Shown: piece by piece, positions 1 to 39,311 of the stretch
Layout: the number at the start of each line of letters is the position of its first letter
Position numbering within the stretch: position 1 is the stretch's first letter
Assembly (NCBI RefSeq): GCF_006345805.1
Contig: NW_021835536.1
Location: forward strand, 1 to 39,311
Origin: Octopus sinensis
Taxonomy: Eukaryota
DNA length: 39,311 nt
Direction: 5' to 3'
The notes under the pieces: model-generated
The model's input: the letters and a program-made list of their open reading frames with translations, nothing else
What the model was told of the DNA's origin: nothing
Databases searched by the model: none
Program-made: the position numbers and the translations under genes

Positions 1-793
1 ATGTGTTCAGCACAGCTAATATTATGGTAGTTCCATGAGCAAACGAAGAAAGATATAACCAAGTCCACTGCCAAATACTAATGACTAATTCATTTCCTGG
101 TCAAATACAATGACTAACTTCCATTAAATAATTTGAACGCAAGAATCAAGACCAAAGGGTGAACACTCAGAAAACTGTGCCTCTTTTAGCATTAATATCA
201 TCTAAAATCTAACAAGAGTGAGAAAAAGAATGACTATATGGATGGTAAATGTTGTTCAAACAATGTAATAAGTGTATATATATATATTACAAACAAGGAT
301 TTGTGAGATCAAGTCACACAGGGAACTCATATTTAATTCCTATCTTTATAATTTATGTCAACACCAATATTTTGTTTAAATGCAAACAGATGTTCACCGT
401 TCAATACTAAATTTGATATTTAATCAACGTTGATGATCATTATACTTATAATCTTAGAGATTTGATTTTTAATTTCTTTAATTTATAACAAAGTTATTCT
501 GACCTGAGACATTCAGGGTACGTACCTAAACAACATATCATGACAGACATCTGGCTACATAACAACAACAACAATAACCTATGAGAAAACTTAGGAAAGA
601 CCTTAGTAGTAAAAGAAACAAAATCTTTCTCGTTAACTCACCTGTTTACAAATAAACAACAAAATGTTTTAGTTCTCTGTCCTAAAAGACATCATTAACT
701 CTATTATGTCTTCTTATTTAACCATTTTACCAACCACGTTAACCTTGATTTTATGAAATTTCAGTGGAATATTTAATAGAATCCTTTTTACAG

Positions 794-1345
794 CTAATGC
801 GGAAACTAGGGATTGACGAGCGATTATAAGAGTTGAAGACCCTGTAGTAAGGTGAGGATCGGCAATGAGTATAGTGAAGAATTCCGGATAGAAGTAGGAG
901 TTCACTAGGGATCATTCCTAAACCCCTCGTTTTCATCATAGTCCACCAGGCAATAAGAGAAATGACAAATCAAAAGCAATTCAAGATCGAAATCAAAATG
1001 AAATTGTAGTTGTGACCGATGCCAGTGCCGCCTGACTGGCACCTGTTCCTGTGTCACGTTATAAGTACCATAGAAGCATAGGTCCTTGTCACTGCCGCCT
1101 GACTAGTTCCCTGTGCCGCTGGCACGTAAAAAGCACCATCCGAACGTGGTCGATGCCAGCCCCCCCCCGACTGGCTCCTGTGTCGGTGGCACGTAAAAAG
1201 CACCCACCACACTCTCGGAGTGGTTGGCATTAGGAATGGCATACATATGTGGAAACCTTGCCAGTCACATTGGAGCCTGGCGCAGCCTACTGCCTTGCCA
1301 GTGAAATCGTCCGACCCATGCCGCCATAAGAAACGGTTAATGATT

Positions 1346-1379
<34 letters not shown>
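794..1379 (+). mobile_element. RTE-clade LINE remnant: RT fragment fused to 3' UTR ending in (GAT)n (unit A1)
   Basis: The + strand reads LMRKLGIDE...SKVRIGNEYSEEFRIEVGVH*GSFLNP, a degenerate RT segment around the GVHQGSVLSP motif. It is followed by a modular 3' UTR and a GTTAA-(TGA)n tail. Absent from the diverged paralogous unit near 15920. Confidence 0.85.
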
Positions 1380-1627
1380 GTTCTGTGACCAATGACAAAA
1401 TTAACTCTATTGTGTCTTCTAATTTGAACATTATTACCAACAGCATTAACCTCAATGGGTATTTCATAACTCTCAGTAAATCGATATCTTTAATTCAATT
1501 ATTATACAGATAATCGTTCAATTGGAAAATAGGAATGGAAGCTGTTTTCAGTTATTCTTTCAAGCACAATATACTCGGGGGAAGAAACCTTACAGAAATC
1601 AATTGGGAACTATTATTTTATACTCAC

Positions 1628-1705
1628 CAATTGCCTGAGATGCAGCCCCTAATTCCTGACATGTAGCCTCTGTTTGTACACACCTGTCTTCAAACTTTGG
1701 AGCCC
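1628..1705 (-). CDS. 78-nt symmetric phase-1 exon, copy 6 in transcription order (APKFEDRCVQTEATCQELGAASQAI)
   Basis: TATTTCAG acceptor, ATTG|GTGAGT donor, open frame; homologous to the exon at 16046-16096; phase matches the RING exon donor. Confidence 0.62.
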
Positions 1706-2353
1706 CTGAAATAAATATTTCCAAGGTTTTACATTTAAAAAGAAACTTTCTTTATCTTTATTTTTATTAAACTCTATCTTGTTATTGAGACATTCAATTC
1801 CTGTCGTTAATGGTCAAATGTTGACCATTATGGTTTGGTCAATATTTCTGTACTTTCTACAGTGGTCCCATGTAATAGCTCAATATGTCCACAATAAAAC
1901 AGACTAACATTCTAAATCCACCCTCTCCCTCTCTCTCTCTCTCTAGAACACATTAAATATTCTAACAATGGCAATTATCTCATTTAATTAACACTTGACA
2001 AGTTTTCTCTTAGCATTGTCTTCTTTTCTTATAACTGCCAAATCTATGGCATGGCACAGTCCTCTCATCTCTAGAATTCACTAATCAACATTCCTCTCTA
2101 ATTAAGTGAAACTGAGCCCATAAAGACATGTCCTTTATGTGCATACCCTCCACCCCGCACACAATCTGTCCCTAAAAATCATCTCCAAGCCAAATTCCAT
2201 ACACCCTTCCCAACATGATCCCTAACAAGATATAAAATGTAAGGTGAGGGTACACGATGTTCCTATGACAAAATAAGTTTACATTTCAGACATACAAATG
2301 TAAGAGAGTTAATGAATTATAGCTTATTAATTATCATGATAATTGGGTATATA

Positions 2354-2919
2354 CACTACCGTCAGAAATTAATTAGCACCCTTGATTTGCTCACCATGAA
2401 GCATGGTGGGGGTGGTCTGATGGTGTGAGGGGCGTTCAGCTACAGTTTGGTTGGGCGGCTCTATGCCGTCGAAGGCAACATCAACGCAGCAAAGTACTTT
2501 GAGATAGTACGGGATACCTCTTTGGTGGCGAGGAGTACGTGCTGGCCAGTCACCTGACCTGAACCCTATTGAGAACCTCTGGAGTCGATTGGGTAGGGAT
2601 TTGAATGTGCAGCAATACAGGAACCGACACGAGCTGTTTGGGGCACTTCTTGCTGCATGAGGGGCCATCCCTGCACAGTACCTGCAGGCACTCATAGACA
2701 GCATGCCGACCCGCGTAGCAGCTGTCATTGCTGCCAAAGGAGGAGCAACAAGATATTGACTAAATTTCACGATTAATATCAATTATGTGGTGTGCTGGGA
2801 TATGTTTTAATAAATTTTTGATTAAAAACAAGTTCGTTTCTGATAAAAGTTAATTAAATTAAGAAAATGTAAGAAAATGTAGAAATTTGAGAAGTGCTAA
2901 TTAATTTCCGACGCAAGTG
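2354..2919 (+). mobile_element. Internally deleted Tc1-family DNA transposon
   Basis: TIRs CACTACCGTCAGAAATTAATTAGCAC / CACTTGCGTCGGAAATTAATTAGCAC and TA duplication. The empty site GGTATATATGT is seen in other units. Transposase remnants KHGGG, PDLNPIENLW and AVIAAKGGATRY*. Confidence 0.95.
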
Positions 2920-3169
2920 TATGTGATAGAATGGCACTGTGCTTGACGGTGCAATACTAGATATCAATATAGATTGTATATAATCTGAGTAAAGAACATA
3001 TAACCTTCATTACTATGAATATGATTGTGTCTCAGCACAGCTAATATTATGGTAGTTCCATGAGCAAACGAAGAAAGATATAACCAAGTCCACTGCCAAA
3101 TACTAATGATTAATTCATTTCCTGGTCAAATAACAATGACTATATTCTATTAAATAATTTGAATGCAAC

Positions 3170-3981
3170 GATGTCGGTGTGCACACAAGGCAGAGTGAAG
3201 AGGCCGGAGAGAAGTGTTAGACATAAGAAGCATCAGATGTGGTGTACAAGAGAGACAACTGCACTGGTATGGTTATGGGTATGGATGAGGAGAATTGTGG
3301 GAAGAAGTGTTACACCCTAACAGTGGAACGAACCCGTGGAAAGGAGTGACCCAGGAAGACAGGGGATGACGTGGTGAAACGACCTTCGAATGTTGGGCCT
3401 CACAGAGGTAATGGCAAGAGACAGGGACCTCTGTAAATATGACGTGATTAAGAGGACCCGGCAAGTGAAGTGAGATCACAGCTGTAGCCTATACCAGTGT
3501 TGCATAACCAGCCCTTTTTAAAAGTACCCTTGAATCACAGAGTGATAAGTTGCGCTTGAGAAGAATTTCTGAGTCAAGTAAAACAAAAAACCAGAAATCA
3601 CAAATCAAAATCAAATCAAGATCGAAATCAAAATGCAAATTGTAATGATGGCCGATGTCAGTGCCGCCTGGCTGGCACCCGTGCCGATGGCACATAATAA
3701 GTACCATTCAAACATTGTTTGTTGCCAGTGCCGCCTGACTGGTTCCCTGTGCAGGTGGCACGTAAAAAGCACCTTCCGAACGTGGTCGATGCCAGCCCCA
3801 ACTTCAACTGGCTCCTGTGCGGTGGCACGTAAAAAGCACCCACCACACTCTCGGAGTGGTTGGCGTTAGGAATGGCATACATATGTGGAAACCTTGCCAG
3901 ATCACATTGCAGCCTGACGCAGCCTACTGCCTTGCCAGTGAAATCGTCCGACCCATGCCGCCATAAGAAACGGATGTTAAA

Positions 3982-4018
<37 letters not shown>
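3170..4018 (+). mobile_element. RTE-clade LINE 3' portion: ORF C-terminus + 3' UTR + (GAT)n tail (unit B1)
   Basis: Degenerate, frameshifted reading ...DIRSIRCGVQERQLHWYG...RPRK...DRDL...KRTRQVK*, typical of an RTE C-terminus; same 3' UTR and tail as in the A units. Confidence 0.88.
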
Positions 4019-4270
4019 GTTCCATGACCAAATGACAAAATTAAGTCTATTGTGTCTTCTAATTTGAACATTATTACCAACAGCATTAACCTCAATGGGT
4101 ATTTCAAAAAATCTTAGTAAATCGATATCTTTAATTCATTATTATACAGATAATTGTTCACAATTGGAAAATAGGAATGGAAGCTGTTTTCAGTTATTCT
4201 TTCAAGCACAATATACTCGGGGGAAGAAAACCTTACAGAAATCAATTGGGAACTATTATTTTATACTCAC

Positions 4271-4348
4271 CTATTGCCTGAGATGCAGCCCCTAATTCCT
4301 GACATGTAGCCTCTGTTTGTACACACCTGTCCTCACACTTTGGAGCCC
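4271..4348 (-). CDS. 78-nt symmetric phase-1 exon copy (APKCEDRCVQTEATCQELGAASQAI)
   Basis: AG/GT intact, 78 nt, open frame. Confidence 0.62.
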
Positions 4349-5898
4349 CTGAAATAAATATTTCCAAGTTTTACATTTAAAAAGAAACTTTCTTTATCTT
4401 TATTTTTATTAAACTCTATCTTGTTATTGTGAGACATTCAATTTCTGTCGTTAATGGTCAAATGTTGACCATTATGGTTTTGGTCAATATTTCTGTACTT
4501 TCTACAGTGGTCCCATGTAATAGCCCAATATGTCCACAATAAAAGAGACTAACATTTCTAAATCCACCCTCACTTCTGTCTCTCTCTCTCTCTCCCTCTC
4601 TCTTTCAAAACACATTAAATATTCTAACAATGTTGCAATTATCTCATTTAATTAACACTTGATAAGAGTTTCCTCTTAGCTTTGTCTTTCTTTTCTTATA
4701 ACTGTGCCAAATCTATGGCATGGCACAGTCCTCTCATCTCTAATTCACTAATCAACATTCTTCTCTAATTAAGTAAAACTGAGGTCATAAAGATGTCCTT
4801 TACGTGCATACGCTCCATCCCACACACAATCTGTCCCCTAAAAATCATCTCCACAACATGATCCCTAACAAGATATAAATGTTAGGTGAGGGTACACGAT
4901 GTCCCTATGACAAAATAAATTTTACATTTCATACATACAAATGTAAGAGAGTTAATGAATTATAGCTTATTAGTTATCGAGATAATTGGGTATATATGTG
5001 ATACAATGGCACTGTGCTTGACGGTGCAATACTGAGATATCAATATAGATTGTATATAATCTGAGTAAAGAACATATAACCTTCATTACTATGAATATGA
5101 TTGTGTCTCAGCACAGCTAATATTATGGTAGTTCCATGAGCAAACGAAGAAAGATATAACCAAGTCCACTGCCAAATAATAATGATTAATTCATTTCCTG
5201 GTCAAATAACAATGACTATCTTTCATTAAATAATTTGAACGCAACAATCAAGACCAAAGGGTTAAACACTCAGAAAACTGTGCCTCTTTTAGCATTAATA
5301 TCATCTAAAAATCTAAGAAGAGTGAGAAAAAGAATGACTATATGGATGGTAAATGTTGTTCAAACAATGTAATAAGTGTATATTATATATAGTTACAAAC
5401 AAGGATTTGTGAGTTCAAGTCACACAGGGGACTCATATTTAATTCTTTTCTTTATATTTTATGTCAACACCAATATTTTGCTTAAATGTAAACATGTTCA
5501 CCGTTCAATAGTAAATTTAATATTTAATCAACGTTAATGATCATTATACTTACAATCTTAGAGATTTGATTTTAATTTATTTAATTTATAACAAAGTTAT
5601 TCTGACCTGAGACATTCAGGGTACGTACCTAAACAAACATATCCTGACAGACATCTGGCTACATAACAATAACAACACAATAACCTATCAGAAAACTTTG
5701 GAAAGACCTTAGTAGTAAAGAAACAAAAACTTTCTCGTTAACTCACCTGTTTACAAATAAACAACAAAATGTTTTAGTTCTCTGTCCTAAAAGACATCAT
5801 TAACTCTATTATGTATTCTTATTTATCCATTTTACCAACCACGTTAACCTTGATTTTATGAAATTTCAGTGGAATATTTAATAGAATCCTTTTTACAG

Positions 5899-6477
5899 CT
5901 AATGCGGAAACTAGGGATTGACGAGCGATTATAAGAGTTGAAGAGGCCCTGTAGTAAGGTGAGGATCGGCAATGAGTATAGTGAAGATTTCCGGATAGAA
6001 GTAGGAGTTCAATAGGGATCATTCCTGAACCCCTCGTTTTCATCATAGTCCACCAGGCAATAAGAGAAATGACAAATCAAAAGCAATTCAAGATCGAAAT
6101 CAAAATGGAAATTGTAGTTGTGACCGATGCCAGTGCCGCCTGACTGGCACCTGTTCCTGTGTCACGTTATAAGTACCATAGAAGCATAGGTCCTTGTCAC
6201 TGCCGCCTGACTGGTTCCCTGTGCCCTGGCACGTAAAAAGCACCATCCAAATGTGGTCGATGCCAGCCCCCACCCCGACTGGCTCCTGTGCCGGTGGCTC
6301 GTAAAAGGCACCCACCACACTCTCGAGGGTGGTTGGCATTAGGAATGGCATACATATGTGGAAACCTTGCCAGATCACATTGGAGCCTGGCGCAGCCTAC
6401 TGCCTTGCCAGTGAAATCGTCCGACCCATGCCACGATAAGAACGGATGTTAAATGATGATGATGATGATGATGATGA
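5899..6477 (+). mobile_element. RTE LINE remnant (RT fragment + 3' UTR), unit A2
   Basis: Near-identical to 794-1379. Confidence 0.85.
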
Positions 6478-6727
6478 GTTCTGTGACCAAATGACAAAAT
6501 TAACTCTATTGTGTCTTCTAATTTAACATTATTACCAACAGCATTAACCTCAATGGGTATTTCATAAAACTCACAGTAAATCGATATCTTTAATACAATT
6601 ATTATACAGATAATTGTTCAATTGGAAATAGGAATGGAAGCTGTTTTCAGTTATTCTTTCAAGCACAATATACTCGGGGGAAGAAAACCTTACAGAAATC
6701 AATTGGGAACTATTATTTTATACTCAC

Positions 6728-6805
6728 CAATTGCCTGAGATGCAGCCCCTAATTCCTGACATGTAGCCTCTGTTTGTACACACCTGTCCTCAAACTTTGG
6801 AGCCC
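6728..6805 (-). CDS. 78-nt symmetric phase-1 exon copy (APKFEDRCVQTEATCQELGAASQAI)
   Basis: AG/GT intact, 78 nt, open frame. Confidence 0.62.
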
Positions 6806-8312
6806 CTGAAATAAATATTTCCAAGTTTTACATTTAAAAAGAAACTTTCTTTATCTTTATTTTTATTAAACTCTATCTTGTTATTGTGAGACATTCAATT
6901 TCTGTTGTTTACTGGTCAAATGTTGACCATTATGGTTTTGGTCAATATTTCCGTACTTTCTACAGGGGTCCCATGTAATAGCCCAATATGTCCACAATAA
7001 AACAGACTAACATTTCTAAATCCACCCTTACTCTCTCTCTCTCTCTCTCTCTAGAAACACATAAAATATTCTAACAACGTACCAATTATCTCATTTAATT
7101 AACACTTGGTAAAGTTTTCTCTTAGCTTTGTCTTTCTTTTCTTATAACTGTGCCAAATCTATGGCATGGCACAGTCCTCTCATCTCTAGAATTCACTAAT
7201 CAACATTCTTCTTTAATTAAGTAAACTGAGGTCATAAAGATGTCCTTTATGTGCATACGCTCCATCCACACACAATCTGTCCCCTAAAAATCATCTCCAC
7301 AACATGATCCCTAACAAGATATAAGATGTTAGGTGAGGGTACACGATGTCCTATGACAAAATAAATTTACATTTCATACATACAAATATAAGAGAGTTAA
7401 TGAATTATAGCTTATTAATTATCATGATAATTAGGTATATATGTAATACAATGGCACTGTGCTTGACGGTGCAATACTAGATATCAATATAGATTGTATA
7501 TAATCTGAGTAAAGAACATATAACCTTCATTACAATGAATATGATTGTGTCTCAGCACAGCTAATATTATGGTAGTTCCATGAGCAAACGAAGAAAGATT
7601 AATGTTTAATTCATTTCCTGGTCAAATAACAATGACTATCTTTCATTAAATAATTTGAACGCAACAATCAAGACCAAAGGGTGAAACACTCAGAAAACTG
7701 TGCCTCTTTTAGCTTTAATATCATCTAAAATCTAACATTGTGAGAAAAAGAATGACTATATGGATGGTAAATGTTGTTCAAACAATGTAATAAGTGTATA
7801 CTATATATAATTACAAACAAGGATTTGTGAGATCAAGTCACACAGGAACTCATATTTAATTCCTCTCTTTATTTTTATGTCAACACCAATATTTTGTTTA
7901 ATGTAAACATGTTCACCGTTCAATACTAAATTTATATTTAATCAACGTTAATGATCATTATACTTACTATCAATCTTAGAGATTTGATTTTTAATTTCTT
8001 TAATTTATAACAAAGTTATTCTGACATGAGACATTCAGGGTACGTACCTAAACAACATATCCTGACAGACATCTGGCTACAATAACAACAACAATAACCT
8101 ATCAGAAAACTTAGGAAATACCTTAGTAGCAAAAGAAACAAATCTTTCTCGGTAACTCACCTGTTTACAAATAAACAACAAACTATTTTAGTTCTCTGTC
8201 CTAAAAGACATCATTAACTCTATTATGTCTTCTTATTTATCCATTTTACCAACCACGTTAACCTTGATTTTATGAAATTTCAGTGGAATATTTAATAGAA
8301 TCCTTTTTACAG

Positions 8313-8866
8313 CTAATGCGGAAACTAGGGATTGACGAGCGATTATAAGAGTTGAAGAGGCCCTGTAGTAAGGTGAGGATCGGCAATGAGTATAGTGAAG
8401 AATTCCGGATAGAAGTAGGAGTTCACTAGGGATCATTCCTAAACCCCTCGTTTTCATCATAGTCCACCAGGCAATAACAGAAATGACAAATCAAAAGCAA
8501 TTCAAGATCGAAATCAAATGGAAATTGTAGTTGTGACCGATGCCAGTGCCGCCTGACTGGCACCTGTTCCTGTGGCACGTTATAAGTACCATAGAAGCAT
8601 AGGTCCTTGTCACTGCCGCCTGACTAGTTCCCTGTGCCGCTGGCACGTAAAAAGCACCATCCGAACGTGGTCGATGCCAGCCCCCACCCCGACTGGCTCC
8701 TGTGTCGGTGGCACGTAAAAGGCACCCACCACACTCTCGGAGTGGTTGGCATTAGGAATGGCATACATATGTGGAAACCTTGCCAGATCACATTGGAGCC
8801 TGGCGCAGCCTACTGCCTTGCCAGTGAAATCGTCCGACCCATGCCACGATAAAAAAAGGATGTTAA

Positions 8867-8900
<34 letters not shown>
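8313..8900 (+). mobile_element. RTE LINE remnant (RT fragment + 3' UTR), unit A3
   Basis: Near-identical to 794-1379. Confidence 0.85.
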
Positions 8901-9148
8901 GTTCTGTGACCAAATGACAAAATTAACTCTATTGTGTCTTCTAATTTGAACATTATTACCAACAGCATTAACCTCAATGGGTATTTCATAAACTCACAGT
9001 AAATCGATATCTTAATACAATTATTATACAGATAATGTTCAATTGGAAAATAGGAATGGAAGCGGTTTTCAGTTATTCTTTCAAGCACAATATACTCGGG
9101 GGAAGAAACCTTACAGAAATCAATTGGGAACTATTATTTTATACTCAC

Positions 9149-9226
9149 CAATTGCCTGAGATGCAGCCCCTAATTCCTGACATGTAGCCTCTGTTTGTAC
9201 ACACCTGTCTTCAAACTTTGGAGCCC
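9149..9226 (-). CDS. 78-nt symmetric phase-1 exon copy (APKFEDRCVQTEATCQELGAASQAI)
   Basis: AG/GT intact, 78 nt, open frame. Confidence 0.62.
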
Positions 9227-9893
9227 CTGAAATAAATATTTCCAAGTTTTACATTTAAAAAGAAACTTTCTTTATCTTTATTTTTATTAAACTCTATCTT
9301 GTTATTGTGAGACATTCAATTCCTGTCGTTACTGGTCAAATGTTGACCACTATGGTTTTGGTCAATATTTCTGTACTTTCTACAGTGGTCCCATGTAATA
9401 GCCCAATATGTCCACAATAAAACAGACTAACATTCTAAATTCACCCTCTCCTCTCTCTCTCTCCTCTTTCTCTCTCTCTCTCTCTCTCTTCTCTCTCTAG
9501 AAAACACATTAATATTCTAACAACGTACTAATTATCTCATTTAATTAACACTTGATAAGAGTTTCTCTTAGCTTTGTCTTTCTTTTCTTATAACTATGCC
9601 AAATCTATGGCATGGCACTGTCCTCTCATCTCTAGAATTCACTAATCAACATTCCTCTCTAATTAAGTAAAACTGAGGTCATAAAGACTGTCCTTTATGT
9701 GCATACCCTCCACCCCGCACACAATCTGTCCTCTGAAAATCATCCTCCACAACATGATCCCTAACAAGTTGTAAAATGTAAGGTGAGGGTACACGATGTT
9801 CCTATGACAAAATAAGTTTTACATTTCAGACATACAAATGTAAGAGAGTTAATGAATTATAGCTTATTAATTATCATGATAATTGGGTATATA

Positions 9894-10459
9894 CACTACC
9901 GTCAGAAATTAATTAGCACCCTTGATTTGCTCACCATGAAGCATGGTGGGGGTGGTCTGATGGTGTGAGGGGCGTTCAGCTACAGTTGTGTTGGGCGGCT
10001 CTATGCCGTCGAAGGCAACATCAACGCAGCAAAGTACGTTGAGATAGTACGGGATACCTCTTTGGTGGCGAGGAGTACGTGCTGGCCAGTCACCTGACCT
10101 GAACCCTATTGAGAACCTCTGGAGTCGATTGGGTAGGGATTTGAATGTGCAGCAATACAGGAACCGACACGAGCTGTTTGGGGCACTTCTTGCTGCATGG
10201 GGGCCATCCCGCGCACAGTACCTGCAGGCACTCATAGACAGCATGCCGACCCGCGTAGCAGCTGTCATTGCTGCCAAAGGAGGAGCACAAGATATTGACT
10301 AATTTCACACGATTAATATCAATTATGTGGTGTGCTGGGATATGTTTTAATAAATTTTGATTAAAAACGAGTTCGTTTCTGATAATAAGTTAATTAAATT
10401 AAGAAAATGTAAGAAAATGTAGAAATTTGAGACGTGCTAATTAATTGCCGACGCAAGTG
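9894..10459 (+). mobile_element. Internally deleted Tc1 transposon, duplicate of 2354-2919
   Basis: Same TIRs, same TA site and same internal deletion, 7540 bp from the first copy. Confidence 0.95.
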
Positions 10460-10709
10460 TATGTGATACAATGGCACTGTGCTTGACGGTGCAATACTAG
10501 ATATCAATATAGATTGTATATAATCTGAGTAAAGAACATATAACCTTCATTACTATGAATATGATTGTGTCTCAGCACAGCTAATATTATGGTAGTTCCA
10601 TGAGCAAACGAAGAAAGATATAACCAAGTCCACTGCCAAATACTAATGATTAATTCATTTCCTGGTCAAATAACAATGACTAACTTCCATTAAATAATTT
10701 GAACGCAAC

Positions 10710-11550
10710 GATGTCAGTGTGTACACAAGGCAGAGTGAAGAGGCCGGAGAGAAGTGTTAGACATAAGAAGCATCAGATGTGGTGTACAAGAGAGACAACT
10801 GCACTGGTATGGTCATGTGTATGGATGAGGAGAGCTGTGGGAAGAAGTGTTACACCCTAACAGTGGAAGGAACCCGTGGAAAGGGGTGACCCAGGAAGAC
10901 AGGGGATGACGTGGTGAAACGACCTTCGAATGTTGGGCCTCACAGAGGTAATGGCAAGAGACAGGGACCTCTGTAAATATGACGTGATTAAGAGGACCCG
11001 GCAAGTGAAGTGAGATCACAGCTGTAGCCTATACCAGTGTCGCATAACCAGCCCTTTTTAAAAGTACCCTTGAATCACAGAGTGATAAGTTGCGCTTGAG
11101 AAGAATTTCTGAGTCAAGTAAAACCAAAAACAGAAATCACAAATCAAAATCAAATCAAGATCGAAATCAAAATGCAAATTGTAATTACGGCCGATGCCAG
11201 TGCCGCCTGGCTGGCACCCATGCCGGTGGCACATAATAAGTACCATTCAAACATTGTTTGTTGCCAGTGCCGCCTGACTGGTTCCCTGTGCCGTGGCACG
11301 TAAAAAGCACCTTCCGAACGTGTCGATGCCAGCCCCAACTTCAACTGGCTCCTGTGTCGGTGGCACGTAAAAAGCACCCACCACACTCTCGGAGTGGTTG
11401 GCGTTAGGAATGGCATACATATGTGGAAACCTTGCCAGATCACATTGCAGCCTGACGCAGCCTACTGCCTTGCCAGTGAAATCGTCCGACCCATGCCACC
11501 ATAAGAAACGGATGTTAAATGATAATGATGATGATGATGATGAGATGATG
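10710..11550 (+). mobile_element. RTE LINE 3' portion, unit B2
   Basis: Near-identical to 3170-4018, with the same 5' junction GAACGCAACG|ATGTCAGTG. Confidence 0.88.
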
Positions 11551-11799
11551 TTCTGTGACCAAATGACAAAATTAACTCTATTGTGTCTTCTAATTTGAAC
11601 ATTATTACCAACAGCATTAACCTCAATGGGTATTTCATAACTCTCAGTAAATCGATATCTTTAATTCAATTATTATACAGATAATCGTTCAATTGGAAAA
11701 TAGGAATGGAAGCTGTTTTCAGTTATTCTTTCAAGCACAATATACTCGGGGGAAGAAAACCTTACAGAAATCAATTGGGAACTATTATTTTATACTCAC

Positions 11800-11877
11800 C
11801 TATTGCCTGAGATGCAGCCCCTAATTCCAGACATGTAGCCTCTGTTTGTACACACCTGTCCTCACACTTTGGAGCCC
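11800..11877 (-). CDS. 78-nt symmetric phase-1 exon copy (APKCEDRCVQTEATCLELGAASQAI)
   Basis: AG/GT intact, 78 nt, open frame. Confidence 0.62.
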
Positions 11878-13430
11878 CTGAAATAAATATTTCCAAGTTT
11901 TACATTTAAAAAGAAATTTCTGTATCTTTATTTTTATTAAACTCTATCTTGTTATTGTGAGACATTCAATTTCTGTCGTTAATGGTCAAATGTTGACCAT
12001 TATGGTTTTGGTCAATATTTCTGTACTTACTTTCTACAGTGGTCCCATGTAATAGCCAATATGTCCACAATAAAAGAGACTAACATTTCTAAATCCACCC
12101 TCACTTCTCTCTCTCTCTCTCTCCCTCTCTCTTTAAAACACATTAAATATTCTAACAATGTTGCAATTATCTCATTTAATTAACACTTGATAAGAGTTTT
12201 CTCTTAGCATTGTCTTTCTTTTCTTATAACTGTGCCAAATCTATGGCATGGCACAGTCCTCTCATCTCTAGAATTCACTAATCAACATTCTTCTCTAATT
12301 AAGTAAAACGGAGGTCATAAAGATGTCCTTTATGTGCATACGCTCCATCCCACAGACAATCTGTCCCCTGAAAATCATCTCCACAACATGATCCCTAACA
12401 AGATATAAGATGTTAGGTGAGGGTACACGATGTCCCTATGACAAAATAAATTTACATTTCATACATACAAATGTAAGAGAGTTAATGAATTATAGCTTAT
12501 TAGTTATCATGATAATTGGGTATATATGTGATACAATGGCACTGTGCTTGACGGTGCAATACTAGATATCAATATAGATTGTATATAATCTGAGTAAAGA
12601 ACATATAGCCTTCATTACTATGAATATGATTGTGTCTCAGCACAGCTAATATTATGTATGTAGTCCATGAGCAAACGAAGAAAGATATAACCAGTCCACT
12701 GCCAATACTAATGATTAATTCATTTCCTGGTCAAATAACAATGACTATCTTTCATTAAATAATTTGAACGCAACAATCAAGACCAAAGGGTGAAACACTC
12801 AGAAAACTGTGCCTCTTTTAGCATTAATATCATCTAAAATCTAACAAGTGTGAGAAAAAGAATGACTATATGGATGGTAAATGTTGTTCAAACAATGTAA
12901 TAAGTGTATATTATATATAGTTACAAACAAGGATTTGTGAGTTCAAGTCACACAGGGAACTCATATTTAATTCCTATCTTTATATCTTATGTCAACACCA
13001 ATGTTTTGTTTAAATGCAAACAGATGTTCACCGTTCAATACTAAATTTAATATTTAATCAACGTTAATGATCATTATACTTATAATCTTAGAGATTTGAT
13101 TTTTAATTTCTTTAATTTATAACAAAGTTATTCTGACCTGAGACATTCAGGGTACGTACCTAAACAACATATCCTGACAGACATCTGGCTACATAACAAT
13201 AACAACAACAATAACCTATGAGAAAACTTAGGAAAGACCTTAGTAGTAAAAGAAACAAAATCTTTCTCGTTAACTCACCTGTTTACAAATAAACAACAAA
13301 ATGTTTTAGTTCTCTGTCCTAAAAGACATCATTAACTCTATTATGTCTTCTTATTTATCCATTTTACCAACCACGTTAACCTTGATTTTATGAAATTTCA
13401 GTGGAATATTTAATAGAATCCTTTTTACAG

Positions 13431-14032
13431 CTAATGCGGAAACTAGGGATTGACGAGCGATTATAAGAGTTGAAGAGGCCCTGTAGTAAGGTGAGGATCG
13501 GCAATGAGTATAGTGAAGAATTCCGGATAGAAGTAGGAGTTCACTAGGGATCATTCCTAAACCCCTCGTTTTCATCATAGTCCACCAGGCAATAAGAGAA
13601 ATGACAAATCAAAAGCAATTCAAGATCGAAATCAAAATGGAAATTGGAGTTGTGACCGATGCCAGTGCCGCCTGACTGACACCCGTGCCGATGACACGTA
13701 TAAGTACCATTCAAGCGTGGTTTGTTACCATTCCGCCTGACTGGTTCCCTGTGCAGGTGGTACGTAAAAAGCACCATCCGAATGTGGTCGATGCCAGCCC
13801 CCACACCGGCTGGCTCCTGTGTCGGTGGCACGTAAAAGGCACCCACCACACTCTCGGAGTGGTTGGCATTAGGAATGGCATACATATGTGGAAACCTTGC
13901 CAGATCACATTGGAGCCTGGCGCAGCCTACTGCCTTGCCAGTGAAATCGTCCGACCCATGCTACTATAAAACGGACGTTAAACGATGATGATGAGGAGGA
14001 GAATGATAATGATGTGATGATGATGATGATGA
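13431..14032 (+). mobile_element. RTE LINE remnant (RT fragment + 3' UTR), unit A4
   Basis: Homologous to 794-1379, with a somewhat more diverged 3' UTR modules and tail. Confidence 0.85.
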
Positions 14033-14281
14033 GTTCCGTGACCAAATGACAAAATTAACTCTATTGTGTCTTCTAATTTGAACATTATTACCAACAGCAT
14101 TAACCTCAATGGGTCTTTCATAAACTCTCAGTAAATCGATATCTTTAATTCAATTATTATACAGATAATCGTTCAATTGGAAAATAGGAATGGAAGCTGT
14201 TTCCAGTTATTCTTTCGCACAATATACTCGGGGGAAGAAAACCTTACAGAAATCAATTGGGAACTATTATTTTATACTCAC

Positions 14282-14359
14282 CAATTGCCTGAGATGCAGC
14301 CCCTAATTCCTGACATATAGCCTCTGTTTGTACACACCTGTCTTCAAACTTTGGAGCCT
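14282..14359 (-). CDS. 78-nt symmetric phase-1 exon, first array copy in transcription order (APKFEDRCVQTEAICQELGAASQAI)
   Basis: AG/GT intact, 78 nt, open frame. Confidence 0.62.
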
Positions 14360-15457
14360 CTGAAATAAATATTTCCAAGTTTTACATTTAATAATAAAAT
14401 TTCTTTATCTTTATTTTTATTAAACTCTATCTTTTTATTGTGAGACATTCAATTCCTGTCGTTAATGGTCAAATGTTGACCACTATGGTTTTGGTCAATA
14501 TTTCTGTACTTTCTACAGTGGTCCCATGTAGTAGCTCAATATGTCCACAATAAAACAGACTAACATTTCTAAATCCACCCTCTCCCCCCCTCTCTCTCTC
14601 TCTCTCTCTTTCTCTAAAAACACATTAAATATTCTAATAATGTTGCAATTATCTCATTTAATTAACACTTGATGACAGTTTTCTCTTAGCATTGTCTTTC
14701 TTTTCTTATAACTGCCAAATCTATGGCATGGCACTGTCCTCTCATATCTAGAATTCACTAATCAACGTTCCTCTCTAATTAAGTAAAACTGCACCCATAA
14801 AGACATGTCCTTTATATGCATACCCTCCAACCCGCACACAATCTGTCCCCTAAAAAACATCTCCACAAGCCAAATTCCATACACCCTTCCCCAACATGAT
14901 CCCTAACAAGATATAAAATGTAATGTGAGGGTACACAATGTTCCTATGACAAAATATGTTAACATTTCATACATACAAATGTAAGAGAGTTAATGAATTA
15001 TAGCTTATTAATTATCATGATAATTGGGTATATATGTGATACAATAGCACTGTGCTTGACGGTACAATACTAGATATCAATATAGATTGTATATAATCTG
15101 AGTAAAGAACATATAACCTTCATTACTATGAATATGATTGTGTCTCAGCACAGCTAATATTATGGTAGTTCCATGAGCAAACGAAGAAAGATATAACCAA
15201 GTCCACTGCCAAATACTAATGATTAATTCATTTCCTGGTCAAATAACAATGACTATCTTTCATTAAATAATTTGAACGCAACAATCAAGACCAAAGGGTG
15301 AAACACTCAGAAAACCGTGCCTCTTTTAGCATTAATATCATCTAAAATCTAACAAGAGTGAGAAAAAGAATGACTATATGGATGGTAAATGTTGTTCAAA
15401 CAATGTAATAAGTGTATATTATATATAGTTACAAAGAAGGATTTGTGTATTCAAGTC

Positions 15458-16380
15458 AAATTCAATTTCTGATTGTATATTTTGTATAAACACCAATAAT
15501 TTGTTTAAATATAAACAGATGTTCATGGTTCAATATTTAATTTAACATTTAATAAAATTAAGTTCATGATGAATATTCTTATACAGAGTTAACATTTAAT
15601 TAGAATTTTCTAATTTACAACTACAAAATGTATTCTAACCAGAGACATTGAGGGTACACAACCCCAGAAAATACAAAATATTACGACAGACATCTGGCTA
15701 CATAACAACATCAAGAATAACCTATCAGAAAACTTACGAAAAATCTTAGTAGAAAAACAAACAACTATTTTATTAACTCACGAGTTTACACCTAAAAAAC
15801 ATAAATTATAGTTCCATAGAAGACAATATTAACTCTATTGTGGCTTTTAATTTATCCATTTTACCAAACATGTTAAACATGACTTTATGAAATTTCAGTA
15901 ATATTTTTAATACAATTACTTTAGAGCTAAACTTTCAAATGGAAATTAGAAATGGGATCTGTTCTCCACCATTCTAATAAGCAAAATAGCTTAGGTGAAT
16001 GTAAAATCTATAGAAATTAATTAAGATCTCTAATTTTAAACTCATCAACTGTCTCTGCCACAGTCTGCATTCCCTTCTCTTCAAACTTTGGACTCTCTGA
16101 AATATGTGTTTCCAAGTTTTATAGTTATTTATAGCACAATTTCTTCATATTTATTAATAATCTATATTTTATTATTGAGAGACATTCATATCATCAATGG
16201 CCAACCAGCGATCATAATGCTTTTGGTCAATTTTTATACTTTCAACAGTGGACCCATGTAATAGCCAATATTTAGCTCCAATACGACTCTAGTTGATCTT
16301 TGTAAATTTCCTCTTTCTGTTAAGATATCCTACATAATCTAACAATGCTGTAATTATATCACATAATAACAGTTAATCTG
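15458..16380. repeat. Diverged paralogous copy of the array unit lacking the RTE and Tc1 insertions
   Basis: Colinear with unit positions ~330-2000 but visibly much more diverged. Keeps GACAGACATCTGGCTACATAACAAC, TTAACTCAC and the exon acceptor region. No LINE insert at ~15925. Confidence 0.88.
16046..16096 (-). CDS. Post-RING exon, 51-nt paralogue of the 78-nt exon ((E)SPKFEEKGMQTVAETV); donor reads AT instead of GT, read-through stops at TAA 16017-16019
   Basis: ATATTTCAG acceptor, phase 1 matching the RING exon. Aligned donor position is GTTG|ATGAGT versus ATTG|GTGAGT in the array copies. Confidence 0.68.
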
Positions 16381-17175
16381 TAGGTTTTGGTTTCCTTGCT
16401 TATATCTATGACCCTAAATGTATTCTCAAAACCCTGATCTTCACTAACAACCTGTTTAATTCCAGTGTCAACATATTTATTCATCAAAGATATAACAACA
16501 AACACATGTCACAACCACTTCAAGAAGGTAATACATACACCTAATCTTTTTGTTAAACATTGTTGCTGATAATCCCTAATTTTAACTTCACAGTTCACCA
16601 GAATGTCACCTCATTCAGGATATATTTGAAGGTTTCATGATCTGGTTGCTTGACAAACAAAACTGTCTCTATTAGCCTTAATATCCTCCAATTACAAACA
16701 TAACAACATGGAATTGTGTGTTAAAGTCTCTCAAACTAGTGACATATAATTTTACTCCTTTAAAATATTCTACTAATTTTAATACTTTACCAAAGATGAC
16801 ACTGATGTCCTTGTAAGTACTGTTGTATTTAATTATCTTCTAATAACTCATAATTAATTATAGAGTTGATGGAGATTTATTGATACTTCAGTTACTCACT
16901 AAGTATCTTGCAGAATCCTCCATTATTTTTATGTTGCAGACTACAACCCTCTTGAAGTGTGACATGTTTCCTACTTGGATAAAATCAATGTTTAGTGGAT
17001 GTAGTGTGAGAGATATACTATTACAGAGAACAGACACTAGGAACACCTTTTATCATAAATCTGCCAGATTATGGCAGACCTCTGTCTACATAACAACATG
17101 AAGTATATTATTCTACACAATAAGGGCAATGGGACAAGCAGGACAAACAGACAGATCAGCAAAGAATATTCTTAC

Positions 17176-17315
17176 CAACTCGACCTCTGCTTGTTACAGG
17201 TTTCAAACACCTCAGGCATCGTTTAAGTGGAACGTTTGAACATTCTTCACATGTCAGAAGGTGTTCACAGGGATGAACTTTTGTTGTGGCCTCTTTATTT
17301 CTGCACAACAAACAT
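17176..17315 (-). CDS. RING-HC finger exon (CLLCRNKEATTKVHPCEHLLTCEECSNVPLKRCLRCLKPVTSRGRV)
   Basis: C-x2-C...PC-x-H-x3-C-x2-C...C-x2-C spacing of the IAP/Mind bomb type; TTTTGTCCACAG acceptor and G|GTAAG donor; 140 nt, phase 2 to phase 1. Confidence 0.93.
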
Positions 17316-17774
17316 CTGTGGACAAAACAGAAACATCCAATCAATAACATTCATTTATAATAAATATTATATTATTTACATGTTCGGAATAGAGAATATT
17401 ATAAGATACATCAGTAACTACCAAGAGTAGAGCAGAAACTCTTCTTTAAACAATTACATACATACAGATATTTTTGTAGTTAAATGGCATGCTCACACAC
17501 ACACACACATACATACATACACACACATGCATACATACATTGATAAATGTTTGTCTTGACCCTGATACATCATAGAAATTGGTTGACACACAGTGAACTG
17601 CATATATTCCAGAAATATATTTCACTTCTAACATCGAACTCATTTCTTCTGAACAAATATATCTACAGAGGTTTCTTTATATACACATACTTTATTATAT
17701 ACATCCTGTCTCCACAGATTAGCAGATGAGGTATCCAGTACTGAAGAGTGGCAGGAATAGCCCGAAACCAGACC

Positions 17775-17930
17775 TGGTCTGCTGGTTCTGTTGCTATAAG
17801 ATGGTAGGGGTTCGATTCCCTGCTCGCAATTAATCGGATGCACCTTTGCATTGTTAATTAGCTAGAGGAGGTGTTCTCTTGGGGTTAAACATTCGCAGTA
17901 GAGTCCATCCGAACAGATACTCATGTTGGC
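17775..17930 (+). mobile_element. Possible tRNA-derived SINE remnant
   Basis: B-box-like GGTTCGATTCC at 17809-17819 and a weak A-box-like TGGTCTGCTGG at 17775-17785; spacing is shorter than in tRNAs. Confidence 0.3.
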
Positions 17931-17959
17931 GTGCCTACGAATATTACTTATATATTTTT

Positions 17960-18018
17960 TCGTCCAGCCCGTGCTAGCACGGAAAACGGATGTTAAACGA
18001 TGATGATGATGATGATGA
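17960..18018 (+). mobile_element. Extreme 3' tail of the RTE-related element
   Basis: CGTCCAGCCCGTGCTAGCACGGAAAACGGATGTTAAACGATGATGAT matches the tails of the RTE copies in the array. Confidence 0.8.
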
Positions 18019-18025
18019 TATATCT

Positions 18026-18065
<40 letters not shown>

Positions 18066-19413
18066 CATGATAGGTTTCGGCCAGTATTAGCGCAGGTCAT
18101 GTTTAACGTAATCCCACTACCGGGCGAATCAGGATGCGGACAATATGACCCACTCGAGGAGAGAGTTGCTGTTTACGGGGACATATCCTGGTGTTGGAGT
18201 TTTATCCGGGATTTCTTGAAGGATTTTTCCAAATACTTCTTGAACTTTATGGGTGTCTTTTTCTGCTTTAATGTATTTTGGTGTAATGCTAAATGGAGCG
18301 GGGCCACTTGAGGTGAAATAATTTTGCCGTATTGTTGTTATGTGATGCGAGTTTGATTTATGTTGTGGGCAGATAATACGGGGCCCAGGCCTTGGGTATA
18401 TCTTAAAGCTGATGCCAACATCATTTGGGCAATGCTGATGAGATATTTTCCACCATGATTTTGGGAGGCTTTATTATATGTATCGTGCATGTAGTTCTAG
18501 TTTTCTGTCCCTTATTTTGCCCCTTTCCAATAATATCAGCTGCGCTCTGTAGACATATTATTATTATTATCGTTATTATTATTATTATTATTATTAAAAC
18601 ATTCACATAAACGATTATTTGTAAAAGCAAATAAAATCTTCTGAAGCGTGTCAATTGAATAAAGCAGAACAATATTTATACAGTCCAAAAATCAATATCT
18701 ATAAACAATATCTGAATTTCAACAAAGAAAGTTTTGTATATTCACCGAGGGGCAAATGTGTCTGCTTCTTAAGTAGCTCATACAGAGAGATGTATGGCAA
18801 AGAAATTGCCAAATCTTATAAAATAAGGGAGTCAAAGGCGACTAAAGCACCTAGTAATGCTATATGTGTTACTTGAATTATTTACGTTTCCTGACAGCTT
18901 TTTTTTTCTATGAAGATATGTGGCAATATTCCATCAGTATTTGCAGAAATATAATATATACACTGTTGGTGTGTGTTTGTAGGTTTTTTTCTATGAAATC
19001 ATTCGTAATATTGACTGATTCGGACTTAGAAGAGTGAGAAAAAGATGTTGGTAGACAGATAAATTCCACTTAATTCTAAGTAACAGTTTCAAAATGGAAT
19101 TCATTCACTTCATTATTTAGATCTATATTTTCCTATTGATCACAAATCTTTAAAATAGGGAACGAAGAGGGGTAGGTGGTGATGGACAGTGAAGTATAAC
19201 TGGCAACACTACGAATCATGTGAATGTAATCAAAATCGTGTTCTTTCTTTGATCTCCTGAGAACTGCATATTGTTTATGTGTGGCCTTTGACAAAAACAC
19301 TAGCGACAGTATAACGTATTGGTAGAATTAAAACGAAATAAACATATAAACATGATTATATACAAAATAGAAAATGTACTGGTTTATCTGTTCCATTGCC
19401 AGGAAATACTTAC

Positions 19414-19589
19414 TGTGGTGGTAAAAATGCTTCTAATTTTCTTCTCAAATTTGGGTCCTTAATGAGGTCCAATGGTGTGTTATTGTTGTTGTTTTTATGG
19501 TGAAAGTCCGCTCCCTGGCTGGCGAGATATCTCGCAACCACTATACCAGAGAGTATTTCCTTCTTTTTCAGGTTAAGGGCAGTACAGCA
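19414..19589 (-). CDS. Exon with a degenerate ankyrin-like repeat linking ANK to RING (CCTALNLKKKEILSGIVVARYLASQGADFHHKNNNNNTPLDLIKDPNLRRKLEAFLPP)
   Basis: TTTGTAG acceptor, CA|GTAAGT donor, 176 nt open; YLASQGAD...TPLDL is ankyrin-like; the phase-2 end joins the RING exon (CA+A = Gln). Confidence 0.9.
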
Positions 19590-20131
19590 CTACAAATGAT
19601 GAAATATAAAATGATGACAATATTACAGAAATATTCAAAACAAATGCCCCTAATTACACAAAAGTTCATCTAAATTTACTCATAGCTTGTTTATCCACTA
19701 ATTAAAGCAATTACAAAGTATTGAGTTCCTACATAATCTTTAATTGAGTCCATTTTCTATTTTTATGTTTTTACTTTATTTTCAACACTGAGACACCCTC
19801 TAAATATATTGTCATTACATTGAGCAGGACAAACCGTATTGATTAACATCAAGCTTATTAATGAGTAAATATATACTTGTCAATCACAAATATCACAATA
19901 TATTCAGTAGAAAAGTTAAATATAGGAAGAACAAACCAACAAGAACCTATCTATATAATTGGCTTGATAAAGGCGACCATGTGGCCATAAGAAAGAGTAT
20001 TGTATATATAAATATAACACAACATGAGAAGAAAGAACATAAGTTATATCAGAAACAAGAACACCTATAACATAACAAAGTCAATACCACACAGACATGA
20101 CCAAACATATCAATAATGTTTCCATAATTAA

Positions 20132-20365
20132 GCAAGAAGCATCTTTGAATGATGGCGGTAAAGTAAAGGAAGCAGGAATTAGTGTCAAGTCAGAAGAGTA
20201 ATGGAAGAGTATTTTTAATCACGGACAAGTGAATTTTGGAAGAGGTGACTTGCAAGTCTACCAGATAGATGGAAGAGCATTGTAGAAGATGAAGGAGAAT
20301 ATGTTTTAGATTAACAGAAAAATATAAGGATTATAAAAAACTGCTTCATTTATGAGATGACAGCA
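20132..20365 (+). mobile_element. mariner-family transposase C-terminal remnant and probable right end
   Basis: Reads EEYF*SRTSEFWKR*LASLPDRWKSIVEDEGEYVLD*, matching the mariner C-terminal pattern (..GI..L..RW..V...G.Y). Confidence 0.75.
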
Positions 20366-20479
20366 AAAAGTCCAGAAGTATTGAAGTCCATACTGTTGAT
20401 GACATCAGATAGCCGAATACAGTAAACGGGCTTTAAACAGCATTTTACAAGATATATACTCAAACTCAAAATCATTACT

Positions 20480-20514
20480 TGTGTGTGTTTGTCTGTGTGA
20501 GTGTGTGTGTGTGT

Positions 20515-20593
<79 letters not shown>

Positions 20594-20605
20594 TGTGTGT
20601 GTGTG
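20480..20605. repeat. (TG)n microsatellite
   Basis: Direct reading. Confidence 0.98.
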
Positions 20606-21242
20606 CCTAAGTACAGAACTTAAATACTGGAAAACTCACTAAGGACCATGCTTTATTGCATTTATCCTCTAGTGTCTTAACATTGAACAATGTTATGACA
20701 TGTCCACAAAAGTCAGTGGATTCATGTCGTATATAAGAAGTAGGATAGAGAGCAGTTTCACTCAGAATTCTTCATAGAATGGACTGGATGTCTTTACCAT
20801 GGCACCAGCACTATAAAGCTCAGACATCTCTTCTATCCTGCATCATTGTTAATTGAGAATAATATCTCCTCTATTAAATAGGCCACTTCTCCGTCACATT
20901 GTGATGGCTGTGTTTATATGGCCAACAACCGAGATGGGTCACCTCTCGACCGTGGTGAGACGACATCTTTGAGAGTGAAAGGAGATGGAATATTGTTTGT
21001 TACATAATATCACTCGGGTCATAAGGGGAGACTGGATTACGGAATGGTAATGGAGGATGGGGTTGATAGGGGAGATTGATACATGACAAGCAAAGTTTGT
21101 CTGTCTGCCTGTCTCTCTCTCTCACACTCCCACAAAGACTCCCAAATATACAAAATCACACAGACACACACACACTCACACACACAGACACACACACACA
21201 GACACACACGCATGTATATACACAAACAATTTTAAAACTTAC

Positions 21243-21442
21243 TTCGTTTAGTTTAAATCCAAGGGTGCACCCTGGAATTAAAAATGTTTTGTTGCCATGG
21301 CTAGGTGCAAACAACTGTTACCTTCACCATCAACAGCATTTACATTTGCACCCAGGGCTATTAACAGGTGTGTCATTCCGAGGTGACCCTGGGAAACGGC
21401 TTCAAGCAATGGTGTCCTTTCCATTTTGTTCTTAATGTCCAA
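21243..21442 (-). pseudogene. Ankyrin-repeat exon with lesions (LDIKNKMERTPLLEAVSQGHLGMTHLLIALGANVNAVDGEGNSCLHLAMATKHF*)
   Basis: Clear ANK motifs (TPLLEAVSQGH, LIALGANVNAVDGEGNSCLHLA); CTTCAG acceptor and GAA|GTAAGT donor. Length 200 nt is not a multiple of 3 and there are two in-frame TAA near the 3' end: real decay or consensus error. Confidence 0.85.
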
Positions 21443-22069
21443 CTGAAGTGAACCCTTTGTGGAAGTAAAAATAGAAAATGAAAATTTACATGAAAATCAG
21501 GATGGATATGAATGTGTCATTATTGTCTTCTACTGTATACTTGATCAAACTGATCATGTACATTTGATGTTTGTCCGTAAAATCAACCTTCGTAAGATCC
21601 TCTAGATGTTGCTATGAGAATGTGTTCTTGACAGGATAAAGATGTCCTAAATAGATTGTTTCAGCTTAATCTACCTTTCTTCCTAACTATAGTAAGTTTT
21701 AGGGGAGCTGAACACGAGTGAACACATGATTAACAGATCAAGACTAGTAAAGAAGAATTGAAATTTCTAAAGTATACTTTTGATGTTGCTATAATTAATA
21801 AGAGGTTCATAAAACTGTTGAGGTGGTTAGTGTCCACCACCATGAAATTAATGCGCGTGCACACACACATACACAGAGACACACTCAAATATAATATATA
21901 TATATATATAATATATATAATATATATATATATGTATATATATAGTGAGAGAGAGAGAGAGAGAGGGAGAGATTTATATACATTACTGTTGGATATATAA
22001 ATATATATGTTGAATGAGGAATATGTAAAATGAAATTCACGAGAAACTTTATCCATCACAACCATTGGT

Positions 22070-22329
22070 TTGACCCATCTTGCATCGATTCCTTGCGGGT
22101 GGGAGAGTTCTCGGTGTCGCTTTGTATATTGTTGTTGTCAGTAGGTTCTTGGATTATAGCATTATAGCCAACAACCTCCTGGCAACAACATGCCAAGCGA
22201 AACCGAGAATATTTAGTGAGGTTTCTTCTGTAAAACAAGACACCAGATGAGATGCATCTGCACTGGAGGATGCAACACATCCGATTATACAGTATCCAAC
22301 CCACAAGCGTCCGATGCAAAATGGGTCAA
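22070..22329. mobile_element. 260-bp element with 18-bp terminal inverted repeats (MITE-like)
   Basis: TTGACCCATCTTGCATCG at the left end versus TTGACCCATTTTGCATCG (reverse complement) at the right end, 17/18 match; no clear TSD. Confidence 0.7.
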
Positions 22330-22442
22330 TACACCATTTCCCAATACCCCATTTGTAATAAAACTCAAAAAACCGTGAAATTCCTGAGGTAGACTAAATG
22401 ACAATTATATCACTACGTGTGTGTGTGTATGTGTGTGCAGAT

Positions 22443-22527
22443 ATACATACATACATACATACATACATACACACATATACATACATACATACATACATAC
22501 ATACATACATACATACATACATACATA
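22443..22527. repeat. (CATA)n microsatellite
   Basis: Direct reading. Confidence 0.97.
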
Positions 22528-22702
22528 GAGAAACTATGCATAGTTTAGCTGTCCAGCGGATGTTGACGTAAAGTGAAAAATAGAATATCTGGAAATAAAC
22601 TGAATAATGACATATCTGTGTATATATTTGTTTTGATTGTAGAAAAGATAAATCCGGAGAAGAAGCACACTCTAAGATGTAGAGCAGTGTATATTTTAAA
22701 AC

Positions 22703-23205
22703 TGGGGAAGGCCGGTTTCCGGGATTACCCTTGGTTTCCGGTCCAAAAAGGATTTAGCTTCATGGCGTATCATTAGACCCCAAAACCTGTTGGCCTAAGA
22801 CCTCTTCCAAATATGGAGGTTGGAAAAGCCCTACACCTCATACGCCTAATCCCGTCCAATAGCTTTTCCAGCTGCATACGGGTGTATAGTTCGTTGGATG
22901 ACGTGGGGATGTTATTGCTGGAGTATCCGAGGTCAAATTCTTTCATATTTATGGGAGACCCGTGGTTTCAGTGAATATGTAGAAACGCTTCAATGGTGAG
23001 GTATTTAATAGAAACCACATGGTCACTGGGATGATCTCTTGCCAGGGAGCTGAAAGGATCTTTTGCAGAAAACGTAAATCCAAGGCTTTTCCCCTTCCAT
23101 ATTTTGAAGAGGTCTTAGGCCAACAGGTTTTGGGGCCTTACGATCCGGTACAAAGCTAAACCCTTTATTGATGGGAAACCCAGGGTAATCCCATAAACCA
23201 CCCCA
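22703..23205. mobile_element. ~500-bp foldback/MITE-like element with ~120-bp imperfect inverted arms
   Basis: The left arm GGTTT..GGGATTACCCT..GGTTTCC...CCCCAAAACCTGTTGGCCTAAGACCTCTTC..AAATATGGA..GGAAAAGCC is mirrored at 23085-23205. Confidence 0.85.
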
Positions 23206-23233
23206 ATTCTTTTTATATACATTCATATATAAG

Positions 23234-39311: not shown

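What the first reader, a model, noticed from the sequence alone, without database searches (positions are those of the whole stretch)
1628..14359. Six intact copies of a symmetric 78-nt exon carrying an LC8-type VQT motif, downstream of a RING exon: a possible copy-number-variable multivalent tail on an ANK-RING E3 ligase
Seen: each array unit has a minus-strand 78-nt exon (1628-1705, 4271-4348, 6728-6805, 9149-9226, 11800-11877, 14282-14359). All six have intact AG/GT, phase 1 to phase 1, no indel and no stop, although the flanking sequence differs between units by many 1-bp indels. The RING exon ends in phase 1, so any number of copies can be chained in frame, giving (G/E)APK(F/C)EDRCVQTEA(T/I)C(Q/L)ELGAASQAI up to six times. 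DRCVQTE is invariant in all six. Established: dynein light chain LC8/DYNLL1 binds short motifs of about [D/S]-K-x-[T/V/I]-Q-[T/V]-[D/E], and clients such as ASCIZ and Nup159 use tandem sites. Inference: the array may build a multivalent LC8-binding tail, or a set of alternative or mutually exclusive exons, whose dose is set by array copy number.
Basis: partly seen in the sequence, partly recalled or inferred. Interest (0 to 1): 0.75.

Follow-up and report, generated by a model that had tools for sequence, protein, structure and literature searches.

The report
Repeated linker exons in octopus ligase gene
An octopus gene for an ankyrin-RING ubiquitin ligase carries a tandem array of at least six near-identical 78-base exons, copied from the first exon of its own death domain; each encodes a 26-residue floppy spacer with a motif that closely resembles proven binding sites for the dimerising hub protein LC8, though that binding is untested.

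Summary
Six 78-nt minus-strand units sit at exactly the stated coordinates. All have intact AG/GT, are phase 1 to phase 1, are open in one frame only, and keep DRCVQTE. The RING exon (17176-17315) ends in phase 1.

The window is an Octopus sinensis locus: it is 98.9% identical to GenBank contig VCDQ01005797.1, which ends inside the array. The RefSeq model for this locus already chains four of the six exons behind ANK repeats and the RING. In complete paralogs the exons are not a tail. They lie between the RING and a two-exon death domain. RefSeq isoforms differ by exactly one 26-aa exon, or by 17-18-aa modules.

A DNA alignment shows the exons are diverged tandem duplicates of the first death-domain exon.

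LC8 binding is plausible. EDRCVQTE resembles validated binders (SDKGVQTP, EDKGVQCE, RCVSVQTD). The linker is predicted disordered. K-3, V-1, Q0 and T+1 are among the five most conserved columns across 23 module types. It remains unproven: a simple matrix does not separate the motif from non-binding TQT peptides, and one paralog clade has lost Q or T.

Copy number differs between paralogous loci; variation between individuals is not shown.

The parts
1628..1705 (-). Array exon copy 6 (most distal in the window), 78 nt, phase 1-1; encodes GAPKFEDRCVQTEATCQELGAASQAI
   Evidence: sequence, AG/GT, frame. It is the last, partial exon of RefSeq model P0172.
4271..4348 (-). Array exon copy 5; encodes GAPKCEDRCVQTEATCQELGAASQAI
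   Evidence: Used in P0172.
6728..6805 (-). Array exon copy 4; encodes GAPKFEDRCVQTEATCQELGAASQAI (identical to the consensus)
   Evidence: Used in P0172.
9149..9226 (-). Array exon copy 3; encodes GAPKFEDRCVQTEATCQELGAASQAI
   Evidence: It is the first array exon joined to the RING exon in P0172.
11800..11877 (-). Array exon copy 2; encodes GAPKCEDRCVQTEATCLELGAASQAI
   Evidence: Intact, but skipped in P0172.
14282..14359 (-). Array exon copy 1 (nearest the RING exon); encodes EAPKFEDRCVQTEAICQELGAASQAI
   Evidence: Skipped in P0172. The identical exon is used in paralog models P0001 and P0002.
1..15916 (-). Tandem array of 2.42-2.65 kb intron+exon units, 88-96% identical, with 5.1- and 7.5-kb higher-order repeats. 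It runs off the left end of the window; the matching GenBank contig ends 14 nt further on.
16017..16096 (-). Proximal, diverged copy of the exon. It has no donor and reads ESPKFEEKGMQTVAETVDEFKIRDLN-stop, so it is an alternative terminal exon.
   Evidence: RefSeq isoform X3 (P0174) at paralog locus L006 ends in this exon type. Its flanks are homologous to the array unit and to death-domain exon 1.
17176..17315 (-). RING (C3HC4, zf-C3HC4_3) exon, 140 nt; enters in phase 2 and leaves in phase 1
   Evidence: Pfam PF13920 at 28.5 bits.
19414..19589 (-). Ankyrin-repeat exon; encodes CCTALNLKKKEILSGIVVARYLASQGADFHHKNNNNNTPLDLIKDPNLRRKLEAFLPPQ
   Evidence: 100% identical to P0172 residues 211-269 on L007.
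21243..21454 (-). Ankyrin-repeat exon (boundaries approximate). In the window it is broken by an in-frame TAA and a 2-nt insertion; in the GenBank contig of the same locus it is open.
   Evidence: the break. One search shows the three differences are homopolymer-length indels, and L007 reads ...LAMATKHFNSKGAPLDLLNE.

Best explanation
The six elements are real phase-1/phase-1 cassette exons of an octopus-specific gene family with the architecture ANK repeats - RING - variable linker - death domain, which RefSeq names 'MIB2-like'.

Origin: the exons arose by tandem duplication of a roughly 2-2.6 kb block containing the first death-domain exon. They then lost the hydrophobic helix-1 residues of that exon.

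Product: each now encodes a 26-residue, probably disordered spacer. Array copy number, together with exon skipping, sets the length of the RING-to-death-domain linker.

Favoured mechanism (inferred, not shown): each spacer presents one LC8 (DYNLL) site, E-5 D-4 R-3 C-2 V-1 Q0 T+1 E+2. Two ligase chains would be zipped in parallel by a stack of LC8 dimers. That would bring the RINGs and death domains into register, with valency set by the number of exons included.

Shown here: exon anatomy, homology to death-domain exon 1, use in gene models including this locus, predicted disorder in a paralog, and motif conservation across paralogs.

Inferred: splicing in vivo, and LC8 binding and its consequences.

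Confidence by part: about 0.8 that these are genuine, variably included linker exons; about 0.4 that they bind LC8.
For: Identity of the locus:
- The first search hit only Octopus 'MIB1/MIB2-like' proteins, in which the 26-aa unit is chained 1-4 times.
- The window is the same locus as O. sinensis contig VCDQ01005797.1. Its RefSeq model P0172 reads ANK...RING-GAPKF..-GAPKF..-GAPKC..-GAPKF.., which corresponds to window copies 9149, 6728, 4271 and 1628.

Architecture in complete loci:
- L002: RING 16088-16231, three exons, then death-domain exons 27847-27918 and 29460-29657.
- L001: four exons followed by the death domain.
- L008: two 78-nt exons, one 51-nt exon, then the death domain, with two isoforms using different linker sets.
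- P0198, P0193 and P0197 are complete Met-to-stop ANK-RING-linker-death-domain proteins.
- Pfam finds ANK and zf-C3HC4_3, and Death (36.7 bits) in P0001.

Variable inclusion:
- P0170 and P0171 differ by exactly 26 aa.
- P0163, P0028 and P0164 differ by 18 and 35 aa; P0032 and P0166 differ by 17 aa.

Origin:
- The array exon, the proximal exon and death-domain exon 1 (72 nt, also phase 1-1) align together with their intron flanks.

Coding constraint:
- Array-type against proximal-type exon gives pN 0.30 against pS 0.76.
- The V-Q-T codons (GTA CAA ACA against GTG CAG ACT) differ at three synonymous sites and no nonsynonymous site.
- All 22 array-type copies in six loci are gapless.

LC8:
- The published motif is [D/S]K x [T/V/I] Q [T/V][D/E], and the phage-display optimum is VSRGTQTE.
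- Published rules favour an H-bonding residue at -4, a large positive residue at -3 and D/E/P at +2.
- Validated binders include SDKGVQTP (ZFPM1), EDKGVQCE (gephyrin), RCVSVQTD (SON), RHQSVQTE (MAST1) and RDCSTQTE (AMOT).
- The AlphaFold2 model of P0003 gives pLDDT below 50 across the whole linker, residues 54-136.
- Across 23 non-redundant module types the most conserved columns are Q0, P-8, T+1, V-1 and K-3.
- The 17-aa modules leave 9-residue linkers between motifs, the length reported to give homogeneous LC8 stacks.
Against: - No RNA reads could be examined. All splicing evidence is at gene-model level, and the O. vulgaris models may derive from the O. sinensis ones.
- Models at two close paralogs (P0006 and P0009 on L004 and L005) skip the whole array. 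P0172 skips two intact copies.
- Among the young copies the exon evolves like its flanks: pi is 0.034, and there are 9 nonsynonymous against 4 synonymous changes, a ratio of about 0.66.
- The indel depletion is confounded by assembly noise.
- EDRCVQTE scores 11.5 bits in a PSSM built from the LC8Pred set. That is the 30th percentile of binders, and 34% of anchor-containing non-binders score as high.
- Some copies carry VKKE, VQRE or VKTE. One paralog clade has DKAVQAV or EKTVKTV, having lost T+1 or Q0, while keeping P-8, K-3, V-1, V+2, A+3 and E+4. The conserved module is therefore longer than an LC8 site, and not strictly specific to it.
- E and K/R at -4/-3, and V-A at +2/+3, are inherited from the death-domain exon.
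- The death-domain exons of this particular locus are not in the window.
Confidence: 0.45

Rival explanations
1. The exons are genuine and variably included, but the motif does not bind LC8. The linker is either an inert, length-tunable spacer between the RING and the death domain, or it binds something else. Candidates for a different partner are the protein's own ankyrin repeats or a TRAF-type adaptor through TCQE / ASEE / TVEE, which fit [PSAT]x[QE]E.
For: - The conserved module spans about 15 residues, P-8 to V+6, not just the 8-residue LC8 site.
- A paralog clade keeps the module while replacing Q0 or T+1 (VKTV, VQAV).
- The PSSM does not separate EDRCVQTE from non-binders.
- Most 17-aa modules have V at +2, a residue that occurs in four of the listed non-binders (VDRSIQTV, LDQPTQTV, TASGTQTV, FSGSSQTV).
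Against: - The four LC8-critical positions are among the five most conserved columns.
- Several family motifs are 7 of 8 identical to validated binders; EDKGVQTD and ADKGVQTD outscore every non-binder in the set.
- The VQT codons show only synonymous change.
- The TRAF-like tetrapeptide is degenerate and is not conserved across module types. That judgement is my own reading; it was not tested statistically.
Confidence: 0.33
2. The array is mostly evolutionary debris: young tandem duplicates of an exon-containing block that are rarely or never spliced in. They look intact only because they are young. Gene predictors chain them because AG/GT plus an open frame suit the model.
For: - Units are only 4-12% diverged, and exon substitution density equals that of the flanks.
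- The nonsynonymous-to-synonymous ratio among copies is about 0.66, not distinguishable from 1.
- The models at L004 and L005 skip the array.
- One neighbouring exon of another type is frameshifted (L004:17276).
- The assemblies are fragmented and noisy.
Against: - RefSeq isoform pairs differ by exactly one exon.
- Complete open reading frames run RING - exons - death domain at several independent loci in three species.
- Older exon types show pN well below pS, and VQT is conserved.
- All 22 array-type copies keep frame and both splice sites.
Confidence: 0.15
3. The exons are alternatives to death-domain exon 1, in the manner of mutually exclusive exons. They would give death domains with different N-terminal helices rather than a longer linker.
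For: - The array exon and death-domain exon 1 are homologous, of similar length (78 against 72 nt) and in the same phase. This is the usual substrate for mutually exclusive splicing.
- The AlphaFold2 model places low-confidence helices over TEATCQELGAASQAI.
Against: - Every model with a death domain that includes array exons also keeps death-domain exon 1 downstream of them (P0001, P0003, P0004, P0026, P0040, P0193, P0197, P0198).
- The array exons have lost the conserved hydrophobic residues of helix 1: LL became VQ and WW became AS.
Confidence: 0.05

Closest known systems
Multivalent LC8 (DYNLL) clients: ASCIZ/ATMIN, Nup159, KANK1
   Same: A disordered segment carries several [K/R]x[T/V]Q[T/V]-type sites at regular spacing: 18-residue linkers in the 26-aa exons and 9-residue linkers in the 17-aa modules. 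It is flanked by domains that self-associate. The octopus motif follows the published position rules.
   Different: Binding is untested here. The sites are identical copies, each encoded by its own cassette exon in a young tandem array, so valency could change through copy number or splicing. The anchor is VQT rather than TQT. The host is an ANK-RING-death-domain protein.
Single validated V-Q-[T/C] LC8 sites: gephyrin EDKGVQCE, ZFPM1 SDKGVQTP, SON RCVSVQTD, MAST1 RHQSVQTE
   Same: Family motifs EDKGVQTD, SDKGVQTV and EDRCVQTE share 6-7 of 8 residues with these binders.
   Different: Those clients are unrelated proteins. Similarity over 8 residues is a lead, not homology.
Mind bomb E3 ligases (MIB1/MIB2)
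   Same: Ankyrin repeats are followed by a C-terminal zf-C3HC4_3 RING. This is the reason for the RefSeq name.
   Different: The 563-aa family member has no MIB/HERC2 or ZZ domain. It has a single RING followed by a death domain, which MIB proteins lack (the MIB architecture is from my own knowledge).
Tandem exon duplication producing repeated cassette exons (for example titin PEVK or nebulin super-repeats; own knowledge)
   Same: Symmetric-phase exons are duplicated along with their introns. There is higher-order repeat structure, inclusion is variable, and copy number differs between paralogs.
   Different: Here the source exon encodes part of a folded domain (death-domain helix 1), and the copies have become a disordered, motif-bearing spacer.
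Bim / Bmf (BH3-only proteins held by LC8)
   Same: A cell-death-pathway protein carries a [ED]DK x TQT site. BMF has EDKATQTL; family modules have EVKETQTL and KDKETQTQ.
   Different: No BH3 region, no sequence relationship, and multivalent rather than single-site.

Membership tests
LC8/DYNLL client motif | Anchor triplet [T/V/I]-Q-[T/V] at positions -1, 0 and +1 | tested here: met
   VQT is present in all six window copies. VQT anchors occur in the validated binders SDKGVQTP, RCVSVQTD and RHQSVQTE.
LC8/DYNLL client motif | Favourable flanks: an H-bonding residue (often Asp) at -4, Lys/Arg at -3, no bulky hydrophobic residue at -2, Asp/Glu/Pro at +2, and no proline just before the anchor | tested here: met
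   The motif has D-4, R-3, C-2 and E+2, and the nearest proline is at -8.
LC8/DYNLL client motif | The motif lies in an intrinsically disordered region | tested here: met
   The AlphaFold2 model of paralog P0003 (RING + 3 exons + death domain) has pLDDT of 31-43 over residues 54-136. Low pLDDT is only a proxy for disorder, and the test was on a paralog.
LC8/DYNLL client motif | Scores as a binder rather than as an anchor-containing non-binder | tested here: inconclusive
   My own log-odds PSSM, built from 79 binders and 32 non-binders, gives EDRCVQTE 11.5 bits. That is the 30th percentile of binders, and 34% of non-binders score at least as high. EDKGVQTD and ADKGVQTD score about 17 bits, above all non-binders. 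LC8Pred itself was not run.
LC8/DYNLL client motif | Physical binding to the LC8 dimer groove | not testable with these tools
   Needs ITC, fluorescence polarisation or pull-down, or at least a multimer structure prediction.
Mind bomb (MIB1/MIB2) E3 ligases | N-terminal MIB/HERC2 domains and a ZZ zinc finger | tested here: not met
   A Pfam scan of the longest family member examined (P0163, 563 aa) found only ANK families and zf-C3HC4_3.
Mind bomb (MIB1/MIB2) E3 ligases | Ankyrin repeats followed by C-terminal C3HC4 RING(s) | tested here: met
   ANK and PF13920 were found in P0163 and in the window's concatenated exons.
Death-domain proteins | A Death domain (PF00531) downstream of the linker | tested here: inconclusive
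   Met in paralogs: P0001 scores 36.7 bits against a cut-off of 22.6, and death-domain exons were mapped on L001, L002 and L008. It cannot be seen for this locus, because the window and contig end inside the array.
Tandemly duplicated cassette exons | Adjacent homologous exons of symmetric phase with intact splice sites, duplicated together with intron sequence | tested here: met
Tandemly duplicated cassette exons | Transcripts that include different numbers of the exons | tested here: inconclusive
   RefSeq isoforms differ by whole exons. The underlying RNA reads could not be inspected.
Mutually exclusive exon clusters | Exactly one member of the exon cluster per transcript | tested here: not met
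   Models chain 2-4 copies and keep death-domain exon 1 as well.

The most novel reading that the evidence does not exclude
An octopus-lineage innovation in which the first exon of a death domain was tandemly amplified and converted into an array of cassette exons, each carrying one LC8 site. The ANK-RING-death-domain ligases of this family would then be zipped into parallel dimers by a ladder of LC8 dimers. The ladder's length, and so the strength of dimerisation and the RING-to-death-domain distance, would be set genetically by array copy number and post-transcriptionally by exon skipping.
Probability: 0.3. Interest if true: 0.65.

Novelty: new variant of a known kind. Interest (0 to 1): 0.5.

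Why it matters
If the repeats bind LC8, this would be a clean natural case in which the valency of a short-linear-motif array is encoded one motif per exon, in a young tandem array whose copy number differs between paralogs. That would make it possible to follow how multivalent hub-binding regions are born and tuned.

It would also link the LC8 dimerisation hub to a large, undescribed, octopus-specific family of RING/death-domain proteins that plausibly act in cell-death or innate-immune signalling.

Independently of LC8, the locus shows a folded-domain exon (death-domain helix 1) being recycled into a disordered linker by tandem exon duplication.

There is also a practical point. These loci are broken and noisy in current assemblies, and their RefSeq names ('MIB2-like', 'ankyrin repeat protein RF_0381') are misleading.

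Tried and rejected
- Pseudogene reading. I first took the in-frame TAA and the 2-nt insertion in the ankyrin exon to mean the host gene is dead. I dropped this after finding the same locus in GenBank with that exon open, and seeing that the three differences are homopolymer-length indels.
- Indel depletion as proof of selection. It is nominally significant, but differences between the two assemblies, which are mostly technical, avoid the exons just as much. I keep it only as weak evidence.
- dN/dS among the young copies. It rests on 13 changes and gives about 0.66, which is uninformative.
- Contig look-ups for P0002, P0198 and P0193 found nothing on record. So no contiguous O. vulgaris ortholog could be used to count the full array.
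- Literature searches found no description of this ANK-RING-death-domain family or of its linker repeats.
- No protein from a source labelled as transcript-derived contained the 26-aa unit; all hits were genome annotations. The one ENA hit on a 1.4-kb contig (P0119) is a two-RING protein with only one weak module, and is not informative.
- TRAF-type [PSAT]x[QE]E and periodic CPxC readings of the linker were considered. I left them as notes because they are not conserved across module types.
- MIB orthology was rejected on domain content.

Full report
**1. What is in the sequence**

Each is 78 nt, preceded by ...cttggaaatatttatttcag and followed by gtgagtataaaataatag. Each is open only in the frame that gives (G/E)APK(F/C)EDRCVQTEA(T/I)C(Q/L)ELGAASQAI; the other two frames contain stops. 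DRCVQTE is invariant.

They are not independent occurrences. They are the same position in a tandem array of 2.42-2.65 kb units, 88-96% identical, that fills positions 1 to about 15916. The array has 5.1- and 7.5-kb higher-order periods.

Upstream on the minus strand lie three further exons:
- a C3HC4 RING exon at 17176-17315, which ends GTT G|gtaag, that is phase 1;
- an ankyrin exon at 19414-19589;
- an ankyrin exon at about 21243-21454 (Pfam).

Between the RING exon and the array there is a seventh, diverged copy of the exon at 16017-16096. It has no donor site and runs into a stop: ESPKFEEKGMQTVAETVDEFKIRDLN*.

**2. Where the window comes from and what is annotated there**

A protein search with the RING exon plus chained repeats hit only Octopus proteins (O. 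sinensis, O. vulgaris, O. bimaculoides) named 'E3 ubiquitin-protein ligase MIB1/MIB2-like'. In these the 26-aa unit occurs one to four times in series.

The window is the same locus as O. sinensis GenBank contig VCDQ01005797.1. Window 1-39311 aligns to contig 44637-5264 at 98.9% identity.

That contig ends 14 nt beyond window position 1, so the array is cut by an assembly break. 'Six' is therefore a lower bound.

The RefSeq model at this locus is XP_036355812.1, 'putative ankyrin repeat protein RF_0381, partial' (P0172). It joins further ankyrin exons (beyond the right end of the window), the two ankyrin exons, the RING exon and then four of the six 78-nt exons. In window terms these are copies 9149, 6728, 4271 and the first 45 nt of 1628. 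So the exons are already annotated as coding at this very locus.

**3. A correction to my own first reading**

In the window the ankyrin exon at about 21243-21454 contains an in-frame TAA and a 2-nt insertion relative to four related loci. I first read this as a pseudogene.

In the GenBank contig of the same locus the exon is open (...LAMATKHFNSKGAPLDLLNE). The three differences are all homopolymer-length indels, with no substitutions nearby.

Over the whole window the two assemblies differ by 178 indel events but only 113 substitutions. That ratio points to technical error in one of them. I therefore do not call the gene broken.

**4. The array is a linker, not a tail**

In loci that are assembled through, the 78-nt exons are followed by a two-exon death domain.

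| Locus | Species and record | RING exon | Linker exons | Death-domain exons | Models |
|---|---|---|---|---|---|
| L002 | O. vulgaris | 16088-16231 | 17765, 19834, 21954 | 27847-27918; 29460-29657 | P0003 uses three exons, P0004 two |
| L001 | O. sinensis | not on contig | four exons | 11903-11983; 14327-14533 | P0001 |
| L008 | O. sinensis chromosome scaffold | 8859-9003 | 78-nt exons at 11843 and 13922; 51-nt exon at 14284 | 18928; 20549 | P0197 and P0196 use different linker sets |

Complete Met-to-stop proteins with the architecture ANK - RING - linker - death domain include P0198, P0193, P0197 and P0028.

Pfam finds ANK families and zf-C3HC4_3, and Death in P0001 at 36.7 bits against a cut-off of 22.6. 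It finds no MIB/HERC2 or ZZ domain, so the family is not Mind bomb despite the name.

An exhaustive profile search found 334 relatives at E up to 0.001. Of those I looked up, all that carry the linker modules are Octopus proteins.

**5. Variable inclusion**

RefSeq isoforms differ by whole linker exons:
- At L006, X1 and X2 differ by exactly one 26-aa exon. X3 ends in the proximal exon type that the window carries at 16017-16096.
- In O. bimaculoides, X1, X2 and a third isoform differ by 18 and 35 residues. Another gene's isoforms differ by 17 residues.
- At two paralogs 94-96% identical to the window (L004, L005), the models skip the array altogether.
- Array-type copy number per locus is 3 (L002, L004), 4 (L005), at least 4 (L001), at least 2 (L006) and at least 6 (window and L007).

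All of this is gene-model evidence. I could not inspect RNA reads.

**6. Origin**

The array exon, the proximal exon and the first death-domain exon were aligned with about 100 nt of flanking intron on each side. They are homologous throughout.

All share the ...TAAAACTTGGAAATATTTATTTCAG acceptor context and the GGTGAGTAT...AATTGATTTCTATA donor context. Death-domain exon 1 is also phase 1-1 and is 72 nt long.

At protein level ESPVLKERDLLRVAK--RLGRDWWQI aligns with EAPKFEDRCVQTEAICQELGAASQAI. So the linker exons are tandem duplicates of the exon encoding the start of the death domain. They have lost the hydrophobic helix-1 residues: LL became VQ and WW became AS.

**7. Is there selection on the exons?**

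Among the young copies, not detectably:
- Nucleotide diversity in the exon is 0.034, the same as in the neighbouring intron (0.01-0.04).
- The 13 distinct changes in 13 copies are 9 nonsynonymous and 4 synonymous, a ratio of about 0.66.

The exon does lie in the longest gap-free run of the unit, and only 2.4% of 78-column windows are gap-free. But the differences between the two assemblies avoid the exons to the same degree: 0 of 112 fall in an exon, against 3.3 expected. So sequence context and assembly noise explain much of this signal.

Over the longer term there is constraint. Array-type against proximal-type exons have pN 0.30 and pS 0.76. The three anchor codons differ only synonymously: GTA CAA ACA against GTG CAG ACT. 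By my rough estimate, the chance that three random changes in those codons are all synonymous is about 0.02.

All 22 array-type copies in six loci keep the frame and both splice sites. A neighbouring exon of another type is frameshifted at L004:17276.

**8. The LC8 idea**

The published natural motif is [D/S]-4 K-3 x [T/V/I]-1 Q0 [T/V]+1 [D/E]+2, or [K/R]xTQT. The phage-display optimum is VSRGTQTE (PMC3078936).

The LC8Pred study states that binders tend to have an H-bonding residue at -4, a large positive residue at -3 and a strand-breaking P/D/E at +2. Charged residues in the anchor abolish binding (PMC6607443). EDRCVQTE meets each of these rules.

The LC8Pred training set contains VQT- and VQC-anchored binders that are very close to the family's motifs (gephyrin also in PMC12057147):
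- ZFPM1 SDKGVQTP
- gephyrin EDKGVQCE
- SON RCVSVQTD
- MAST1 RHQSVQTE
- AMOT RDCSTQTE
- BMF EDKATQTL

Family modules include EDKGVQTD, ADKGVQTD, SDKGVQTV, EDKEVQTV, EEKGVQTV, EVKETQTL and KDKETQTQ, always between the RING and the death domain.

Three further points favour LC8:
- An AlphaFold2 model of P0003 gives pLDDT below 50 across the whole linker.
- Over 23 non-redundant module types the most conserved columns are Q0 (3.5 bits), P-8 (3.3), T+1 (3.1), V-1 (2.8) and K-3 (2.7).
- Motif spacing is 18 residues in the 26-aa exons and 9 residues in the 17-aa modules. The latter is the inter-motif length reported to give homogeneous LC8 assemblies in ASCIZ (PMC10046861).

**9. Reasons for caution on LC8**

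- A simple log-odds matrix built from the 79 binders scores EDRCVQTE at 11.5 bits. That is the 30th percentile of binders in leave-one-out scoring, and 34% of the 32 anchor-containing non-binders score at least as high. Only EDKGVQTD, ADKGVQTD and KDKETQTQ clearly exceed the non-binders.
- Some copies have VKKE, VQRE or VKTE. One clade has DKAVQAV or EKTVKTV, and so has lost T+1 or Q0, while keeping the rest of the 17-residue module.
- The acidic and basic residues at -4 and -3 are inherited from the death-domain exon.

I put LC8 binding at about 0.4, and the claim that these are genuine, variably included linker exons at about 0.8.

**10. Verdict**

Three corrections apply:
- It is a RING-to-death-domain linker, not a tail.
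- It derives from the first death-domain exon.
- The indel argument is weak.

The exons themselves are already in RefSeq. What is not described anywhere I could search is the family architecture, the origin of the repeats and the LC8-type motif. I rate it a new variant of a known kind, namely a multivalent short-linear-motif linker made by tandem exon duplication, and of moderate interest.

Noticed in passing
window 25144-34821 (-): A non-LTR retrotransposon sits in the long intron upstream of the ankyrin exons. It has an 819-aa reverse-transcriptase ORF (27424-29880), an endonuclease split by a frameshift (29811-30681) and an ORF1-like region with a CCHC knuckle (31212-32048). About 1.5 kb of its 3' part is present three times (25144-26693, 26688-28200, 32930-34467), and each copy is bordered by AGAT/GATA microsatellites.
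   Followed up: partly
window 36641-38969; also 24181-25350 and 34828-35469: Very long microsatellites: (ATC)n of about 2.3 kb, (ATAG)n of about 1.2 kb and (GATA)n of about 0.6 kb. The (ATC)n block is also present in the paralogous loci L004 and L005.
   Followed up: no
window 2278-2782 and 9818-10299: A Tc1/mariner transposase remnant (…SPDLNPIENLW…) lies inside two of the six array units. The two copies are 99% identical over 300 nt and 7540 nt apart, matching the three-unit higher-order repeat. The insertion therefore predates that duplication.
   Followed up: partly
window 1019-1204 and 3649-3840 (and the same position in other units): A 67-bp minisatellite (2.8-2.9 copies) and an (ATG)n run recur inside each array unit. 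Their nature was not examined.
   Followed up: no
whole window against L007 (GenBank VCDQ01005797.1): The two versions of this locus differ by 178 indel events, 127 of them of a single base type, against 113 substitutions. Three of the indels break the ankyrin exon in the window only. One of the assemblies carries substantial homopolymer error.
   Followed up: yes
window 16017-16096 against L003-L006: The proximal terminal exon reads GMQT in the window but GVQT in L003-L006 and in RefSeq isoform X3. In L003 a deletion shifts its frame after QTVAE.
   Followed up: partly
L004:17276-17383: In one O. vulgaris paralog, the slot between the proximal exon and the array holds a different linker-exon type (ASPKFADKGVQTDLQLLEP..., as in P0036 and P0055). 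It carries a frameshift, so it is a decayed exon.
   Followed up: partly
proteins P0038 and P0050 (O. vulgaris; species of P0050 not looked up): In one paralog clade the 17-aa linker modules read ECP(K/R)C(K/R)EK.VKTV.ESF. That gives a CPxC pair every 17 residues (CxxC-x13-CxxC), which looks like a string of zinc knuckles rather than LC8 sites.
   Followed up: no
protein P0059 (O. bimaculoides adhesion-GPCR-like, 1283 aa) and P0051: Death domains of the same subfamily also occur at the C-terminus of a large LRR/GPCR-type receptor, and behind long (STSQQ/EPSTSQH)n repeats. The death-domain module with a repetitive pre-domain linker is therefore reused in other architectures.
   Followed up: no
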